A DNA stretch of 64,000 bases from Negativicoccus succinicivorans. GTDB taxonomy: Bacteria > Bacillota > Negativicutes > Veillonellales > Negativicoccaceae. Position 1 is the stretch's first letter, and each line of letters opens with the position of its first letter. This document shows positions 1 through 64,000 of this stretch, piece after piece. The notes beneath the pieces are model-generated. The model ran no database searches and had not been told where the DNA came from. It saw only the letters and a list, made by a program, of their open reading frames with translations. The stretch covers positions 85,801-149,800 of the forward strand of contig NZ_JAHAJN010000001.1 of assembly GCF_018372215.1 (NCBI RefSeq), given 5' to 3'. The translations under genes and the position numbers were made by a program.

Positions 1-60
1 TTGCAAAACATTGCCGATTTGCTTACGACATGGTTCGATATTAAAAAACTAGTAGAATAG
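1..60 (+). CDS. trmD: 3' end of an upstream gene (C-terminus ...LQNIADLLTTWFDIKKLVE*). The Firmicutes order trmD-rplS makes TrmD the likely product (partial).
   Basis: Frame-1 ORF runs in from the window edge to TAG at 58-60. Position immediately upstream of rplS matches the conserved rimM-trmD-rplS order. Confidence 0.35.
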   Translation: MQNIADLLTTWFDIKKLVE

Positions 61-61
61 C

Positions 62-90
62 TTGCTTTATTAAGGGTGATATGATAAAAT
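62..90 (+). promoter_or_regulatory. Putative sigma-A promoter for rplS: TTGCTT, 17-bp spacer, TAAAAT. The -10 sits inside a 7-bp inverted repeat GTGATAT-n6-ATATCAC (76-95).
   Basis: Hexamers and spacing read directly from the sequence. Confidence 0.35.
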
Positions 91-161
91 ATCACTGTTA
101 TTTTGGATAGTCCTCTGTTCACCAGGTGGTGGGCAAGAATGTCCGGTAGGAGGAGAACGAT

Positions 162-503
162 ATGAACATCATTCAACAATTGGAACAAGAACAGTTGCGT
201 TCGGACATTCCGGATTTCCGTGCCGGTGATACGGTTCGCGTCCACGCCAAAGTCGTCGAAGGTAATCGTGAACGTATTCAGATTTTTGAAGGCGTTGTCT
301 TGGCGCGCAAAAATGGCGGTGTCCGTGAAACTTTCACAGTGCGTCGTATTGCGTCCGGCGTCGGTGTAGAACGTACATTCCTTGTACATTCCCCGCGTGT
401 GGCCAAAATCGAAGTCAAAAACCGCGGCATCGTACGTCGCGCAAAACTGTACTATCTGCGTCGTTTGACCGGTAAAGCGGCTCGTATTCGTGAACGTCGC
501 TAA
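162..503 (+). CDS. rplS: 50S ribosomal protein L19
   Basis: 113-aa ORF whose sequence ([12 protein letters not shown]...[17 protein letters not shown]) is typical L19. AGGAGG RBS upstream. Confidence 0.95.
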
Positions 504-513
504 GAGTAAGTGA

Positions 514-543
514 AAAGGACTGTATATACAGTCCTTTTTTTAT
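514..543 (+). terminator. Rho-independent terminator after rplS (stem aaaggactgtatatacagtcc followed by a T-run)
   Basis: Perfect hairpin plus T8 seen directly after the stop codon. Confidence 0.6.
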
Positions 544-610
544 ATAATAAAATAGAAGAGGCATTGTCGATTATTGATTTATCATAGGATATAAATAAAG
601 GAGGTGCATC

Positions 611-1477
611 ATGCTTATCCAATGGTTTCCCGGGCACATGGCCAAAGCGCAACGTCTAATTAAAGAGCAGCTAAAAGCTATCGATGTCGTCGTGGAGCTG
701 AGGGATGCACGTGTGCCCGCTTCGAGCGAAAATCCGTTGCTGCGTGAACTGATTCAGACAAAGCCACGGATTTTATTATTAAATAAAGCCGATTTGGCAG
801 ATCCCAAAATTTCTGCACAATGGCAACAATATTTTGCCAAGCGAGGAATTACGACGCTACTCATAGACAGCACGTCTAAGTCCAGTCGTAAGCGTTTGAT
901 TCAGGAAATTCGGCAAGCGGCAGCACCATTACTTGAACGCTGGAAGCGTCGAGGTATTCGAGCGCGTTCCGTGCGTACGATGATTTTAGGGATTCCCAAC
1001 GTCGGTAAATCGACGCTTATTAATACGCTGGCTAAAAGTTATATTGCTCATACGGCCAATCGTCCCGGTAAAACGCGCGGCCAACAGTGGGTAAAGTTGG
1101 CGGATGGCGTTGAATTGATGGATACACCGGGTGTTTTATGGCCGAAGTTTGAAGATCCTGTGGTGGGTCAAAAGTTGGCCGCCACCGGCGCCATCACCGA
1201 TGAAGTGTTTGATGCGGAAGATGTAGTCAGAAATCTGCTGACTTATATCGATGAAAACTACCCGGGTGCTCTTATGGAACGCTATGGAATTCAAACAGAA
1301 TCGGGGACACCTGATGAATGGTTAACGGAAATTGCTAAAAAACGAGGTGCATTGCTACCCAAAGGTGAATATGACCACCATAAGGCACGCCAATTCGTTT
1401 TGGGTGATTTTCGTCAATTACGGCTGGGTAAAATCAGTTTAGAGACCCCGCCTGCCGAGGCAAGCCAAAATGGCTGA
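611..1477 (+). CDS. rbgA: Ribosome biogenesis GTPase A (YlqF/RbgA)
   Basis: N-terminus MLIQWFPGHMAKA is the RbgA signature. Circularly permuted GTPase motifs are present (NKADL, GIPNVGKST). AGGAGGTG RBS. Confidence 0.9.
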   Translation: MLIQWFPGHMAKAQRLIKEQLKAIDVVVELRDARVPASSENPLLRELIQTKPRILLLNKADLADPKISAQWQQYFAKRGITTLLIDSTSKSSRKRLIQEIRQAAAPLLERWKRRGIRARSVRTMILGIPNVGKSTLINTLAKSYIAHTANRPGKTRGQQWVKLADGVELMDTPGVLWPKFEDPVVGQKLAATGAITDEVFDAEDVVRNLLTYIDENYPGALMERYGIQTESGTPDEWLTEIAKKRGALLPKGEYDHHKARQFVLGDFRQLRLGKISLETPPAEASQNG

Positions 1478-2249
1478 GCAGAAAAAAGAAACAATTGCCA
1501 TGATTCGTTCACGTTTGGCAGAAGTACCCACCCCGGAAGAGTTATTACGCTGGAGTTTGGATGGTCGCCTGGGTGTTCGGCAGGCTTTGCAGCAATACGC
1601 GCGTCGCCAGAACAAGGTGCGTCAGGAACACGAGCGTTTACGAGCTCTCTATCGATATGAGGAGCATTGGTATGCACAAGGCAAACTGCATATTGCCGGC
1701 ACCGATGAAGCGGGACGCGGACCGGTAGCCGGTCCGGTGACGGTGGCTGCAGTTATTTTGCCGCCGCATGCTATGTTGGACGGACTCAACGATTCTAAAA
1801 AGCTTTCGGCTGTGAAGCGGGAAAAATTATTCAAAGAAATTATTGAAACTGCTGTTGCCTATAAAATTTTGCATATTCCTGTCGAAGTCATTGATTCCGT
1901 CAACATTTATCAGGCAGTACTTGACGGCATGCAGGCCGCGACTATGTCATTACAACCGGCGGCACAAGTGCTGCTGTCAGATGCCATGCCGGTTACCTTA
2001 CCGATTCCGGTGCAGGCGATTATTCGGGGCGATTCGCAAAGTGCTTCCATTGCGGCAGCCTCTATTTTGGCGAAAGTCAGTCGTGACCATTTAATGGAAG
2101 AGTTGGATATACAATATCCGCAATACGGCTTTGCTACTCATAAAGGCTATCTTACGGAACATCATTTAAGTATGTTAAAAAAATACGGGCCGTCACCGGT
2201 TCATCGTAAAAGTTTTGAACCGATTAAAAGTATGATCAATGCATTCTAA
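1470..2249 (+). CDS. rnhB: Ribonuclease HII (long form with N-terminal extension, as in Bacillus)
   Basis: IAGTDEAGRGPVAGPV catalytic motif and DSKKLS motif. Overlaps the rbgA stop. Matches the rplS-ylqF-rnhB synteny. Confidence 0.9.
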   Translation: MAEQKKETIAMIRSRLAEVPTPEELLRWSLDGRLGVRQALQQYARRQNKVRQEHERLRALYRYEEHWYAQGKLHIAGTDEAGRGPVAGPVTVAAVILPPHAMLDGLNDSKKLSAVKREKLFKEIIETAVAYKILHIPVEVIDSVNIYQAVLDGMQAATMSLQPAAQVLLSDAMPVTLPIPVQAIIRGDSQSASIAAASILAKVSRDHLMEELDIQYPQYGFATHKGYLTEHHLSMLKKYGPSPVHRKSFEPIKSMINAF

Positions 2250-2252
2250 TGG

Positions 2253-2636
2253 ATGCGCAATACACCGAAGGAAGAGGTTTGCGTGAGTCGACATAATGAT
2301 TTAGGGGCAGAAGGGGAAGCGCTTGCCGCCTCATATTTGGAAACGCAGGGATATTGTATTCGAGCACGTAATTTTCGTAGCGGTAAGGGTGAAATCGACA
2401 TCATCGCAAGCGACGGTAACACACTTGTGTTTGTCGAAGTGAAAACACGCTCTACCGAACGTTTTGGTCTGCCGCGTGAAGCGGTCACGCCTTTTAAACA
2501 AAACATGTTACGCAAAACTGCGATGGCCTATTTAGTTCAACTGCCAAAAGAGATACCGTGCCGCTTTGACGTTGTGGAAATTCAAATACACGCCAACGGA
2601 ACCTATCAACTAAATCAGCTGAAAAACGCTTTTTAG
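2253..2636 (+). CDS. yraN: YraN family (UPF0102) endonuclease-like protein
   Basis: GAEGEALAASYLETQGY...EIDIIA...VFVEVKTR is the UPF0102 signature. The start could instead be the GTG at 2283. Confidence 0.75.
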   Translation: MRNTPKEEVCVSRHNDLGAEGEALAASYLETQGYCIRARNFRSGKGEIDIIASDGNTLVFVEVKTRSTERFGLPREAVTPFKQNMLRKTAMAYLVQLPKEIPCRFDVVEIQIHANGTYQLNQLKNAF

Positions 2637-2646
2637 GAGGAGAAAT

Positions 2647-4167
2647 ATGTTTGCACGAGTGTTTGGAGCCACCACGTTCGGATTAAGCGGACATTTGATT
2701 TTAGTCGAAGTGGATTTAGCTAACGGCTTGCCTGCGTATGATATTGTCGGCTTACCGACGCAGGCTGTTAGGGAGTCCAAAGAAAGAGTGCGCCCTGCAC
2801 TGAAAAACTCCGGGCTGGAGTTTCCGTTGCGTAAGATTACTGTGAATTTGGCTCCGGCTGATTTGAAAAAAGAAGGGGCGGGACTGGACTTAGCGATTGC
2901 GATAGGCATACTCGCAGCCGGCGGAACGTTACAACGAGAGAGCTTGGCAGATACGGTCAGTATCGGTGAACTGGCATTGGACGGCAAGGTGCGTCCCGTT
3001 AACGGTGTCTTGCCGATGGTCATTGCTGCCAAAGAATCGGGTAAAAAACGTTTTTTTGTCGCACCGCAAAATGTGCAGGAAGCTCTTTTATGTAACGGTA
3101 TTGAAGTTTATGCAGTCACTTCCTTGCGAGACTTGGTTCGTTATTTGCAAGGTGAAATCGTTTGGAAAGCGGCAGTGCCCGAATCCGAACAGGAAGATGT
3201 GCCGGAGGTGAATGAAGACTTCGCGGAGGTGCAGGGGCAAATTATGGCGAAACGCGCGTTGGAAATTGCCGCGGCTGGCGGGCATAATGTCTTAATGATC
3301 GGACCGCCGGGTTCAGGCAAAACGATGCTGGCGCGTAGAATCAATTCCATTTTGCCGCCGCTTTCACATGAAGAAGCACTGGAAGTGACTAAAATTTACA
3401 GCGTGGCAGGCTTGTTTGATGTGTCGCGGACAGCTGCATTGCACGCCCGACCGTTTCGCAGTCCGCATCATACCGTATCGACGGCAGCCTTAATCGGTGG
3501 TGGCAGCATTCCCAAGCCGGGAGAAGTCACACTCAGTCATAAAGGTGTATTGTTTCTTGATGAATTACCGGAATTTCCGCGTTCTGTTTTAGAAGTGTTA
3601 CGCCAGCCACTGGAAGATCGAGTTGTCCATATATCACGTGTGAATGCCAGCCTGACGTATCCTGCCGATTTTATTTTAATCAGTGCGATGAATCCGTGTC
3701 CCTGCGGGTTTAACGGTGATCCGGACAAAGAATGCACCTGCTCGAGCGGTGATATTCGCCGTTACTTGCGCAAAATTTCAGGACCATTGCTGGATCGTAT
3801 CGATCTGCATGTAAGTGTGCAACGACCGAAGTACACGGAACTTACCGCGACCCGTGCGGAAGAATCGTCAGAGGTCATTCGCGCTCGTGTTAAGTTGGCC
3901 CGTGAGAGACAGGCAAAACGCTTGGCTATTTACGGGATGCGCACGAACTCCCAAATGCAACATCGCCAGATTAAAGAAACATGTGGAATGACACCACGTG
4001 CGCAACAAATTCTGGCGGATGTATTTAATCGTCTGCATTTAAGTGCACGTGCTTACGACCGAATCATAAAAGTGTCACGTACAATTGCCGATCTGCAGGG
4101 CAAAGACATCATCGATGCGGAGCAAATTGCGGAAGCAGTAAGTTACCGTGCACAAGACAAGGAGTAG
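2647..4167 (+). CDS. comM: YifB/ComM family Mg-chelatase-like AAA+ ATPase
   Basis: 506 aa with an N-terminal Lon-like domain, Walker A GPPGSGKT, and a C-terminal ComM region. Confidence 0.9.
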   Translation: MFARVFGATTFGLSGHLILVEVDLANGLPAYDIVGLPTQAVRESKERVRPALKNSGLEFPLRKITVNLAPADLKKEGAGLDLAIAIGILAAGGTLQRESLADTVSIGELALDGKVRPVNGVLPMVIAAKESGKKRFFVAPQNVQEALLCNGIEVYAVTSLRDLVRYLQGEIVWKAAVPESEQEDVPEVNEDFAEVQGQIMAKRALEIAAAGGHNVLMIGPPGSGKTMLARRINSILPPLSHEEALEVTKIYSVAGLFDVSRTAALHARPFRSPHHTVSTAALIGGGSIPKPGEVTLSHKGVLFLDELPEFPRSVLEVLRQPLEDRVVHISRVNASLTYPADFILISAMNPCPCGFNGDPDKECTCSSGDIRRYLRKISGPLLDRIDLHVSVQRPKYTELTATRAEESSEVIRARVKLARERQAKRLAIYGMRTNSQMQHRQIKETCGMTPRAQQILADVFNRLHLSARAYDRIIKVSRTIADLQGKDIIDAEQIAEAVSYRAQDKE

Positions 4168-4217
4168 AGAAGTGTTATGATTTCTACTCGAAGGAATAAA
4201 CTATTTTATTTAAGTCG

Positions 4218-5324
4218 GTGAATAAAATGGACATGAAAAGGGAAGAAGTATACGCGGCGGCGCTGCAAAAGACGGCGTATGTAGGTGCGGTCAAATTACG
4301 TCAACTGATTCGTTTTTTCGGTAGTTTCGAAGCGATTTGGCAAGCTTCCGAAAAGGCGTTACTGGCATCCCATACATTAGGGCCTAAATCGCTCGCAGGA
4401 TTTTTGGCGCAACGAAAAATGATTGAACCCGAAAAGATTTGGGAGGCCAATCAAAAATGGGGCGTCATCTTACTGACCTTTCAAGATGCCGATTTTCCCA
4501 AACGTTTACAGAATGATCCTCATGCGCCGGCCATACTTGCATATCGTGGTACGTGGCGAGAACCGGAAAAAGCGATCGCCATCGTCGGTTCGCGCAAGCC
4601 GACGCCGTATGGGATTAATGCCGCGCGTTTGTTTGCCGGAGAGCTGAGTAAGGCAGGTGTTGCTATCATCAGCGGCGGTGCACGCGGTATAGATTCCACA
4701 AGTCATCGGGCTGCGCTTCCTGACGGGTATACGATTTGTGTGTTGGCTTGTGGTTTGGATATTCCCTATCCGCCGGAAAATAAGTCATTATTTGATGAAA
4801 TCGCGCAACACGGTGTAGTGATATCGGAATATGCGTTGGGAACCAAACCGTTGGGGCGACAATTTCCGGCACGCAATCGCATCATCAGCGGATTAAGCGA
4901 CGGGGTGTTGGTTATTGAAGCGGCGAAACGCAGCGGCACATTGATTACGGCAGACTTTGCTTTGGAGGCGGGGCGTGATGTATTCGCGGTTCCAGGCAGC
5001 ATTTTTTCACCGATGTCGGTGGGCACGCATCACTTATTGCGACAAGGAGCGGCGTTGGCCGCGGAGCCAAACGATATTTTACGCGAATATAATTGGTTGG
5101 ATACGGAGCGTGAAGTGGGCTCGGTAACCGGTCCGGATTTGACACCGACCGAGGAATTAGTGTACCGTTGTTGCCAGTTGGAGAAAACAGTCGACATGGA
5201 TACGATTATTCTTCGTTCCGCTTTACACCCGACAGAAGCGAACTATATATTGCTACAATTAGAATTAAAAGGACTTATACAACAATGTGGAAATCAAAAA
5301 TATATGGCAATGATTTCCAGATAG
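4218..5324 (+). CDS. dprA: DNA processing protein DprA (Smf)
   Basis: Rossmann-like DprA core (IVGSRKPTPYG...SGGARGIDS...). The start could be ATG 4227 (RBS GGTGA) rather than GTG 4218. Confidence 0.85.
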   Translation: MNKMDMKREEVYAAALQKTAYVGAVKLRQLIRFFGSFEAIWQASEKALLASHTLGPKSLAGFLAQRKMIEPEKIWEANQKWGVILLTFQDADFPKRLQNDPHAPAILAYRGTWREPEKAIAIVGSRKPTPYGINAARLFAGELSKAGVAIISGGARGIDSTSHRAALPDGYTICVLACGLDIPYPPENKSLFDEIAQHGVVISEYALGTKPLGRQFPARNRIISGLSDGVLVIEAAKRSGTLITADFALEAGRDVFAVPGSIFSPMSVGTHHLLRQGAALAAEPNDILREYNWLDTEREVGSVTGPDLTPTEELVYRCCQLEKTVDMDTIILRSALHPTEANYILLQLELKGLIQQCGNQKYMAMISR

Positions 5325-5333
5325 GAGGCAGCA

Positions 5334-7505
5334 TTGTCCATTAAACGCACAATTTCAATCGGACGCAAAAACAGTGCCGGTAAGCCGGCTGTTGTCAAGG
5401 CACCGAAATGGGAGCGCACACCGAATCCGAGCGGGAAACATCTCGTGATTGTGGAGTCTCCCGCCAAGGCGAAAACGATTGAAAAAATTCTCGGTAAAAA
5501 TTATAAAGTTATGGCCAGCATGGGACATTTGCGCGATTTACCGAAAAACTCGCTCGGTGTCGATGTGGACAACGGATTTATGCCGCGGTATACGAATGTT
5601 TCCGATCGCCATGATGTAATTTCCCATTTACGTGCGGAAGCTAATAGATCGCGCGATGTTATCCTCGCCACTGACCCTGACCGCGAGGGAGAAGCTATTT
5701 CTCATCATTTGTCGGTGCTGTTGGATGTTCCGGCGGATGAGAATGTGCGAATTACATTTAATGAAATTACGCCGCATGCGATCAAAGAAGCGATCGCCCA
5801 GCCGCGTCCGATTGATGAGCAGAGAGTAGATGCTCAACAGGCACGTCGGGTTCTTGACAGGCTTGTCGGTTATAAATTAAGCCCTTTTCTTTGGAAAAAA
5901 GTATTTCGCGGTCTAAGCGCGGGACGCGTGCAGTCGGTGGCAGTGCGTTTGATTTGTGAACGCGAAGAAGAAATCAAGGCATTTGTACCGGAGGAATACT
6001 GGTCTATTGAAGCCAATTATCATGCCGGCAAAGGCAAATCATTTACCGCCAAGGTAGTTCGGTATGACGACAAAGAGTTGGCCGTTGCGCAGGAAAGCGT
6101 CGCCAGCGACTTAGTCGAAGAATTGAAAGCGGCGGACGCGTATGTCGAAAAACTGACACGAGGTCAGCAACGCCGTCGACCGCAAGCGCCGTTCACTACC
6201 AGTACGATGCAACAAGACAGTGTCAACCGACTGAATTTCGGTGCGCGCAAGACCATGATGATTGCGCAGCAATTGTATGAAGGTCTGGATATTCGTGGCA
6301 CTCATGTCGGCTTGATTACTTACATGCGTACCGACTCTGTACGAATCGCGGAAGAGATGCAGAAAGAAGCAAAGCAGTACATTACCGAAACTTATGGTAA
6401 AGAGTACGTACCTGAATCACCGAATAAATACTCGAAGCAACAGCAGAGTCAAGATGCGCATGAGGCGATTCGTCCGACGTCCTTAGCATATTCTCCCGCG
6501 GAAGTCGCCCCCTTTTTAAATCGGGATCAGCTGAAATTATATACGTTGATTTGGAATCGTTTTCTGGCCAGTCAAATGACGCCGCAAATTGCGCAACGTT
6601 TAACCGTGACCATTCGCGCCGGAAAATTTGAGCTGCGCGCCGTAGGCCGTCATATTATTTTTGACGGTTTCACCGCAGTTTACGGGACGAAAGATAAAAA
6701 AGAAGAAACGATTTTACCGGAGTTGCACAAAGATGATGCGCTGACGGTCAAAAAAATCGAGGCGAAACAACACTTCACGCAACCGCCGGCAAGGTATACG
6801 GAAGCAAGCTTAATTAAACTTTTGGAAGAAAAAGGAATCGGTCGCCCGAGTACATATGCGCCGATTTTGGATACCATTCAAAAACGCAACTATGTCGAAA
6901 AGCGTGATAAAGCATTTATTCCCACGGAACTGGGTTTTGTTGTGGTGGATCTTCTGAAACGCTTTTTCAGCAAGGTCGTTGATGTTAAATTCACCTCGCG
7001 TATGGAAGAGGAATTGGATAAAATTGCCGAGGGTGAACTAAGCTACGAACAACTGTTGGAAAGCTTTTACAAAGTATTTGCACAGGAACTTTCCGACGCG
7101 GAACAAAAAATCGACAAAGTGAAAGTTATGGAGCAGGAATCCGATGTTATCTGCGATAAATGCGGCGCTAAAATGATTTATAAATTTGGCAGGTATGGGA
7201 AATTCTTAGCATGCCCGAATTTCCCGGAATGTAAAAATACTAAGCCGCTTACCGATCCGATCGGTATTGCCTGTCCGAAATGCAAAAAAGGACACATCGT
7301 TCGCCGTAAATCCAAACGTGGCCGTGTTTTCTATGGTTGCGATCGGTATCCGGAATGCGATTTGGCATTGTGGAATGAACCGGTGGATCAATTTTGTAAG
7401 GAATGCGGATCGATTATGGTAAAAAAGAAGACACGCCAACGGGGCGAAGAAATTATTTGCAGCAACAAGGAGTGCCCGACGCATGGCAGCCATAAGAAAA
7501 AATGA
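5334..7505 (+). CDS. topA: DNA topoisomerase I
   Basis: TOPRIM N-terminus [17 protein letters not shown]. 723 aa with C-terminal Cys4 zinc-ribbon repeats. TTG start after an AGGAGG RBS. Confidence 0.95.
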
Positions 7506-8808
7506 AGTGATTACCGTCATCGGTGCCGGACTGGCGGGGTGTGAAGCCGCTTGGCAGGCAGCGCAAGAAGGAGTACGTGTTCGCTTACTGGAAATGAAAC
7601 CGAAACGGTATACACCGGCACACACTTTGCCGCATTTTGCCGAACTCGTTTGCAGCAATTCGTTGCGTGCGGCAGAAATTACGAATGCGGTAGGACTTTT
7701 GAAGGAAGAAATGCGGCAATTGAATTCGCTTATCATGCAGGCGGCTGATACGCATCAAGTGCCGGCCGGCGGTGCACTTGCCGTTGATCGGGAAGGCTAT
7801 GCGCAGGCAGTGACCGATGCGATCAAAAACCATCCCTTGATCGAAGTGGTTACGGAAGAGGTCATGTCCATCCCGGAAGACGGTATTGTAATCGTTGCCA
7901 CCGGTCCGCTTACGGATGGTAAGTTAGCGGAGTCGATCGCAGCATTCAGCGGGGAAGACTATTTCCACTTTTTTGATGCCGCGGCGCCAATTGTGTATTT
8001 AGAGTCATTGAACCAAGATATAGTGTATCGCGCTTCGCGTTACAATAAAGGTCCGGCAGCATATCTCAACTGTCCATTCAATAAAGAAGAATATTTGCGC
8101 TTTCGCGAAGAACTTATCGCAGCGGAGGTAGCGGGCCAACATCATTTTGAAAAAGGCGAAATATTTGAAGGCTGCATGCCGATTGAAGTGCTCGGTAATC
8201 GCGGAGAAGATACCATGCGATTCGGACCGTTGAAGCCGGTAGGTTTGCCGGATCCGCGTACGGGCGAAGAACCGTATGCGGTGGTTCAATTGCGCCAGGA
8301 TAATGCAGAAGGCACGTTATACAATCTTGTCGGTTTTCAGACACATCTGAAATGGGGCGAACAAAAGCGGATTTTCCGCATGATTCCCGGCATGGAAAAT
8401 GCGGAATTCGCGCGTTTCGGCGTAATGCATCGCAACAGCTATATTAATTCCCCAAAGCTACTTCAAGCGACATTGCAAACTAAAAAACGCCCTACCTTGT
8501 TTTTTGCGGGACAAATTACCGGCGTGGAGGGGTATGTGGAATCTGCCGCTGCCGGTTTGCTTGCCGGTCGTAACGCGGCACGTTTGCTGCATGGTAAAAT
8601 GCTTTGGGAACCGCCGGCAACAACGGCAATCGGTAGTTTGATGCAATATATCTCGACCGATAACAAAGATAACTTCCAACCAATGAATGTAAATTTCGGC
8701 TTAATCGCTCCGTTAGCTAAGCGCGTTCCTAAAAAAGAAAAGAACATGGCACTTGCTAATCGGGCCTTGGAAGCATTGCAGGTGGCGATTGCCAATGACG
8801 AAATCTGA
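7483..8808 (+). CDS. trmFO: Methylenetetrahydrofolate--tRNA-(uracil54-C5)-methyltransferase TrmFO (Gid)
   Basis: FAD-binding N-terminus [16 protein letters not shown]. About 440 aa. Conserved dprA-topA-gid synteny. Confidence 0.9.
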
Positions 8809-8811
8809 AAT

Positions 8812-8843
8812 AAAAAATGACGTCGATTGACGTCATTTTTTAT
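8812..8843. terminator. Bidirectional rho-independent terminator between convergent trmFO and lgt (aaaaaatgacgtcgattgacgtcattttttat)
   Basis: Perfect hairpin flanked by A-run and T-run, so it is usable on both strands. Confidence 0.6.
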
Positions 8844-9648
8844 TGCGTTTACTCGCCTTTGTCGGAGTAGGTGGAACGGCTTTTTGCGGTTTGCGGTACG
8901 CGAAGTATACAAATGCACTCAGGGCAGCGAAAAAAGCAATAAGAGAAGTCAGTTGCGCCGACTTTAACTCCCATAGCAGTGTTCCATAATCGCCGCGTAA
9001 AAATTCCAAACCGAAGCGCGCTATTGAATACAACATAATGTAGAGCGCGAATACCTGCCCTTTGGCATGAGAGCGCAATGAATAAGCAAGTAAGATGACA
9101 AAGATCAGAACATCAATTTGGCCTTCCCAAATTTCTGCCGGCCATAGGGGTTGTGCGCCATATGTGTGATACGCAAGTGTAGTTTCGGGATATAGGATAC
9201 CAAATGAACCGCCGGTCGGATGACCGAAGGCATCACCGTTCATGAGATTCGCCATGCGTCCGACACTCTGGCCCATGACAATGGCAGGTGCAACCAGGTC
9301 GGCAAAGTCTAAAATATCGACGCGGCGTTTACGTAAATAGTACAGAGCGGCTAAAATACCGAACAATAAACCACCCTGAATGGCCATGCCGCCTTGCCAT
9401 ACAAACGGAATTTCTAAAAGGTGATCTTGGTAGTAGTCCCAGTCAAAAAAGAAAACATCCCAAAGACGACCGCCAATAATTCCCCAGAGTCCGCAGTAAA
9501 CGGTAAGATCCCAAATGTATTCCGAATAACGTCCCGCTTTGCGTGTGAAATAATAGGCAAGCAGGCCGCCGGTAATAATTCCCAGAGCAAAAAACAATCC
9601 GTAGCTGCGAATCGGAAATGAGCCGATAAAAAACAGATATTGATGCAT
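8833..9648 (-). CDS. lgt: Prolipoprotein diacylglyceryl transferase
   Basis: Lgt N-terminus (IGSFPIRSYGLFFALG). Polytopic membrane protein of 271 aa. Confidence 0.9.
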   Translation of the reverse strand: MHQYLFFIGSFPIRSYGLFFALGIITGGLLAYYFTRKAGRYSEYIWDLTVYCGLWGIIGGRLWDVFFFDWDYYQDHLLEIPFVWQGGMAIQGGLLFGILAALYYLRKRRVDILDFADLVAPAIVMGQSVGRMANLMNGDAFGHPTGGSFGILYPETTLAYHTYGAQPLWPAEIWEGQIDVLIFVILLAYSLRSHAKGQVFALYIMLYSIARFGLEFLRGDYGTLLWELKSAQLTSLIAFFAALSAFVYFAYRKPQKAVPPTPTKASKRNKK

Positions 9649-9757
9649 AAATTCTCCTTAAACACTTTCAATAATCTTATTATACAGCATCCATGATGAG
9701 GGCATACATGAGATGTCGATGGGCTGGATACAAAAATCGTTTAGAAGATTTTCTATA

Positions 9758-9766
9758 TGCTATAAT
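9758..9766 (+). promoter_or_regulatory. Extended -10 element (TGcTATAAT) of the putative mnmA promoter
   Basis: TGnTATAAT motif about 25 nt upstream of the GGAGG RBS of mnmA. Confidence 0.35.
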
Positions 9767-9791
9767 AAAATGGTATGTAAGGAGGAATAGT

Positions 9792-10886
9792 ATGAGCAAA
9801 AAGCGCGTAGCGGTCGCTATGAGCGGTGGTGTTGACAGCTCATTAGTAACGGCGCGTTTGCAAGCGCAAGGTTATGATGTTATCGGTGTCACCATGCTGC
9901 TCTTTGATACCGTGAAAAATAATAAAGTAGTTGAATCTGCCGCGATTACGGATGCCAAGCGGGTAGCGGATCAATTGGCAGTGCCGCATTATGTGTTGGA
10001 TTTACGCCAATCTTTTGAAGAAAAAATTATGCAATATTTTACACAATCGTATGCTCGCGGGATTACTCCCAATCCATGTGTAATGTGCAACGATTGGATT
10101 AAATTTGGGAGTTTGTACGAGTTTAGCCGTGACCTTGACGCCGATTTTTTGGCGACAGGACACTATGCACGCGTTCTTTATAATCAAGAAAGTGACCTTT
10201 ATGAACTGCGTCGCGGTGCGGATCTGAAAAAAGATCAGTCGTATGTGTTGTATCATTTAAACCAAAAGATGTTACCCCACATTATGTTCCCGTTGGGAGA
10301 AATGCATAAGGAAGATACGCGGGCTTTGGCAAAAGAATTGAACTTACCCGTATACAATAAACCGGAGAGTCAAGATATTTGTTTTATTCCCGACAATGAT
10401 CACATCCGTTTTTTGAAAGAGCGTATTCCCGAGCAATTTGTGCCGGGAGATATTGTCGATCTTGAAGGCAATATATTAGGAGCGCATCAAGGGTTACCGG
10501 CATATACCATCGGCCAACGTAAAGGTCTTGGTGTGGCGGCAGAACATCCGTTATACGTGGTCGCTATCGATGCGGAAAATAACCGTGTCATTGTCGGCCC
10601 TAATGCGTCCATTTTCCAACGGGAAGTATGGGCGTTGGATCCGTCATTTACGGAATGGGAAACTTGCACAGAACCGTTTACCGCGCAAGCTAAAATCCGC
10701 TACGCGGCACCGGCAGCAGACTGTACTGTATATCCGGTAAAAGATGGCGTGCATGTAGTCTTTAAAGAACCGCAGCGTGCGGTAACGCCGGGCCAATCGA
10801 TTGTTTTCTATGACGGCGATCGAGTGCTTGGCGGCGCTATTATAGGACAAAATCATTGGCAAGGGGAGAACATTCGTGTCCACTGA
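9792..10886 (+). CDS. mnmA: tRNA 2-thiouridine(34) synthase MnmA
   Basis: PP-loop [13 protein letters not shown] chose ATG 9792 (GGAGGAAtagtATG) over the upstream in-frame ATG 9693, which lacks an RBS. Confidence 0.9.
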
Positions 10887-12672
10887 ATATATTCGTAATT
10901 TTTCGATCATCGCACATATTGACCATGGCAAGTCGACGCTGGCGGATCGCCTGATTGAAATTACCGGTGCTTTATCCCAGCGGGAGATGCAAGCACAGGT
11001 ATTGGACAATATGGAATTGGAAAAAGAACGGGGTATCACGATTAAATCACAATCCGTTCGTTTGCATTACCATGCCAAAGATGGCAAAGATTACATGTTG
11101 CATTTAATTGATACGCCCGGGCATGTCGATTTTAATTATGAAGTTTCCCGCAGCCTTTCTGCGTGTGAAGGGGTGCTTTTGGTTGTAGATGCAACCCAGG
11201 GAGTGCAGGCGCAAACCTTAGCCAATGTTTATTTGGCAGTGGATCATGATTTAGAGATTATTCCGGTCGTTAACAAGGTAGATTTACCAAGTGCAAATAC
11301 CGACTTGGTAAAAGCCGAGATCGAAAATGTTATCGGTCTTGATGCGCACGATGCCGCGATGATCTCCGCCAAGACAGGGTTGGGTGTACCAGATGTTCTG
11401 GAACAAATCGTCAAACGAATTCCTTCACCACCGGATTATAGCGATCGACCGTTGAAGGCGCTGGTATATGATTCTCATTTTGATCCTTACAAAGGTATTA
11501 TTGCTTACGTGCGAATCCATGAAGGGTCTGTCAAAGTGGGAGACCAAATACGGATGATGGCGACGGGCAAATCATTTGAGGTGACGGAAGTCGGATTTTT
11601 TGCGCCGCGAATGATGCCTACCCGGGAATTGAGTTGCGGTACGGTAGGGTATTTGGCTGCAAGCATTAAAAATGTTCACGACTGTCGAGTCGGCGATACG
11701 ATTACGACAGTGGAAAATGGTGCTGCCGAACCACTGCCCGGTTATCGTAAGGCGACCCCGATGGTGTATTGCGGATTGTATCCGGTGGACAGCAAAGATT
11801 ACGGCAATTTACGCGATGCATTGGACAAGCTGAATTTAAATGATGCGTCGCTGGTATATGAAGCAGAAACTTCGCTTGCGTTGGGGTTCGGATTCCGCTG
11901 CGGCTTTCTCGGTTTGTTGCATATGGACGTAATCCAAGAACGTCTGGAACGAGAATATCAGTTGAATTTGATCACGACAGCACCTTCGGTTATTTATCAT
12001 GTCTATACCACGGACGGAAACATGATCGCAGTAGACAACCCCGCTCATTTGCCTGATCCGACGGTAATTGATCATATCGAGGAGCCGTTTGTAAAGGCTA
12101 CCATCATGCTACCGTCCGATCTTGTCGGAGCCGTCATGGAACTTGCGCAGGAACGTCGCGGTGAGTATCATACAATGACATACATTGACGAGACTCGGGT
12201 CGCACTCGAGTACTATTTACCGTTGAATGAAATCATTTACGATTTCTTTGACAAGCTGAAATCCGGAACACGGGGCTATGCGTCTTTGGATTATGAGCTC
12301 TTTGGGTATAGACCGGCGGATATGGTCAAACTCGATATTCTGCTGAATGGAGACTTAGTGGATGCGTTGAGTACTATCGTTCACCGAAGCTCGGCACCGT
12401 CACGCGGTCGGGCACTGGCATTGAAGCTGAAAGATATTATTCCGCGCCAAATGTTCGAAATTCCGATTCAAGCGGCAATAGGCAATAAAATTATTGCTCG
12501 TGAAACCGTTAAAGCGATGCGCAAAGATGTACTTTCAAAATGTTATGGCGGCGATATCACACGTAAACGCAAACTGCTCGAAAAACAAAAAGAAGGTAAG
12601 AAGCGCATGAAGCAGGTCGGCAGCGTTGAGATTCCGCAAGAGGCGTTTATGGCGATTTTGAAAGACGATTAA
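10876..12672 (+). CDS. lepA: Elongation factor 4 (LepA)
   Basis: GTP-binding N-terminus [21 protein letters not shown]. 598 aa. GTG start. Confidence 0.95.
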
Positions 12673-12673
12673 G

Positions 12674-13813
12674 ATGAGCACAGGAATTTATGTTCATATT
12701 CCTTTTTGCGCAAGCCACTGTCATTATTGCCATTTTTACTCTGCCGTGGTTCGCGAAGAAATGTATGATTTTTACTTGGCGGCATTGTTGAAAGAAATTG
12801 CCAATCGACCGCTGAGTTCCTTTTCCGATCATGTGGACAGCATTTACTTTGGGGGCGGGACACCGTCCCTTTTTGGCGTGCAACGAATTCATGACGTGTT
12901 ATTGGCACTCCGTGAACGCTTTGCTGTACAGAACACCGCGGAAGTAACTTTGGAAATGAATCCCGACGGGATCACTCGCAGTGATTTAGAAGCTTACTAT
13001 GCGGCAGGGATTAATCGTTTAAGCGTAGGGGTACAAACCTTTCGTGATGATTTACTGCAGCGGATCGGACGTATCCACCGCGCGCAGGACGCTCGACGGG
13101 TTATCAAAGATGCGGCATACATCGGTTTTAAAAATATCACTCTTGATTTAATGTATGGTCTTCCCGGACAATCCGCCGCCGATTTTAAAGAGTCGCTCGT
13201 GAAGGCGGTGCACTTACCGATCACGCATATTTCCGTTTACGGATTGATTGTTGAACCGGGGACTTTATTTGCTCGGTTGGCAGAACGAGGGCGCTTGGTC
13301 TTGCCGCCGGAAGAAACCGAATGGGAAATGTATCAGACTATGGTACGTACGCTACCGCAATATGGTTTCTCTCGTTATGAAATTGCCAATTTTGCAAAAT
13401 CAGGCTACGAAGCAGTACATAATCAAAAATATTGGCGCTATGAACCGTATATCGGGTTCGGTGCGGCCGCTGTTTCCTTTGATGGAAATGTTCGCTACAG
13501 CCATGTTGCGGATTGGCAGGCCTATATAAAGCAGATCGACAGTGCGCGATGGATACCGCAAGACGTAGAAAGCATTGACCGTCAAACCGCAATGGAAGAA
13601 TATTGCTTCATGAATTTACGCCGTCGGAGCGGTATTTCCATGTCCTCGTTTGCCACTAAATTTGGTGTTACACTTCAGGAAACTTATGGAAAAGAATTAC
13701 AAACACTGCTGGAAGAAAGGCTTTTGTATCGTGCTACCGCCGATACGATAACACTTACACGCCGTGGCGCAGAAGTGGCTAACCAAGTGTTTACTTACTT
13801 TATCCGCACATAA
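12674..13813 (+). CDS. hemW: Radical SAM heme chaperone HemW (HemN-like, oxygen-independent coproporphyrinogen oxidase family)
   Basis: CxxxCxxC radical-SAM motif (FCASHCHYCHF) plus a HemN C-terminal domain. The lepA-hemN adjacency matches Bacillus. Confidence 0.85.
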   Translation: MSTGIYVHIPFCASHCHYCHFYSAVVREEMYDFYLAALLKEIANRPLSSFSDHVDSIYFGGGTPSLFGVQRIHDVLLALRERFAVQNTAEVTLEMNPDGITRSDLEAYYAAGINRLSVGVQTFRDDLLQRIGRIHRAQDARRVIKDAAYIGFKNITLDLMYGLPGQSAADFKESLVKAVHLPITHISVYGLIVEPGTLFARLAERGRLVLPPEETEWEMYQTMVRTLPQYGFSRYEIANFAKSGYEAVHNQKYWRYEPYIGFGAAAVSFDGNVRYSHVADWQAYIKQIDSARWIPQDVESIDRQTAMEEYCFMNLRRRSGISMSSFATKFGVTLQETYGKELQTLLEERLLYRATADTITLTRRGAEVANQVFTYFIRT

Positions 13814-13825
13814 AAACAAAATAAT

Positions 13826-13854
13826 TTGACTTTTTCACCTTTTCATGATAAATT
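13826..13854 (+). promoter_or_regulatory. Putative sigma-A promoter of the hrcA operon (TTGACT, 17 bp, TAAATT)
   Basis: Hexamers read directly. The position just upstream of CIRCE is as in other Firmicutes. Confidence 0.35.
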
Positions 13855-13865
13855 ATGTAATAGAT

Positions 13866-13892
13866 TTAGCACTCGACGGATAAGAGTGCTAA
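13866..13892 (+). promoter_or_regulatory. CIRCE operator (HrcA binding site), a perfect match to the consensus TTAGCACTC-N9-GAGTGCTAA
   Basis: The sequence ttagcactc gacggataa gagtgctaa lies 20 nt upstream of the hrcA start. Confidence 0.92.
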
Positions 13893-13911
13893 TAAGACAG
13901 AGGTGATAACG

Positions 13912-14949
13912 ATGAAAGAACGTAAACAAATTATTTTACGTGCGATCGTTCAAAGCTATATTGCCACTGCCGAGCCGGTCGGCTCACGTACGATTGCTCG
14001 AATTTATGATTTAGGTATCAGTCCGGCTACCATACGTAACGAAATGCAGGATTTGGAATGGATGGGGTATTTAGAGCAACCGCATACTTCTGCCGGCCGT
14101 ATTCCTTCACTAAAGGGGTATCGGTTTTATGTGGACAGCCTAATGCAACCGGGTGAAGTCAGTCGGGAAGAAGCGACTGCGATTAAGGACTGGTTTACCT
14201 TTGAGAACACGCAAACACAAGAAATTTTTAGTGAAGCGGCTCGTATTTTATCAGGCCTGACGCATAATCTTTCGTTGGCTGTGACAGATGAGTCGCAACA
14301 TGCGGTTTTCAATTACATCCAATTTTTACCGCTGGATGACAACCGCGCCATTTTGCTCCTCGTAACGACTGACGGCAGCGTGGATCATTCCACGTTTATA
14401 ATGCCCGCCGGGGTGACGTTGTTGAAGTTGCAGGATTTTGCGTTGCAGCTGAATCGCGCGTTACATGGGCGTGAATTGCGGGAGATTACTACAGAACTTA
14501 TGCAGGAATTGCAGCAGGACTTTTGGGTCGAACCCCAAGTGATGTTCAGTACGCTGGATACGATTCAGAACACGGTCGGCAAGAATCGCGAAATTTTTAC
14601 CGACGGTGTCAGTGAGTTAATTCGCCAGCCGGAGTTTAAGGACTTGGGCAAGTTGCAAGAGTTGATGCAACTTTTGGAAGAGAGCAAGCAACTCGCTGAT
14701 CTTATAAGCCATTCGCCGTCGACTGCGCTTACAGTACGCATCGGGCCGGAAACGGGGATTGCCGCATTGCATAACTATAGTGTGGTACAAGCACAATTTT
14801 TTGATCAACAAAAACTGGTAGGTAGCGTAGCGGTCATCGGGCCGACACGCATGGAATATGATAAAATTGTTTCGCTGTTGCATATGATGCAGCAAAAAGT
14901 GAATTTCGTCTTACGAACAGGAAAAGCAGATGGAGATGAGGTGCGTTAA
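13912..14949 (+). CDS. hrcA: Heat-inducible transcription repressor HrcA
   Basis: Winged-helix N-terminus ERKQIILRAIVQSYIATAEPVGSRTIA. I chose ATG 13912 (GAGGTG RBS) over GTG 13903. Confidence 0.9.
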   Translation: MKERKQIILRAIVQSYIATAEPVGSRTIARIYDLGISPATIRNEMQDLEWMGYLEQPHTSAGRIPSLKGYRFYVDSLMQPGEVSREEATAIKDWFTFENTQTQEIFSEAARILSGLTHNLSLAVTDESQHAVFNYIQFLPLDDNRAILLLVTTDGSVDHSTFIMPAGVTLLKLQDFALQLNRALHGRELREITTELMQELQQDFWVEPQVMFSTLDTIQNTVGKNREIFTDGVSELIRQPEFKDLGKLQELMQLLEESKQLADLISHSPSTALTVRIGPETGIAALHNYSVVQAQFFDQQKLVGSVAVIGPTRMEYDKIVSLLHMMQQKVNFVLRTGKADGDEVR

Positions 14950-15507
14950 TTGAATCCGGAATACAAGGAAGAACAAAACAAAGCAACCGAAGTCGATGGA
15001 GATACGGTTGACGAATCGAAAATTGTCGGTGAACAGGAAGACTCTGCATTCGCGGCAGAGATTGCTGAGTTGACACAAAAGTGGGAAGACAGTGAACGCT
15101 TACGCTTACGTTTGCAAGCTGATTTTGATAACGCCCGAAGGCGTTATCGTCAAGAGCGTGCAGAACTGAACGACAGCGCGCAAGCGGAAGTGATTACAAG
15201 TTTATTGCCGATTTTAGATGAGTTTGAAAGAGCCTTGTCACATCCTGTAGAAGGTGTAGATGAAAAATTTTTAGAAGGATTTCAGCTGATTTATCGTAAG
15301 TTGGTGGATTTACTGAAAGCCTATAAAGTGGAAGAAATCCTTGCTTTAGGTGAGCAGATGGATCCGAATTATCATGAAGCCGTCATGCGTCTGGCGACCG
15401 ACGATAAACCGGAAGGGGAAATTACCGCGGTATTCAAAAAAGGTTACCGCATGAATGATAAAGTACTACGCGCAGCACAGGTGCAAGTAGCGCACCAAGA
15501 AGACTAA
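14950..15507 (+). CDS. grpE: Nucleotide exchange factor GrpE
   Basis: Coiled-coil region plus the GrpE C-terminus (DPNYHEAVM...). TTG start directly after the hrcA stop. Position between hrcA and dnaK. Confidence 0.85.
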
Positions 15508-15521
15508 GGGGGAAATTTAGA

Positions 15522-17372
15522 ATGGGAAAAGTAATAGGCATTGACTTAGGTACAACCAACTCGGTAGTCGCGGTTATGGAAGGCGGCGAACCGGTAGTTA
15601 TTACAAATGCGGAAGGCTCGCGCTTAACACCGTCGGTCGTCGGCTTTTCGAAGACCGGTGAGCGTTTAGTGGGACAACTTGCGAAACGCCAAGCAGTATC
15701 CAATCCGGATCGTACAATCAGTTCCATTAAACGTCACATGGGAACCGATTATAAAGTAAACATCGATGACAAAGCGTATACGCCGCAGGAAATTTCCGCG
15801 ATGGTTTTGCAAAAGCTCAAACAGGATGCGGAAGCATACTTGGGAGAAAAAGTAGAAAAAGCTGTTATCACGGTGCCGGCATACTTTACAGACAGTCAGC
15901 GCCAAGCTACAAAAGACGCCGGCGCGATTGCCGGTCTGGAAGTATTACGTATTATCAATGAACCGACGGCAGCCGCATTAGCGTATGGACTTGATAAAGA
16001 TGAAGCGCACACCATTCTTGTGTTCGACTTGGGTGGCGGTACGTTTGACGTTTCCATTCTGGATCTGGCCGAAGGCGTTTTTGAAGTCAAAGCTACGCAG
16101 GGAAACAACCATCTCGGTGGTGATGACTTCGATAAAAAGGTTATGGACTGGATTATCGGAGAATTCAAAAAGACCAATGGTGTCGACTTGAGCCGGGACA
16201 AAATGGCATTGCAGCGTTTAAAAGAAGCAGCGGAAAAAGCAAAGATTGAATTGTCCGGCGTGCTCTCTACAAATATCAACTTGCCATTTATTTCGGCCGA
16301 CTCCAACGGTCAGCCGATGCACTTGGACTTGAATCTTTCCCGTGCTAAATTCAATGAATTAACCGAAGATTTGGTACAGGCAACTATGGAGCCGACCCGT
16401 AAAGCGATTGCGGATTCGGGATTGGCAGTAAGGGACATTGACAAGATTCTTTTGGTTGGCGGATCCAGTCGTATCCCGGCTGTTCAGGAAGCGATCCAAA
16501 AAATCTTGGGCAAAGAACCCAGCAAAGGTATTAACCCTGATGAATCGGTAGCGATCGGTGCAGCGGTTCAGGCTGGCGTATTAGTCGGTGAAGTCAAAGA
16601 CGTGCTGCTGCTGGATGTTACCCCACTTTCCTTGGGGATTGAAACATTGGGCGGAGTATTCACGAAAATTATTGATCGCAATACGACCATCCCGACGTCG
16701 AAGAGCCAAGTATTCTCGACCGCGGCGGATAATCAGCCTGCCGTAGACATTCATGTCTTGCAAGGCGAACGTAACATGGCAGCGGATAATAAGACGCTGG
16801 GCCGTTTTGAACTGAGCGGCATTCCTGCGGCACCTCGTGGAGTACCACAAATTCAGGTTACTTTTGATATTGATGCGAATGGTATCGTACATGTATCCGC
16901 TAAAGACTTGGGCACCGGTAAAGAACAGACAATTACAATTACGTCTTCGAGCGGCCTTTCCGACGATGAAATTGAGCGCATGGTAAAAGAGGCGAAATTG
17001 CACGAAGAGGAAGACGAAAAGAAAAAAGAAGAAGTGGAAGTTCGCAATAATGCCGACTCTTTAGTTTACCAAGGAGAAAAAACGCTGAAAGACCTTGGTG
17101 ATAAAGTTGATGCGGCACAAAAACAAAAAGTAGAAACGGCGATTGCCGATCTGAAAGAAGCGCTGGCCGGTACTGATGTAGAGGCCATTAAAGCGAAGGC
17201 GGAAGCATTAAGCACACCGCTGCACGAGTTGGCAAGCAAGTTGTATGAACAGGCCAATGCACAACAACAGTCGCAGGCAAATAACGGTCAGCAACAAACA
17301 ACGCAACAGGAGACGAATGACGGCACCGTCGATGGCGATTACAAAGTCATGGACGATGAAGATAAAAAATAA
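15522..17372 (+). CDS. dnaK: Molecular chaperone DnaK (Hsp70)
   Basis: GIDLGTTNS and DLGGGTFD motifs. 616 aa. Confidence 0.97.
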
Positions 17373-17390
17373 TGACAGAGGAAGTTTGGC

Positions 17391-18545
17391 ATGAGCGATC
17401 AGAATTATTATGACGTACTGGGGGTCAATAAGGACGCCAGTGCTGATGAGATAAAAAAAGCTTACCGTAAAATGGCTCGGAAATATCATCCTGATTTAAA
17501 TAAGGATGATCCGAAAACAGCGGAAGCCAAATTTAAAGAGGTCAATGAAGCCTATGAAACGCTTTCGGATGAATCCAAGCGTGCGCAGTATGACCAATTT
17601 GGTCATACTGCGTATCAGCAGGCCGGTCAAACGGGCGGCTTCGGTGGTTTCGGCGGTTTCGGCGGAGCGCAAGGCGGATTTGGCGGATTCGGTGATTTGG
17701 GTGACATCTTCGGCAGCTTTTTCGGCGGTGGTGGAGCTCGGCAAACGGGGCCGATACGCGGCGCGGATTTGCGCTACGATTTGGAAATCACTTTGGAAGA
17801 AGCCGCTGTGGGCGTAGAAAAAGAATTTAGTATTGTCAAAGACGAAGTTTGCCCCCATTGTCACGGTGATGGTGCCGAACCGGGAACCAGCGTGCAAACC
17901 TGTCCGCAATGTCACGGTACCGGGCAGGAGCAAGTCGTACGGAATACGCCCTTAGGTCAAATGATGAGTGTGCATACCTGTTCGCGTTGCCAAGGTCGAG
18001 GAAAAGTTATCGAGTCTCCGTGTCATGAATGTCGCGGCAGCGGTAAAGTTCAGAAAAAACGTAAGCTTCGCGTGAAAATTCCAGCCGGTGTGGACACCGA
18101 TTCGCGGATTCGTTTAGCCGGTGAAGGCGGTTTAGGAGAACGCGGCGGGGAAACGGGCGATTTGTATGTGTATATCTATGTTCAGCCACATGCGCGTTTC
18201 CAACGTCGTGGTGCGGATCTTTTTTGTGAAGCGGAAGTCTCGTTTCCGACAGCCGCTATGGGGGGGACGATTCAGCTCGACACGCTGTTCGGCAAAGTGG
18301 AGTTAAAAATTCCCCACGGCACTCCCGGAGGAAAGACATTTCGTCTTTCCGGTCAAGGACTGCCATCGTTGCGAAGCGATCGCAAAGGCGATTTAAATGT
18401 ACGGGTCACGATCGGCGTACCGCGCAGTTTATCCTCCGAGCAGCGAGCGGCTTTGCTGAAATACAGCGAGTGCATGGGCGACAGCACCGTCAATAAAGAA
18501 GAACCGTCTTTTTTTGATAAACTGAAGGATAAATTGAATAATTAG
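17391..18545 (+). CDS. dnaJ: Molecular chaperone DnaJ
   Basis: J-domain with HPD motif, G/F-rich linker, four CxxCxGxG zinc-finger repeats. Confidence 0.95.
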
Positions 18546-18548
18546 TAA

Positions 18549-18580
18549 AAAAACGAGACGCGGACGCGCCTCGTTTTTCT
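18549..18580 (+). terminator. Rho-independent terminator after dnaJ (acgagacgcggacgcgcctcgttttt)
   Basis: GC-rich hairpin followed by T5. Confidence 0.6.
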
Positions 18581-18608
18581 TGCATGACAAGTAAAAAAAC
18601 ATTACAAT
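18580..18608 (+). promoter_or_regulatory. Putative sigma-A promoter for mtaB (TTGCAT, 17 bp, TACAAT)
   Basis: Hexamers and spacing read directly. Sits about 40 nt upstream of the TTG start. Confidence 0.45.
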
Positions 18609-18646
18609 GAATCAAATTACTAAATTGCGACGGAGAGGAAATCAAT

Positions 18647-19957
18647 TTGAAGACAGTTTCGTTTTTAACCCTGGGTTGTAAAGTAAATCAGTATGACACC
18701 GATGCGATGCGCAGCCTTTTTTTTGCGCGCGGATATGAAGAGGTATCTGCGAAAGACAAAGCGGATATTTGTGTCATTAATACCTGTTCGGTAACGCATA
18801 TCGGTGAACGCAAATCGCGTCAAATGATTCGTCGTGCCAAACGTTTGAATCCGCAGACAAAAATTATTGTGACGGGTTGCTATGCACAACTGGATCCGAA
18901 AACAATTCAACAAATTGACGGGGTTAATCTGATTATCGGTACGCAGGATCGAGCCAAGGTGGTCGATTTGATTGAGGCGTACGGATCTTCTTCACAAGCG
19001 CATAATGCGGTGCATGATATTTTTGAAACGAGTCAATTCGAAGAATTGAATTGGGCACATCCGGCTTCCAATCGTGCCCGTTCATACTTAAAAATTCAAG
19101 AAGGTTGCAACAATTATTGCGCCTTTTGCATTATTCCTTATACTCGTGGTAAATTGAAATCCAGAGGAGTGGAAGATATTTATCATGAAGCTCGAAGATT
19201 GGATGAGCAAGGATTTAAAGAAGTCGTTTTAACGGGTATTCATTTGGGGAATTACGGCGTGGACCTGGGACGGCAAGTGGACTTGGCTGACGTTGTCAAG
19301 ATGCTGCTCGAGCGTACACATATTTCAAGAATTCGACTCGGTTCCATTGAATCGGTTGAGATTTCTGAAGAATTAGTGGATCTGATTGCCACGAATGAAC
19401 GTGTATGTCCACATCTGCACTTGCCTTTGCAATCGGGATCGGAAGAAATTTTGCGGAAAATGCGCCGTCATTATCATCTGCAAGAATATGTGGATCTTAT
19501 TTCATCATTACGTGCAAGAATTCCCGATTTGGCAGTTACTACTGACCTAATCGTAGGCTTTCCCGGCGAAACGGCAGAGCTTTTTACGGAAACGATGGCA
19601 ACGTTGAAAAAATTGCGTTTTGCAGGTGTGCACGTGTTTCCTTATTCCAAGCGCAACGGTACGGCGGCAGCGAAGTTTCCGGATCAAGTTCCTGAAGCGG
19701 TTAAAAAAGAGCGAGTGCATGCCGCAGAAAAAGTGGCGGAGCAAACGGCCACTGATTATCGGCGCTTTTTTATCGGGAAAACCACGAATGTTTTATTGGA
19801 ACAACAAACGGAAGATGGTGCATGGAAAGGCTTTACACCTCATTATTGCCAGCTAAAAATCAAAGGCGAGGGACTGAAAGCAGGTATGATTTGTTCGACA
19901 CGAGTCGTCTCTGACGACGGAGCCATGTTGATCGGAGAAAGAATCGAGGAGGGGTAA
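18647..19957 (+). CDS. mtaB: tRNA t6A37 methylthiotransferase MtaB (YqeV)
   Basis: MTTase N-terminal domain (LGCKVNQYDT), radical SAM motif CNNYCAFC, and TRAM domain. Conserved position after dnaJ. Confidence 0.85.
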   Translation: MKTVSFLTLGCKVNQYDTDAMRSLFFARGYEEVSAKDKADICVINTCSVTHIGERKSRQMIRRAKRLNPQTKIIVTGCYAQLDPKTIQQIDGVNLIIGTQDRAKVVDLIEAYGSSSQAHNAVHDIFETSQFEELNWAHPASNRARSYLKIQEGCNNYCAFCIIPYTRGKLKSRGVEDIYHEARRLDEQGFKEVVLTGIHLGNYGVDLGRQVDLADVVKMLLERTHISRIRLGSIESVEISEELVDLIATNERVCPHLHLPLQSGSEEILRKMRRHYHLQEYVDLISSLRARIPDLAVTTDLIVGFPGETAELFTETMATLKKLRFAGVHVFPYSKRNGTAAAKFPDQVPEAVKKERVHAAEKVAEQTATDYRRFFIGKTTNVLLEQQTEDGAWKGFTPHYCQLKIKGEGLKAGMICSTRVVSDDGAMLIGERIEEG

Positions 19958-19959
19958 CC

Positions 19960-20313
19960 ATGGAAGACTGTATTTTTTGTCAAATTGCAAACGGTACGAT
20001 TCCCAGTTCGAAAGTTTTTGAAAATGATGATTTTGTTGCCTTCAATGACCTTGCACCAACGGCACCGGTACATGTTTTGGTGGTACCTAAACAACATGTT
20101 CAAAGCATCAATCAAATTACGGATGCCGAAACGGAAGACCAATTTGCACATTTTTTCAGCACCGTACAAGCGGTGGCAAGCCAACTCGGCCTTACCGAAA
20201 ACGGCTATCGTGTCGTTATCAACACAGGTGCTGACGGTGGTCAGACGGTACCCCATTTTCATGCGCATATAATCGGCGGTAAGGCGTTAGGTTGGCCTCC
20301 GTTTGCAGATTGA
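19960..20313 (+). CDS. HIT family (histidine triad) nucleotide hydrolase
   Basis: CIFCQI...HxHxHxx motif (HFHAHIIGG). Confidence 0.85.
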   Translation: MEDCIFCQIANGTIPSSKVFENDDFVAFNDLAPTAPVHVLVVPKQHVQSINQITDAETEDQFAHFFSTVQAVASQLGLTENGYRVVINTGADGGQTVPHFHAHIIGGKALGWPPFAD

Positions 20314-20338
20314 CAAATGCAGCATCGGGGCTTATAAT
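20310..20338 (+). promoter_or_regulatory. Consensus sigma-A promoter for rpsU (TTGACA, 17 bp, TATAAT). The -35 overlaps the last codons of the HIT gene.
   Basis: Perfect hexamers with ideal spacing. Confidence 0.6.
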
Positions 20339-20389
20339 TTTAATTAGTGCAATTGCACCCCATAAGACTATTTGGAGGGAGGGATATCA

Positions 20390-20566
20390 ATGTCTGAAAT
20401 CAGAGTTAAAAAGGGCGAGTCTTTCGATAGTGCTCTTCGCAGATTTAAACGTTCCTGCCAAAAAGCCGGGGTTCTTTCTGAAGTAAGAAAACGCGAACAT
20501 TATGAAAAGCCGAGCGTTCGTCGTAAAAAGAAATCGGAAGCGGCCAGAAAACGTAAATTCAAATAA
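20390..20566 (+). CDS. rpsU: 30S ribosomal protein S21
   Basis: [21 protein letters not shown]... is canonical S21. GGAGGGAGGG RBS. The annotated upstream ATG at 20372 has no RBS. Confidence 0.9.
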
Positions 20567-20583
20567 CGAGAAGGTGAAAGTTG

Positions 20584-21039
20584 ATGACCATTCAAGAAAC
20601 CCTGCAGCGTGACATGAAAGAGGCCATGAAGGCCAAAGAAGATGGCAAGCTTGCACTCTCGGTCATCCGCATGGCTCGCGCCGCGATTAAAAATGCTGAG
20701 ATTGACAGCTCTGCGCCTTTAGCAGAAGAAGATGTCATAGGTATTTTAGCGAAAGAAATGAAACTCCGGAAAGACTCTTTGGCGGAGTTTGAAAAATCAG
20801 ATCGTCATGATCTGATCACGCAAACTAAAGCAGAGATTGAAGTATTGAGTCGCTATTTGCCGCAGCCTGTCAGTGTAGAAGAAGTAAGTAATATTGTTGC
20901 CGAAACTGCTTCTCGATTAGCGCCTGAAGAACGTAATATGGGAGCTTTGATGAAAGCAGTTATGCCTCGACTGAAAGGTCGGGCAGAGGGCAAGGTCGTC
21001 AACCAGGCTGTACGTGAATGGTTGGCCGGCAATAAATAG
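20584..21039 (+). CDS. yqeY: GatB/YqeY domain-containing protein
   Basis: YqeY family sequence. Conserved rpsU-yqeY pair. Confidence 0.8.
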   Translation: MTIQETLQRDMKEAMKAKEDGKLALSVIRMARAAIKNAEIDSSAPLAEEDVIGILAKEMKLRKDSLAEFEKSDRHDLITQTKAEIEVLSRYLPQPVSVEEVSNIVAETASRLAPEERNMGALMKAVMPRLKGRAEGKVVNQAVREWLAGNK

Positions 21040-21056
21040 AATATTCGGTCAATGGG

Positions 21057-21092
21057 GACCTCAACTCGATATCGTGTTGAGGTCTTTTTATT
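21057..21092 (+). terminator. Rho-independent terminator after yqeY (gacctcaac...gttgaggtc followed by a T-run)
   Basis: 9-bp perfect stem followed by TTTTTATT. Confidence 0.6.
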
Positions 21093-21105
21093 GAGGAGGA
21101 ACCAA

Positions 21106-23010
21106 ATGAACATGTTACGCGATGAAGAACTGCTTTATGTCATTCCCGCAGGCAAATACGGTAAGGAAGGCGTGCTTTCGCTATTAGCACAGTACCCTGA
21201 AATTCAATATGTTTCCATTGTCGGGATTGATATGGCCGGTAACGATACCGATGAACGTATTCCGATTGAATTGTTTTTTAAAAATTATAACGACTTTTTC
21301 TCCGGTGATGCAGTACAAACCGATGGTTCATCGGTGGTTCTCCCCACGATTGCTACACTGAATAATGCTCGAATCGATATGATCGCAGACCCGGACGTAA
21401 ACTGGGTGGTTGACTACAATTACGATCATTTGGATCCACAAACGGGAAAGCCGATCGGGACACTCCGCATTCCGGCCTTTTTGATCCACAATGGAGAAAT
21501 GGTAGATGCCCGTTCGATCTTGAAACGCAGTATTGCGTATGTTGAACAGGAGATTTTAGATTTACTTTCGACGCATACGGTTCCGGGGATGGAACACGTT
21601 AATGTCAAAGAAATTGACGAGCTTTTGTTTACCACAGCGACCGAACTCGAATTTTGGGTAAAAACGCCGAGCCAGCCGATCGACAGTCGCGCATTGTCGG
21701 TGTCACAGCGTATGAAGGAACAATACTGGCAACGAACCCACGGAGCGGTTCGTACCGCGATGGAAGAATCCATTGAACTTTTAAAAAAGTTAGGTCTACA
21801 GCCTGAAATGGGTCATAAAGAAGTGGGCGGTGTAAAACCGCGCATTGATGACAACGGGCGTCTTATAAACATTCTGGAGCAGTTGGAAATTGACTGGAAA
21901 TTTTCGTCCAGTCCGCTACAGACTGCAGATAACGAATTGGAAGCGCGTATTATTATTCGCGAAACATTTCGTAAACACGGTTTGGAAGTTACTTTTAAAG
22001 CGAAACCGATTCACGGTGTCGCCGGTAGCGGTAAACATACGCATATCGGCCTGTCTGCAAAAATGAAATCGGGTAAGGTGGTGAACTTGTTTGCGCCGAA
22101 AAACATGAAAGAAGACTTTGTAAGCGTACTCGGTTATGGCGCGATCATGGGCATTTTGAAAAATTACGAGGCAATGAATCCATTTATCAGTTCCACAACG
22201 GATGCATTAAATCGTTTACAGCCGGGATTTGAAGCACCGGTTTGTATTGTTACATCCCTCGGTCAAGCGCCGGAGATTCCGTCGCGAAATCGCACCATTT
22301 TGATCGGTTTAATCCGTGATCTTAAAAACCCGTTGGCTACTCGCTTTGAGTTGCGTGCACCGAATCCGTACACGAATACATATACTTGCATTGCCTTGTG
22401 CTACCTCGCCGCACTGGACGGCATTAAATATGCGGTGACGAGCGGTAAAACAACGGATGAGTTGTTGGCAGAATTGTCGAAAGCCCCGGGAGATAACGCC
22501 GATTATTTGGAAAAAGATCGAGCGTATCGCAGTGAAGAAGATGTCTTTGAAATGTTCACCGAAGAGGAACGTCAGCATCATTTCTCGCGTCCGCCGGCAA
22601 CCGTTTGGGAAAACATCAAAATGTTGCGTGAGAATCCTGACAAACAGGAGGCGTTAGCGGCAGGAGATACGTTCTCGAAGCGACTGATGGAATCCTTTTT
22701 GACAGGGGTCGTCAACCGTTGGAAACTGGAATTGCACAATCGAATCATTAATGAAGCAATGCACCGTTTGTGCTCATATAGAGAATTACCGGCGGATAAC
22801 GAGTTGGATCGTAAGCGTTGGAAAGAAATTGTTTCCCGTCGTAATGAACTTGCGAAAGACGATATCGGAAAAAAGAGTATTTTTACACAAATTCGCTCGT
22901 TGCTGGTGGAGGGCGATTATGATCAGGCCTCTGCAATGCAGATTGAAATGGATAAAAAGTTGCAGGAGCTGGATGATCTTTACCATACTTACAAAGAAAA
23001 CATTTTTTAG
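21106..23010 (+). CDS. Glutamine synthetase family protein, about 634 aa (type III-like catalytic domain)
   Basis: GS beta-grasp motif (ELEFWVKTP), HKEVGG, ATP motif KPIHGVAGSGKHTHIGLS, and NRT..I...R.PNPYTN. I chose the start after the yqeY terminator (GAGGAGGA RBS) rather than 21052. Confidence 0.75.
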   Translation: MNMLRDEELLYVIPAGKYGKEGVLSLLAQYPEIQYVSIVGIDMAGNDTDERIPIELFFKNYNDFFSGDAVQTDGSSVVLPTIATLNNARIDMIADPDVNWVVDYNYDHLDPQTGKPIGTLRIPAFLIHNGEMVDARSILKRSIAYVEQEILDLLSTHTVPGMEHVNVKEIDELLFTTATELEFWVKTPSQPIDSRALSVSQRMKEQYWQRTHGAVRTAMEESIELLKKLGLQPEMGHKEVGGVKPRIDDNGRLINILEQLEIDWKFSSSPLQTADNELEARIIIRETFRKHGLEVTFKAKPIHGVAGSGKHTHIGLSAKMKSGKVVNLFAPKNMKEDFVSVLGYGAIMGILKNYEAMNPFISSTTDALNRLQPGFEAPVCIVTSLGQAPEIPSRNRTILIGLIRDLKNPLATRFELRAPNPYTNTYTCIALCYLAALDGIKYAVTSGKTTDELLAELSKAPGDNADYLEKDRAYRSEEDVFEMFTEEERQHHFSRPPATVWENIKMLRENPDKQEALAAGDTFSKRLMESFLTGVVNRWKLELHNRIINEAMHRLCSYRELPADNELDRKRWKEIVSRRNELAKDDIGKKSIFTQIRSLLVEGDYDQASAMQIEMDKKLQELDDLYHTYKENIF

Positions 23011-23016
23011 CATTAA

Positions 23017-23052
23017 AAAGAAGCCGAGACAGCGTCTCGGCTTCTTTTTAAT
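23017..23052 (+). terminator. Rho-independent terminator (aagaagccgagacagcgtctcggcttctt followed by a T-run)
   Basis: 12-bp perfect stem followed by TTTTAAT. Confidence 0.65.
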
Positions 23053-23068
23053 AGATGCATAAGGAATA

Positions 23069-23077
23069 TGTTACAAT
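23069..23077 (+). promoter_or_regulatory. Extended -10 (TGtTACAAT) of the putative ABC-exporter operon promoter
   Basis: TGnTAnAAT motif about 22 nt upstream of the AAGGAG RBS. Confidence 0.3.
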
Positions 23078-23099
23078 AACTGTACGTAAGGAGTAAATA

Positions 23100-24830
23100 A
23101 TGAATTATCGACAGTTTTTCAAACGGTTTTTATGGCCGCATTTTCCGGTTTACTTTTTGGGTATTCTACTTTTAATTGCAGTAGACGCATTGCAATTATG
23201 GGTGCCCAAATTACTGGGGGCCGCGATAGATGATATCAGTTTAGGGAAAACATATCTCGCCAGCTATGTGGGCAATATTTTGCTGTTGGGGCTGGCAATT
23301 TTAGTGTGCAAATTTGGCTACCGCCTTTGTATTCTCGGTCAAATGCGCAAAAGTGAATATTTGATGCGAGATGCAATTGTCAAAAAATCCATCCGATTAC
23401 CGGTGCAATTTTACGAAAAACATGGTCCCGGCAAAATCATGGCTTTACTTATCAATGACGTAACGTCGATCCGAATTGCATTCGGTTTAGGGATGCTACT
23501 TTTGGTAGATGCGATCTTTCTAAACGGTTTGGCGCTTTGGATGATGGCAAGCCAAATCACATTAGAGTTGGCGGTGCGTGTTTTATTGCCAATGCCGCTA
23601 ATTTTGCTGGCTGCAGTTTTGCTCGGACGTGTGGTACGTAAACGATTTCGTCATGTGCAGGACCTGTTCAGTAATCTGACCGAATATACGCAAGAACTGT
23701 TTCTTGGCCTGCCTATCATTAAAAGTCTTGTCGAAGAAGCATCCGTGGCACGATATTTTGCAACATTAAATGAAGAAAATATGCAGGGCAACTTATCACT
23801 TGCCCGCGTGCAAGCTGTATTTATACCGATGATTCGTATTTTACCGATGATTTGCTATGCAGTTTCACTTTTTATTTGTGGCAGACTGGTTATCAACGAT
23901 GAAATTTCCGTCGGTGATTTTGTAGCTATAAACGGGTATATCGGTATGCTGATCATGGCCACGATGGGAGTCGGTGGCTTGATTGCGGTGATGAATCGGG
24001 CTTTGGGCTCATATGATCGTCTGCGCGAGTATTTTGAATGGCCGGAAGAACAGGCAACGGATGACTGCGCGGACCATCGAGACAGTGTGCCTGCACAAGC
24101 AAAGGTTCGCGCAGAACATCTTACCTTTACCTATCCCGAAGCGGACGCACCGGCGCTTTGCGATGTGAATCTAACTATTCCCGAAGGGGCATTTGTTGGG
24201 CTCGTCGGCGCACCGGGCAGCGGCAAGACTACATTTTTCAAATTGTTGCTTCGCTTGTACAATCCGCCGGCAGGTACGTTGTTTATTAATGACAAAGATG
24301 TGCGTTCGTACTGTTTAGAAGACTTGCGCGCGCTGAGCGGGTTTGTTCCGCAGGAGCAAATTCTTTTTTCAAAAACAGTGGCTGACAATATCACTTTTCC
24401 CGCACCCGCGCAGGAGCAGGATATGGATTATGTCCAACAGTTAATGGATGATACGGCGATTTCACTTTCTTTGCAGGATCGTTTACAGGGGCCAAGCAGC
24501 AAATTGCAGGAGGCAGGTACGGATCTCTCCGGAGGACAACGACAGCGTATCGGAATTGCTCGTGCTTTATATAAACGGGCCCCCTTGTTGCTTTTGGATG
24601 ATGTTTTTTCGGCACTCGATTTTCAAACGGCTGCGATGATTGAAGAAAGTATTTTAAAACTGCGTCGAAAATATACGATCCTTTTTATTTCCCAGCGCAT
24701 TGATGCCTTGCGTGATGCCGATATTATCTTCGTTTTTAAAGATGGACACATCGTTGAACAGGGCACTCATGAGGAACTGTGGAATCGGCACGGCGAGTAT
24801 TACGTTTTATATCATCAGCAGGAGGCATAA
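23100..24830 (+). CDS. ABC transporter permease/ATP-binding protein (exporter half-transporter, subunit 1)
   Basis: Six TM helices followed by an NBD: Walker A GAPGSGKTT, signature LSGGQRQR, Walker B LLLLDD. Confidence 0.85.
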   Translation: MNYRQFFKRFLWPHFPVYFLGILLLIAVDALQLWVPKLLGAAIDDISLGKTYLASYVGNILLLGLAILVCKFGYRLCILGQMRKSEYLMRDAIVKKSIRLPVQFYEKHGPGKIMALLINDVTSIRIAFGLGMLLLVDAIFLNGLALWMMASQITLELAVRVLLPMPLILLAAVLLGRVVRKRFRHVQDLFSNLTEYTQELFLGLPIIKSLVEEASVARYFATLNEENMQGNLSLARVQAVFIPMIRILPMICYAVSLFICGRLVINDEISVGDFVAINGYIGMLIMATMGVGGLIAVMNRALGSYDRLREYFEWPEEQATDDCADHRDSVPAQAKVRAEHLTFTYPEADAPALCDVNLTIPEGAFVGLVGAPGSGKTTFFKLLLRLYNPPAGTLFINDKDVRSYCLEDLRALSGFVPQEQILFSKTVADNITFPAPAQEQDMDYVQQLMDDTAISLSLQDRLQGPSSKLQEAGTDLSGGQRQRIGIARALYKRAPLLLLDDVFSALDFQTAAMIEESILKLRRKYTILFISQRIDALRDADIIFVFKDGHIVEQGTHEELWNRHGEYYVLYHQQEA

Positions 24831-24833
24831 GCG

Positions 24834-26570
24834 ATGGCGAATAAACAACGAAAAAATCGCCGCGATTTGAAGCAACTCCGGCTCTTGTTTAATTATGCAA
24901 AACCGTATTACGGTTGGTGGGTATTGGCCGGAATATTGGTAGCGGTGACAGTGGGACTCGATCTGTTGCGTCCGTACTTATTAAAATACGCGATCAGCGA
25001 TATATTTCCCGTGAAAGATCTTAACGCTTTATACAGGGTCGGTTGGTTGTATTTGACAACGGTATTTCTAAGCGTCGGACTTTTATATTTGTTGAATTTT
25101 TCTTTGCAATATGTGGGGCAAAATATTATTTATCGTATTCGTCAAAACGTTTTCGAACGCATTTTAGTGCAGTCGGAAAGTTCGCTGAAACGCTACAAAA
25201 CCGGTAATTTAGTCACCAAGGTAACGAATGACACAGATGCGATTCGCGCTCTTTTTATCGAGGTTTTAATTCCTTTTTGCGGTGACTTTTTAATGATGGT
25301 CGGCATCATTGTAATTTTGCTGCAAATGCATATGCGCCTCGCCTTGGCATCTTTGACAGTAATGATTTTACTGGGAATTGCGGTATATATTTTCCGCCAA
25401 TACAGCCGTCGCGCGTATCGCAAAGTGCGTTCCTGTATTTCTGTTTCCAACAGTTTTATTCAGGAAGCGATGAGCGGTATCATGATTGTCAAATCATACA
25501 ATGCGGAAAAAGCAGTAATTAAAGAGTATGATACGATTAATCAGGCCTATGTCACGGCAGGAATTCAAGAGGTCCGTACATTTTCCGTCTTTCGACCGTT
25601 TGTCGATTTTACTTATTTTATTTGTGTAGTGCTGATTTTAGGTTATACCAATTTTGCCATCGATATTACGGATGCGGCACTCGTGTTTGTTTTCATTCAG
25701 TATATTGAGAAGTTTTTTGCTCCGGTTCGCGGCATGGCAGAACGCTACAATACCTTGCAGTCTGCCTTGGCAGGGGGCGATCGCGTGGGCGAACTTTGGG
25801 AGCAAACGAGCGTGACGGAAATCGACGATCGCCCGGATTTTGAAGAGCCGTTCAGGTCTTTAGAGTTTGAGAATGTCTGGTTCCACTATGGTGACGAGGA
25901 AAAATGGGTGCTGAAAGATGTTTCCTTCCATGTCGATAATGGAGAGTTGGTGGGTATTGCTGGCACGTCAGGGGCAGGTAAAACGACAGTGATGTCGCTT
26001 GCATTGCGCATGTATATTCCGCAACGGGGACGTATTCTTTTAAACGACAAACCGATTGAAGATTATTCGATTACATCCACACGTACACTCTTGGGTTACG
26101 TTTTTCAAAATCAGCATTTGTTTAAAGGCACGGTGGCGGAAAATATCAGCTTACATAATCCGACGTTAACACCGGAACGGATTATTCATGCCTTGCAAAA
26201 AGTAAATCTTTGGGATGAAATTCAACAATTACCGCAAGGTATTTATACCCAGGCGGGATATCTGGGGAGCTTTTTTTCGGCGGGAGAGCGACAGTTGTTA
26301 TCGTTAGCTCGTGTGATGGCGCGACGGTATCCGGTGTTGGTTTTGGATGAAGCGACCGCGAATATGGATAGCGCTACGGAAGAAAGAATTCAAAAATCCC
26401 TAGCCGGTATTCGCGGTGAACGTACGATTCTTTTGATTGCACATCGCTTGTCGACGATTCGGAATGCGGATCGTATTTATGTATTTCAGGAAGGTCGGAT
26501 TATTCAGACCGGTACTTATCAGGAATTGGCCAATACATCAGGATACTTTCGGGAGTTGTTGGAATCGTGA
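24834..26570 (+). CDS. ABC transporter permease/ATP-binding protein (exporter half-transporter, subunit 2)
   Basis: TMD followed by an NBD (GTSGAGKTT). The signature FSAGERQ is degenerate, suggesting a heterodimer with one degenerate site. Confidence 0.85.
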   Translation: MANKQRKNRRDLKQLRLLFNYAKPYYGWWVLAGILVAVTVGLDLLRPYLLKYAISDIFPVKDLNALYRVGWLYLTTVFLSVGLLYLLNFSLQYVGQNIIYRIRQNVFERILVQSESSLKRYKTGNLVTKVTNDTDAIRALFIEVLIPFCGDFLMMVGIIVILLQMHMRLALASLTVMILLGIAVYIFRQYSRRAYRKVRSCISVSNSFIQEAMSGIMIVKSYNAEKAVIKEYDTINQAYVTAGIQEVRTFSVFRPFVDFTYFICVVLILGYTNFAIDITDAALVFVFIQYIEKFFAPVRGMAERYNTLQSALAGGDRVGELWEQTSVTEIDDRPDFEEPFRSLEFENVWFHYGDEEKWVLKDVSFHVDNGELVGIAGTSGAGKTTVMSLALRMYIPQRGRILLNDKPIEDYSITSTRTLLGYVFQNQHLFKGTVAENISLHNPTLTPERIIHALQKVNLWDEIQQLPQGIYTQAGYLGSFFSAGERQLLSLARVMARRYPVLVLDEATANMDSATEERIQKSLAGIRGERTILLIAHRLSTIRNADRIYVFQEGRIIQTGTYQELANTSGYFRELLES

Positions 26571-27394
26571 AAAAAGAAATTTCCAGCTTACAAAATCCGC
26601 ATTGGAAACGGGTTTGTGCGCTATCTCAACGTAAATATCGTGAGCAGTACGGTGCGTTTCTGGTGGAAGGTGCACGTGCTGTGGAAGTCATCTTGCAATC
26701 GGCCGATTTGCAATATGAGATCTGGGCTACCGAGACAGGTCTGCAGGTGAGTGGCCTTACCATAGCGGAAAAGACGCCTCTTTTTATAGTGCCTTCGAAG
26801 ATGTTCAAAGCACTCGCGCAAACGGAATCCAGTCAGGAAATTGCAGCAGTTGTAAAAATAGCAAGCTTACCGAAGGAAACAGACACAAAATCAGGTCCCA
26901 TTGCAGTATTGTGCGGTGTTCAGGACCCCGGAAATGCGGGGACAATAGTCCGCCTTGCGGCAGCGGCGGAGTGTGCTGCCGTTTGGACAACGAAAGGCAC
27001 TGTCGATTTATTTAACGATAAAGCCGTGCGCAGTTCCATGGGGACTATTTTACAAATTCCTGTGGTGCAGCAGATTGTTCCGAAAGATTTATATGATGCG
27101 GCCCGCAAACGGCAGATGCCGCTTTGGGCTACCACACTTGGTGAAAGTGTATCGTATGAAACGATGCCTTCACAGCGTAATGTTTTTTGGCTTTTCGGTA
27201 ACGAAGGTAAAGGCATTCCTGAAGAAATTTTACAGCAGGCCGATGCGCGTTTCCATATTCCGATATCGCCTACTGTAGAATCACTTAATGTAGCCATGGC
27301 GGCAGCGATTATTTTATTTCATCATCGCTTGGTGAGGAAAGGGACAGGCTATGACGGAACCTCTCGAAAATTGGCTAAAAGCATGGAAAAATAA
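26567..27394 (+). CDS. SpoU/TrmH family RNA 2'-O-methyltransferase
   Basis: SPOUT motifs (VQDPGNAGTIVRLA, FGNEGKGI, ESLNVAMAAAI). GTG start overlapping the upstream stop. Confidence 0.8.
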   Translation: MKKEISSLQNPHWKRVCALSQRKYREQYGAFLVEGARAVEVILQSADLQYEIWATETGLQVSGLTIAEKTPLFIVPSKMFKALAQTESSQEIAAVVKIASLPKETDTKSGPIAVLCGVQDPGNAGTIVRLAAAAECAAVWTTKGTVDLFNDKAVRSSMGTILQIPVVQQIVPKDLYDAARKRQMPLWATTLGESVSYETMPSQRNVFWLFGNEGKGIPEEILQQADARFHIPISPTVESLNVAMAAAIILFHHRLVRKGTGYDGTSRKLAKSMEK

Positions 27395-28108
27395 TGCCCT
27401 TGATCTGACTGAATTGGGAAAAAATATTCGGGAGTATTATGGTTTTACGGATATTAATCGCCTTTGCTGGGATGACAATCGCGTTCAGCGACAGGGGTTT
27501 CCCGAGGTGGTATTGGCCAGCGGAAAAACGTAAGAACAGCTTAGAGAGTTACTTTCATATGCAATAAATCAAAGCAAGCCCTTGCTTTTGACTCGGTTGA
27601 GTAAGGAAATGGGCGAATATTTACATACACTCGCACCGCAAGCTAAATGGGACGAGATTGGACGTGTATTTGCGTACGGCCACTGTTCCCATCAAACCAT
27701 ACGCTCTTTTGTGGCGGTAGTAACCGCCGGTGCCGCTGATGAAAGTGTAGCTCGTGAAGCGGTGGCAACACTTGAGTTTTTAGGCATTCCCGTGAAAGCA
27801 TATTATGATCGCGGTGTGGGGGCATACATCGCTTGCTGGCAGTTTGTAAAGAACTGAAGGATGCGCAAGTTTGCATTGCGATTGCCGGTATAGAGGGCGC
27901 TCTCCCTACGGTGATAAGCGGATTAATTCCGGCCCCGGTGATCGGAGTGCCGACTTCGGTGGGGTACGGTGTAGCGCAAAACGGCATGACGGCTCTTTTC
28001 GGGATGCTTACCAGCTGTGCAGATAAAGTCGCAGTGGTGAATATTGATAACGGTTATGGTGCTGCCCGAGTGGCTGCAGCAATTTGCCGAGAAAAGGATC
28101 CGTCATGA
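27351..28108 (+). pseudogene. larB: larB (nickel-pincer cofactor biosynthesis, PurE-like carboxylase/hydrolase) disrupted by an in-frame TAA at 27531-27533 and a 1-nt deletion in the G5 run at 27818-27822
   Basis: Three ORF pieces (27351-27533, 27582-27857 in the same frame, 27833-28108 in frame +2) concatenate to a full LarB: ...GFPEVVLASGKT*EQL...VAVVTAGAADE...YYDRGV[A][12 protein letters not shown]...[28 protein letters not shown]...[11 protein letters not shown]. Confidence 0.6.
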
Positions 28109-28538
28109 AACAATTGGAGACTAATCTGGATGACATGACGCCGGAAACGCTTGCCTATGTGCAGGAACGACTTTTGGCGGCAGGTGCGCTGGATGTTTGG
28201 TATATCCCGATTGTTATGAAAAAAGTCGTCCGGCAGTTACCTTGTGTGTGCTTTGTGATGAAAAGCAATCGCAAGCGCTGGTTGACTTCATCTTGCAGGA
28301 AACAACCAGTTGGGGAGTACGCGAATTTACGTGTGAGCGAACGGTTTTACCCACGCAAGAAACAGAGATTTCCTTGTACGGTGAATCGGTGCGCGTGAAG
28401 TACGCTCGCGCAGAAAACAAGTACAAATGTAAGTCGGAGTATGAAGATTGTGCCCGTATTGCACGAGCGCAAAACATACCATTACGACAAGTGCAAGCGG
28501 AAGCGAAAATGAAAGGGGAAGATAGGCTTGCCAAATGA
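28105..28538 (+). pseudogene. larC: larC C-terminal (LarC2) domain fragment, frameshifted (1-nt deletion in the A6 run at 28219-28224). No LarC1 part is present.
   Basis: [14 protein letters not shown]...[14 protein letters not shown] | [14 protein letters not shown]...ETTSWGVRE... is contiguous LarC C-terminal sequence only if A6 is read as A7. Start overlaps the larB stop (ATGA). Confidence 0.5.
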
Positions 28539-29466
28539 GTCGCCGGATGCTCTGCGTCAGAAATTGGCTCAGCGTCTGAAGCAATATGATATAATAATAA
28601 CTAATACAAAAGCGATCCCGTACGGTATCCAGTGGAAAGTTGTGCGCGCTGAAAAGACGGCAATTTTAAACACTTATCACGGTAAAAAAGGCTTCCGACT
28701 GGTGATCCAAACCAAGGATCCTGAATGGAAAGAAGAACTGGAAGCCCTGGCAACCAATCTTAATTCGTCTGGCGCGGAAGCGAAGAAAACCAAAGCGGCA
28801 ACGGAAGATAGAAAAGTAATTGACACGCATGTGATCGGTTGTGATGAATCCGGCAAGGGGGATGTACTGGGACCGCTTGTTGTCGCAGCCGTGTACCTTA
28901 CCAAAGATCAGGCTCGAGAAGTAGTATCATGGGGCGTTCGTGACAGTAAAGAACTGACCGATCTCCAAATTACGAAATTAGCACAACGTTTTCTGGATCA
29001 ATATGAGGATCAAGCTGAAATCACAATACTTGCTCCGCAATTATATAATGAAAAATATGCCGCTTACCAAAAAAACGGCAAAAACTTGAATGATCTTTTG
29101 ACTGATTTGCATTTCGCCAATATGAAAAAATTATTACAGCGTTTTCCTGCTGAGCAAATTATTTTGGATCGTTTTGCTCGCGAAGAACTAATGCAAAAAA
29201 AATGGGCGACGGCGCAAATTACCGTGCCTCTTTTGCAAACGCCTCGCGGCGAACGATACCCTGCGGTGGCAATGGCGTCTATCTTGGCCCGTGCCGCATT
29301 TGTAGATACGCTGGCAGCGTTGGGAGAAAAGTACCATACACAACTTCCCAAGGGGGCGTCGTTTATGGTGCGCCAGTTCTTGGTAAGTTTTGCACAAAAA
29401 CATGCACAAAAAGACTTACAAATGATCGGCAAATGGCACTTCTCAACGTTTGATCGTTATCGATAA
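28528..29466 (+). CDS. rnhC: Ribonuclease HIII
   Basis: N-terminal TBP-like domain followed by an RNase H fold with GCDESGKGDVLGPL. 312 aa. TTG start with GAAAGGGGAAG RBS. Confidence 0.85.
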   Translation: MPNESPDALRQKLAQRLKQYDIIITNTKAIPYGIQWKVVRAEKTAILNTYHGKKGFRLVIQTKDPEWKEELEALATNLNSSGAEAKKTKAATEDRKVIDTHVIGCDESGKGDVLGPLVVAAVYLTKDQAREVVSWGVRDSKELTDLQITKLAQRFLDQYEDQAEITILAPQLYNEKYAAYQKNGKNLNDLLTDLHFANMKKLLQRFPAEQIILDRFAREELMQKKWATAQITVPLLQTPRGERYPAVAMASILARAAFVDTLAALGEKYHTQLPKGASFMVRQFLVSFAQKHAQKDLQMIGKWHFSTFDRYR

Positions 29467-29475
29467 GGAGCCAAT

Positions 29476-30327
29476 ATGAAATTTTTAATTGTGAATGCGG
29501 ATGATTTTGGTTTACATCCGTCTGTCAATGAAGCGATAGCGCGCGGTTTTCAAAACGGAATTATTACCAGTACTACCCTATTGGCGGGTGGCGCCGCTTT
29601 TGAAGACGCAATCGCCGTAGCAGAAACATTACCGCGACTCGGAGTGGGCATTCATACTGCGTTAGTCGGTGGGATAGACCCGGTGGCGGATCCGGCGGAA
29701 GTCAAAAGTTTGCTTGACGAAAACGGTAAATTATTGGCCGACTATGGTGAATTCATTCGCCGCGATTTGGCCGGAGAAATCGATTACAATGATGTGTATC
29801 GGGAGCTTTCAGCCCAATTTGAGAAAATTGCGGAAACAAAATTAACTATTACACATGTCGACGGACACCAGCATTTACATGTCTGGCCACGTGTCTTACC
29901 GATTGTGTTGACCTTATGTGAGAAATATCATATTCGTGCGATGCGCATTCCGGCCGAAAATATTCGCTACGGTAAACATCTTGCGGATTGGCGTCGTTTG
30001 TTTGGAAAAACGGGCCTTACCGTGTTAGCAAATCGGGCACGACGTAAAATACGTGCAGCCGGAATGGCGACGACCGAACATTTTTGGGGGATGATGGATG
30101 GCGGTCATTTGACGGAACGCAAATTGTTGCAACTTTTCCCACAATTGCAAGACGGTTTCCATGAATTGATGTGCCATCCGGGCAGCAGCAATCTTTATCT
30201 GGGAGCTCAATATGGCTGGGAATATAACTGGGAAAAAGAGTACCAGGCGTTAACTTCACCAAATGTTTATGAATTATTGATGCATGAAGGCATTCACAGA
30301 ATCAATTTTGGAGTGATCGGCGCATGA
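29476..30327 (+). CDS. ChbG/YdjC/HpnK family carbohydrate (N-acetylglucosaminyl) deacetylase
   Basis: YdjC signature at the N-terminus (LIVNADDFGL) and the D..H.H motif (HVDGHQHLH). Confidence 0.8.
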   Translation: MKFLIVNADDFGLHPSVNEAIARGFQNGIITSTTLLAGGAAFEDAIAVAETLPRLGVGIHTALVGGIDPVADPAEVKSLLDENGKLLADYGEFIRRDLAGEIDYNDVYRELSAQFEKIAETKLTITHVDGHQHLHVWPRVLPIVLTLCEKYHIRAMRIPAENIRYGKHLADWRRLFGKTGLTVLANRARRKIRAAGMATTEHFWGMMDGGHLTERKLLQLFPQLQDGFHELMCHPGSSNLYLGAQYGWEYNWEKEYQALTSPNVYELLMHEGIHRINFGVIGA

Positions 30328-31346
30328 ATCATACCGTCCGTAACGGTATTTTATTATTTGCACTGATTGCAATTGTGACCTTTTGCACGGTGTACTTTAC
30401 TATCGACTTTACTACCTGGCACGCACTTACGTATTTTTCCTTTTCCAATATTTTACTGGCGCTTGGAATTTGGAGTGTCGGTATGTATTTTGACGGTCTG
30501 CGTTTGCAACGTCTTGTGGCAATGAACGGTTATAAAGTGCGTTTGATCGGCATTATGCAGGTGATTTTCGGTAACTACTTTATGGGATTGCTGACCCCCG
30601 GCGCTGCCGGTGGTGCTATTGCACAAGTACTGATTTTGCGAAGTATCGGCGTACCGGTGGCTAAAAGTAGTATGATCGTTATCATTCGCACCATTTTTTC
30701 GATTTTGTTTTTGGTGTTTGCGTTACCGTTTGTCTTTTTCTTTGATCATTTGGATATTCCGTATATCGGAAACAGCACTTTATTTTATATTGCGATAGCT
30801 TTTTTATTGGCTTGTTTGTTTGGGTTTTGGTTATTTTCCGGATCTTCTGGCAAAAAATGGACATTTGTTATGCTGCACACTTGCGGTTTTTCCAAGCAAC
30901 GTATTCGAAAACTTTTGCGTTTTCTGGATGATTTAACCGTTACTTTACAGATCATGAAAGATAGTCCATGGGATACGTTCCTTGTCTTTCTTTATTCCGG
31001 ACTTAGTTTGTGTTGTATTTACGGAATCTTACCGGCTTTGCTTTGGAAAAGTAATGCCGCAGTCAGCAACTTGTTCCTGTTAGGGCGTATGATCGTATTG
31101 AATTTTATGCTCTACTTCGCGCCGACACCTGGTGGCACCGGTATTGCTGAAGGATTTTTTGTACTTTTGTTTAAAGGATATGTGCCTCGGGGTACGGTAG
31201 GTTTACTTGCCGTCATGTGGCGTTTTATAGCGGAGTATATTCCGTTCTTTTTAGGCATGTATTTTATGTTAACTCTGTTCGGAAAAAAATATTTATTGGG
31301 GAAGACTCAAGATCCGGGACACTTACCCCAGCGGTTGGAGGAGTAA
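30324..31346 (+). CDS. Flippase-like domain membrane protein (UPF0104; like the MprF/LPG-synthase transmembrane region)
   Basis: 340 aa with about 8 predicted TM helices, Gly-rich TPGGTG / AAGGA loops typical of PF03706. Translationally coupled to the YdjC gene (ATGA overlap). Confidence 0.7.
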   Translation: MNHTVRNGILLFALIAIVTFCTVYFTIDFTTWHALTYFSFSNILLALGIWSVGMYFDGLRLQRLVAMNGYKVRLIGIMQVIFGNYFMGLLTPGAAGGAIAQVLILRSIGVPVAKSSMIVIIRTIFSILFLVFALPFVFFFDHLDIPYIGNSTLFYIAIAFLLACLFGFWLFSGSSGKKWTFVMLHTCGFSKQRIRKLLRFLDDLTVTLQIMKDSPWDTFLVFLYSGLSLCCIYGILPALLWKSNAAVSNLFLLGRMIVLNFMLYFAPTPGGTGIAEGFFVLLFKGYVPRGTVGLLAVMWRFIAEYIPFFLGMYFMLTLFGKKYLLGKTQDPGHLPQRLEE

Positions 31347-31352
31347 AACGCA

Positions 31353-31802
31353 GTGGATAACTCAAAAGATACCCAATTCTATTTAGTCGATGAACGTATA
31401 TTGCCGGAAGCTATCAAAAAAACGATCCAAGTAAAAAATCTTCTCAGCAACGGCGAAGCGAAAACGATTCATCAAGCTGTGCAAATGGCGGATTTAAGTC
31501 GCAGTGCGTACTATAAGTATAAAGATCGCGTGGAACCTTTTTATGAGGCGATTCAAGGACGAGTGTTCAGCGTTTCCATCATGATTTCGCATGAGGCGGG
31601 GGTCTTGTCTCGCGTATTACAATTGATCGCACGGGAAAACGGAAGTATTATCACCATTAATCAAGGAATTCCATTGCAGGATATCGCTAATGTAACGATG
31701 TCATTTGAAACTCGACATATGAAGATAAGCGTCGAGGATATTATCAAACGCATCGGCCGGATTAAGGGCGTTAAGGAAATAACTTTGATCGGACACGAAT
31801 AA
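31353..31802 (+). CDS. ACT domain-containing protein (UPF0735/PheB-like)
   Basis: 149 aa. C-terminal ACT fold (FSVSIMISHEAGVLSRVLQLIARENGSIITINQ). Immediately precedes hom. Confidence 0.7.
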   Translation: MDNSKDTQFYLVDERILPEAIKKTIQVKNLLSNGEAKTIHQAVQMADLSRSAYYKYKDRVEPFYEAIQGRVFSVSIMISHEAGVLSRVLQLIARENGSIITINQGIPLQDIANVTMSFETRHMKISVEDIIKRIGRIKGVKEITLIGHE

Positions 31803-31812
31803 GGAGGCAGCA

Positions 31813-33123
31813 ATGGAATCAATATATATTGGTCTGTTGGGACTGGGGACGGTTGGATCCGGCGTTTTAAATACCTTAGAAAAAAATCGTACGATCATTG
31901 AAGAGGATTTGGGTAGCCCGATTCGGATTAAACGCGCGCTTGTCAAAAACGTTAATGAATACGGGCACTTAAATATTCCTTCCGATTTGACCATTACCGA
32001 TGATATCAATGACATTTTGGATGATCCGGATATTTCGATTATGGTTGAAGTTATGGGAGGCATTCATCCGGCCAAAGAATTTATTTTGGAAGCTCTTCGG
32101 CGGGGTAAAAGCGTAGTTAGCGCCAATAAAGATCTGGTTTCGATGCACGGCCCTGAAATTGTCTCTGCGGCCGTTGAAAATGCTGCCGATTTTATGTGCG
32201 AAGCAAGTGTCGGCGGCGGTATTCCGATTTTACTGCCGTTGCAAAAATCTCTGAAAGCAAATCAAATTACAGAAATTGTCGGAATCATCAACGGAACTAC
32301 GAATTATATTCTTACGGAAATGACCGAAAAAAATATGTCGTACGGGGATGCGTTGGCGAATGCGCAAAAACTGGGATTTGCCGAAGCGGATCCGACGGCA
32401 GATGTCGGCGGGTTTGATGCCGCCCGCAAAATTGCTATTTTAAGCTCCATCGGTTTCCGAGCCAATGTGACCAGCGACGACGTTTCTGTTGAGGGAATTG
32501 AATCAATTGACAGTAAAGATATTCAGTTTGCCAAAGAATTCGGTTATGTCATCAAATTATTGGCTGTAGCCCGACAACAATCAGAGGGAGTTGCGGCAGC
32601 AGTATATCCTGCATTTGTACCACAAGATCATCCGCTGGCCGCGGTACGTGGTGCGTATAATGCTGTCTACATTGTAGGTAATGCGGTTGATGACATCATG
32701 TTTTACGGTAAAGGCGCCGGTTCATACCCGACGGCCAGTGCCGTATTGGGCGATGTGCTGGAAATTGCGGATCACTTGCACCATCATGCAACCGGAAAAA
32801 ATGCGTGGCTGAAAGAGAATAATCCGGCACATTTTATGGATCCCAACTTTTTACGGTCGTCGTACTATTTTCGTCTTATTGTTGACAATGCACCCGGCGT
32901 TCTGTCGGAGATTTCACAATGCTTTGCACAGGACGGCGTGAGCATAAAAACAATGTGGCAACGAGGAAATTTGGAAGAGACGGCGGAAATTGTAATGGTT
33001 GTTTACCCGGCAGGAGATACGGCGGTTAAAAACGTGCGGGCAAGGTTGCAAAATTTGAACTGCGTACGTGAAATCGCCAATGTTTTACGAGTGCTTGAGG
33101 AAAGCGGCAATGGCGACCGTTAA
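31813..33123 (+). CDS. hom: Homoserine dehydrogenase
   Basis: NAD-binding LGLGTVGSG, catalytic domain, C-terminal ACT domain. 436 aa. Confidence 0.92.
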   Translation: MESIYIGLLGLGTVGSGVLNTLEKNRTIIEEDLGSPIRIKRALVKNVNEYGHLNIPSDLTITDDINDILDDPDISIMVEVMGGIHPAKEFILEALRRGKSVVSANKDLVSMHGPEIVSAAVENAADFMCEASVGGGIPILLPLQKSLKANQITEIVGIINGTTNYILTEMTEKNMSYGDALANAQKLGFAEADPTADVGGFDAARKIAILSSIGFRANVTSDDVSVEGIESIDSKDIQFAKEFGYVIKLLAVARQQSEGVAAAVYPAFVPQDHPLAAVRGAYNAVYIVGNAVDDIMFYGKGAGSYPTASAVLGDVLEIADHLHHHATGKNAWLKENNPAHFMDPNFLRSSYYFRLIVDNAPGVLSEISQCFAQDGVSIKTMWQRGNLEETAEIVMVVYPAGDTAVKNVRARLQNLNCVREIANVLRVLEESGNGDR

Positions 33124-34033
33124 GATTCGTGTACCGGCGACGACGGCAAATCTCGGGTGTGGTTTCGATGTCTTCGGAATGGCGTTGGACTTATATAATG
33201 AAGTCACCTTTATTCCCGGCGGGGGGGCTCTTACCGGTGAAATACATGGGGAAGGAGCGGATACGCTCGTATTTAACGAGCAGAACCTTTTCTATAAGAG
33301 CATGAAGTTTTTCGCTACCCATTACGGAGTTGATTTACCCCACGGACATCTGGTGATGGAACATCGTATTCCCATGGCAAGAGGCTTGGGGAGTTCTTCG
33401 GCGGCGGTAGTAGGCGGAGTGTTTTTAGCCAATCAAATTACCGGCCTGCAGCGTTCGAAAGAAGAACTTTTGCCTCTGGTGGTGGCATTGGAAGGCCATC
33501 CTGATAATGTTACGCCTTGTCTCTTGGGGGGCTTTTGTTCAGCACATCATATTGATGATGATTGGCAGATTTCCCAATGCTCTGTGCCGTCCGACTGGCG
33601 TTTTGTAGTCGTATCGCCTCGCTCGGAAGTATCGACGCAAAAGGCGCGGGCGATTATGCCACAGACGGTTTCGTTGCAAGATGCGATTCAAACCATTTCC
33701 GGAGCGGCCGCGTTGATCGGTGCATTGGTGAACCGACGCCCTCAACTTTTACAAACGGCATTTGCCGATCGTTTGCACGTGCCGTACCGACTGACATTAA
33801 TCCCACATGGCAGAGAAGTATTGGAGGCCGCTTTGCAAGCGGGTGCGTACGCATCGACTATCAGCGGTTCGGGCAGCACCTTATTGGCAGTTAGTGATGA
33901 GAATCATGCCACTGCTGTAGGGAAAGCCATGAAAATGGAATTTGGTGAAGAGGAAGCGGCGCAAGTGCATATTGTCACGGTTTGTGCCGACGGTGTAGCG
34001 CTGATTCCCCTTGACAAAGAGACGCAAAATTAA
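33110..34033 (+). CDS. thrB: Homoserine kinase
   Basis: MATVKIRVPATTANLGCGFD, GHMP kinase motif GLGSSSAAVVGG. Start ATG 33110 overlaps the hom 3' end. Confidence 0.9.
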   Translation: MATVKIRVPATTANLGCGFDVFGMALDLYNEVTFIPGGGALTGEIHGEGADTLVFNEQNLFYKSMKFFATHYGVDLPHGHLVMEHRIPMARGLGSSSAAVVGGVFLANQITGLQRSKEELLPLVVALEGHPDNVTPCLLGGFCSAHHIDDDWQISQCSVPSDWRFVVVSPRSEVSTQKARAIMPQTVSLQDAIQTISGAAALIGALVNRRPQLLQTAFADRLHVPYRLTLIPHGREVLEAALQAGAYASTISGSGSTLLAVSDENHATAVGKAMKMEFGEEEAAQVHIVTVCADGVALIPLDKETQN

Positions 34034-34051
34034 TATTCTATAATAAGATGT

Positions 34052-34128
34052 CGGGACGTAGCTCAGTTTGGTAGAGCGCTACCTTGGGGTGGTAGAGGTC
34101 GCATGTTCAAATCATGTCGTTCCGACCA
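34052..34128 (+). tRNA. tRNA-Pro (anticodon GGG), 77 nt, 3' CCA encoded
   Basis: Manual fold: acceptor stem cgggacg/cgttccg, D-arm gctc-agtttggta-gagc, anticodon stem ctacc/ggtag with loop ttGGGgt, T-arm gcatg-ttcaaat-catgt, discriminator A, then CCA. Confidence 0.8.
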
Positions 34129-34177
34129 CCTTAACTGGTCCCCTCCTTGTCAGAGGTACCGTGTCAAGGATACATCA

Positions 34178-34218
34178 GCCAAAGAGGACGGGCTAAGGTC
34201 TCTTTGGCTTTTATTTTT
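34178..34218 (+). terminator. Rho-independent terminator downstream of the tRNA (gccaaagag...ctctttggc followed by ttttattttt)
   Basis: 9-bp stem with a 13-nt loop and a T-run. Confidence 0.55.
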
Positions 34219-34239
34219 AACAAAAGGAGAGCGATGTAA

Positions 34240-34644
34240 ATGGAAAAAACATTAGTATTAGTTAAGCCGGACGGAGTTCAGAAAAAAATCTGCGGCGAAG
34301 TTATCTCGCGTTTTGAACGCAAAGGGCTTTCGATCGATGCCATTCGCATGGAACAGATCTCGCCGGAATTAGCGAAGAAGCATTACGCTGTACACGAGGG
34401 CAAACCGTTTTTTGACGGTTTGATTCAATTTATTACTTCGGGTCCGTTGCTGGCGATGGTAATCAGCGGTGAAAATGCCATTGCAGCCGTGCGCCAAATT
34501 AACGGTGCAACGAATCCGATCGAAGCGGTACCGGGCTCGATTCGTGGCGATTTTGCGACATCGATTGATGAAAACATTGTGCATGCATCGGATGCTCCGG
34601 AAACGGCAGCACAGGAAATCGCACTCTGGTTCCCGGAACTGTAA
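34240..34644 (+). CDS. ndk: Nucleoside diphosphate kinase
   Basis: TLVLVKPDGVQ...NIVHASD with the active-site His. 134 aa. Confidence 0.95.
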   Translation: MEKTLVLVKPDGVQKKICGEVISRFERKGLSIDAIRMEQISPELAKKHYAVHEGKPFFDGLIQFITSGPLLAMVISGENAIAAVRQINGATNPIEAVPGSIRGDFATSIDENIVHASDAPETAAQEIALWFPEL

Positions 34645-34653
34645 GGAGACTAT

Positions 34654-35163
34654 ATGTCTAAGGTATACACAAAAACGGGTGATAATGGGACGACGGCGTT
34701 ATATACAGGACAACGCCTTCCCAAATACAGCACTCGTGTCGAAACGTACGGGATTATCGATGAAGCACAGGCTGTTTTAGGCATGGCTCGCGCAGCGGCC
34801 CACCTACAAGAAGTCAAAGATGATATTTACGCCCTGCAAAAAGATCTGTGGATACTGATGGCAGATACGGCCAGCCTTGGTAAAGATCCGGACATTACTG
34901 ATGAACGGGTCGAAGAATTGGAACAAATGATTGATAAGTACGATGCACGTCTGGAGCCGCTTACTAAATTTTTAGTTCCCGGTGAAACCGCGGCTGAAGC
35001 ATTTCTGAATGTTGCCAGAACAGTAGTGCGTCGTGCGGAGCGCTCTTACTGGAAATTGCATGCAGAAGAAGGCGAAGAGGTTAACGAAGTCGATATTCGC
35101 TATTTAAATCGTCTTTCCGATGTATGCTATATTTTAGGACGTGCAGAGTCAGAATTGAAATAA
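34654..35163 (+). CDS. pduO: PduO-type ATP:cob(I)alamin adenosyltransferase
   Basis: TKTGDNGTT signature at the N-terminus. About 170 aa. Confidence 0.85.
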   Translation: MSKVYTKTGDNGTTALYTGQRLPKYSTRVETYGIIDEAQAVLGMARAAAHLQEVKDDIYALQKDLWILMADTASLGKDPDITDERVEELEQMIDKYDARLEPLTKFLVPGETAAEAFLNVARTVVRRAERSYWKLHAEEGEEVNEVDIRYLNRLSDVCYILGRAESELK

Positions 35164-35197
35164 AAACAACTCCCACAGGGAGTTGTTTTTTATTTTA
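35164..35197. terminator. Bidirectional rho-independent terminator (acaactccc aca gggagttgt, A-run before and T-run after)
   Basis: Perfect 9-bp stem between convergent genes. Confidence 0.65.
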
Positions 35198-35572
35198 TTT
35201 GTCATTTGCCGGTTTACCGTTTTCCTGTTCTTCCTGTTCTTTAAGTAAAGTTTCGGCCGGACTCGGATAGAAGAACAGGCAGTGTGTCGGTTGAAACTCT
35301 TCACTCGCCGATTTTTCCATAATGAAACGCGTAATTTGTTCTTCAAACGCTATAATATCTTGCGGTTTTATCACAGTATCTTCTACCAATACTGTGATAT
35401 AATCTTTGACTTCCGGAGCGTTTTCGGGAACTTCTGCACGATCCAAAGGGATGCCCAGAATGATTCGGATAGTTGCGGCATACGCATCGCTCGCATCAAA
35501 AATAGTAGCGCGATACGTATGTTGCCATAGAGTGCGCATTAAATCTACGCGATAGGTCTTCTTGTCTGCCAT
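35195..35572 (-). CDS. Hypothetical protein (125 aa, acidic C-terminus, no domain I recognise)
   Basis: Good RBS (GAGGTGcaataaATG). Non-repetitive, protein-like composition. Flanked by terminators. Confidence 0.5.
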   Translation of the reverse strand: MADKKTYRVDLMRTLWQHTYRATIFDASDAYAATIRIILGIPLDRAEVPENAPEVKDYITVLVEDTVIKPQDIIAFEEQITRFIMEKSASEEFQPTHCLFFYPSPAETLLKEQEEQENGKPANDK

Positions 35573-35661
35573 TTATTGCACCTCATTGATTTATTTCTAT
35601 TATTATAGCTGATTTTACTTAAGATCGCCATTAAGGAGGAAGAGGAGTGGGATCCATTACG

Positions 35662-36222
35662 ATGATATTAGGCGGTGCCCGTAGCGGTAAAAGTGCTTAT
35701 GCCGAAATGATTTTAGAGCAACATTCGGCGGTGAGCAAGGGCTACATAGCAACCGCCCGCGTTTGGGATGAAGAAATGGCGTTGCGGGTACGTTGGCACC
35801 AGGAACGTCGACCCGATGCGTGGCAAACGTTTATGTATGACCCTCCTAAGTCGAAATCTTTAGGAGAGATCCTACAAGTTTGCGAAGTCTATCTGTTTGA
35901 CTGTGTTACAATGTATGTAAATAATTTATTAATGGACCGTTTAACGGAAGAGGAGCTTACTCCCGGCAACAACATTTCAAAAGAACGCTTACAGATCGTC
36001 ACGGAAGCAGTTGAGATGGAGATTCAAAAACTTATCGACACGATTGTTTCCAGTGACAAAGACTTTATTTTTGTTTCCGATGAATTGGGTCTGGGAATCG
36101 TGCCGGATAATCCGTTAAGCAGGGTCTATCGAGATTTAGTCGGTTTGGCCAATCAGCGTTTAACTGCGCAAGCACAACGGGTTGAATTTGTGCTTTGCGG
36201 GATTCCGAAACGGATCAAATAA
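35662..36222 (+). CDS. cobU: Adenosylcobinamide kinase / adenosylcobinamide-phosphate guanylyltransferase
   Basis: P-loop ILGGARSGKS. About 185 aa. The upstream in-frame GTG 35647 is an alternative start. Confidence 0.85.
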   Translation: MILGGARSGKSAYAEMILEQHSAVSKGYIATARVWDEEMALRVRWHQERRPDAWQTFMYDPPKSKSLGEILQVCEVYLFDCVTMYVNNLLMDRLTEEELTPGNNISKERLQIVTEAVEMEIQKLIDTIVSSDKDFIFVSDELGLGIVPDNPLSRVYRDLVGLANQRLTAQAQRVEFVLCGIPKRIK

Positions 36223-36231
36223 GGAGGACGC

Positions 36232-37776
36232 ATGGCAAAAACAATTATGTTTCAAGGCACCAGCTCGCATGTGGGTAAAAGCATTTTAACGACAGCGTTG
36301 TGCCGTATTTTATTGCAAGATGGATATAGTGTGACACCATTTAAAGCACAGAATATGGCTTTGAATTCTTACGTTACGAAGGCCGGTGATGAGATCGGCC
36401 GCGCGCAAGTCGCACAAGCGGAAGCGGCGGGGATGGATCCCATCGTGCAAATGAATCCCGTGCTCTTAAAGCCATCCGGAAATCAGACATCTCAAGTTGT
36501 CTTAATGGGGAAACCGGTTGGAGTTTACAGTGCGCGTGAATACCATGAACACTATAGTCTGACTGCGTGGGATAAAGTCAAAGAAAGTGTGGATTATCTG
36601 CGGAACCATTTTGATGTAGTGGTGATTGAAGGCGCGGGAAGTCCCGCTGAGGTGAACCTCAAAGCGACAGATATTGTCAATATGCGTGTAGCGCTGGAAT
36701 TGAATGCGCCGGTTGTTCTTGTCGCCGATATTGATCGTGGTGGCGCGCTGGCTGCTGTGGTAGGTACTTTGGAATTACTGTCTTCGGAAGAACGTGCCCA
36801 TGTAAAAGGAATTGTTATTAATAAGTTCCGTGGTGATATTAAGTTATTGGAACCTGCCATCGATTTTTTGGAAGAGAAAACCAAAATTCCCGTGCTTGGA
36901 GTGGTGCCTTATCTGCAAGATTTGGGGATTGATAACGAAGATTCCGTATCCTTGGCAGACAAAAAGCTTTCAGCACAGGCAAAAGAACTTGAAATCGCAG
37001 TTTTACAAACACCGAAAATTTCCAATTTTACGGACTTTGACGTATTCAGTCATGAACCCGATGTAGAAGTGCGTTACGTTCGTCGCGGTGACAGTATCGG
37101 GCATCCGGATGTGATTATTTTACCGGGCAGCAAAAATACGACAGAAGATCTTTTGTATCTGCAACAGTTTGGTTATGTAGATGAAATTCGTCGTCTTGCT
37201 AAAGAAGGTACACCTGTCATAGGAATTTGTGGCGGTTACCAAATGTTGGGCGAAGAGATTACGGATCCGCAACACGTCGAAAGCAAATACGACCGCATCG
37301 ATGGCATCGGACTTTTACCGCTTTCCACAGAGATGGCAGGAACTAAAACTACCAATCAGGTCAAATTCTCCTGTCGCGATTTTTCTTTTTTAGATTTACA
37401 TGCGAATTGGGATGACCTTGCGGGCTACGAAATCCACATGGGAAAAAGCGTTTTTACCCATCATGACACGGCTGCTTTTCACATTACTGAACGCAGCTTG
37501 CATGAAGTTGATATCCAGGACGGCTTAGTAACCGCAGACGGTAATTGTTTCGGAACCTACATTCATGGCATTTTTGATAATGATGAATTGCGCCGAGGCA
37601 TTTTGAACGCGTTACGAAAGAAAAAAGGTTTAGCGTCACTTCCGGTGCAATTTCGTTTACAGGAATATAAAGAATCCGAATATGACCGCTTAGCCGCTAC
37701 GGTTCGCGAAGCATTGAATATGGATTTGGTGTATGAATTGCTGGAATTTGCACCGACGAAAAATGTCATAAAATGA
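36232..37776 (+). CDS. cobQ: Cobyric acid synthase
   Basis: MFQGTSSHVGKS ATPase N-terminus plus a glutamine amidotransferase C-terminus. 514 aa. Confidence 0.9.
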   Translation: MAKTIMFQGTSSHVGKSILTTALCRILLQDGYSVTPFKAQNMALNSYVTKAGDEIGRAQVAQAEAAGMDPIVQMNPVLLKPSGNQTSQVVLMGKPVGVYSAREYHEHYSLTAWDKVKESVDYLRNHFDVVVIEGAGSPAEVNLKATDIVNMRVALELNAPVVLVADIDRGGALAAVVGTLELLSSEERAHVKGIVINKFRGDIKLLEPAIDFLEEKTKIPVLGVVPYLQDLGIDNEDSVSLADKKLSAQAKELEIAVLQTPKISNFTDFDVFSHEPDVEVRYVRRGDSIGHPDVIILPGSKNTTEDLLYLQQFGYVDEIRRLAKEGTPVIGICGGYQMLGEEITDPQHVESKYDRIDGIGLLPLSTEMAGTKTTNQVKFSCRDFSFLDLHANWDDLAGYEIHMGKSVFTHHDTAAFHITERSLHEVDIQDGLVTADGNCFGTYIHGIFDNDELRRGILNALRKKKGLASLPVQFRLQEYKESEYDRLAATVREALNMDLVYELLEFAPTKNVIK

Positions 37777-38738
37777 CAGCCTATTTATATTGTGCAGTGC
37801 CATTTCTGGCTCTGTTAGCGGATACTTTAATCGGTGATCCTCGCAGTCGCTTTCATCCGGTTGTTTTGATCGGCAAAGCGATAAGTTTTTGGGAGTCTGT
37901 TTTTTTTCGCCCCCGAGTCGGTGTAAAAAAAACAATTTATGACGGCGTATTTTTGGTCATCGCCGTTTTATTGAGTGTGGCCTTACCGGTGTATATTGTT
38001 CTGCTTATTTTGGCGGAAATTCATTATACAGCATACATTAGTGGTTGTATTTTCATCCTTTATATCACGATCACACCACAGGCTTTAGCTCGTGATGCAA
38101 AAAAAATTTATCGTTGCCTTGCCGATAAAAATCTTCCAGAAGCACGTCGTCAATTAAGTTGGATAGTGGGGCGTGATACGGCACATCTTGGAGAAAGTGA
38201 AATTGCCCGCGCTACGATTGAAACCGTAGCAGAAAATATTGTCGATGGGATCATTTCACCGTTGTTTTATTTTTGGTTGCTGGGACCGTTGGGGGCTGCT
38301 CTATATCGTGCGATCAATACCATGGATTCGATGGTGGGATATAAGAATGAGCGGTATCTGTATTTCGGTCGCGCGGCTGCAAAGCTGGATGATGTGGTCA
38401 ACTGGGTGCCGGCTCGTTTGACGGCAGGATTATTGTTGGTGAGCAGTGCCGCACTGGGATTTTCAGCTCGGCAGGCATGGTTGATGATGCGTCGCGATGC
38501 GCATACACATCCCAGTCCGAATGGCGGTTACAGTGAAGCCACTGTTGCGGGCGCACTGGGGATTCGTCTGGGAGGCTATAATCAATACCAGGGGAAAACG
38601 GAATTTCGGAGTTACATGGGCGATCCACATGAGAAAATTCAGCGCTTTCATATTCGTAAGACAGTGCAGTTAATGTACACCAGTACTTTTCTCGGGACGC
38701 TTTGTATCACGTTGCTATTACTGCTGGGTGAATTATGA
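37773..38738 (+). CDS. cbiB: Adenosylcobinamide-phosphate synthase CbiB/CobD
   Basis: Membrane protein with GDPRSRFHPV near the N-terminus. Confidence 0.9.
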   Translation: MTAYLYCAVPFLALLADTLIGDPRSRFHPVVLIGKAISFWESVFFRPRVGVKKTIYDGVFLVIAVLLSVALPVYIVLLILAEIHYTAYISGCIFILYITITPQALARDAKKIYRCLADKNLPEARRQLSWIVGRDTAHLGESEIARATIETVAENIVDGIISPLFYFWLLGPLGAALYRAINTMDSMVGYKNERYLYFGRAAAKLDDVVNWVPARLTAGLLLVSSAALGFSARQAWLMMRRDAHTHPSPNGGYSEATVAGALGIRLGGYNQYQGKTEFRSYMGDPHEKIQRFHIRKTVQLMYTSTFLGTLCITLLLLLGEL

Positions 38739-39487
38739 AACCTTTTTTAATCGGATTACAATTTTTAACACGTTTTAAAATCGTTCGTCAGGAAGTGTGG
38801 CCGGATGATCAATTCGGTGCTTCCGTTGCATATTTCCCCTTAGTCGGTTTGGTCATCGGAATTTTTCTTGCGCTGCTGTATTGGCTCACCGCAAGTTGGA
38901 TAGATTCGTTTTTAATGGCGGTACTGCTTGTCTTAGCCGAAATGATTATTACCGGCGGCTTACACGCAGACGGATTTATGGACACGTGTGACGGCTATTT
39001 CTCGGGTCGCAACCGGGAACGGATGCTGGAGATAATGAAAGACAGCCGCGTCGGCTCGGAGGGTATTGTCGGATTTGTTTTTTTGGTGTTGTTAAAAATC
39101 GGTTTGTATATGAATATCTCCGGACCGCTTTGGCCGTTACTTATCATCATGCCGCTGATCAGTCGCTGGCTGATGAGCTGGACTATTGTACGTTTTCCTT
39201 ACGCACGGACACAAGGAATGGGGAAGGCGTTTGCGGACAATGCTCCTGCATACACATTACAGGTAGCTACCGCTTGCCTTTTATTGGCGATCCCGGTGGG
39301 AGGACTTAAAAGCATTTTACCGATGCTTTTTGCCTTTGGTTGGATGCAATGGGCGAATATTCATTTCGTCAAAAAGTTAGGTGGCGTTACCGGTGATACT
39401 TACGGTGCCATTACAGAGACATCTGAAATTGTTATTTTATTGACTTGGCTATTGCAGGAACGGATCGGTGTATGGAATTTGTTGTAA
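38735..39487 (+). CDS. cobS: Adenosylcobinamide-GDP ribazoletransferase (cobalamin synthase)
   Basis: Polytopic membrane protein of 250 aa, CobS family. Confidence 0.9.
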   Translation: MKPFLIGLQFLTRFKIVRQEVWPDDQFGASVAYFPLVGLVIGIFLALLYWLTASWIDSFLMAVLLVLAEMIITGGLHADGFMDTCDGYFSGRNRERMLEIMKDSRVGSEGIVGFVFLVLLKIGLYMNISGPLWPLLIIMPLISRWLMSWTIVRFPYARTQGMGKAFADNAPAYTLQVATACLLLAIPVGGLKSILPMLFAFGWMQWANIHFVKKLGGVTGDTYGAITETSEIVILLTWLLQERIGVWNLL

Positions 39488-40341
39488 AATCTCCGGGAGC
39501 ATGCGGTGAATTAATTCAGGGGCAAATTGACGGACAAAACTTTTTAGTTACTTGTCCTATTGAACGATACTCCATCGCAACAGCTTGGCCCAAAACAATT
39601 GCCCATACTCATGAGCTTCCGTATAAAGCGCAACAAGCTGTAACGTTGACTAAAGAGTACTTAAAGATTGTGCAGGATATTGATGTGGTACTGTACTCTG
39701 AACTGAAGGATGGTAAGGGGATGGCCTCCAGTTCGGCAGATATTAGTGCGGTTTGTTTAGCGGTTGCCTTAGCCGCCGAGCGGCATTTGTCGATGCAGGA
39801 GCTGGCGCGTTTAGCACTGTCAATTGAACCCAGCGATGCCACATTTTATCCGGGCATTGTTCAATTTGACCATTTGCAAGGGCGTTTTTTACGGCCGCTC
39901 GGTCATTTTCCGGAAGCTTATATTTGTATTTTTGATCAAGGTGGAGTGATTGACACCGTGGAGTTTAACGCCCGGGAAGACTTGATCAATAAGCGTGCTA
40001 TTAAGGAAAAAGAAATACAAAAAGCCCTTACCCTATTGATAGAAGGTTTACGTAAGGGTGATATGATAAAAATTGGAACAGCTGCTACGATGAGCGCCTA
40101 TGCCAATCAGGAAATATTGCCGCGTCCGTATCTAGCGGATTTGCATGCATGGGGAAAAGAGTTGGGATCTAATGGTGTTATTGTTGCGCACAGTGGCACC
40201 GTTTGCGGGTTGCTGTTGACAGATCTTAAAAAGCTGGAAGATATTCGTAGTGGCCTGGCGGTTGAGTTTGGCAATACACTGACATTTTTAGACTGCGTAA
40301 AAGTTTATAATGGAGGCATACATTTTGTCCATAGATCTTGA
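39472..40341 (+). CDS. pduX: L-threonine kinase PduX-like (GHMP kinase family)
   Basis: MEFVVKSPGACGELIQG N-terminus resembles PduX (ASCGELIQG). GHMP motif GKGMASSSA. Sits between cobS and cobD. Confidence 0.7.
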   Translation: MEFVVKSPGACGELIQGQIDGQNFLVTCPIERYSIATAWPKTIAHTHELPYKAQQAVTLTKEYLKIVQDIDVVLYSELKDGKGMASSSADISAVCLAVALAAERHLSMQELARLALSIEPSDATFYPGIVQFDHLQGRFLRPLGHFPEAYICIFDQGGVIDTVEFNAREDLINKRAIKEKEIQKALTLLIEGLRKGDMIKIGTAATMSAYANQEILPRPYLADLHAWGKELGSNGVIVAHSGTVCGLLLTDLKKLEDIRSGLAVEFGNTLTFLDCVKVYNGGIHFVHRS

Positions 40342-41401
40342 TGCACTTTATGCTTCGTTTCAACATGGCGGCAATATTTATGCCTTGCCGCCATCTGTAC
40401 GGGAGCAAGTAGAAGACTTCAGTGCCAATATCAATCCGTTAGGCCTTTCGCCGGAAGGCGTGGAGGCGTTACAGGATTGGCCGACCTTGGCTTTGCATTA
40501 TCCGGAACCGAATAATAGCACGTTACGAAAAGCAGTGGCTCGATTTTACCAATACGATGAGGCTGGAGTTGTGCTTGGCAACGGGGCTACAGAGCTTTTA
40601 TTTACTGTCTTCAGGTATTGGCGACCGGCTACCGTCTGGATCCCTGTGCCGACATTTAGTGAATATTCACGGGCGGCCATTGCGGTCGGAGCGGAAATAC
40701 GCCAAATTGCTTGGGAAGATCTTCCGAACAGCTTGACGCAGATGAACAAGGGGGATGTCCTTTGCATTTGTTCGCCTAACAATCCGACCGGCGTGTATAC
40801 CGATGTAAGCCAACTAAAGCAGTGGTTGCAAGCAGCACGTACGCGTGGCGCCCGTGTTTTAGTAGACGAGTCATTTATTGATTTTAATCCTAATTTGGAT
40901 ACGGCCAGAAGTCTTCTCGGTAAATGCGATGACTTTGTAGTATTGCATTCATTGACAAAATTTTGGGGTATTCCCGGTTTGCGCGCCGGCGTCATGTTTG
41001 CTGCGCCTCAATTGGCGGAAACGGTGTATGCCGATCTCGACATTTGGAATGTCAATGCGCTGACCGCATCCTATTTAAAAGCGGCTTTTAATGATATAGA
41101 ATATTTTCAAAATACGCAACGATTTGTCTATGAGGAAAAAGAACGCGTATATGAAAACTATGTAGCGCTTTCGGAATTTTTTGTATATCCGCCCACGGCT
41201 AATTTTATTCTGCTGAACTTACAAGGGAAAATCACTGCCGCTGAACTTACTGAACGCTTATTGGCGAAGGGGTTAATGATTCGCAATTGTGATAATTACC
41301 ACGGCCTTGATGCGTACCATGTGCGGATTGCTATTCGCCAAGCGGCCGCCAATGACAGGTTGTTTACGGCGATTTCTAAGGAGGTATCGCGATCCAGGTG
41401 A
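40310..41401 (+). CDS. cobD: L-threonine-O-3-phosphate decarboxylase (CobD; PLP fold type I)
   Basis: HGGNIY...DFSANINPLG N-terminal signature. Aminotransferase class I/II fold. Confidence 0.8.
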   Translation: MEAYILSIDLDALYASFQHGGNIYALPPSVREQVEDFSANINPLGLSPEGVEALQDWPTLALHYPEPNNSTLRKAVARFYQYDEAGVVLGNGATELLFTVFRYWRPATVWIPVPTFSEYSRAAIAVGAEIRQIAWEDLPNSLTQMNKGDVLCICSPNNPTGVYTDVSQLKQWLQAARTRGARVLVDESFIDFNPNLDTARSLLGKCDDFVVLHSLTKFWGIPGLRAGVMFAAPQLAETVYADLDIWNVNALTASYLKAAFNDIEYFQNTQRFVYEEKERVYENYVALSEFFVYPPTANFILLNLQGKITAAELTERLLAKGLMIRNCDNYHGLDAYHVRIAIRQAAANDRLFTAISKEVSRSR

Positions 41402-42009
41402 TTACACTTTATTTGATTCGTCACGGTGAAACCGTTTGGAATTTTTCCGGTCAGTATCAGGGCGTGACTGATGTCGCGCTGAGCGATTTAGGGCGTCGGC
41501 AGGCACAATGTCTGGTGGATTATTTTGCTGATTTACCTTTAGATGCCGTTTATGCGAGTGATTTGGAACGAGCAGTGGAAACGGCACAACCCTTGGCCGA
41601 CGCCAAAGGTCTTATTGTTGAATTGCGTTCCGGATTAAGAGAAATCAATTTCGGTGATTGGGAAGGTCTTACTTACGAGCAGATTAATTCCAGGTGGCCG
41701 GGAAGTATTGAGCATATGTATGCCAATGCATCAAGCGTGCGTATCTCCAACGGCGAGTCTTTTGGTGATCTTCAACAGCGCGCCGCAAGAACGATCGAAG
41801 AGATCACTCGCGCTCATCCGGATGAGGCGGTAGCTATTGTATGCCACGGTGGCACCATTCGCTGTATTTTATGCACTTTACTGGGATTGGATCTGGATCT
41901 TGCATGGAATTTTCGGCAGGCAAATGCCAATGTCACCATGATCGAATATTATGGTGATCGAAACTTGTTGGCACTTTTAAATGATACGCATCATTTAAAG
42001 AAATTGTAA
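41398..42009 (+). CDS. cobC: Alpha-ribazole phosphatase (histidine phosphatase family)
   Basis: LIRHGETVWN catalytic-His motif. About 200 aa. GTG start overlapping the cobD stop. Confidence 0.8.
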   Translation: MITLYLIRHGETVWNFSGQYQGVTDVALSDLGRRQAQCLVDYFADLPLDAVYASDLERAVETAQPLADAKGLIVELRSGLREINFGDWEGLTYEQINSRWPGSIEHMYANASSVRISNGESFGDLQQRAARTIEEITRAHPDEAVAIVCHGGTIRCILCTLLGLDLDLAWNFRQANANVTMIEYYGDRNLLALLNDTHHLKKL

Positions 42010-42025
42010 GTTAAAATCATAGTTT

Positions 42026-42054
42026 TTCAATACTTTTTATGGTAATATTATATT
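42026..42054 (+). promoter_or_regulatory. Putative sigma-A promoter for pepP (TTCAAT, 17 bp, TATATT)
   Basis: AT-rich intergenic region. Hexamer spacing read directly. Confidence 0.3.
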
Positions 42055-42081
42055 GAATAAATATACAGGAAGGCGTTATAC

Positions 42082-43131
42082 ATGGTAGGACAAACCCACC
42101 TTCCCAAACCGCAAGAACACTCTGCCATTTGGGTGCATAAAGATGAAAATGTCAGGTTTTTGAGCCGCTTTACCGGTGATAGTACAGAGCTTTTAATTAC
42201 ACCGCGAAGGTGTCTTTTAATCACCGATTCTAGGTACACGGAACAGGCGATGGTAGAGGCTGAAGGTTGGGAGGTTATCAATCATCAAGGACAATTATAT
42301 GCCACCATCAGTAAAATCTTACAAGAGGAAAATATATCCTTATTATCGGTAGAAGCAAGTTCATTATCGGTAATGGCATATTGGAAGTTGCAAGAACAGT
42401 GCCCTGAACTAGTCATAAATAACATCGATTTAGATCCATTGCGTCAAGTCAAAAAAGATACGGAGCTTTACTATTTAAAAAGAGCCGCACAAATAGCGGC
42501 GAACGCGTTACATGATATTTTACCGCAGATTGCAGCACAACGCACCGAAAATGAAGTACGTATTGCTTTGGAACAGGCCATGCTTGCGCATGGTTCGGAA
42601 CATACCGCGTTTGCTACGATTGTTGCTTCGGGTAAACGTTCCGCATTGCCGCATGGTACGGCAACCGACAAGCGCATTGAGATCGGTGACTTCGTGACGA
42701 TCGATTTTGGCGCAGTGTATCGCGGCTATCATTCCGATATGACACGCACCTTTGTGATCGGTTCAGCGAGCGATCGACAGAGACAATTATATGACGCGGT
42801 CGCACACGTACAAAGAGAAAGTGTAAAAAAAGTTCGAAGCGGTGTAGCGGTCCACACTATCGATGCATTTGCGCGACAGGAATTCGGGAAGGCAGGGCTG
42901 AATCAATATTTCATTCATTCGCTTGGCCATGGGGTAGGGTTGGAAATACATGAGTTACCTACACTATCACCGAAATGTGAAACCGTATTGGAACCTAATA
43001 TGGTAGTTACCGTAGAGCCAGGGATATATATATCCGGATATGGCGGTATACGGATTGAAGATACAGTAGTGGTAAAAGAGGGAGAACCTGAGATAATCAC
43101 GCTTTTTCCCCATGAATTAATGGAGCTTTAA
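42082..43131 (+). CDS. pepP: Xaa-Pro aminopeptidase/dipeptidase (M24B family)
   Basis: Creatinase-like N-terminal domain followed by the pita-bread fold with HGVGLEIHE. Confidence 0.85.
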   Translation: MVGQTHLPKPQEHSAIWVHKDENVRFLSRFTGDSTELLITPRRCLLITDSRYTEQAMVEAEGWEVINHQGQLYATISKILQEENISLLSVEASSLSVMAYWKLQEQCPELVINNIDLDPLRQVKKDTELYYLKRAAQIAANALHDILPQIAAQRTENEVRIALEQAMLAHGSEHTAFATIVASGKRSALPHGTATDKRIEIGDFVTIDFGAVYRGYHSDMTRTFVIGSASDRQRQLYDAVAHVQRESVKKVRSGVAVHTIDAFARQEFGKAGLNQYFIHSLGHGVGLEIHELPTLSPKCETVLEPNMVVTVEPGIYISGYGGIRIEDTVVVKEGEPEIITLFPHELMEL

Positions 43132-43166
43132 AAGTCAATAGAGTATTTGAAGTGGAGGCTTAACAG

Positions 43167-43724
43167 ATGATTTCTAGTAACGATTTTCGCCCAGGTGTAA
43201 CGATTGAAATTGACAATCAAGTATGGCAGGTAGTGGATTTCCAGCACGTTAAACCAGGTAAGGGGGCCGCTTTCGTACGTGCCAAAATCAAAAACTTGCA
43301 AACCGGTGCGGTCATAGAACGCACCTTTAACGCGGGGGAAAAATTACCGAAAGCGCAAGTGGATCGCCGCCCGATGCAATATCTTTATGCAGACGGTGAC
43401 AGCTTCCATTTCATGGATACAGAAACCTATGATCAGGTTATGCTGACGAAAGATCAGTTAACGGAAGCCCTGAATTTCTTGAAAGAAAATATGGAAATCA
43501 CGGTGCTTTTCTTTAACGGCACAATTATCGGTGTTGAGCTGCCCAACTCTGTAGATTTGACGGTAGTTGAAACAGACCCGGGAATTCGTGGAGATACGGC
43601 TACAGGCGGTACGAAACCGGCGAAATTGGAAACAGGATACGTTGTAAAGGTGCCGATGTTTATTAATGAGGGCGACGTTTTGCGAATTGATACCCGTTCA
43701 GGCGCCTACATCGAGCGTGCATAA
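43167..43724 (+). CDS. efp: Elongation factor P
   Basis: [10 protein letters not shown]...[10 protein letters not shown]. 185 aa. Confidence 0.95.
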
Positions 43725-43736
43725 TTTTAGAAGTCT

Positions 43737-43768
43737 ACAAAAGCGATGATTTTCATCGCTTTTGTTAC
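43737..43768 (+). terminator. Weak rho-independent terminator after efp (aaagcgatga ttttc atcgcttt followed by tgtt)
   Basis: Hairpin present, but the U-tract is short and interrupted. Confidence 0.4.
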
Positions 43769-43782
43769 ATCAAAGGAGATCC

Positions 43783-44169
43783 ATGTCACTTGCAGCAGAA
43801 CATACCGAGTGGGGGGATATTCAAATATCCGATCAGGCTCTCGCAGCTATTGTGGGAATAGCTACCAGAGAATTTTCGGATATTGTTGGCATGGAGTCCA
43901 CATTAATCCATGACATCAGCTCCATGTTCGGAAAGGATCCGAATACACTGGGAGTATCGATTGATTCCAATGAAAACGAAGTAAAAGTGGACCTTTACCT
44001 TCGTGTGAGGTATGGTTTGCGAATCCCTGACCTTACTTTGCGATTGCAGGAGGCGGTACGCAGCACTTTGGAAAAGTATACAGGGGTTACCATACTGGCC
44101 ATCAATGTATATGTGCAAAGCATTGCTTTTGAACCGATAGAAAGCGTGTCAGACGATGGCGCCAAATAA
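43783..44169 (+). CDS. Asp23/Gls24 family envelope stress (alkaline shock) protein
   Basis: Asp23 fold signatures (IAIA..E.....GV, V.VDLY..V.YG..I). AAAGGAG RBS. Confidence 0.8.
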   Translation: MSLAAEHTEWGDIQISDQALAAIVGIATREFSDIVGMESTLIHDISSMFGKDPNTLGVSIDSNENEVKVDLYLRVRYGLRIPDLTLRLQEAVRSTLEKYTGVTILAINVYVQSIAFEPIESVSDDGAK

Positions 44170-44521
44170 CAAAGCTACCGACGTAAATATGCAGTTGGCA
44201 TACAGCCTGATGGCCACGAAGATTCGTGATAGGATCATGGCCGAGCCGGGTGTTGCCGCCATTACAGAACATATGATGGATGAATTCATGACATCGCTAC
44301 CGATGAGTCGCCGTAAGCTGATTCACGGCATTGTTTTAAGCAAACACAAGGATGGTTGGTATATTGCCGTTTCCTTGATTTTGTATTACGGTTATGAAAT
44401 CATTCCTCTATGCCGTAAGCTGCAGTCAGAAATCATTCAAAAGTGGAAAGAAGAAGAGGGCATTACCATCAAAGAAGTGCAGATTTATATTGAAACCGTT
44501 GTGAATGAGGAACCAATATGA
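44156..44521 (+). CDS. Small Asp23-like hypothetical protein (121 aa)
   Basis: Weak Asp23-type C-terminal pattern (WYIAV.L.L.YGYEIIP...L...I......G.TIKEVQIYIETV). Translationally coupled on both sides. Confidence 0.5.
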   Translation: MAPNNKATDVNMQLAYSLMATKIRDRIMAEPGVAAITEHMMDEFMTSLPMSRRKLIHGIVLSKHKDGWYIAVSLILYYGYEIIPLCRKLQSEIIQKWKEEEGITIKEVQIYIETVVNEEPI

Positions 44522-44907
44522 CCAGAAGACAAGCCAGAATTCAGGCTTTGCAATTGCTCTACAGTCGTGAAATCAATCCCGATGCGGAAGAGTCTGTATT
44601 GCCGGATCAGGAGAGTAGCGGTCATGATGAATATGCGCAAAAAATAATCACTGCTGTTGATCAAAATCGAACGGCGATTGATGTTCTTATCAATCGATAC
44701 AGTAAAAACTGGAACACTGCACAAATGAATAAAGTGGATCTGGTGCTACTGCGGATGGCGATTGCGGAAAGCAAATATATTGAGGACGAGGAGCTGACAC
44801 CAGCTATTATCATCAATGAAGCGTTAGATTTAACACGCCAATATTCTACCGATGAAGCCGTACGATTTGTTAACGGCGTATTGGATGCTGCCATGAAAGA
44901 TTCCTGA
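44518..44907 (+). CDS. nusB: Transcription antitermination factor NusB
   Basis: MTRRQARIQALQLLYSREIN. 129 aa. Confidence 0.92.
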   Translation: MTRRQARIQALQLLYSREINPDAEESVLPDQESSGHDEYAQKIITAVDQNRTAIDVLINRYSKNWNTAQMNKVDLVLLRMAIAESKYIEDEELTPAIIINEALDLTRQYSTDEAVRFVNGVLDAAMKDS

Positions 44908-44909
44908 TT

Positions 44910-45860
44910 ATGCATGCACTCGGCATTGATACCAGTTGTTACACTACATCCGTAGCTATTGTCAATGAAAAATTCGAAGTCGTGACACAAGCACGACGCC
45001 TTTTGAAGGTTAAGGCGGGAAAACGCGGTCTTTCTCAATCCGAAATGCTTTACCAACATGTTCGTAATTTGCCGGAGTTGATCATGCAATTGCGGCAAGA
45101 ATACGCCGGAAGGATAGATGTGATTGGCGTGTCCGCTGTTCCGCGTCGTCGGGAAGATTCCTATATGCCGGCTTTTTTGGCCGGATTAGGAACAGCGCAT
45201 TCGCTGGCAAGTGTCTTACGTGTTCCTTTGCACCGCTTCAGTCATCAGGAAAATCACGTTTTTGCAGCCATTCGCGACTACCCGGAACTTTGGCAGGAGC
45301 CACTTTATATGCTGCATCTGAGCGGCGGCACTACCGATTGGTTGGAAGTGAAATGGCAAACGGAGGGACTTGCCATTGCCGAGCTGGCTACGAGCGACGA
45401 TATTTCCGCCGGACAGTTGATCGACCGCATTGGCGTCATGTTGGGCTTGCCTTTTCCTGCCGGACCTTCTTTGGAAAGGTTGGCGCAACAAGGGAAACTT
45501 TCGTATCGCTTGTCGCTACCGCGAAGACTGGATTCACTCAGTTTTGCCGGTGCGGAAACGCAATTGCGCAAAGTATATGAGAAGGGGGATCTCTCAAAGC
45601 AGGATTTAGCGGTCTCCGTATTCGATTACATTTGTCGTATTTTAGCCCGTACTGCGAAGCGTTTAAATTTTGAACAAGGACGTCCCTTTATTGCGGTCGG
45701 CGGTGTATTTGCAAACATGTATTTGCGCAATGAGTTTTCGGAGATTTTAAGAAATCTTCATTTGCAACCATTTCTTGCAGCACCGGAATACAGCAGCGAC
45801 AATGCCACCGGCAATGCGTTCGCCGCGATGAGATATCAATTATGCGCATTCAAACAGTAG
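44910..45860 (+). CDS. Kae1/TsaD-like ASKHA-fold protein (316 aa; paralog of N6-threonylcarbamoyladenosine synthase family)
   Basis: N-terminus GIDTSCYTTSVAIV (compare TsaD GIETSCDDT.VAI). H-x-E-x-H (HQENH) at the position of the TsaD HMEGH metal site. C-terminal GGVFAN..LR. Confidence 0.6.
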   Translation: MHALGIDTSCYTTSVAIVNEKFEVVTQARRLLKVKAGKRGLSQSEMLYQHVRNLPELIMQLRQEYAGRIDVIGVSAVPRRREDSYMPAFLAGLGTAHSLASVLRVPLHRFSHQENHVFAAIRDYPELWQEPLYMLHLSGGTTDWLEVKWQTEGLAIAELATSDDISAGQLIDRIGVMLGLPFPAGPSLERLAQQGKLSYRLSLPRRLDSLSFAGAETQLRKVYEKGDLSKQDLAVSVFDYICRILARTAKRLNFEQGRPFIAVGGVFANMYLRNEFSEILRNLHLQPFLAAPEYSSDNATGNAFAAMRYQLCAFKQ

Positions 45861-47047
45861 CGGAAGTAACATCCTATCTCGAGAAAAAAATAAATACGGA
45901 TTATCTCCTGCAATCATTATGGATTGAAGGCGTAGTAGCGGAAACAGGACGTTCGGCGCGAGGGCATCTTTTTTTCTCATTGGAAGACCCTGCAACATCA
46001 TCTCGTATCAGTTGTGTTCTTTGGGCAAGTAAAGCGCGTTTATTTGAAAAGATGATCCAGGTCGGCGCAATGGTAGTTGTTTCAGGTAAGCTGAACTATC
46101 AGTCAGCATACCAAAGCTTGCGGTTGGTTGCCGATCGTGTAAATATTAAAGGTAAATCCGCACAAACATTGGCACGAGAAAAAATGGTGGAAGACTTACG
46201 TGCTCGAGGCTTTTTCGTATGGGAACGCAAGCGAAAATTACCGACTCATCCTTCGCGGATCGGTATTGTGACTTCTCCGGAAGGTGCGGTTTTGCATGAT
46301 TTGAAACGTATGATCGGCCAGCGTAACCCACTCGTGAAGGTTACCGTGTTTCCAACACGTGTACAAGGCGCCGAGGCGGCGCAGGAAATTGCGGATGCCA
46401 TTATATCTGCTAATGCAGAAAAGGAACTTTGCGATATATTAATTATTGCTCGCGGAGGAGGTTCACAGGCAGAACTTGCACCGTATGACAATGAAACGGT
46501 TTTGACCGCAGCGTTCCAGTCGCGTATTCCGACGATTTCAGCAATCGGTCATGAAAACGACCACCCGTTGCTTGATTTGGTCACTGACGTTCGTGCCGCG
46601 ACGCCGACACATGCCGCGCAACTTGCCGTTCCTGCATTGACGGAGATCGCCGTTGCCTTTCAGCATACTCTGCAACGCTTGTTGACTGCTTGGCAATATT
46701 ATGATAAACAGCGTACCTACCAATGGCATCAACTCGTTCGGAAGTTTGCTCAAACCGGAGTGACACAAAGCCATTTAGTATCAGCTCAAAATTGGCAACG
46801 ACACAAATGGCGTTTGTTTTTAGCAGCGCAATCATTATATGAAAAAGAAAAGAGCCGTCAACAGGAGCAAACGCGGAAACTGATGCAGTTGTCTCCTGAA
46901 GAAATGTTTCGTAACGGTTACTTTTGGTTGGAGCAAAACCAACATCGCCTTACCGCGCTTACCGAATGTCACCTTGGCGAAGAACTTACGATTATTGGTG
47001 AAAAAGTGAGCATCGTAGCGGAAGTGAAGGAGATTTTAAAGCGATGA
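45842..47047 (+). CDS. xseA: Exodeoxyribonuclease VII large subunit
   Basis: OB-fold N-terminus (LWIEGVVAE...GHLFFSLED) plus catalytic core. 401 aa. Confidence 0.9.
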   Translation: MRIQTVAEVTSYLEKKINTDYLLQSLWIEGVVAETGRSARGHLFFSLEDPATSSRISCVLWASKARLFEKMIQVGAMVVVSGKLNYQSAYQSLRLVADRVNIKGKSAQTLAREKMVEDLRARGFFVWERKRKLPTHPSRIGIVTSPEGAVLHDLKRMIGQRNPLVKVTVFPTRVQGAEAAQEIADAIISANAEKELCDILIIARGGGSQAELAPYDNETVLTAAFQSRIPTISAIGHENDHPLLDLVTDVRAATPTHAAQLAVPALTEIAVAFQHTLQRLLTAWQYYDKQRTYQWHQLVRKFAQTGVTQSHLVSAQNWQRHKWRLFLAAQSLYEKEKSRQQEQTRKLMQLSPEEMFRNGYFWLEQNQHRLTALTECHLGEELTIIGEKVSIVAEVKEILKR

Positions 47048-47283
47048 ATTCTGAATCTAAGGATTTTGAAAAAATCATGCAACGACTGACGGAAATCACT
47101 TCGACATTGGAAAGCGGTGAGCTCACATTGGAACAGGCGCTTGCCTTATTTAAAGAGGGTACGGAACTTGCTCGTGTCGGAGACAGCCTGTTGACGGAAT
47201 ACGGTGAACTTGCGGAAAGCTACCGCAGCGAACTCACTGCTTTACAAAGTGTACAGGACGGAGTCGGCAATGATTCCATTTGA
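47044..47283 (+). CDS. xseB: Exodeoxyribonuclease VII small subunit
   Basis: 79 aa. FE..M..LEEIV..LE.G.L.LE..L..F.EG pattern. Confidence 0.85.
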   Translation: MNSESKDFEKIMQRLTEITSTLESGELTLEQALALFKEGTELARVGDSLLTEYGELAESYRSELTALQSVQDGVGNDSI

Positions 47284-48154
47284 ACATTATTTAGAGACAC
47301 AAAAAGAGGCTGTTGAAACTGCTCTTTACACACTTTTGAAGCCGCAAGATGATGCCTATAAAGTGTTGTTTGAAGCAATGAACTACAGCCTCTTGGGGGG
47401 CGGTAAACGCGTTCGCCCCATTCTCTTCCTCAGCACACTGGAAGCATTTGATGTTCCCTTGGATCCGTATTTAAATATCGCTGCAGCCATTGAATGTGTG
47501 CATACCTATTCATTGATTCACGATGATTTACCATGTATGGATGATGACGATTATCGTCGCGGCAGGCTGACCAATCACAAAAAATTTACGCCTGCGATTG
47601 CGACGCTGGCAGGGGACGGACTGTTAACCGCAGCCTTTGAAATTATAGCCAAGTCCGAAAATATTTTTCCCACTATTCGTTTACAATTAGTGCAAATTTT
47701 GGCAGAGGCAGCCGGTCCCGATGGGATGGTAGGCGGACAAATTATTGATATGCAAGCGGAAGGGCATGACCAAACCATTTCGCAACTGCGATTTATGGAT
47801 GAACTTAAAACCGGACGTCTCATCACTGCTCCATTGTTAATGGCCGGTGTTATTGCTGAAATGGATGCAGAAAAACAAGCTAAGCTTATTGTATTAGGTC
47901 GTCATCTCGGCTTACTGTTTCAAATTGTCGATGACATTTTAGATAAAATCGGCGACGAAGAGAAACTCGGCAAACGTGTCGGTCAGGACGAAAAGCAGTC
48001 GAAGTCTACGTATGTACAGATGCTTGGCCTGAAGGGAGCGCAGGAAGGGGCACAATTAGAAGCGCAAAAAGCGGTTGAAATTGTGAACGAATTGAATTTG
48101 CAAAATACTTATTTGGCGAAGTTCCCTGACTATTTATTACGAAGAATGATGTAA
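47270..48154 (+). CDS. ispA: Farnesyl diphosphate synthase (geranyltranstransferase)
   Basis: First DDxxD motif (IHDDLPCMDDDDYRRG) and second motif (QIVDDILD). Start ATG 47270 overlaps the xseB end. Confidence 0.85.
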   Translation: MIPFEHYLETQKEAVETALYTLLKPQDDAYKVLFEAMNYSLLGGGKRVRPILFLSTLEAFDVPLDPYLNIAAAIECVHTYSLIHDDLPCMDDDDYRRGRLTNHKKFTPAIATLAGDGLLTAAFEIIAKSENIFPTIRLQLVQILAEAAGPDGMVGGQIIDMQAEGHDQTISQLRFMDELKTGRLITAPLLMAGVIAEMDAEKQAKLIVLGRHLGLLFQIVDDILDKIGDEEKLGKRVGQDEKQSKSTYVQMLGLKGAQEGAQLEAQKAVEIVNELNLQNTYLAKFPDYLLRRMM

Positions 48155-48166
48155 GGAGAAATAGAC

Positions 48167-48622
48167 TTGGAATTATACATTCGTGACATTGCAAGCAATG
48201 TCGTATTTCTCTCTGCCTTTAGCGCATGGCTTATTGCGCAAATCATAAAAGTCATCTTATTTTTAGTAAAGCACCATCGTTTTGATGTTGAACGCTTAGT
48301 TGGGTCCGGCGGTATGCCGAGCTCACACAGCGCTTTGGTAGTAGCTCTTTGTTGTTCGATCGGAATTCAGGAAGGAATCAGTTCCAACATCTTCGCGCTG
48401 GCATTCTTTTTTGCCACTATTGTTATGTACGACGCCGCCGGTGTGCGTCGGGCGGCCGGCAAACAGGCCAAGTTTTTAAACGAGTTGATTCATGAGTTTA
48501 TGGCAGGTCATCCGTTTAATGATGTGAAATTTAAGGAATTGCTTGGACACACACCTTTGGAAGTTTTTGCCGGCGCATTGTTGGGAGTTGCGGTAGCATA
48601 TTCTTACTACCTGTGGTATTGA
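48167..48622 (+). CDS. Divergent PAP2 family membrane protein (YuiD-like, DUF212)
   Basis: GGMPSSHSA motif. 151-aa membrane protein. Confidence 0.75.
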   Translation: MELYIRDIASNVVFLSAFSAWLIAQIIKVILFLVKHHRFDVERLVGSGGMPSSHSALVVALCCSIGIQEGISSNIFALAFFFATIVMYDAAGVRRAAGKQAKFLNELIHEFMAGHPFNDVKFKELLGHTPLEVFAGALLGVAVAYSYYLWY

Positions 48623-48623
48623 T

Positions 48624-49415
48624 ATGAAATTCAAGGAACGATTAGATCTCTTGCTGGTCAATAAAGGTTTCTTTACAAGTCGTGAAAAGGCACGACGTTA
48701 TATTATGACGGGAGATGTCCTGGTGGACGATGTACCGATTGATAAGCCGGGGACGAAAGTCAATTTGACCGCAGCCATTCGTCTGCGCAAGCCGACGCTT
48801 CGCTATGTCGGTCGTGGCGGGCTCAAACTGGAAAAAGGGTTAGAAGTATTTTCATTACTGTTGGATGGTAAAATTATGCTTGATATCGGGGCCTCTACCG
48901 GGGGATTTACCGATTGCGCTCTCCAACATGGGGCGGCGAAAGTGTATGCAGTCGATGTGGGGTATGGGCAGTTGTCATGGTCCTTGCGTAATTCTCCTCA
49001 AGTCGTCAATCTGGAGCGCACTAATATGCGTGACGTTACCGCTGACCTGATTCCGGAGCCGCTCGATTTCATTGGTTGCGATGTTTCATTTATTTCTGTC
49101 ACAAAAATATTGCCGCCTGCATATCCATTATTGAAAGATAGCGGTGATGCTGTGATTTTAATTAAGCCGCAGTTTGAAGCCGGACCGGAAAAAGTAGGTA
49201 AGGGCGGTGTCATTAAATCATCTGCCGTTCATCGCGAAGTGCTGATTAACGTTTTATCGGCCATTGAACAGTTGGGATTTTTCATTTGGGGCTTAACAGA
49301 TTCGCCGATTCACGGAGCAGACGGTAATCGAGAATTTTTAACATGGCTGCGTAAGGAAGTACCGCCATCGAACTTTTTTAATTGGCAACAGACGATCATA
49401 CAGCTGACGCAGTAA
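48624..49415 (+). CDS. tlyA: TlyA family rRNA (cytidine-2'-O)-methyltransferase
   Basis: S4 domain (ERLDLLLVNKGFFTSREKA) plus FtsJ-like MTase (LDIGASTGGFTD). Confidence 0.85.
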   Translation: MKFKERLDLLLVNKGFFTSREKARRYIMTGDVLVDDVPIDKPGTKVNLTAAIRLRKPTLRYVGRGGLKLEKGLEVFSLLLDGKIMLDIGASTGGFTDCALQHGAAKVYAVDVGYGQLSWSLRNSPQVVNLERTNMRDVTADLIPEPLDFIGCDVSFISVTKILPPAYPLLKDSGDAVILIKPQFEAGPEKVGKGGVIKSSAVHREVLINVLSAIEQLGFFIWGLTDSPIHGADGNREFLTWLRKEVPPSNFFNWQQTIIQLTQ

Positions 49416-49431
49416 AGAGAGGTTAATCATT

Positions 49432-50319
49432 ATGCTGGTAGGAATTTTTCCAAATTTATCTAAAAAAAATATAGAGCATCATGTCAATGATTTGTGCCGA
49501 TACTTGAAGAATGCGGATATAGATTTCTACATCATTGATTCTTATCGTGAAGAAGCGCAGCAGCGAGAGTACCATTTCACCGATAATCGCTGGGCTTCCC
49601 TGCAGGAAATGCAGGACTCTATGGATATGGCATTTACGCTCGGAGGCGATGGTACACTAATCAGCGTAGCCAAGTTGTTACTGCCGTATGATATTCCGCT
49701 TTGCGGTGTTAATTTAGGAGAGCTGGGCTTTTTAAATATGATTGAACCGGACGAATTGGATACACGTCTGGAACAAATCAAAGCGGGCGATTATAAAATC
49801 TGGCACCGCAGTCTTTTAGCTTCGGCCATTCTGCACGAAAGCGGTCAAGTTCAGCAGCTTCCCGCCGCCATGAATGAAGTGGTAATCGGTCGCAGCCGAC
49901 CGGGACGTATGGCCAGATTGCGCTTATACGTTAACGACGTGTTTGTAGAAGAGTACCCCGCTGACGGCATTATCGTCTCAACCGCAACCGGTTCTACCGG
50001 TTATGCGCTATCCTGCGGTGGCCCGATCATGCATCCTAATTTAACCAATATGATGGTCATTCCGATTTGTCCGCATCTTTTGAAGAGCTCGCCGCTGATG
50101 CTGAATGCCGATGACGAAGTTACCATCACCATGCCGGAACGGGAACGACACCTATATGCATCCATCGACGGCAACGAATCTTTTTATTTTACGAATGAAA
50201 AAAAGCTTTTGATCACTCGACATCCTAATTCATTACCTTTTGTTTATTTTTCCGATCAAAATTTCTTCCGCTTATTATTCCCCAAATTAACCAAATCTAT
50301 TTATCACGCTGCGCAATAA
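49432..50319 (+). CDS. nadK: NAD(+) kinase
   Basis: GGDGT motif (LGGDGTLIS) and NE..IGR. Confidence 0.9.
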   Translation: MLVGIFPNLSKKNIEHHVNDLCRYLKNADIDFYIIDSYREEAQQREYHFTDNRWASLQEMQDSMDMAFTLGGDGTLISVAKLLLPYDIPLCGVNLGELGFLNMIEPDELDTRLEQIKAGDYKIWHRSLLASAILHESGQVQQLPAAMNEVVIGRSRPGRMARLRLYVNDVFVEEYPADGIIVSTATGSTGYALSCGGPIMHPNLTNMMVIPICPHLLKSSPLMLNADDEVTITMPERERHLYASIDGNESFYFTNEKKLLITRHPNSLPFVYFSDQNFFRLLFPKLTKSIYHAAQ

Positions 50320-50348
50320 TTGCTATAGAATGGACGGGATTTTAGAAC

Positions 50349-50810
50349 ATGAAGAAAAAATATCGTTACGCGAAAATACGGGATATTATTCAAAAAGAAG
50401 TTATTGAAACGCAAGAAGAGTTGGCAGCAGCGCTTGCTGGTGAGGGCGTCAGTGTAACGCAGGCTACGATCTCACGAGATATCAAAGAGCTGATGCTTAT
50501 TAAAGTACCAACGGAAGACGGTCGTTACCGTTATGCGGTTTCCCCCGAGCAGCCGGCATTATTTGCAAAAGATCGGTTTATCAGCTTATTTCAAGTAACT
50601 ATTACCAGTATTCAGTACAGCGGGAATCTGGTCGTAATTCAAACTTTACCCGGCTCTGCCCAAGCAGTTGCCTATGCCTTGGATAATACCGATATTCAGG
50701 AAATTATCGGTACGATTGCAGGGGATGATACTATCCTTTTGGTCGTTGCGGAAGGAAAAGATCCGAAGAAAGTAAAAGATCGTCTGTATTCATTTTTACG
50801 AGAGGCGTGA
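50349..50810 (+). CDS. argR: Arginine repressor
   Basis: Winged-helix N-terminus (ATISRDIKEL) plus oligomerisation/arginine-binding C-terminus (GTIAGDDTIL). Confidence 0.9.
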   Translation: MKKKYRYAKIRDIIQKEVIETQEELAAALAGEGVSVTQATISRDIKELMLIKVPTEDGRYRYAVSPEQPALFAKDRFISLFQVTITSIQYSGNLVVIQTLPGSAQAVAYALDNTDIQEIIGTIAGDDTILLVVAEGKDPKKVKDRLYSFLREA

Positions 50811-50816
50811 GCTGCT

Positions 50817-52499
50817 GTGCTCCAGTCGTTACATATTCGCAATTTTGCGCTCATAGAACAACTGGATATTGAGCTTAAGGAAGGCGTGACGGTTTTTACT
50901 GGAGAAACCGGTGCCGGCAAGTCGATTCTTTTAGATGCGTTGGGAATTGCATTGGGAAATCGCGCTGCTGTCGATTATATCCGAACTGGTACGGAAGAAT
51001 TTTTTGTGACCGCTCAATTTGATGTCATGGGTATGCCTTCCGTTCAAACCTATTGTATTGAACAAAATATACCGCTGGCAGATGACGAGCCATTAATTAT
51101 TTCTAGACGTTTATCACAAAACGGTAAAGGACAAATCTTGGCTAACGGTATGCTCACTTCCTTGCGAACCCTTGCAGGTTTAGGCTCATTATTAGTCGAT
51201 GTTCACGGGCAAAACGACAATTTGAAATTGCAATCCGATCGATACCAGCTGCATGTGCTGGACACCTTCAATCGTGACGGTCGACAACCGGAAGCAATTT
51301 ATCACAAAACCTATCAAACTTGGCAGCAAGCGGTCCAACGTCAGCGTAAATTTTTAGAGCAGGAAGAGGAACGTGAAACACTTCTAGCACGTTTAAATAA
51401 AGAAGTAAGAGAGATCTCTGCCGCTAAAATCAATCCTGAAAAGGATACGGATATCGAAGCGGAAATTAAACGACTGACGCATGCGGAAAAGATCACGGCT
51501 GCATTGCAAATGGCAAGTCAATTATTAAATGCTTCCGGAGGAAGCCTGGAAACAATTTCACAAGCATTAAACGAGCTGCAAAAGGCGAGCAGTTTCGATG
51601 AGGCATTGTTGCCTTCCGTGCAGGCCTTGGAGACTGCTTTTTATAATGTAGAAGAGGTCGCACGTAATTTACAGGAGAGTCTTTATACAATCGAGTACTC
51701 TACGGAGCGATTGGATCAGTTGCAGGAACGGGCCCAGATTTTAAAAGACTTGCGATTAAAATACGGCGATACACTGGAAGAGGTTCTTACTTACCAAGCG
51801 ACCATACAAAAAAAGATTATGGAGCTTGAAAATGCGCAGGAAACCGGTGACGCATTAGCACAAGCTGCAGCGGCCGCTTTTCAAGAGGCTCAGACGGCCA
51901 GAGATGCTTGGAATGAGACGCGATATCGCGCTGCGGCGGAACTAAGCGGAGAAATCGAAATCGCATTGCGCGATTTGGATTTACCGAATGGCAGCTTGTC
52001 ATATTCTCTCATTCCCGGAGATACGTTAACTCCGCAAGGCTTAGCTGAGGCAGAGCTTCTGTTTAGCGCTAATGTCGGTGAGCCGCCAAAACCACTTAGT
52101 GAGGTTGGTTCAGGGGGAGAATTGGCACGAATTTCACTGGCCTTAAAAACGGTTCTTGCGGCGCAAATGGATTTGCCGACGCTTGTTTTGGATGAAATCG
52201 ACGTCGGCATCAGCGGTAATGCGGCGCTACGAGTAGCAGAGCGAATTCATACTCTGGGACAGCATACCCAAGTAATATGCATTACGCATTTAGCACAGAC
52301 CGCAGCGATTGCACAAACGCATTACCACCTTTACAAGGAAAGCAACGGTGGGCGTACCCAAACGCACCTGGTATCGATTCCGGAATCAGAACGCGCGCAG
52401 GAGTTGGCTCGATTAATTGAAGGGGATCAGTTTACGGGTACAACATTAGATACGGTAACGCGCTGGTTGCAGTATTTCCGTGCAAAAAACAAATCATAA
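50817..52499 (+). CDS. recN: DNA repair protein RecN
   Basis: Walker A GETGAGKS, coiled coil, SMC-like C-terminus (LVLDEIDVGISG). 560 aa. Confidence 0.95.
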   Translation: MLQSLHIRNFALIEQLDIELKEGVTVFTGETGAGKSILLDALGIALGNRAAVDYIRTGTEEFFVTAQFDVMGMPSVQTYCIEQNIPLADDEPLIISRRLSQNGKGQILANGMLTSLRTLAGLGSLLVDVHGQNDNLKLQSDRYQLHVLDTFNRDGRQPEAIYHKTYQTWQQAVQRQRKFLEQEEERETLLARLNKEVREISAAKINPEKDTDIEAEIKRLTHAEKITAALQMASQLLNASGGSLETISQALNELQKASSFDEALLPSVQALETAFYNVEEVARNLQESLYTIEYSTERLDQLQERAQILKDLRLKYGDTLEEVLTYQATIQKKIMELENAQETGDALAQAAAAAFQEAQTARDAWNETRYRAAAELSGEIEIALRDLDLPNGSLSYSLIPGDTLTPQGLAEAELLFSANVGEPPKPLSEVGSGGELARISLALKTVLAAQMDLPTLVLDEIDVGISGNAALRVAERIHTLGQHTQVICITHLAQTAAIAQTHYHLYKESNGGRTQTHLVSIPESERAQELARLIEGDQFTGTTLDTVTRWLQYFRAKNKS

Positions 52500-52509
52500 G
52501 CACCTGCTA

Positions 52510-52540
52510 AAAAAGCGAAACATTGTTTTCGCTTTTTTGC
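52510..52540 (+). terminator. Rho-independent terminator after recN (aagcgaaa...tttcgctt followed by a T-run)
   Basis: Hairpin plus TTTTTT. Confidence 0.55.
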
Positions 52541-52596
52541 TTTCATTTTTATTTACGAATTACCTTTGTATACAAGGATTTTACACATAAAATCTA

Positions 52597-52605
52597 TGTT
52601 ATAAT
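52597..52605 (+). promoter_or_regulatory. Extended -10 (TGtTATAAT) of the putative dapB-asd-dapA promoter
   Basis: Sits about 40 nt upstream of the dapB start in an AT-rich gap. Confidence 0.4.
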
Positions 52606-52645
52606 ATAGTATAAATGAGAAATAATCATGAATGAGGTGACAATT

Positions 52646-53437
52646 ATGACCACTGTTTTAGTTTGCGGTGCCGGAGGACGTATGGGCCGCGAGGTGGTAA
52701 ATGCGGTTTGGCAAGATTCGGAATTGCAATTGGTCGGTGCCGTAGACGTGTCCAATGCGGGTATGCCGGTAGCGGAAATTGTCAATAATGATGATTGCCA
52801 AGTAGTAATTATGGATGATTTACAAGCTGCATTGGAGGCAACAAGCCCCGATGTAGTTGTCGATTTTACAAGTCCGAAAGTTGTTTTTGAAAATGCCAAA
52901 ACGACGTTACGGTATGGAGCCAATATCGTCATCGGAACGACCGGTCTCACTGCTGATGAACGCGATGCATTAGCCAAAATCGCCAGTGAAAAGAGAGTAG
53001 GCGTTTTAGTGGCACCTAATTTTTCGCTCGGCGCGGTACTATTGATGCAGGCCAGTGAACTGATGGCAAAATACCTTCCGAATGCGGAAATCATTGAGTT
53101 GCATCATAATCAAAAATACGACGCGCCTTCCGGAACCGCGCGTCTTACTGCAGAAAAAATTGCCAAGGCAAGAACGCTGGCACCGGCTCTCGACAAAACG
53201 CAGGAAAGTTTAGCAGGTGCGCGTGGTGGTGTCGTTGAGGATGTACATATCCATAGCGTTCGTTTGCCAGGTTACGTTGCCCATCAGGAAGTTCTTTTCG
53301 GCGGTACCGGCGAAATCGTTACCTTGCGTCACGATTCGTTAGATCGTAAATCATTTATGCCGGGAGTCCTGCTTGCTTGTAAAAAGATCAGTCAATTTCC
53401 GGGTCTGACATATGGTTTGGAACATTATCTGGGATAG
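52646..53437 (+). CDS. dapB: 4-hydroxy-tetrahydrodipicolinate reductase
   Basis: VLVCGAGGRMG NAD(P)-binding motif. ATG 52646 follows a GAGGTG RBS. ATG 52628 is an alternative. Confidence 0.9.
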   Translation: MTTVLVCGAGGRMGREVVNAVWQDSELQLVGAVDVSNAGMPVAEIVNNDDCQVVIMDDLQAALEATSPDVVVDFTSPKVVFENAKTTLRYGANIVIGTTGLTADERDALAKIASEKRVGVLVAPNFSLGAVLLMQASELMAKYLPNAEIIELHHNQKYDAPSGTARLTAEKIAKARTLAPALDKTQESLAGARGGVVEDVHIHSVRLPGYVAHQEVLFGGTGEIVTLRHDSLDRKSFMPGVLLACKKISQFPGLTYGLEHYLG

Positions 53438-53448
53438 GGAGGTCGTCC

Positions 53449-54483
53449 ATGATCAGTAACGCACGTGTTGCTATTTTAGGCGCTACCGGCGCAGTAGGAC
53501 AGGAATTTATTAAGCTTATTGAAGAACGCAATTTTCCATATAGCGAATTAAAACTGTTGGCATCGAAACGTTCGGCCGGTAAGGAGCTTACCGTAAAAGG
53601 TAAAAAAATTATCGTAGAAGAAGCCACTCCTGATTCTTTTAATGATATCGATATCGCTCTTTTTGCCGGCGGCGGCGTCAGCAAGACCCTTGCTCCGGAA
53701 GCGGCAGAACGCGGCGCCATTGTCATTGATAATTCGAGTACATTTCGGATGGATCCCAATGTACCTTTGGTCATTCCTGAAATTAATCCGGAGGACGTCA
53801 AAGCGCAACAAGGCATCATTGCCAACCCGAATTGCTCAACCATTATTATGTTGATGGCCTTGAAGCCGATTCATGATTTATCGCCGATTAAGGAAATTGT
53901 CGTCAGTACTTATCAAGCGGTATCCGGTGCCGGCAAAGAAGGCATGGAAGAATTGACAAAACAGGTGGAAGCTATCGTTAACGGCGAAGAGCCGCAAGCG
54001 AATTATTTACCGGTTGCCAGCCTCGATACCCATTACCAGATCGCCTATAATTTGATTCCGCAAATTGATGTCTTTTTGGATAACGACTACACCAAGGAAG
54101 AAATGAAAATGGTCAATGAAGTGCATAAGGTTCTGCACGATGACACCATTGCGGTATCGCCGACCACGGTACGGGTACCGGTCATGCGTAGCCATGCCAT
54201 GTCGGTTCGTGTGAAAACGGAGAAACCGTTAGAAGTTGCCGCTGTGCGAGAGGTATTGAGCGCGATGCCGGGCGTCGTCGTCTGTGATGACCCGCAGCAG
54301 ATGCAATATCCGATGCCGTTGGATACTTCTTTTAAAAACGATGTCAGCGTCGGGCGCCTGCGCAAAGACTTGTACGATCCCAATGCACTAAATCTGTGGA
54401 TTTCCGGCGACCAGATTCGTAAAGGAGCCGCTTTAAATACACTGCAGATTGCGGAATACATTTTGGAAAACGATTTATTATGA
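53449..54483 (+). CDS. asd: Aspartate-semialdehyde dehydrogenase
   Basis: VAILGATGAVGQ motif and the active-site Cys in NPNCSTI. Confidence 0.95.
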   Translation: MISNARVAILGATGAVGQEFIKLIEERNFPYSELKLLASKRSAGKELTVKGKKIIVEEATPDSFNDIDIALFAGGGVSKTLAPEAAERGAIVIDNSSTFRMDPNVPLVIPEINPEDVKAQQGIIANPNCSTIIMLMALKPIHDLSPIKEIVVSTYQAVSGAGKEGMEELTKQVEAIVNGEEPQANYLPVASLDTHYQIAYNLIPQIDVFLDNDYTKEEMKMVNEVHKVLHDDTIAVSPTTVRVPVMRSHAMSVRVKTEKPLEVAAVREVLSAMPGVVVCDDPQQMQYPMPLDTSFKNDVSVGRLRKDLYDPNALNLWISGDQIRKGAALNTLQIAEYILENDLL

Positions 54484-54499
54484 GTAAAGGAGCGGTGTC

Positions 54500-55384
54500 A
54501 TGAAGTCATTTGGAGCTGTTTTAACGGCAATGATTACGCCATTTACAGAAACCGGAGAAGTCGATTATCAAGCAAGCGCTCAGCTCGCCCGCTATTTAGT
54601 TGCCCATGGTTCGGACGGACTGGTCATTTGCGGGAGCACCGGTGAAGGGGCCGTAATGACTGCGGAAGAAAAGTTGAAGCTCTTCGCCACGATTCGTGAA
54701 GCAGTCGGTCCGGAAATATTTTTAGTTGCCAATACCGGCTCAAATAATACGCAACAATCTGTAGCATTTACAAAAGAAGCCGAAAAAACTGGGGTAAATG
54801 CCTGTATGGCTGTCGTACCGTATTATAATAAGCCGACACAGGAAGGTTGCTACCAACATTTTGCGGCGATTGCACAAAGCACCTCTTTGCCGATCATTTT
54901 ATACAATGTACCGGGACGCACCGCCTCGCAAGTGACACCGGAAACAGTTGCCCGTCTGGCCAACGAATTTTCGAATATTGTTGCGGTCAAAGAAGCGAGC
55001 GGAAATCTGAATCAAGTTTCCGAAATTGCACGGCTTTGTCCGGAAGGATTTCTGATTTACAGCGGTGATGATTCTTTGACGTTACCGATTTTAGCTGTGG
55101 GTGGTTGTGGCGTAATCAGTGTCGCCGGTCACCTCGTCGGCGAACAGTTAAACCAAATGGTCACCTCATTCCTGACCGGTGATGTACAAAAGGCACAACA
55201 AATTCATTATCAATTGCTACCGATCATGAAGAAGCTTTTCTTCATATCCAATCCGATTCCGGTGAAAGAAGCGGTGAGTATGATCGGTTTGCCGGCCGGT
55301 GAATTCCGTTTGCCGTTGGTACATGCGAATGAAAAAGAAAAAGCGTTTATTCGTGAATTTTTGAACGACTACGATCTTTGCTAA
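54500..55384 (+). CDS. dapA: 4-hydroxy-tetrahydrodipicolinate synthase
   Basis: TAMITPF...GSTGEG motif and the Schiff-base Lys region. Confidence 0.95.
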   Translation: MKSFGAVLTAMITPFTETGEVDYQASAQLARYLVAHGSDGLVICGSTGEGAVMTAEEKLKLFATIREAVGPEIFLVANTGSNNTQQSVAFTKEAEKTGVNACMAVVPYYNKPTQEGCYQHFAAIAQSTSLPIILYNVPGRTASQVTPETVARLANEFSNIVAVKEASGNLNQVSEIARLCPEGFLIYSGDDSLTLPILAVGGCGVISVAGHLVGEQLNQMVTSFLTGDVQKAQQIHYQLLPIMKKLFFISNPIPVKEAVSMIGLPAGEFRLPLVHANEKEKAFIREFLNDYDLC

Positions 55385-55385
55385 T

Positions 55386-55412
55386 AAAAAAGAGCCTAAG
55401 GCTCTTTTTTTA
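55386..55412. terminator. Bidirectional terminator between dapA and lexA (aaaaagagcc taa ggctcttttt)
   Basis: Perfect stem flanked by an A-run and a T-run. Confidence 0.65.
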
Positions 55413-55414
55413 TT

Positions 55415-56041
55415 TCAATTATATTTTCGATATACCCCGATCACGCGTCCGACGATTTTCACATCTTGGCTGATGATAGGTTCATATGCATTATTTTCAG
55501 GCTGCAGACGTATATGATCCGACTCTTTATAAAACCGTTTTACCGTCGCTTCCTCGTCACCGACCATAGCGACCACAATATCACCATTTTCCGCATTCGG
55601 CTGCTCTTTAACGAAAAGCACGTCACCTTCCAAAATACCGGCATCCATCATACTGTCGCCTTGCACTTCCAACATAAATGCCGAATCGCTGCCAATGAAT
55701 TGAAGAGGAAAGGGGTAGACATCTTCTACATTTTGCTCCGCAGTAGCTGGTAGACCGGCATGAACATTACCTATCAAGGGAATTGGGGTCAATTCTTTTT
55801 GGCGCCATTCATCTTCCTCAATCAACATAATGGAACGATTTTGCGAAGGCTCACGGCGAATATAACCGGCTTTTTCCAAACCATCGAGATATCCTTGTAC
55901 GGTAGAAGGAGACTTCACACCAATCGCTCGTGCAATGTCACGAACGGAAGGGACATAACCGTTACGGTGGGTAAAATCACGAATATATTCCAGCACATCT
56001 TTTTGACGTGTCGTTAACTGCGGACGTTGGTTGTTTGTCAT
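55415..56041 (-). CDS. lexA: LexA repressor
   Basis: HTH N-terminus (LTTRQKDVLEYI), Ala-Gly cleavage site, S24 peptidase Ser/Lys dyad. 208 aa. Confidence 0.95.
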   Translation of the reverse strand: MTNNQRPQLTTRQKDVLEYIRDFTHRNGYVPSVRDIARAIGVKSPSTVQGYLDGLEKAGYIRREPSQNRSIMLIEEDEWRQKELTPIPLIGNVHAGLPATAEQNVEDVYPFPLQFIGSDSAFMLEVQGDSMMDAGILEGDVLFVKEQPNAENGDIVVAMVGDEEATVKRFYKESDHIRLQPENNAYEPIISQDVKIVGRVIGVYRKYN

Positions 56042-56087
56042 GGAATCACATCCTTTCTTGCATTATAACAAAATTTTCTCAGATAGG

Positions 56088-56099
56088 AAACAAATGTTC
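56088..56099. promoter_or_regulatory. LexA box 1 (AAACAAATGTTC; one mismatch to the GAAC-N4-GTTC Cheo box)
   Basis: Lies in the lexA / yneA-like divergent intergenic region. Confidence 0.6.
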
Positions 56100-56108
56100 G
56101 AATTATAC

Positions 56109-56137
56109 TCGACAGAACGTTTGTTCGGTAGTATGAT
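56109..56137 (+). promoter_or_regulatory. Putative sigma-A promoter of the yneA-like gene (TCGACA, 17 bp, TATGAT), overlapped by LexA box 2
   Basis: Hexamers and spacing read directly. Confidence 0.4.
56115..56126. promoter_or_regulatory. LexA box 2 (GAACGTTTGTTC, followed by G), located in the spacer of the putative yneA-like promoter
   Basis: Perfect GAAC-N4-GTTC. Confidence 0.75.
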
Positions 56138-56150
56138 GAATCTAATAAAA

Positions 56151-56162
56151 GAACAAATGTTC
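56151..56162. promoter_or_regulatory. LexA box 3 (GAACAAATGTTC, followed by G)
   Basis: Perfect GAAC-N4-GTTC, 12 nt upstream of the yneA-like start codon. Confidence 0.75.
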
Positions 56163-56173
56163 GCTTTGGGGAT

Positions 56174-56500
56174 GTGAATATTATGACAAAAACAATGGGC
56201 AACATTTTTATGGAATTAGGCATTTTAATAATTCTTGTCGTCGCAGGTCTGATGTACTTTATGAGCAGTAAACCTGCTTCACAAGTATATTATCAACCGA
56301 TTCGCATTCAGACCGGTGATACATTATGGAAGATTGCTTCCCAATATGCACCGGCGCATAAAGATATTCGTGAGGTCGTGTATGAAATTCAAAGCTATAA
56401 TCATTTAGTTGATGCCGGTACATTGCGGCCGGGGATGATTATTCATATTCCAGTAGAATCATCTTCCATTAATGACGAAATAAACATTGCCGCAAAATAA
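56174..56500 (+). CDS. yneA: YneA-like SOS-induced cell-division inhibitor (N-terminal TM helix plus C-terminal LysM domain)
   Basis: 108 aa: TM segment ELGILIILVVAGLMYF followed by LysM (YQPIRIQTGDTLWKIASQY...GTLRPGMIIHIP). Divergent from lexA with Cheo boxes, as yneA is in Bacillus. Confidence 0.7.
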   Translation: MNIMTKTMGNIFMELGILIILVVAGLMYFMSSKPASQVYYQPIRIQTGDTLWKIASQYAPAHKDIREVVYEIQSYNHLVDAGTLRPGMIIHIPVESSSINDEINIAAK

Positions 56501-56530
56501 AAAACAGTGCTTAGCACTGTTTTTTTATTT
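56501..56530. terminator. Bidirectional terminator (aaaaacagtgc tta gcactgttttttt)
   Basis: Perfect 7 to 9-bp stem, A-run before and T-run after, between convergent genes. Confidence 0.65.
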
Positions 56531-57505
56531 ACTGCTGAACATATCGCGCAACGGGTTATGTTCAAATCGATCTGCTTCATTAATGTAATGTCGTACCATT
56601 TCAACGGAATGATGTCGCGTCTGCTGCATAATACGCCGCTCCTCAATGCCGGCCAATGCAGCCGATGTGGCAAAGCCGTGGCGTAAGCTGTGCGCCCCGT
56701 AGTCCGCCGGATCCAAACCGATTTTTTCTACCCAACGCTTGACGATACGATTGACCATCTGATCGGAAAGCGCATTTTTACGTAGTTTTCCCGTTTTAGT
56801 CGGTGAGCGAAAAACCGGTCCGGAGGTAATTTTGGTTCGAGATAGCCAGCTTTTTAAGGTCGTGACCGGACATAATTCTTTTTGCGTTAAATTCGGTAAG
56901 GCAACAATATTACCTTCACCTTCCTGGTCGGCCTTGGAGCGGGGAATAAAGATTTCAATACCTTGCCGCACAAAATGAACATCTTCACATCGTATAGAAC
57001 TTAATTCGCTTCTGCGAAATGCTCCCATAAAACCGATTACAAGAACCGTTTTATCTAAATGCTGGGTAAGATCTTTAACATCCATCATTTGCACGATAGC
57101 TTCTAAATCTTCTTTTAAAAGCGGTGATTTACCCTGCTGATAGGTACCGATTTTACGGCGAATACCTTTCATCGCTGCCTTTACTAACGGAGATAGGCAG
57201 GGATTATCTTTAATCAAACCGCCTGCCGTAAAATTTTCCGATAGAGCGCTTACACGGCGGGCGATGGTATTTGCTTTCGCATAAGCGGATAAATCATGTA
57301 TATAATTGACAATCGTCTCAGGAGTCGCAGGAAAAAAGTGAATGCCGCGATAATTGCACCAATCACAGAAGTCCGACCAATCTGATTCATAGGCATCAAT
57401 TGTCGAGTGCGACTTTTCCAACGTAAATAACTCCTTACTTCCGGAAGAAAGCAAAGAATTGTTTTGAATTCGTTGATTATCCCGTAAATAGAAGTGTTTC
57501 GCCAT
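56525..57505 (-). CDS. Tyrosine-type site-specific recombinase (XerC/XerD/integrase family)
   Basis: 326 aa. SAM-like N-terminal core-binding domain. C-terminal catalytic motifs: R in ...FRRSEL..., HSLRHGFAT, then R..HHSVEMVRHY with the Tyr nucleophile. Confidence 0.8.
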   Translation of the reverse strand: MAKHFYLRDNQRIQNNSLLSSGSKELFTLEKSHSTIDAYESDWSDFCDWCNYRGIHFFPATPETIVNYIHDLSAYAKANTIARRVSALSENFTAGGLIKDNPCLSPLVKAAMKGIRRKIGTYQQGKSPLLKEDLEAIVQMMDVKDLTQHLDKTVLVIGFMGAFRRSELSSIRCEDVHFVRQGIEIFIPRSKADQEGEGNIVALPNLTQKELCPVTTLKSWLSRTKITSGPVFRSPTKTGKLRKNALSDQMVNRIVKRWVEKIGLDPADYGAHSLRHGFATSAALAGIEERRIMQQTRHHSVEMVRHYINEADRFEHNPLRDMFSSK

Positions 57506-57523
57506 AATACACCACCAAAAAAG

Positions 57524-57572
57524 GCCTATAATAAATAACGATAATTTAACATTATCGTTATTTATTATAGGC
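57524..57572 (-). terminator. 22-bp perfect inverted repeat (gcctataataaataacgataat ttaac attatcgttatttattataggc). On the minus strand it is followed by TTTTTT, giving an intrinsic terminator for the upstream minus-strand operon that ends in mtaD.
   Basis: Both arms are exact reverse complements. A T6 run lies on the minus strand immediately downstream. Confidence 0.6.
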
Positions 57573-57588
57573 TATCACATTTTATTGC

Positions 57589-58869
57589 TTATGACAAGTT
57601 GTTAAAGTACTCCTGCGCTTTCGTAATTTCACTGCGCAAACGCTCTTCATCAATAGTAAGCAGTTGGCGATGTTGCATAACAAGCTTGCCGTTGATCATA
57701 ACGGTATCCACATCCGACGATTGTGCCGCATAGGCAAGCAATGACGTAACATTATACTGCGGTTGCCAATGGAAACCGTTGCGGTCGACTAAAATGATAT
57801 CGGCCAAATGGCCTTCTTTCAATTCGCCGAGATCGCTATACCCAAGTGCATGGGCGCCCCCTGATGTAGCCAATTCCACCGCGGTTTGTGCCGGAATAGC
57901 GGTAGGATCGTAGGATACACCTTTATGAATTAATGCAGCTGTCTGCATTTCTTCCCACATATCAAGCTTATTATTGCTCGATGCACCGTCTGTAGCCAAA
58001 CCGACGGTTATATTCGCAGCAAGCATCTGAGGAACCGGTGCCACGCCTGAAGCCAGTTTTAAATTACTGCGCGGATTATGTGCAACCCTTACATTATGCT
58101 CCGCCATAATAGCAATATCGTCAGCATCTACGTGTACGCAATGTGCGGCTAAGGTCGGTTGAGTAAAAAGACCGAGTTGTTCCATATAAGCAATCGGACT
58201 GAGTCCGTGTTTTTCTCGGCAGGTTTCGACCTCCCCTTGGGTTTCGGATAAGTGGATATGAATTTCAATATAGTCTTTACTGGCAGCATCAATGACTTTT
58301 TCCAAATATTTTGCCGAACAGGTATATGGTGCATGCGGTCCAAGCATTACACGAATTAAACCGTTTGCTGCTTGATGCCATTCATGGAAAAGTGCCACGT
58401 TTTCCTGCAGTGCTTCCTCCCCATTGGGAGAAGTTCCCGCCAAGCCACGTGCAATATTACCGCGCATACCGACATCAACAGCCGCTTTAGCCACCTGAGG
58501 CATATGCATATACATATCACAAAATGCGGTGGTACCACCCCGAATCATTTCCGCAAAAGCCAACTGCGAACCCCAGTAAACAACTTCATCATTCAATTTT
58601 GCTTCCGCGGGCCAAATATGGTTTTCGAGCCAATCCATTAAGGCAACATCATCGGCATAGCTGCGAAATAATGTCATTGCAACATGGGTATGACTGTTAA
58701 TTAAACCCGGCATGGCCAGCATTCTCTTGCCATCTATTTTATTGTCAACATCTTCACATTCAAGATTTTTCCCAATTTTTTGAATCCGTTGATCGCTTAC
58801 TAAAATATCAACGTCGATTTTGATTTCCTGCGGTGTCCAAAGGTCCACATGTTGAATTAATGTGTTCAT
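57589..58869 (-). CDS. mtaD: 5-methylthioadenosine/S-adenosylhomocysteine deaminase (amidohydrolase family)
   Basis: Metal-binding HTH motif (LINSHTHVAMT) plus the amidohydrolase fold. 426 aa. Confidence 0.85.
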   Translation of the reverse strand: MNTLIQHVDLWTPQEIKIDVDILVSDQRIQKIGKNLECEDVDNKIDGKRMLAMPGLINSHTHVAMTLFRSYADDVALMDWLENHIWPAEAKLNDEVVYWGSQLAFAEMIRGGTTAFCDMYMHMPQVAKAAVDVGMRGNIARGLAGTSPNGEEALQENVALFHEWHQAANGLIRVMLGPHAPYTCSAKYLEKVIDAASKDYIEIHIHLSETQGEVETCREKHGLSPIAYMEQLGLFTQPTLAAHCVHVDADDIAIMAEHNVRVAHNPRSNLKLASGVAPVPQMLAANITVGLATDGASSNNKLDMWEEMQTAALIHKGVSYDPTAIPAQTAVELATSGGAHALGYSDLGELKEGHLADIILVDRNGFHWQPQYNVTSLLAYAAQSSDVDTVMINGKLVMQHRQLLTIDEERLRSEITKAQEYFNNLS

Positions 58870-60119
58870 TCGTCACTTCCTTCCTCATATAAGTAAGCAT
58901 ATTGTTCGGATGTCAATGTATCAATAGCATAATGCATTGCCTCTAATTTAATTCGTGCGACATTTTCATCAATTACTTTGGGCATGACATATACTTTTGG
59001 TGAAAGCCATTCCGCGTTTGTCTGTACATAATCCAACGCCAACGCTTGCAACGCGAAGGACAAATCCATGATTTCAGCGGGATGTCCATCCCCTGCTGCC
59101 AAATTGACCAGTCTCCCCTCGGCCAAAACAAAGAGAGTATTTCCATTGGTCAATGTATAGCCTTTAATATTTTGCCGGGCCTCAAATTCTTTGTCGGCAA
59201 GCTCACTGAGTTCACGCACATTGACTTCCACATCAAAGTGACCTGCATTACATAGAATGGCCCCATCTTTCATTAGCGGATAATGGGCTTTAGTGATGAC
59301 ATCTTTACAACCCGTTACCGTGACAAAAATATCACCGAGTTGGGCGGCTTTTTCCATCGGCAACACCGTAAAACCGTCAAATACCGCTTCGATCGCTTTG
59401 ATCGGATCAATTTCCGTGATATAAACATGTGCTCCTAATCCTTTGGCGCGCATGGCAACGCCTTTACCGCACCAACCATATCCCGCAACTACCACATTGC
59501 GTCCGGCAATCGTCAAATTAGTCGTCCGGATAATACCGTCCCAAGCGGATTGCCCGGTACCGTAGCGATTATCAAAAAGATATTTACACAGTGAATCATT
59601 GACAGCAACCATTGGAAATTGCAGTTTCTTTTCCTTGTCCCATACGCGCAAACGCTGTACACCGGTAGTCGTTTCTTCGGAACCGCCCAAGAGCCGCTCC
59701 TGCGCATCTTTACGACTATCCAGAACAAGCGCCGTCACATCACCGCCGTCATCTAAAATTAGATGTGGCTTATGGTCCAGGGCGTGGTTTAAGTATTGTG
59801 TATATTCTTCATCAGTACAACCGTGCGTAGCATATACGGTAAGACCTCGTTTGACCAAAGCGGCGGCAATCGGATCTTGGGTAGAAAGCGGATTGCTGCC
59901 GGTAACAATGACCTTGGCGCCGGCTTCCTGTAAAACCGTCGCTAAAAATGCCGTTTTTGCTTCCAAGTGAATCGACATGACTATGGTTTTACCTGCAAAC
60001 GCTTGTCGCTTTGTCAAATCACGCCGAATTTCCTGCAGCACCGGCATATACCTTTGTACCCAATTAATTCTTTTTTCGCCTTCCGCGGCCAAAGATAAAT
60101 CTCGAATGATAGAATTCAT
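58866..60119 (-). CDS. ahcY: Adenosylhomocysteinase
   Basis: SAH hydrolase signatures (SIHLEAKTA, NAD-binding GYGWCGKG). 417 aa. Confidence 0.95.
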   Translation of the reverse strand: MNSIIRDLSLAAEGEKRINWVQRYMPVLQEIRRDLTKRQAFAGKTIVMSIHLEAKTAFLATVLQEAGAKVIVTGSNPLSTQDPIAAALVKRGLTVYATHGCTDEEYTQYLNHALDHKPHLILDDGGDVTALVLDSRKDAQERLLGGSEETTTGVQRLRVWDKEKKLQFPMVAVNDSLCKYLFDNRYGTGQSAWDGIIRTTNLTIAGRNVVVAGYGWCGKGVAMRAKGLGAHVYITEIDPIKAIEAVFDGFTVLPMEKAAQLGDIFVTVTGCKDVITKAHYPLMKDGAILCNAGHFDVEVNVRELSELADKEFEARQNIKGYTLTNGNTLFVLAEGRLVNLAAGDGHPAEIMDLSFALQALALDYVQTNAEWLSPKVYVMPKVIDENVARIKLEAMHYAIDTLTSEQYAYLYEEGSDE

Positions 60120-61168
60120 TGTTTCACCTTCTCTTTTAATTTGGTGATTGCCTGTTCATATGGTGCGGTTAACACACCTTTTTCTGTAATCATTCCCGTC
60201 ACCAATTCAGCGGGAGTTACATCAAATGCTGGATTCCAAACGGCAACATTTTTCGGCGTACTGCGAACCCCTTGAAATTGGCGGACCTCTTCGGCAACAC
60301 GTTCTTCAATGGGGATTTGCGAACCATCGGTAAGTGTGAAGTCAAATGTCGAGCTCGGTGCCGCTACGTAAAATGGAATATTATGATAATGCGCCAGCAC
60401 AGCTAAGCCGTAAGTCCCGATTTTGTTAGCAACATCACCATGCGTGGTAATTCGATCCGCACCGACGATTATGGCATCTATTTTTTTGTTTAAAATAGCG
60501 CTTGCGGCCATATTGTCACAAATTAACGTGCAGGGAATTTTATCTTTCGTTAGTTCATACGCCGTCAGACGAGCCCCCTGAAGCAGCGGTCGCGTTTCAT
60601 CCATATAGGCCGTGATTAGTTTTTTTTGGAGATGCAATTCGCGGATAACTCCCAATGCAGTTCCGATACCTGCCGTAGCAAGTGCTCCCGCATTACAGTG
60701 AGTAAGAATCGTTACAGGTCGATCAAAAAGCGCTGCACCATGTTTAGCTATCGCTTTATTTTGTGCAAGGTCATCGCTATCCACTTTTTGCGCTTGCAAA
60801 AGTAATGCTTGGTAAGCCGCGTCATACGACGATTTTTGTGCAAGCAGGGTAGCGTACATCTCACGCTGTAAGTCCACAGCCCAGGCTAAATTGACAGCCG
60901 TCGGCCGCGCTTCCCGTAAAGTTTCGGTAGCGGCGTTAAAGACAGATTGTTGGGGGATGCTTTTTTCTGACGGTGCGCTTTCGGCAAATGCCAAGACGCA
61001 GGCATACGCCGCCGCGACGCCTATGGCTGGTGCTCCACGTACAGCTAACGTAGCTATCGCATGAGTGACATCGGCTGTCTTTCTGCATGTTATATACACT
61101 TCTTCAGTGGGTAAACGTCGCTGATCAAGCAAGATAAGTGCGTCATCTTCCCAATATAAGTGTCTCAT
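60116..61168 (-). CDS. mtnA: S-methyl-5-thioribose-1-phosphate isomerase
   Basis: eIF-2B-like fold. VRGAPAIGVAAAY and CNAGALAT motifs. Confidence 0.9.
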   Translation of the reverse strand: MRHLYWEDDALILLDQRRLPTEEVYITCRKTADVTHAIATLAVRGAPAIGVAAAYACVLAFAESAPSEKSIPQQSVFNAATETLREARPTAVNLAWAVDLQREMYATLLAQKSSYDAAYQALLLQAQKVDSDDLAQNKAIAKHGAALFDRPVTILTHCNAGALATAGIGTALGVIRELHLQKKLITAYMDETRPLLQGARLTAYELTKDKIPCTLICDNMAASAILNKKIDAIIVGADRITTHGDVANKIGTYGLAVLAHYHNIPFYVAAPSSTFDFTLTDGSQIPIEERVAEEVRQFQGVRSTPKNVAVWNPAFDVTPAELVTGMITEKGVLTAPYEQAITKLKEKVKQ

Positions 61169-61977
61169 AACTTAATTCCCTGCTCTACTTTAAAGCCACC
61201 GTATTCTGCCATGGCGTGCAATGCCGGACTATCAAATGCAGGGTCAAATGTCGTCATGACAGATCGTAGGAGTTTTTTCAGTTGCTCACTGTTTTTTTCC
61301 ATAGCCTCTACCACTTCACCATGTGTAAGATTTTGTGGAGAAATACCGGCAGCAAAGTTGGTAACGAGCGATACGGTAGTATATGCGATTTCCGCTTCCC
61401 GAGCTAATGGGCATTCGGGAGCATTGGTCATACCGACAACATCGCCTCCGAGTTGCGAATACATTTTAATTTCGCCGGCAGTTTCAAAACGCGGGCCTTC
61501 TGTACATACATAGGTCCCTTTTTCATGTAACGGCAACTTTTCTTTCTTGGCGGCTTCTGCGATCATCTTACGTAATGTACCGCAGTAAGGTTCCGTCAAA
61601 TCCACATGTGCTACCGGCAAAGGAGAGCCGTCATAAAAGGTGTGTTCACGCGATTTGGTAAAATCGAGTAATTGATCGACCAGTACCATTTCACCCGGCT
61701 TCATGTCCGGATTGAGTGAACCGACGGCGGTAGTCGCTACAATCGCAACAACATCAAGCATTTTCAAAGCATAAATATTGGCACGATAATTGATTTTATG
61801 CGGCGGAATCGTGTGATTGGCACCATGGCGGGTCATGAAAATAATTTCTTTATCCATAAAAATACCGGATGTATAAACGGCTTGTCCATAAGGTGTCTTG
61901 ATTGACGTTGTCTTCGTATTACTGAGCAACGCGGGGCCATATACTCCCGTCCCTCCGATAATAGCCAGTTTACGCAT
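61165..61977 (-). CDS. mtnP: S-methyl-5'-thioadenosine phosphorylase
   Basis: MRKLAIIGGTG N-terminus (AAAGGAGGAG RBS) and PNP fold. The longer ORF reaching 62031 has no RBS and overlaps hslO. Confidence 0.85.
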   Translation of the reverse strand: MRKLAIIGGTGVYGPALLSNTKTTSIKTPYGQAVYTSGIFMDKEIIFMTRHGANHTIPPHKINYRANIYALKMLDVVAIVATTAVGSLNPDMKPGEMVLVDQLLDFTKSREHTFYDGSPLPVAHVDLTEPYCGTLRKMIAEAAKKEKLPLHEKGTYVCTEGPRFETAGEIKMYSQLGGDVVGMTNAPECPLAREAEIAYTTVSLVTNFAAGISPQNLTHGEVVEAMEKNSEQLKKLLRSVMTTFDPAFDSPALHAMAEYGGFKVEQGIKL

Positions 61978-62851
61978 TAGACTCCTCCTTTTCAGCAAAG
62001 ACGGCTGCCAATTCATCTTTGGTAAAAACATATTTTTGTTCGCAGTAGTGACAGACCAATTCCGTTTTATCTTCCTGCAGTAAAGCTTCCTGATCTTCTT
62101 TCGGAATCGTCTTTAACGCTGTAAGAAATTTTTCGGACGAACAGGTACATTCCCAAAGCACTAGTTTTTCTGCCAGTAAATCTACATGTAAACCGTGGGA
62201 AAGAATTTCGATAATTTCTTCTTCTGTATGCGTACGCATCGCAGTGGTAATCGGTCCCAGCTTTGCCAAATTGGCTTCCATTTGCTGCAATGCTTCTTCA
62301 TCACGATCCGGCATTGCCTCTACCAAAATGCCTCCGGCGGCTAATACCTGTACATCGCCACTTACCATCACACCGAGACTTACCGCAGAAGGAATCTGCT
62401 CCGAAAGTGTTAGATAATAAGCCAGGTCTTCCGCGATTTCGCCCGAGTGGATTTCAATAGCGCTTTGGTAAGGCTGCCGCAAGAGAGAGTATCTTGTGAC
62501 ATAAAGCATACCTTGACCGACTGCTTGCCCGACATCCAATTTCCCGTGCTCGTTAAGCGGCAAATCGACCTGTCCGTTCTCCACGTAGCCGCGAACACGG
62601 TTAGTCTCATAGGCATCGACAAATACTTTGCCCAGCGGTCCGTCGCCGTCGAAACGAATACTTACGCCTTCCTGGTTTTTAAAATCAGTTGCGAGAAGCA
62701 ATGCACCCGTCATCGCGCGTCCTAATGCAGCCGTAGCTACAGGAGAAAGATCATGCAATGCTCGTGCGCGCGCGACAGCAGAGGTCGTATACGCCACTGA
62801 GATTTTCAAACCTTCATGGGCCAGATAATGTTTAATACTATCTTTCCACAT
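61970..62851 (-). CDS. hslO: Hsp33 redox-regulated chaperone
   Basis: C-terminal zinc centre CTCSSEK...CHYCEQ. 293 aa. Confidence 0.9.
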   Translation of the reverse strand: MWKDSIKHYLAHEGLKISVAYTTSAVARARALHDLSPVATAALGRAMTGALLLATDFKNQEGVSIRFDGDGPLGKVFVDAYETNRVRGYVENGQVDLPLNEHGKLDVGQAVGQGMLYVTRYSLLRQPYQSAIEIHSGEIAEDLAYYLTLSEQIPSAVSLGVMVSGDVQVLAAGGILVEAMPDRDEEALQQMEANLAKLGPITTAMRTHTEEEIIEILSHGLHVDLLAEKLVLWECTCSSEKFLTALKTIPKEDQEALLQEDKTELVCHYCEQKYVFTKDELAAVFAEKEESNA

Positions 62852-62852
62852 G

Positions 62853-63314
62853 TCATATCTCCTTCAATAAATTGCACATTTCCACGGCCGACATAGCGGC
62901 ATCAAAGCCTTTGTTGCCGCTTTTAGTTCCGGCCCGTTCAATCGCCTGCTCCAAAGTATCAGCAGTCACCAAACCGAAAAGAATCGGCTTTCCCGAAGCA
63001 AGAGACGTGGCGGCGATACCTTTGGCCGCTTCATTGCATACCAGATCGTAATGCGACGTAGCTCCTCGTAACACAGCCCCTAAGCAAATAACCGCATCTA
63101 CGTCTTCTTTAGCAACAAATTTCTTAGCTACGAGCGGTAATTCAAACGCTCCCGGACAGTACGCAATTGTAATGTTTTCCTCTTTCATGCCGTGCCGTTT
63201 CAGTGCATCCAATGCCCCGCTTAAGAGTCGATTTGTAATAAAATCATTAAAACGACCGACAACAATCGCCATTTTTAAATCGTCAGCAACCAAGTTTCCG
63301 TTGTATGTTTTCAT
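62853..63314 (-). CDS. ribH: 6,7-dimethyl-8-ribityllumazine synthase
   Basis: [13 protein letters not shown]...GAFELP motifs. 153 aa. Confidence 0.95.
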
Positions 63315-63325
63315 ATATTACCTCG

Positions 63326-64000
63326 TTAAAAAATGTGCCCCATTTTATCTTCTTTTGTTTTTAAATATTTGCGATCAAAATCATTGGGCGGAATAACAAT
63401 TGATTCTCGTGCAATAACGGTAACCCCGTTTTTTTCTAAATCATCAATTTTTGCGGGATTATTGGTCAACAACCGAATGCTTTTCACGCCGAGATCATCT
63501 AAAATTCGTGCACTGAGTGAATATTCACGCAAGTCGGCAGGAAACCCCAGCTGCTCGTTAGCTTCCACCGTGTCAAAGCCTTCTTCCTGCAATTTATACG
63601 CACGAATTTTATTGGCGAGACCGATGCCCCTTCCCTCTTGACGCATGTAGATAATGACACCTTCGCCCGCGGCTTCAATTTGTCGCAATGCAGCATGTAG
63701 TTGTTCGCCGCAATCACAGCGGCAAGAACCGAATACATCCCCGGTCAAACATTCCGAATGGATTCTGGTTAATACATTTTCTTTACCGTCAATATCTCCC
63801 TTCACGATGGCCAGGTGGTTAAACGAATCCAGTGTGTTTTCATAAACATAAATAGTAAATTCACCGTATGCCGTCGGTAATTGTGCGGCAGCCACCTGAC
63901 GTACTAACTCCTCGGATTGCTTGCGATATTCATATATTTGCGCCACACTGATCATGGTAAGCCCGTGTATTTTAGCAAATTGCTGTAATTCCGAACGACG
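63326..64000 (-). CDS. ribBA: Bifunctional DHBP synthase/GTP cyclohydrolase II. The C-terminal GCH-II domain plus a short stretch of the upstream domain lie in the window; the gene continues past the window edge.
   Basis: GCH-II zinc motif [18 protein letters not shown]. The reading frame stays open upstream of the first Met (...[19 protein letters not shown] corresponds to the DHBPS C-terminus). Confidence 0.85.

What the first reader, a model, noticed from the sequence alone, without database searches (positions are those of the whole stretch)
27351..28538. Decayed nickel-pincer (lar) locus: larB with a nonsense codon plus a frameshift, and larC reduced to a frameshifted LarC2 fragment
The only disrupted reading frames in the whole 64 kb cluster here, while about 60 other genes are intact. 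LarB is readable end-to-end if the TAA at 27531-27533 is a sense codon and the G5 run at 27818-27822 is G6 (or has an adjacent base restored). That restores the conserved PurE-like ...YDRGVAGIHRLL... segment. Directly coupled (ATGA) is only the C-terminal roughly 145 aa of LarC, starting at the conserved [11 protein letters not shown] region, and it is itself broken by an A6 run at 28219-28224 that must be A7 to read [18 protein letters not shown]. There is no LarC1 (CTP-binding) half, and no larA or larE anywhere in the window. Three lesions, two of them in homopolymers, in a locus that has also lost its partner genes argue for genuine erosion of a lactate-racemase cofactor pathway. A trivial alternative is homopolymer sequencing error.
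Basis: partly seen in the sequence, partly recalled or inferred. Interest (0 to 1): 0.55.

Follow-up and report, generated by a model that had tools for sequence, protein, structure and literature searches.

The report
Recently decayed larB–larC2 gene pair
Two adjacent genes for building a nickel-containing enzyme cofactor have been knocked out by three small mutations in one widespread lineage of the human-associated bacterium Negativicoccus succinicivorans; this is ordinary gene loss, but the intermediate steps are still visible in other strains.

Summary
Window 27351-28108 is larB, broken by a TAA at 27531 and by a 1-base deletion at 27818-27822. Window 28105-28538 is a 144-codon larC2, broken by A7>A6 at 28219-28224. 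The repaired translations score well above the curated LarB and LarC2 cut-offs.

The lesions are real, not sequencing errors. Identical lesions occur in independently assembled contigs, and the 60-aa nonsense fragment is indexed in 260 blocks of public assemblies.

Other N. succinicivorans strains, the N. massiliensis type strain and an 89%-identity clade carry both genes intact at the same position. Intermediate alleles have only the larB frameshift and an intact larC2, so larB broke first.

- The short larC is not a product of this erosion. A stand-alone LarC2 right after larB is the ancestral state. It is intact and under purifying selection (dN/dS about 0.1) in relatives, including a Veillonellaceae MAG only 50% identical.
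- LarC2, not LarC1, is the CTP-binding half.

I could not test whether LarC1, LarE or a cofactor-using enzyme exists elsewhere in the genome.

Verdict: a genuine, recent, lineage-specific pseudogenisation of a known gene pair. Low novelty.

The parts
27351..28108 (+). larB pseudogene. It encodes the NaAD carboxylase/hydrolase of nickel-pincer cofactor synthesis and is 252 codons when repaired. Its start overlaps the end of the upstream SpoU-type methyltransferase gene by 44 nt.
   Evidence: The repaired translation scores 244.5 bits on NCBIfam LarB NF033503 (cut-off 175). It is 97% identical to the intact 252-aa LarB P0001. It aligns to the L. plantarum LarB structures 7mj0 and 8soq at E about 1e-50.
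27531..27533 (+). Nonsense codon TAA in larB codon 61; the ancestral codon is CAA (Gln).
   Evidence: All intact and intermediate alleles (L002, L011, L012, L014, L015) have CAA. TAA is the commonest ordinary stop in the window, 33 of 64 ORFs.
27818..27822 (+). larB frameshift. The G5 run was created by deletion of the C in ancestral GTGGCGGGC, inside the conserved DxGVAGIHRL motif.
   Evidence: DNA alignment of seven alleles. The lesion is shared by the window, L001, L011 and L012. It is the only lesion in the intermediates L011 and L012, so it came first.
27892..27892 (+). ATG>ATA (Met181Ile) in the conserved AGMEGAL motif of LarB. It is present in all three frameshifted alleles compared at this site (window, L011, L012).
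   Evidence: Met is conserved at this position in L. plantarum and C. magnum LarB.
28105..28538 (+). larC2 pseudogene. It encodes a stand-alone LarC2, the CTP-binding half of the nickel insertase LarC, 144 codons when repaired. It is coupled to larB by an ATGA overlap, and its end overlaps the RNase HIII gene start by 11 nt.
   Evidence: It scores 147.6 bits on NCBIfam nickel_LarC2 NF052512 (cut-off 50) and matches Pfam PF01969 positions 247-374/375. It matches the L. plantarum LarC2 crystal structure 6bwo at E=3.5e-25. Intact 144-aa orthologues sit at the same place in L002, L011, L012, L014, L016 and L017.
28219..28224 (+). larC2 frameshift. The A6 run was A7 ancestrally (AAGAAAA in the 89% clade). 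It lies inside the invariant MKKxRP motif.
   Evidence: One search gives the DNA alignment. One search shows that M38, K39, K40 and R42 are at least 97% conserved in 58 full-length LarC sequences.
28434..28434 (+). CCG>TCG (Pro111Ser) at a 95%-conserved LarC2 position. It is shared by the window and by intermediate L011, whose larC2 ORF is still open.

Best explanation
The locus is a dead copy of a two-gene module, larB plus a stand-alone larC2, in one clonal and widely distributed sublineage of Negativicoccus succinicivorans.

In intact relatives the module sits between a SpoU-type RNA methyltransferase gene and the RNase HIII gene. The two genes are translationally coupled. By homology, LarB would make pyridinium-3,5-dicarboxylate mononucleotide from NaAD, and LarC2 would be the CTP-binding, CMP-transferring half of the nickel insertase LarC. 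That function is inferred, not shown.

The steps of the loss are shown:
1. A single C was deleted in larB, destroying the C-terminal catalytic half. Alleles with only this lesion still exist.
2. In a descendant, larB then acquired CAA>TAA and the now useless larC2 lost one A from an A7 run. Amino-acid changes at conserved sites also accumulated.

The fragments have no function now. The DNA is presumably still transcribed as part of the long co-directional gene array (inferred).

The absence of LarC1 next to larB is an older event. It is shared with a relative whose LarB is 50% identical, and it is not part of this decay.
For: **The lesions are real and inherited**
- L001 is 99.98% identical to the window over 12.5 kb, and L045 differs at one base outside lar over 3.2 kb. 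Both are identical to the window across the lar region. L046 is identical there apart from a run of N.
- The 60-aa fragment sits on 132 contigs from NCBI, JGI, Logan and ENA and is indexed in 260 blocks.

**Intact state at the same position**
- L002, at 96.2% DNA identity, has larB 252 aa plus larC2 144 aa.
- The GTDB representative of N. succinicivorans (L016) and the N. massiliensis Marseille-P2082 chromosome (L017) are also intact.
- So is the 89% clade, L014 and L015.

**Intermediates**
- L011, L012 and L013 encode a 168-aa LarB, meaning the frameshift with Gln at codon 61. L011 and L012 also carry an intact A7 larC2.

**Selection**
- Between the intact alleles L002 and L014, dN/dS is 0.117 for larB and 0.105 for larC2. 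The flanking SpoU gene gives 0.14 and RnhC gives 0.16.
- For larC2, window versus L002 gives 0.53 (10.5 non-synonymous, 5.5 synonymous).
- Broken alleles carry M181I in LarB and P111S in LarC2, both at conserved sites.

**No general homopolymer error**
- The window has 162 long homopolymer runs.
- Over 19 kb compared with L016, no indel other than the two in lar falls inside a coding sequence.

**Stand-alone LarC2 is ancestral**
- The Veillonellaceae MAG L003 shows the order SpoU - LarB(260) - LarC2(148) - RNase HIII - YdjC.
Against: - Nothing contradicts pseudogenisation.
- I had no read-level data for the window's own assembly. If the window and the matching contigs all came from one mis-assembled reference, the independence argument would weaken. 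However, L001 and L045 differ from the window at a few bases outside lar, and they come from different assemblers and samples.
- The dN/dS rise in larC2 rests on 16 substitutions and is only suggestive.
- The M181I change could have preceded the frameshift, so the first inactivating hit is not certain.
- The biochemical roles assigned to the intact pair are by homology only, and a LarC2 without LarC1 has no demonstrated activity.
Confidence: 0.92

Rival explanations
1. Sequencing or assembly error: the genes are intact in the cell, and the two frameshifts are homopolymer miscalls.
For: Two of the three lesions touch homopolymer runs, G5 and A6.
Against: - The same lesions are base-identical in separately assembled contigs from different samples and assemblers: L001, L045 and L046.
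- The fragments are indexed in hundreds of assemblies.
- The G5 run is the result of deleting a C, not of a miscounted run.
- The TAA is a substitution.
- Alleles with one lesion and alleles with three both exist.
- 162 other long homopolymers in the window cause no frame breaks.
Confidence: 0.02
2. Programmed recoding or phase variation: the A6 run is a slippery site, as at the L. plantarum larC1/larC2 junction. Ribosomal -1 slippage, transcriptional slippage or reversible A6/A7 switching would still yield LarC2.
For:
- larC of L. plantarum uses a programmed frameshift (PMC13510736).
- L044 has an A9 run at its LarC1/LarC2 junction.
Against: - All relatives have in-frame A7, or AAGAAAA in the 89% clade, so the shift is not conserved.
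- It lies inside LarC2, not at a domain junction.
- A6 is short for efficient slippage.
- The partner gene larB carries a nonsense codon plus a non-homopolymer deletion that no known recoding would bypass.
- LarC2 carries P111S at a conserved site.
Confidence: 0.03
3. One reading: one continuing erosion of a once complete lar operon, in which LarC1 was truncated away and larA and larE were lost as part of the same process that made the three lesions.
For: - In 17 of 25 other genomes sampled, larB is followed by a larC that includes LarC1, so an ancestor very probably had it.
- 10 of 12 Negativicutes genomes in one survey carry LarA homologues (supplement of PMC11770544).
- The window has no LarC1, LarE or LarA.
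Against: - The LarC1-less arrangement is shared with a MAG whose LarB is only 50% identical.
- After that event, both genes stayed intact under dN/dS of about 0.1.
- They kept 20 of 21 conserved LarC2 positions.
- The two events are therefore separated by a long period of selection, and the three lesions are recent and confined to one sublineage.
Confidence: 0.05

Closest known systems
LarB of Lactiplantibacillus plantarum (pyridinium-3,5-biscarboxylic acid mononucleotide synthase; PDB 7mj0, 8soq)
   Same: - The repaired window protein and the intact Negativicoccus LarB align over residues 41-245 at E about 1e-50.
- They pass the NCBIfam LarB equivalog cut-off.
- The intact alleles keep the DxGVAGIHRL, AGMEGAL and NSC(A) motifs, the last containing the Cys that aligns with L. 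plantarum Cys221.
   Different: The window copy is interrupted by a stop codon and a frameshift upstream of the catalytic C-terminal half, and it carries Met>Ile in AGMEGAL.
LarC2 domain of LarC (L. plantarum LarC2 crystal structure 6bwo; full-length Moorella thermoacetica LarC 12bi)
   Same: - It matches 6bwo over residues 3-134 at E=3.5e-25.
- The same 20 of 21 strongly conserved positions are kept, including DD, MKKxRP, GxR and PE.
- According to PMC13510736, LarC2 is the hexameric core that binds CTP.
   Different: - It is a separate 144-aa polypeptide with no LarC1 in the same gene or within 10 kb.
- The nearly invariant Arg at position 84 is Thr (Met in L016).
- In the window it is frameshifted.
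Split larC genes (larC1 + larC2 as separate ORFs)
   Same: - NCBIfam keeps separate LarC1 (TIGR00299.2) and LarC2 (NF052512) models.
- L044 has adjacent larC1 and larC2 ORFs.
- LarC1-only genes follow larB in L032 and L043.
- An Anaerolineae MAG has larE-larB-larC2-only.
   Different: In Negativicoccus the LarC1 partner is not adjacent, and I could not establish whether it exists anywhere in the genome.
Lineage-specific pseudogenes in small, host-associated bacterial genomes
   Same: A few point lesions hit an accessory pathway. They are fixed in a clonal lineage, while the genes stay intact in sister lineages and selection on the functional partner gene is relaxed.
   Different: Nothing essential. 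This case is unusual only in that a one-lesion intermediate is still sampled.

Membership tests
LarB (NCBIfam NF033503, AIR-carboxylase fold PF00731) | Sequence passes the curated family model | tested here: met
   The repaired translation scores 244.5 bits against a cut-off of 175. PF00731 gives 61.7 bits against a cut-off of 30.
LarB (NCBIfam NF033503, AIR-carboxylase fold PF00731) | Uninterrupted reading frame encoding the catalytic C-terminal half | tested here: not met
   The window has TAA at 27531 and a 1-base deletion at 27818-27822. The feature is met in relatives L002, L014, L016 and L017.
LarB (NCBIfam NF033503, AIR-carboxylase fold PF00731) | NaAD carboxylase/hydrolase activity | not testable with these tools
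   Needs an enzyme assay of an intact Negativicoccus allele.
LarC2 domain of the nickel insertase LarC (NF052512; C-terminal part of PF01969) | Sequence passes the curated domain model and keeps the family-conserved residues | tested here: met
   It scores 147.6 bits against a cut-off of 50. 20 of 21 positions that are at least 85% conserved in 58 full-length LarC sequences are kept in intact Negativicoccus LarC2; the exception is Arg84.
LarC2 domain of the nickel insertase LarC (NF052512; C-terminal part of PF01969) | Uninterrupted reading frame | tested here: not met
   The window has A6 instead of A7 at 28219-28224. The feature is met in L002, L011, L012, L014, L016 and L017.
Complete LarC cyclometallase (LarC1 + LarC2) | A LarC1 (His-rich, nickel-binding) domain in the same protein or an adjacent gene | tested here: not met
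   tblastn with residues 1-280 of C. magnum LarC finds nothing in the 64-kb window, L002, L003, L016 or L017. larB ends where larC2 starts.
Complete LarC cyclometallase (LarC1 + LarC2) | A LarC1 gene elsewhere in the genome | not testable with these tools
   A LarC1-core profile search returned 8000 or more hits. The 120 listed include none named Negativicoccus, but this is uninformative. No tool gave whole-genome access.
Nickel-pincer nucleotide pathway (LarB + LarE + LarC, with LarA or another user enzyme) | LarE sulfur transferase and a cofactor-using enzyme present | tested here: inconclusive
   Both are absent from the window: the only PP-loop hit is MnmA, and none of ten ORFs of 350-441 aa is a LarA. 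LarE is also absent from the flanks of L002 and L003 and of L016 and L017. The rest of the genome was not searched.
Programmed frameshift of the L. plantarum larC1/larC2 type | Frameshift conserved among relatives and placed at the LarC1/LarC2 junction | tested here: not met
   Relatives are in frame at this site, and the site lies inside LarC2 at the MKK motif.

The most novel reading that the evidence does not exclude
In Negativicoccus and its Veillonellaceae relatives, larB plus a LarC1-less larC2 may be a self-sufficient module. It has been kept under purifying selection since LarC1 was deleted. It might make something other than the canonical nickel-pincer cofactor, for example a CMP-activated pyridinium dicarboxylate with no enzymatic nickel insertion. 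The broken lineage would then be a natural double knock-out showing that the product is dispensable.

My evidence does not exclude this, because I could not search the genomes for LarC1, LarE or a user enzyme. The more ordinary alternative is that those genes are simply encoded elsewhere.
Probability: 0.12. Interest if true: 0.55.

Novelty: already known. Interest (0 to 1): 0.2.

Why it matters
In itself it matters little. It is a well-documented example of recent, stepwise loss of an accessory cofactor pathway in a small host-associated genome.

It has three modest uses:
- **Annotation.** The four fragments, which RefSeq in places names as separate proteins (an 'AIR carboxylase family protein' of 91 aa and a hypothetical protein of 82 aa), should be two pseudogenes.
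- **A strain marker.** The three lesions define a clonal N. succinicivorans lineage that is common in public metagenomes.
- **A natural experiment.** larC2 began to decay once larB was broken. This supports a functional dependence of this stand-alone LarC2 on LarB. It also provides intact, half-broken and fully broken strains for anyone studying what a LarC1-less LarC2 does.

Tried and rejected
1. **TAA as a sense codon or altered genetic code.** Rejected: TAA ends 33 of 64 ORFs in the window, and relatives have CAA.
2. **General homopolymer error in the assembly.** Rejected.
3. **LarC1 or LarE hidden in the window.** tblastn finds nothing. The weak LarE-like hit at 9807-10412 is MnmA.
4. **Looking for a Negativicoccus LarC1.** I searched the 5.8-billion-protein set with a LarC1-core profile. 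The hit list saturated at 8000 candidates with 120 shown, so it is uninformative for this genus. It did show that LarC1-only-sized proteins are very common.
5. **Searching paper supplements for Negativicoccus lar gene content.** This gave only a class-level figure for Negativicutes (10 of 12 with LarA homologues).
6. **Testing whether stand-alone LarC2 proteins form a distinct clade.** They do not. An exhaustive representative search places the Negativicoccus LarC2 at 40-52% identity to the LarC2 domains of ordinary full-length LarC. Two of the short hits (P0189, and probably P0192) are frameshifted full-length larC, not true stand-alone genes.
7. **RNA families and promoter or terminator scans around the locus.** Nothing was found above background. 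The 114-aa antisense ORF 27643-27987 lies wholly inside larB; I did not test it further and treat it as spurious.
8. **A role for Arg84 of LarC2.** I could not find one in the LarC structure paper.
Full report
**1. What is in the sequence**

- An ORF starts at ATG 27351, inside the last 44 nt of a SpoU-type RNA methyltransferase gene (26567-27394; Pfam SpoU_methylase).
- It reads 60 codons to TAA 27531-27533, then continues in the same frame to ...AYYDRGV at a G5 run (27818-27822).
- The LarB-like reading then moves to another frame ([12 protein letters not shown]...) and ends at TGA 28106-28108.
- An ATG at 28105 (ATGA overlap) opens [14 protein letters not shown]...VMKK.
- After the A6 run 28219-28224 the reading moves frame again ([14 protein letters not shown]...) and ends at 28538. 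That is 11 nt inside the RNase HIII gene (28528-29466; Pfam RNase_HII, named RNase HIII from its length and context). A YdjC gene follows.

With one residue restored at each lesion, the family scores are clear:
- The 252-aa product scores 244.5 bits on NCBIfam LarB (cut-off 175).
- The 144-aa product scores 147.6 bits on NCBIfam nickel_LarC2 (cut-off 50).
- The 144-aa product also matches Pfam PF01969 positions 247-374 of 375.

The rest of the window is a compact array of about 64 open ORFs with no other fragmented stretch.

**2. Organism**

Source names attached to identical or near-identical proteins identify the organism as Negativicoccus succinicivorans. The window is 96.2% identical over 19 kb to the GTDB representative of that species. 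It is 93.3% identical to the N. massiliensis Marseille-P2082 chromosome.

**3. The lesions are real**

- A metagenome scaffold (L001) is 99.98% identical to the window over 12.5 kb and identical across the whole lar region.
- A SPAdes contig from another sample (L045) is also identical across the lar region. A 491-kb JGI contig (L046) is identical there apart from a run of N.
- The exact 60-aa N-terminal fragment is on 132 contigs from NCBI, JGI, Logan and ENA. It is indexed in 260 blocks of the assembly collection.
- The larB frameshift is not a homopolymer miscount. Relatives read GTGGCGGGC and the window reads GTGG-GGGC, so a C was deleted and the G5 run is the consequence.
- The window holds 162 other long homopolymer runs.
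- Over 19 kb against L016, the only indels inside a coding sequence are the two in lar. The other four lie between genes or at a stop codon.
- TAA is the commonest normal stop codon here, 33 of 64.

**4. Intact and intermediate alleles**

At the same position, between the same neighbours, the following carry larB of 252 codons and larC2 of 144 codons, both open:
- L002, at 96.2% identity;
- the species representative L016;
- N. massiliensis L017;
- an 89%-identity clade (L014, L015).

They have CAA (Gln) at 27531 and GGCGGG at the G run. At the A run they have A7, or AAGAAAA in the 89% clade.

Three further contigs (L011, L012, L013) encode a 168-aa LarB, meaning the frameshift with Gln still at codon 61. 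L011 and L012 also keep an intact A7 larC2.

The order of events is therefore:
1. the C deletion in larB;
2. then CAA>TAA in larB and A7>A6 in larC2.

L012 is a mosaic. Its larB resembles the window's and its larC2 resembles L002's, which indicates recombination within the locus.

**5. Selection**

Nei-Gojobori estimates between two intact alleles, L002 and L014, are:

| Gene | dN/dS |
|---|---|
| larB | 0.117 |
| larC2 | 0.105 |
| SpoU (flank) | 0.14 |
| RNase HIII (flank) | 0.16 |

So the pair is functional where it is intact. In the broken lineage:
- larC2 shows 10.5 non-synonymous against 5.5 synonymous differences from L002, a ratio of 0.53. The count is small, so this is only suggestive.
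- The three frameshifted alleles compared (window, L011, L012) share Met181Ile in the conserved AGMEGAL motif of LarB.
- The window and L011 share Pro111Ser at a 95%-conserved LarC2 position, even though L011's larC2 is still an open frame.

This is the pattern expected if LarC2 became useless once LarB was lost.

**6. The short larC is not a decay product**

A Veillonellaceae MAG (L003) has a LarB only 50% identical. It shows the same order: ABC transporters, SpoU, LarB (260 aa), LarC2-only (148 aa), RNase HIII, YdjC.

In 17 of 25 other genomes sampled through their larB, the next gene is a larC that includes LarC1. Fifteen of those are full length. An ancestor therefore probably had larB-larC and lost or moved the LarC1 part long ago.

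Since then the stand-alone LarC2 has kept 20 of 21 positions that are at least 85% conserved in 58 full-length LarC proteins. The exception is Arg84, which is Thr, or Met in L016.

Split LarC is not exotic:
- NCBIfam has separate LarC1 and LarC2 models.
- L044 has adjacent larC1 and larC2 ORFs joined at an A9 run.
- L032 and L043 have LarC1-only genes after larB.
- An Anaerolineae MAG has larE-larB-larC2-only.
- A LarC1-core profile finds thousands of proteins of 240-290 aa.

According to the 2026 cryo-EM study of LarC, LarC2 forms the hexameric core with the CTP site where the substrate is CMPylated. LarC1 carries the His-rich nickel site (PMC13510736).

**7. What could not be settled**

The window has no LarC1, LarE or LarA. 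LarC1 and LarE are also missing from the 10-kb flanks in relatives. No tool let me search a whole Negativicoccus genome.

One survey lists LarA homologues in 10 of 12 Negativicutes genomes (supplement of PMC11770544), so dispersed partners are plausible.

If none exists, the conserved LarB plus LarC2-only pair would be a small puzzle of its own. I give that reading about 12%.

**8. Other checks**

No Rfam family matches 25000-31000 at E of 0.1 or below. Promoter-like sites are at the background level, and the terminator-like matches (11 against about 5 expected) are weak and lie within coding sequence. The antisense 114-aa ORF inside larB was not tested further, and I treat it as spurious.

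A -1 slip on the A6 run would restore LarC2. However, the site is in frame in all relatives, and larB cannot be rescued in that way. Programmed recoding is therefore very unlikely.

**9. Verdict**

- The core interpretation (genuine erosion, not sequencing error) is supported, and it is strengthened by the discovery of intact and half-broken alleles.
- The claims about a truncated larC and a CTP-binding LarC1 are wrong.
- The claim that the partner genes were lost is untested beyond the window.

This is an ordinary, recent, lineage-specific pseudogenisation of known genes. Interest is low. It has a minor side question about LarC1-less LarC2 genes.

Noticed in passing
L044 10001-11220 (genome LR130785.1), junction near 10770-10800: The order is larE-larB-larC1(265 aa)-larC2(131 aa). 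The two larC ORFs meet at an A9 run (GGTAAAAAAAAAGTG), and LarC2 continues in another frame. This looks like the programmed frameshift or slippage junction described for L. plantarum larC.
   Followed up: partly
L032 10657-11508 (Eubacteriales MAG); L043 7746-8480 (Fuchsiella alkaliacetigena): These are LarC1-only genes (283 and 244 aa, with a His-rich stretch in L032) directly after larB. No LarC2 lies within the fetched locus. They mirror the Negativicoccus LarC2-only arrangement.
   Followed up: partly
L009/L010 8472-10456 (Anaerolineae MAG): The operon is larE-larB-larC2-only (151 aa), with no LarC1 within 10 kb on either side. This is a second, unrelated lineage with a stand-alone LarC2 coupled to larB, here together with LarE.
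   Followed up: partly
LarC2 residue 84: window codon 28353-28355; L002, L014, L016, L017, L003: An Arg present in 98% of 58 full-length LarC proteins is Thr (Met in L016) in every Negativicoccus and Veillonellaceae-MAG stand-alone LarC2. The Anaerolineae stand-alone LarC2 keeps Arg. I found no role for this residue in the LarC structure paper.
   Followed up: partly
L012 2215-3403 versus window 27351-28538 and L002: This is a mosaic allele. Its larB is nearly identical to the window's (2-3 differences, frameshift included), while its larC2 is nearly identical to that of the intact strain L002 (1 difference). That indicates homologous recombination inside the locus.
   Followed up: partly
window 27610-27857 and 27833-28108: RefSeq and GenBank records annotate the larB fragments as separate proteins: WP_303988333.1, a hypothetical protein of 82 aa, and WP_303988334.1, an 'AIR carboxylase family protein' of 91 aa. 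One MAG carrying them is labelled N. massiliensis. They should be annotated as one pseudogene.
   Followed up: no
P0300 (596 aa, from the representative search): This protein has three separate LarC2-like stretches. It is the second-best hit to the Negativicoccus LarC2. Its context and nature were not examined.
   Followed up: no
window 35647-41401 and L001/L003 downstream genes: A cobalamin-biosynthesis block (CobU, CbiA-type amidase, CobD/CbiB, aminotransferase) lies about 7 kb downstream of the lar locus in the same co-directional gene array. It is conserved in the Veillonellaceae MAG. I saw no evident link to lar.
   Followed up: no
tool behaviour: the search for homologous proteins listed only hits up to about 1.7 times the query length. 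A 144-aa LarC2 query therefore returned no full-length LarC, although the exhaustive representative search shows many at the same identity. Length distributions from that tool should not be read as biology.
   Followed up: yes
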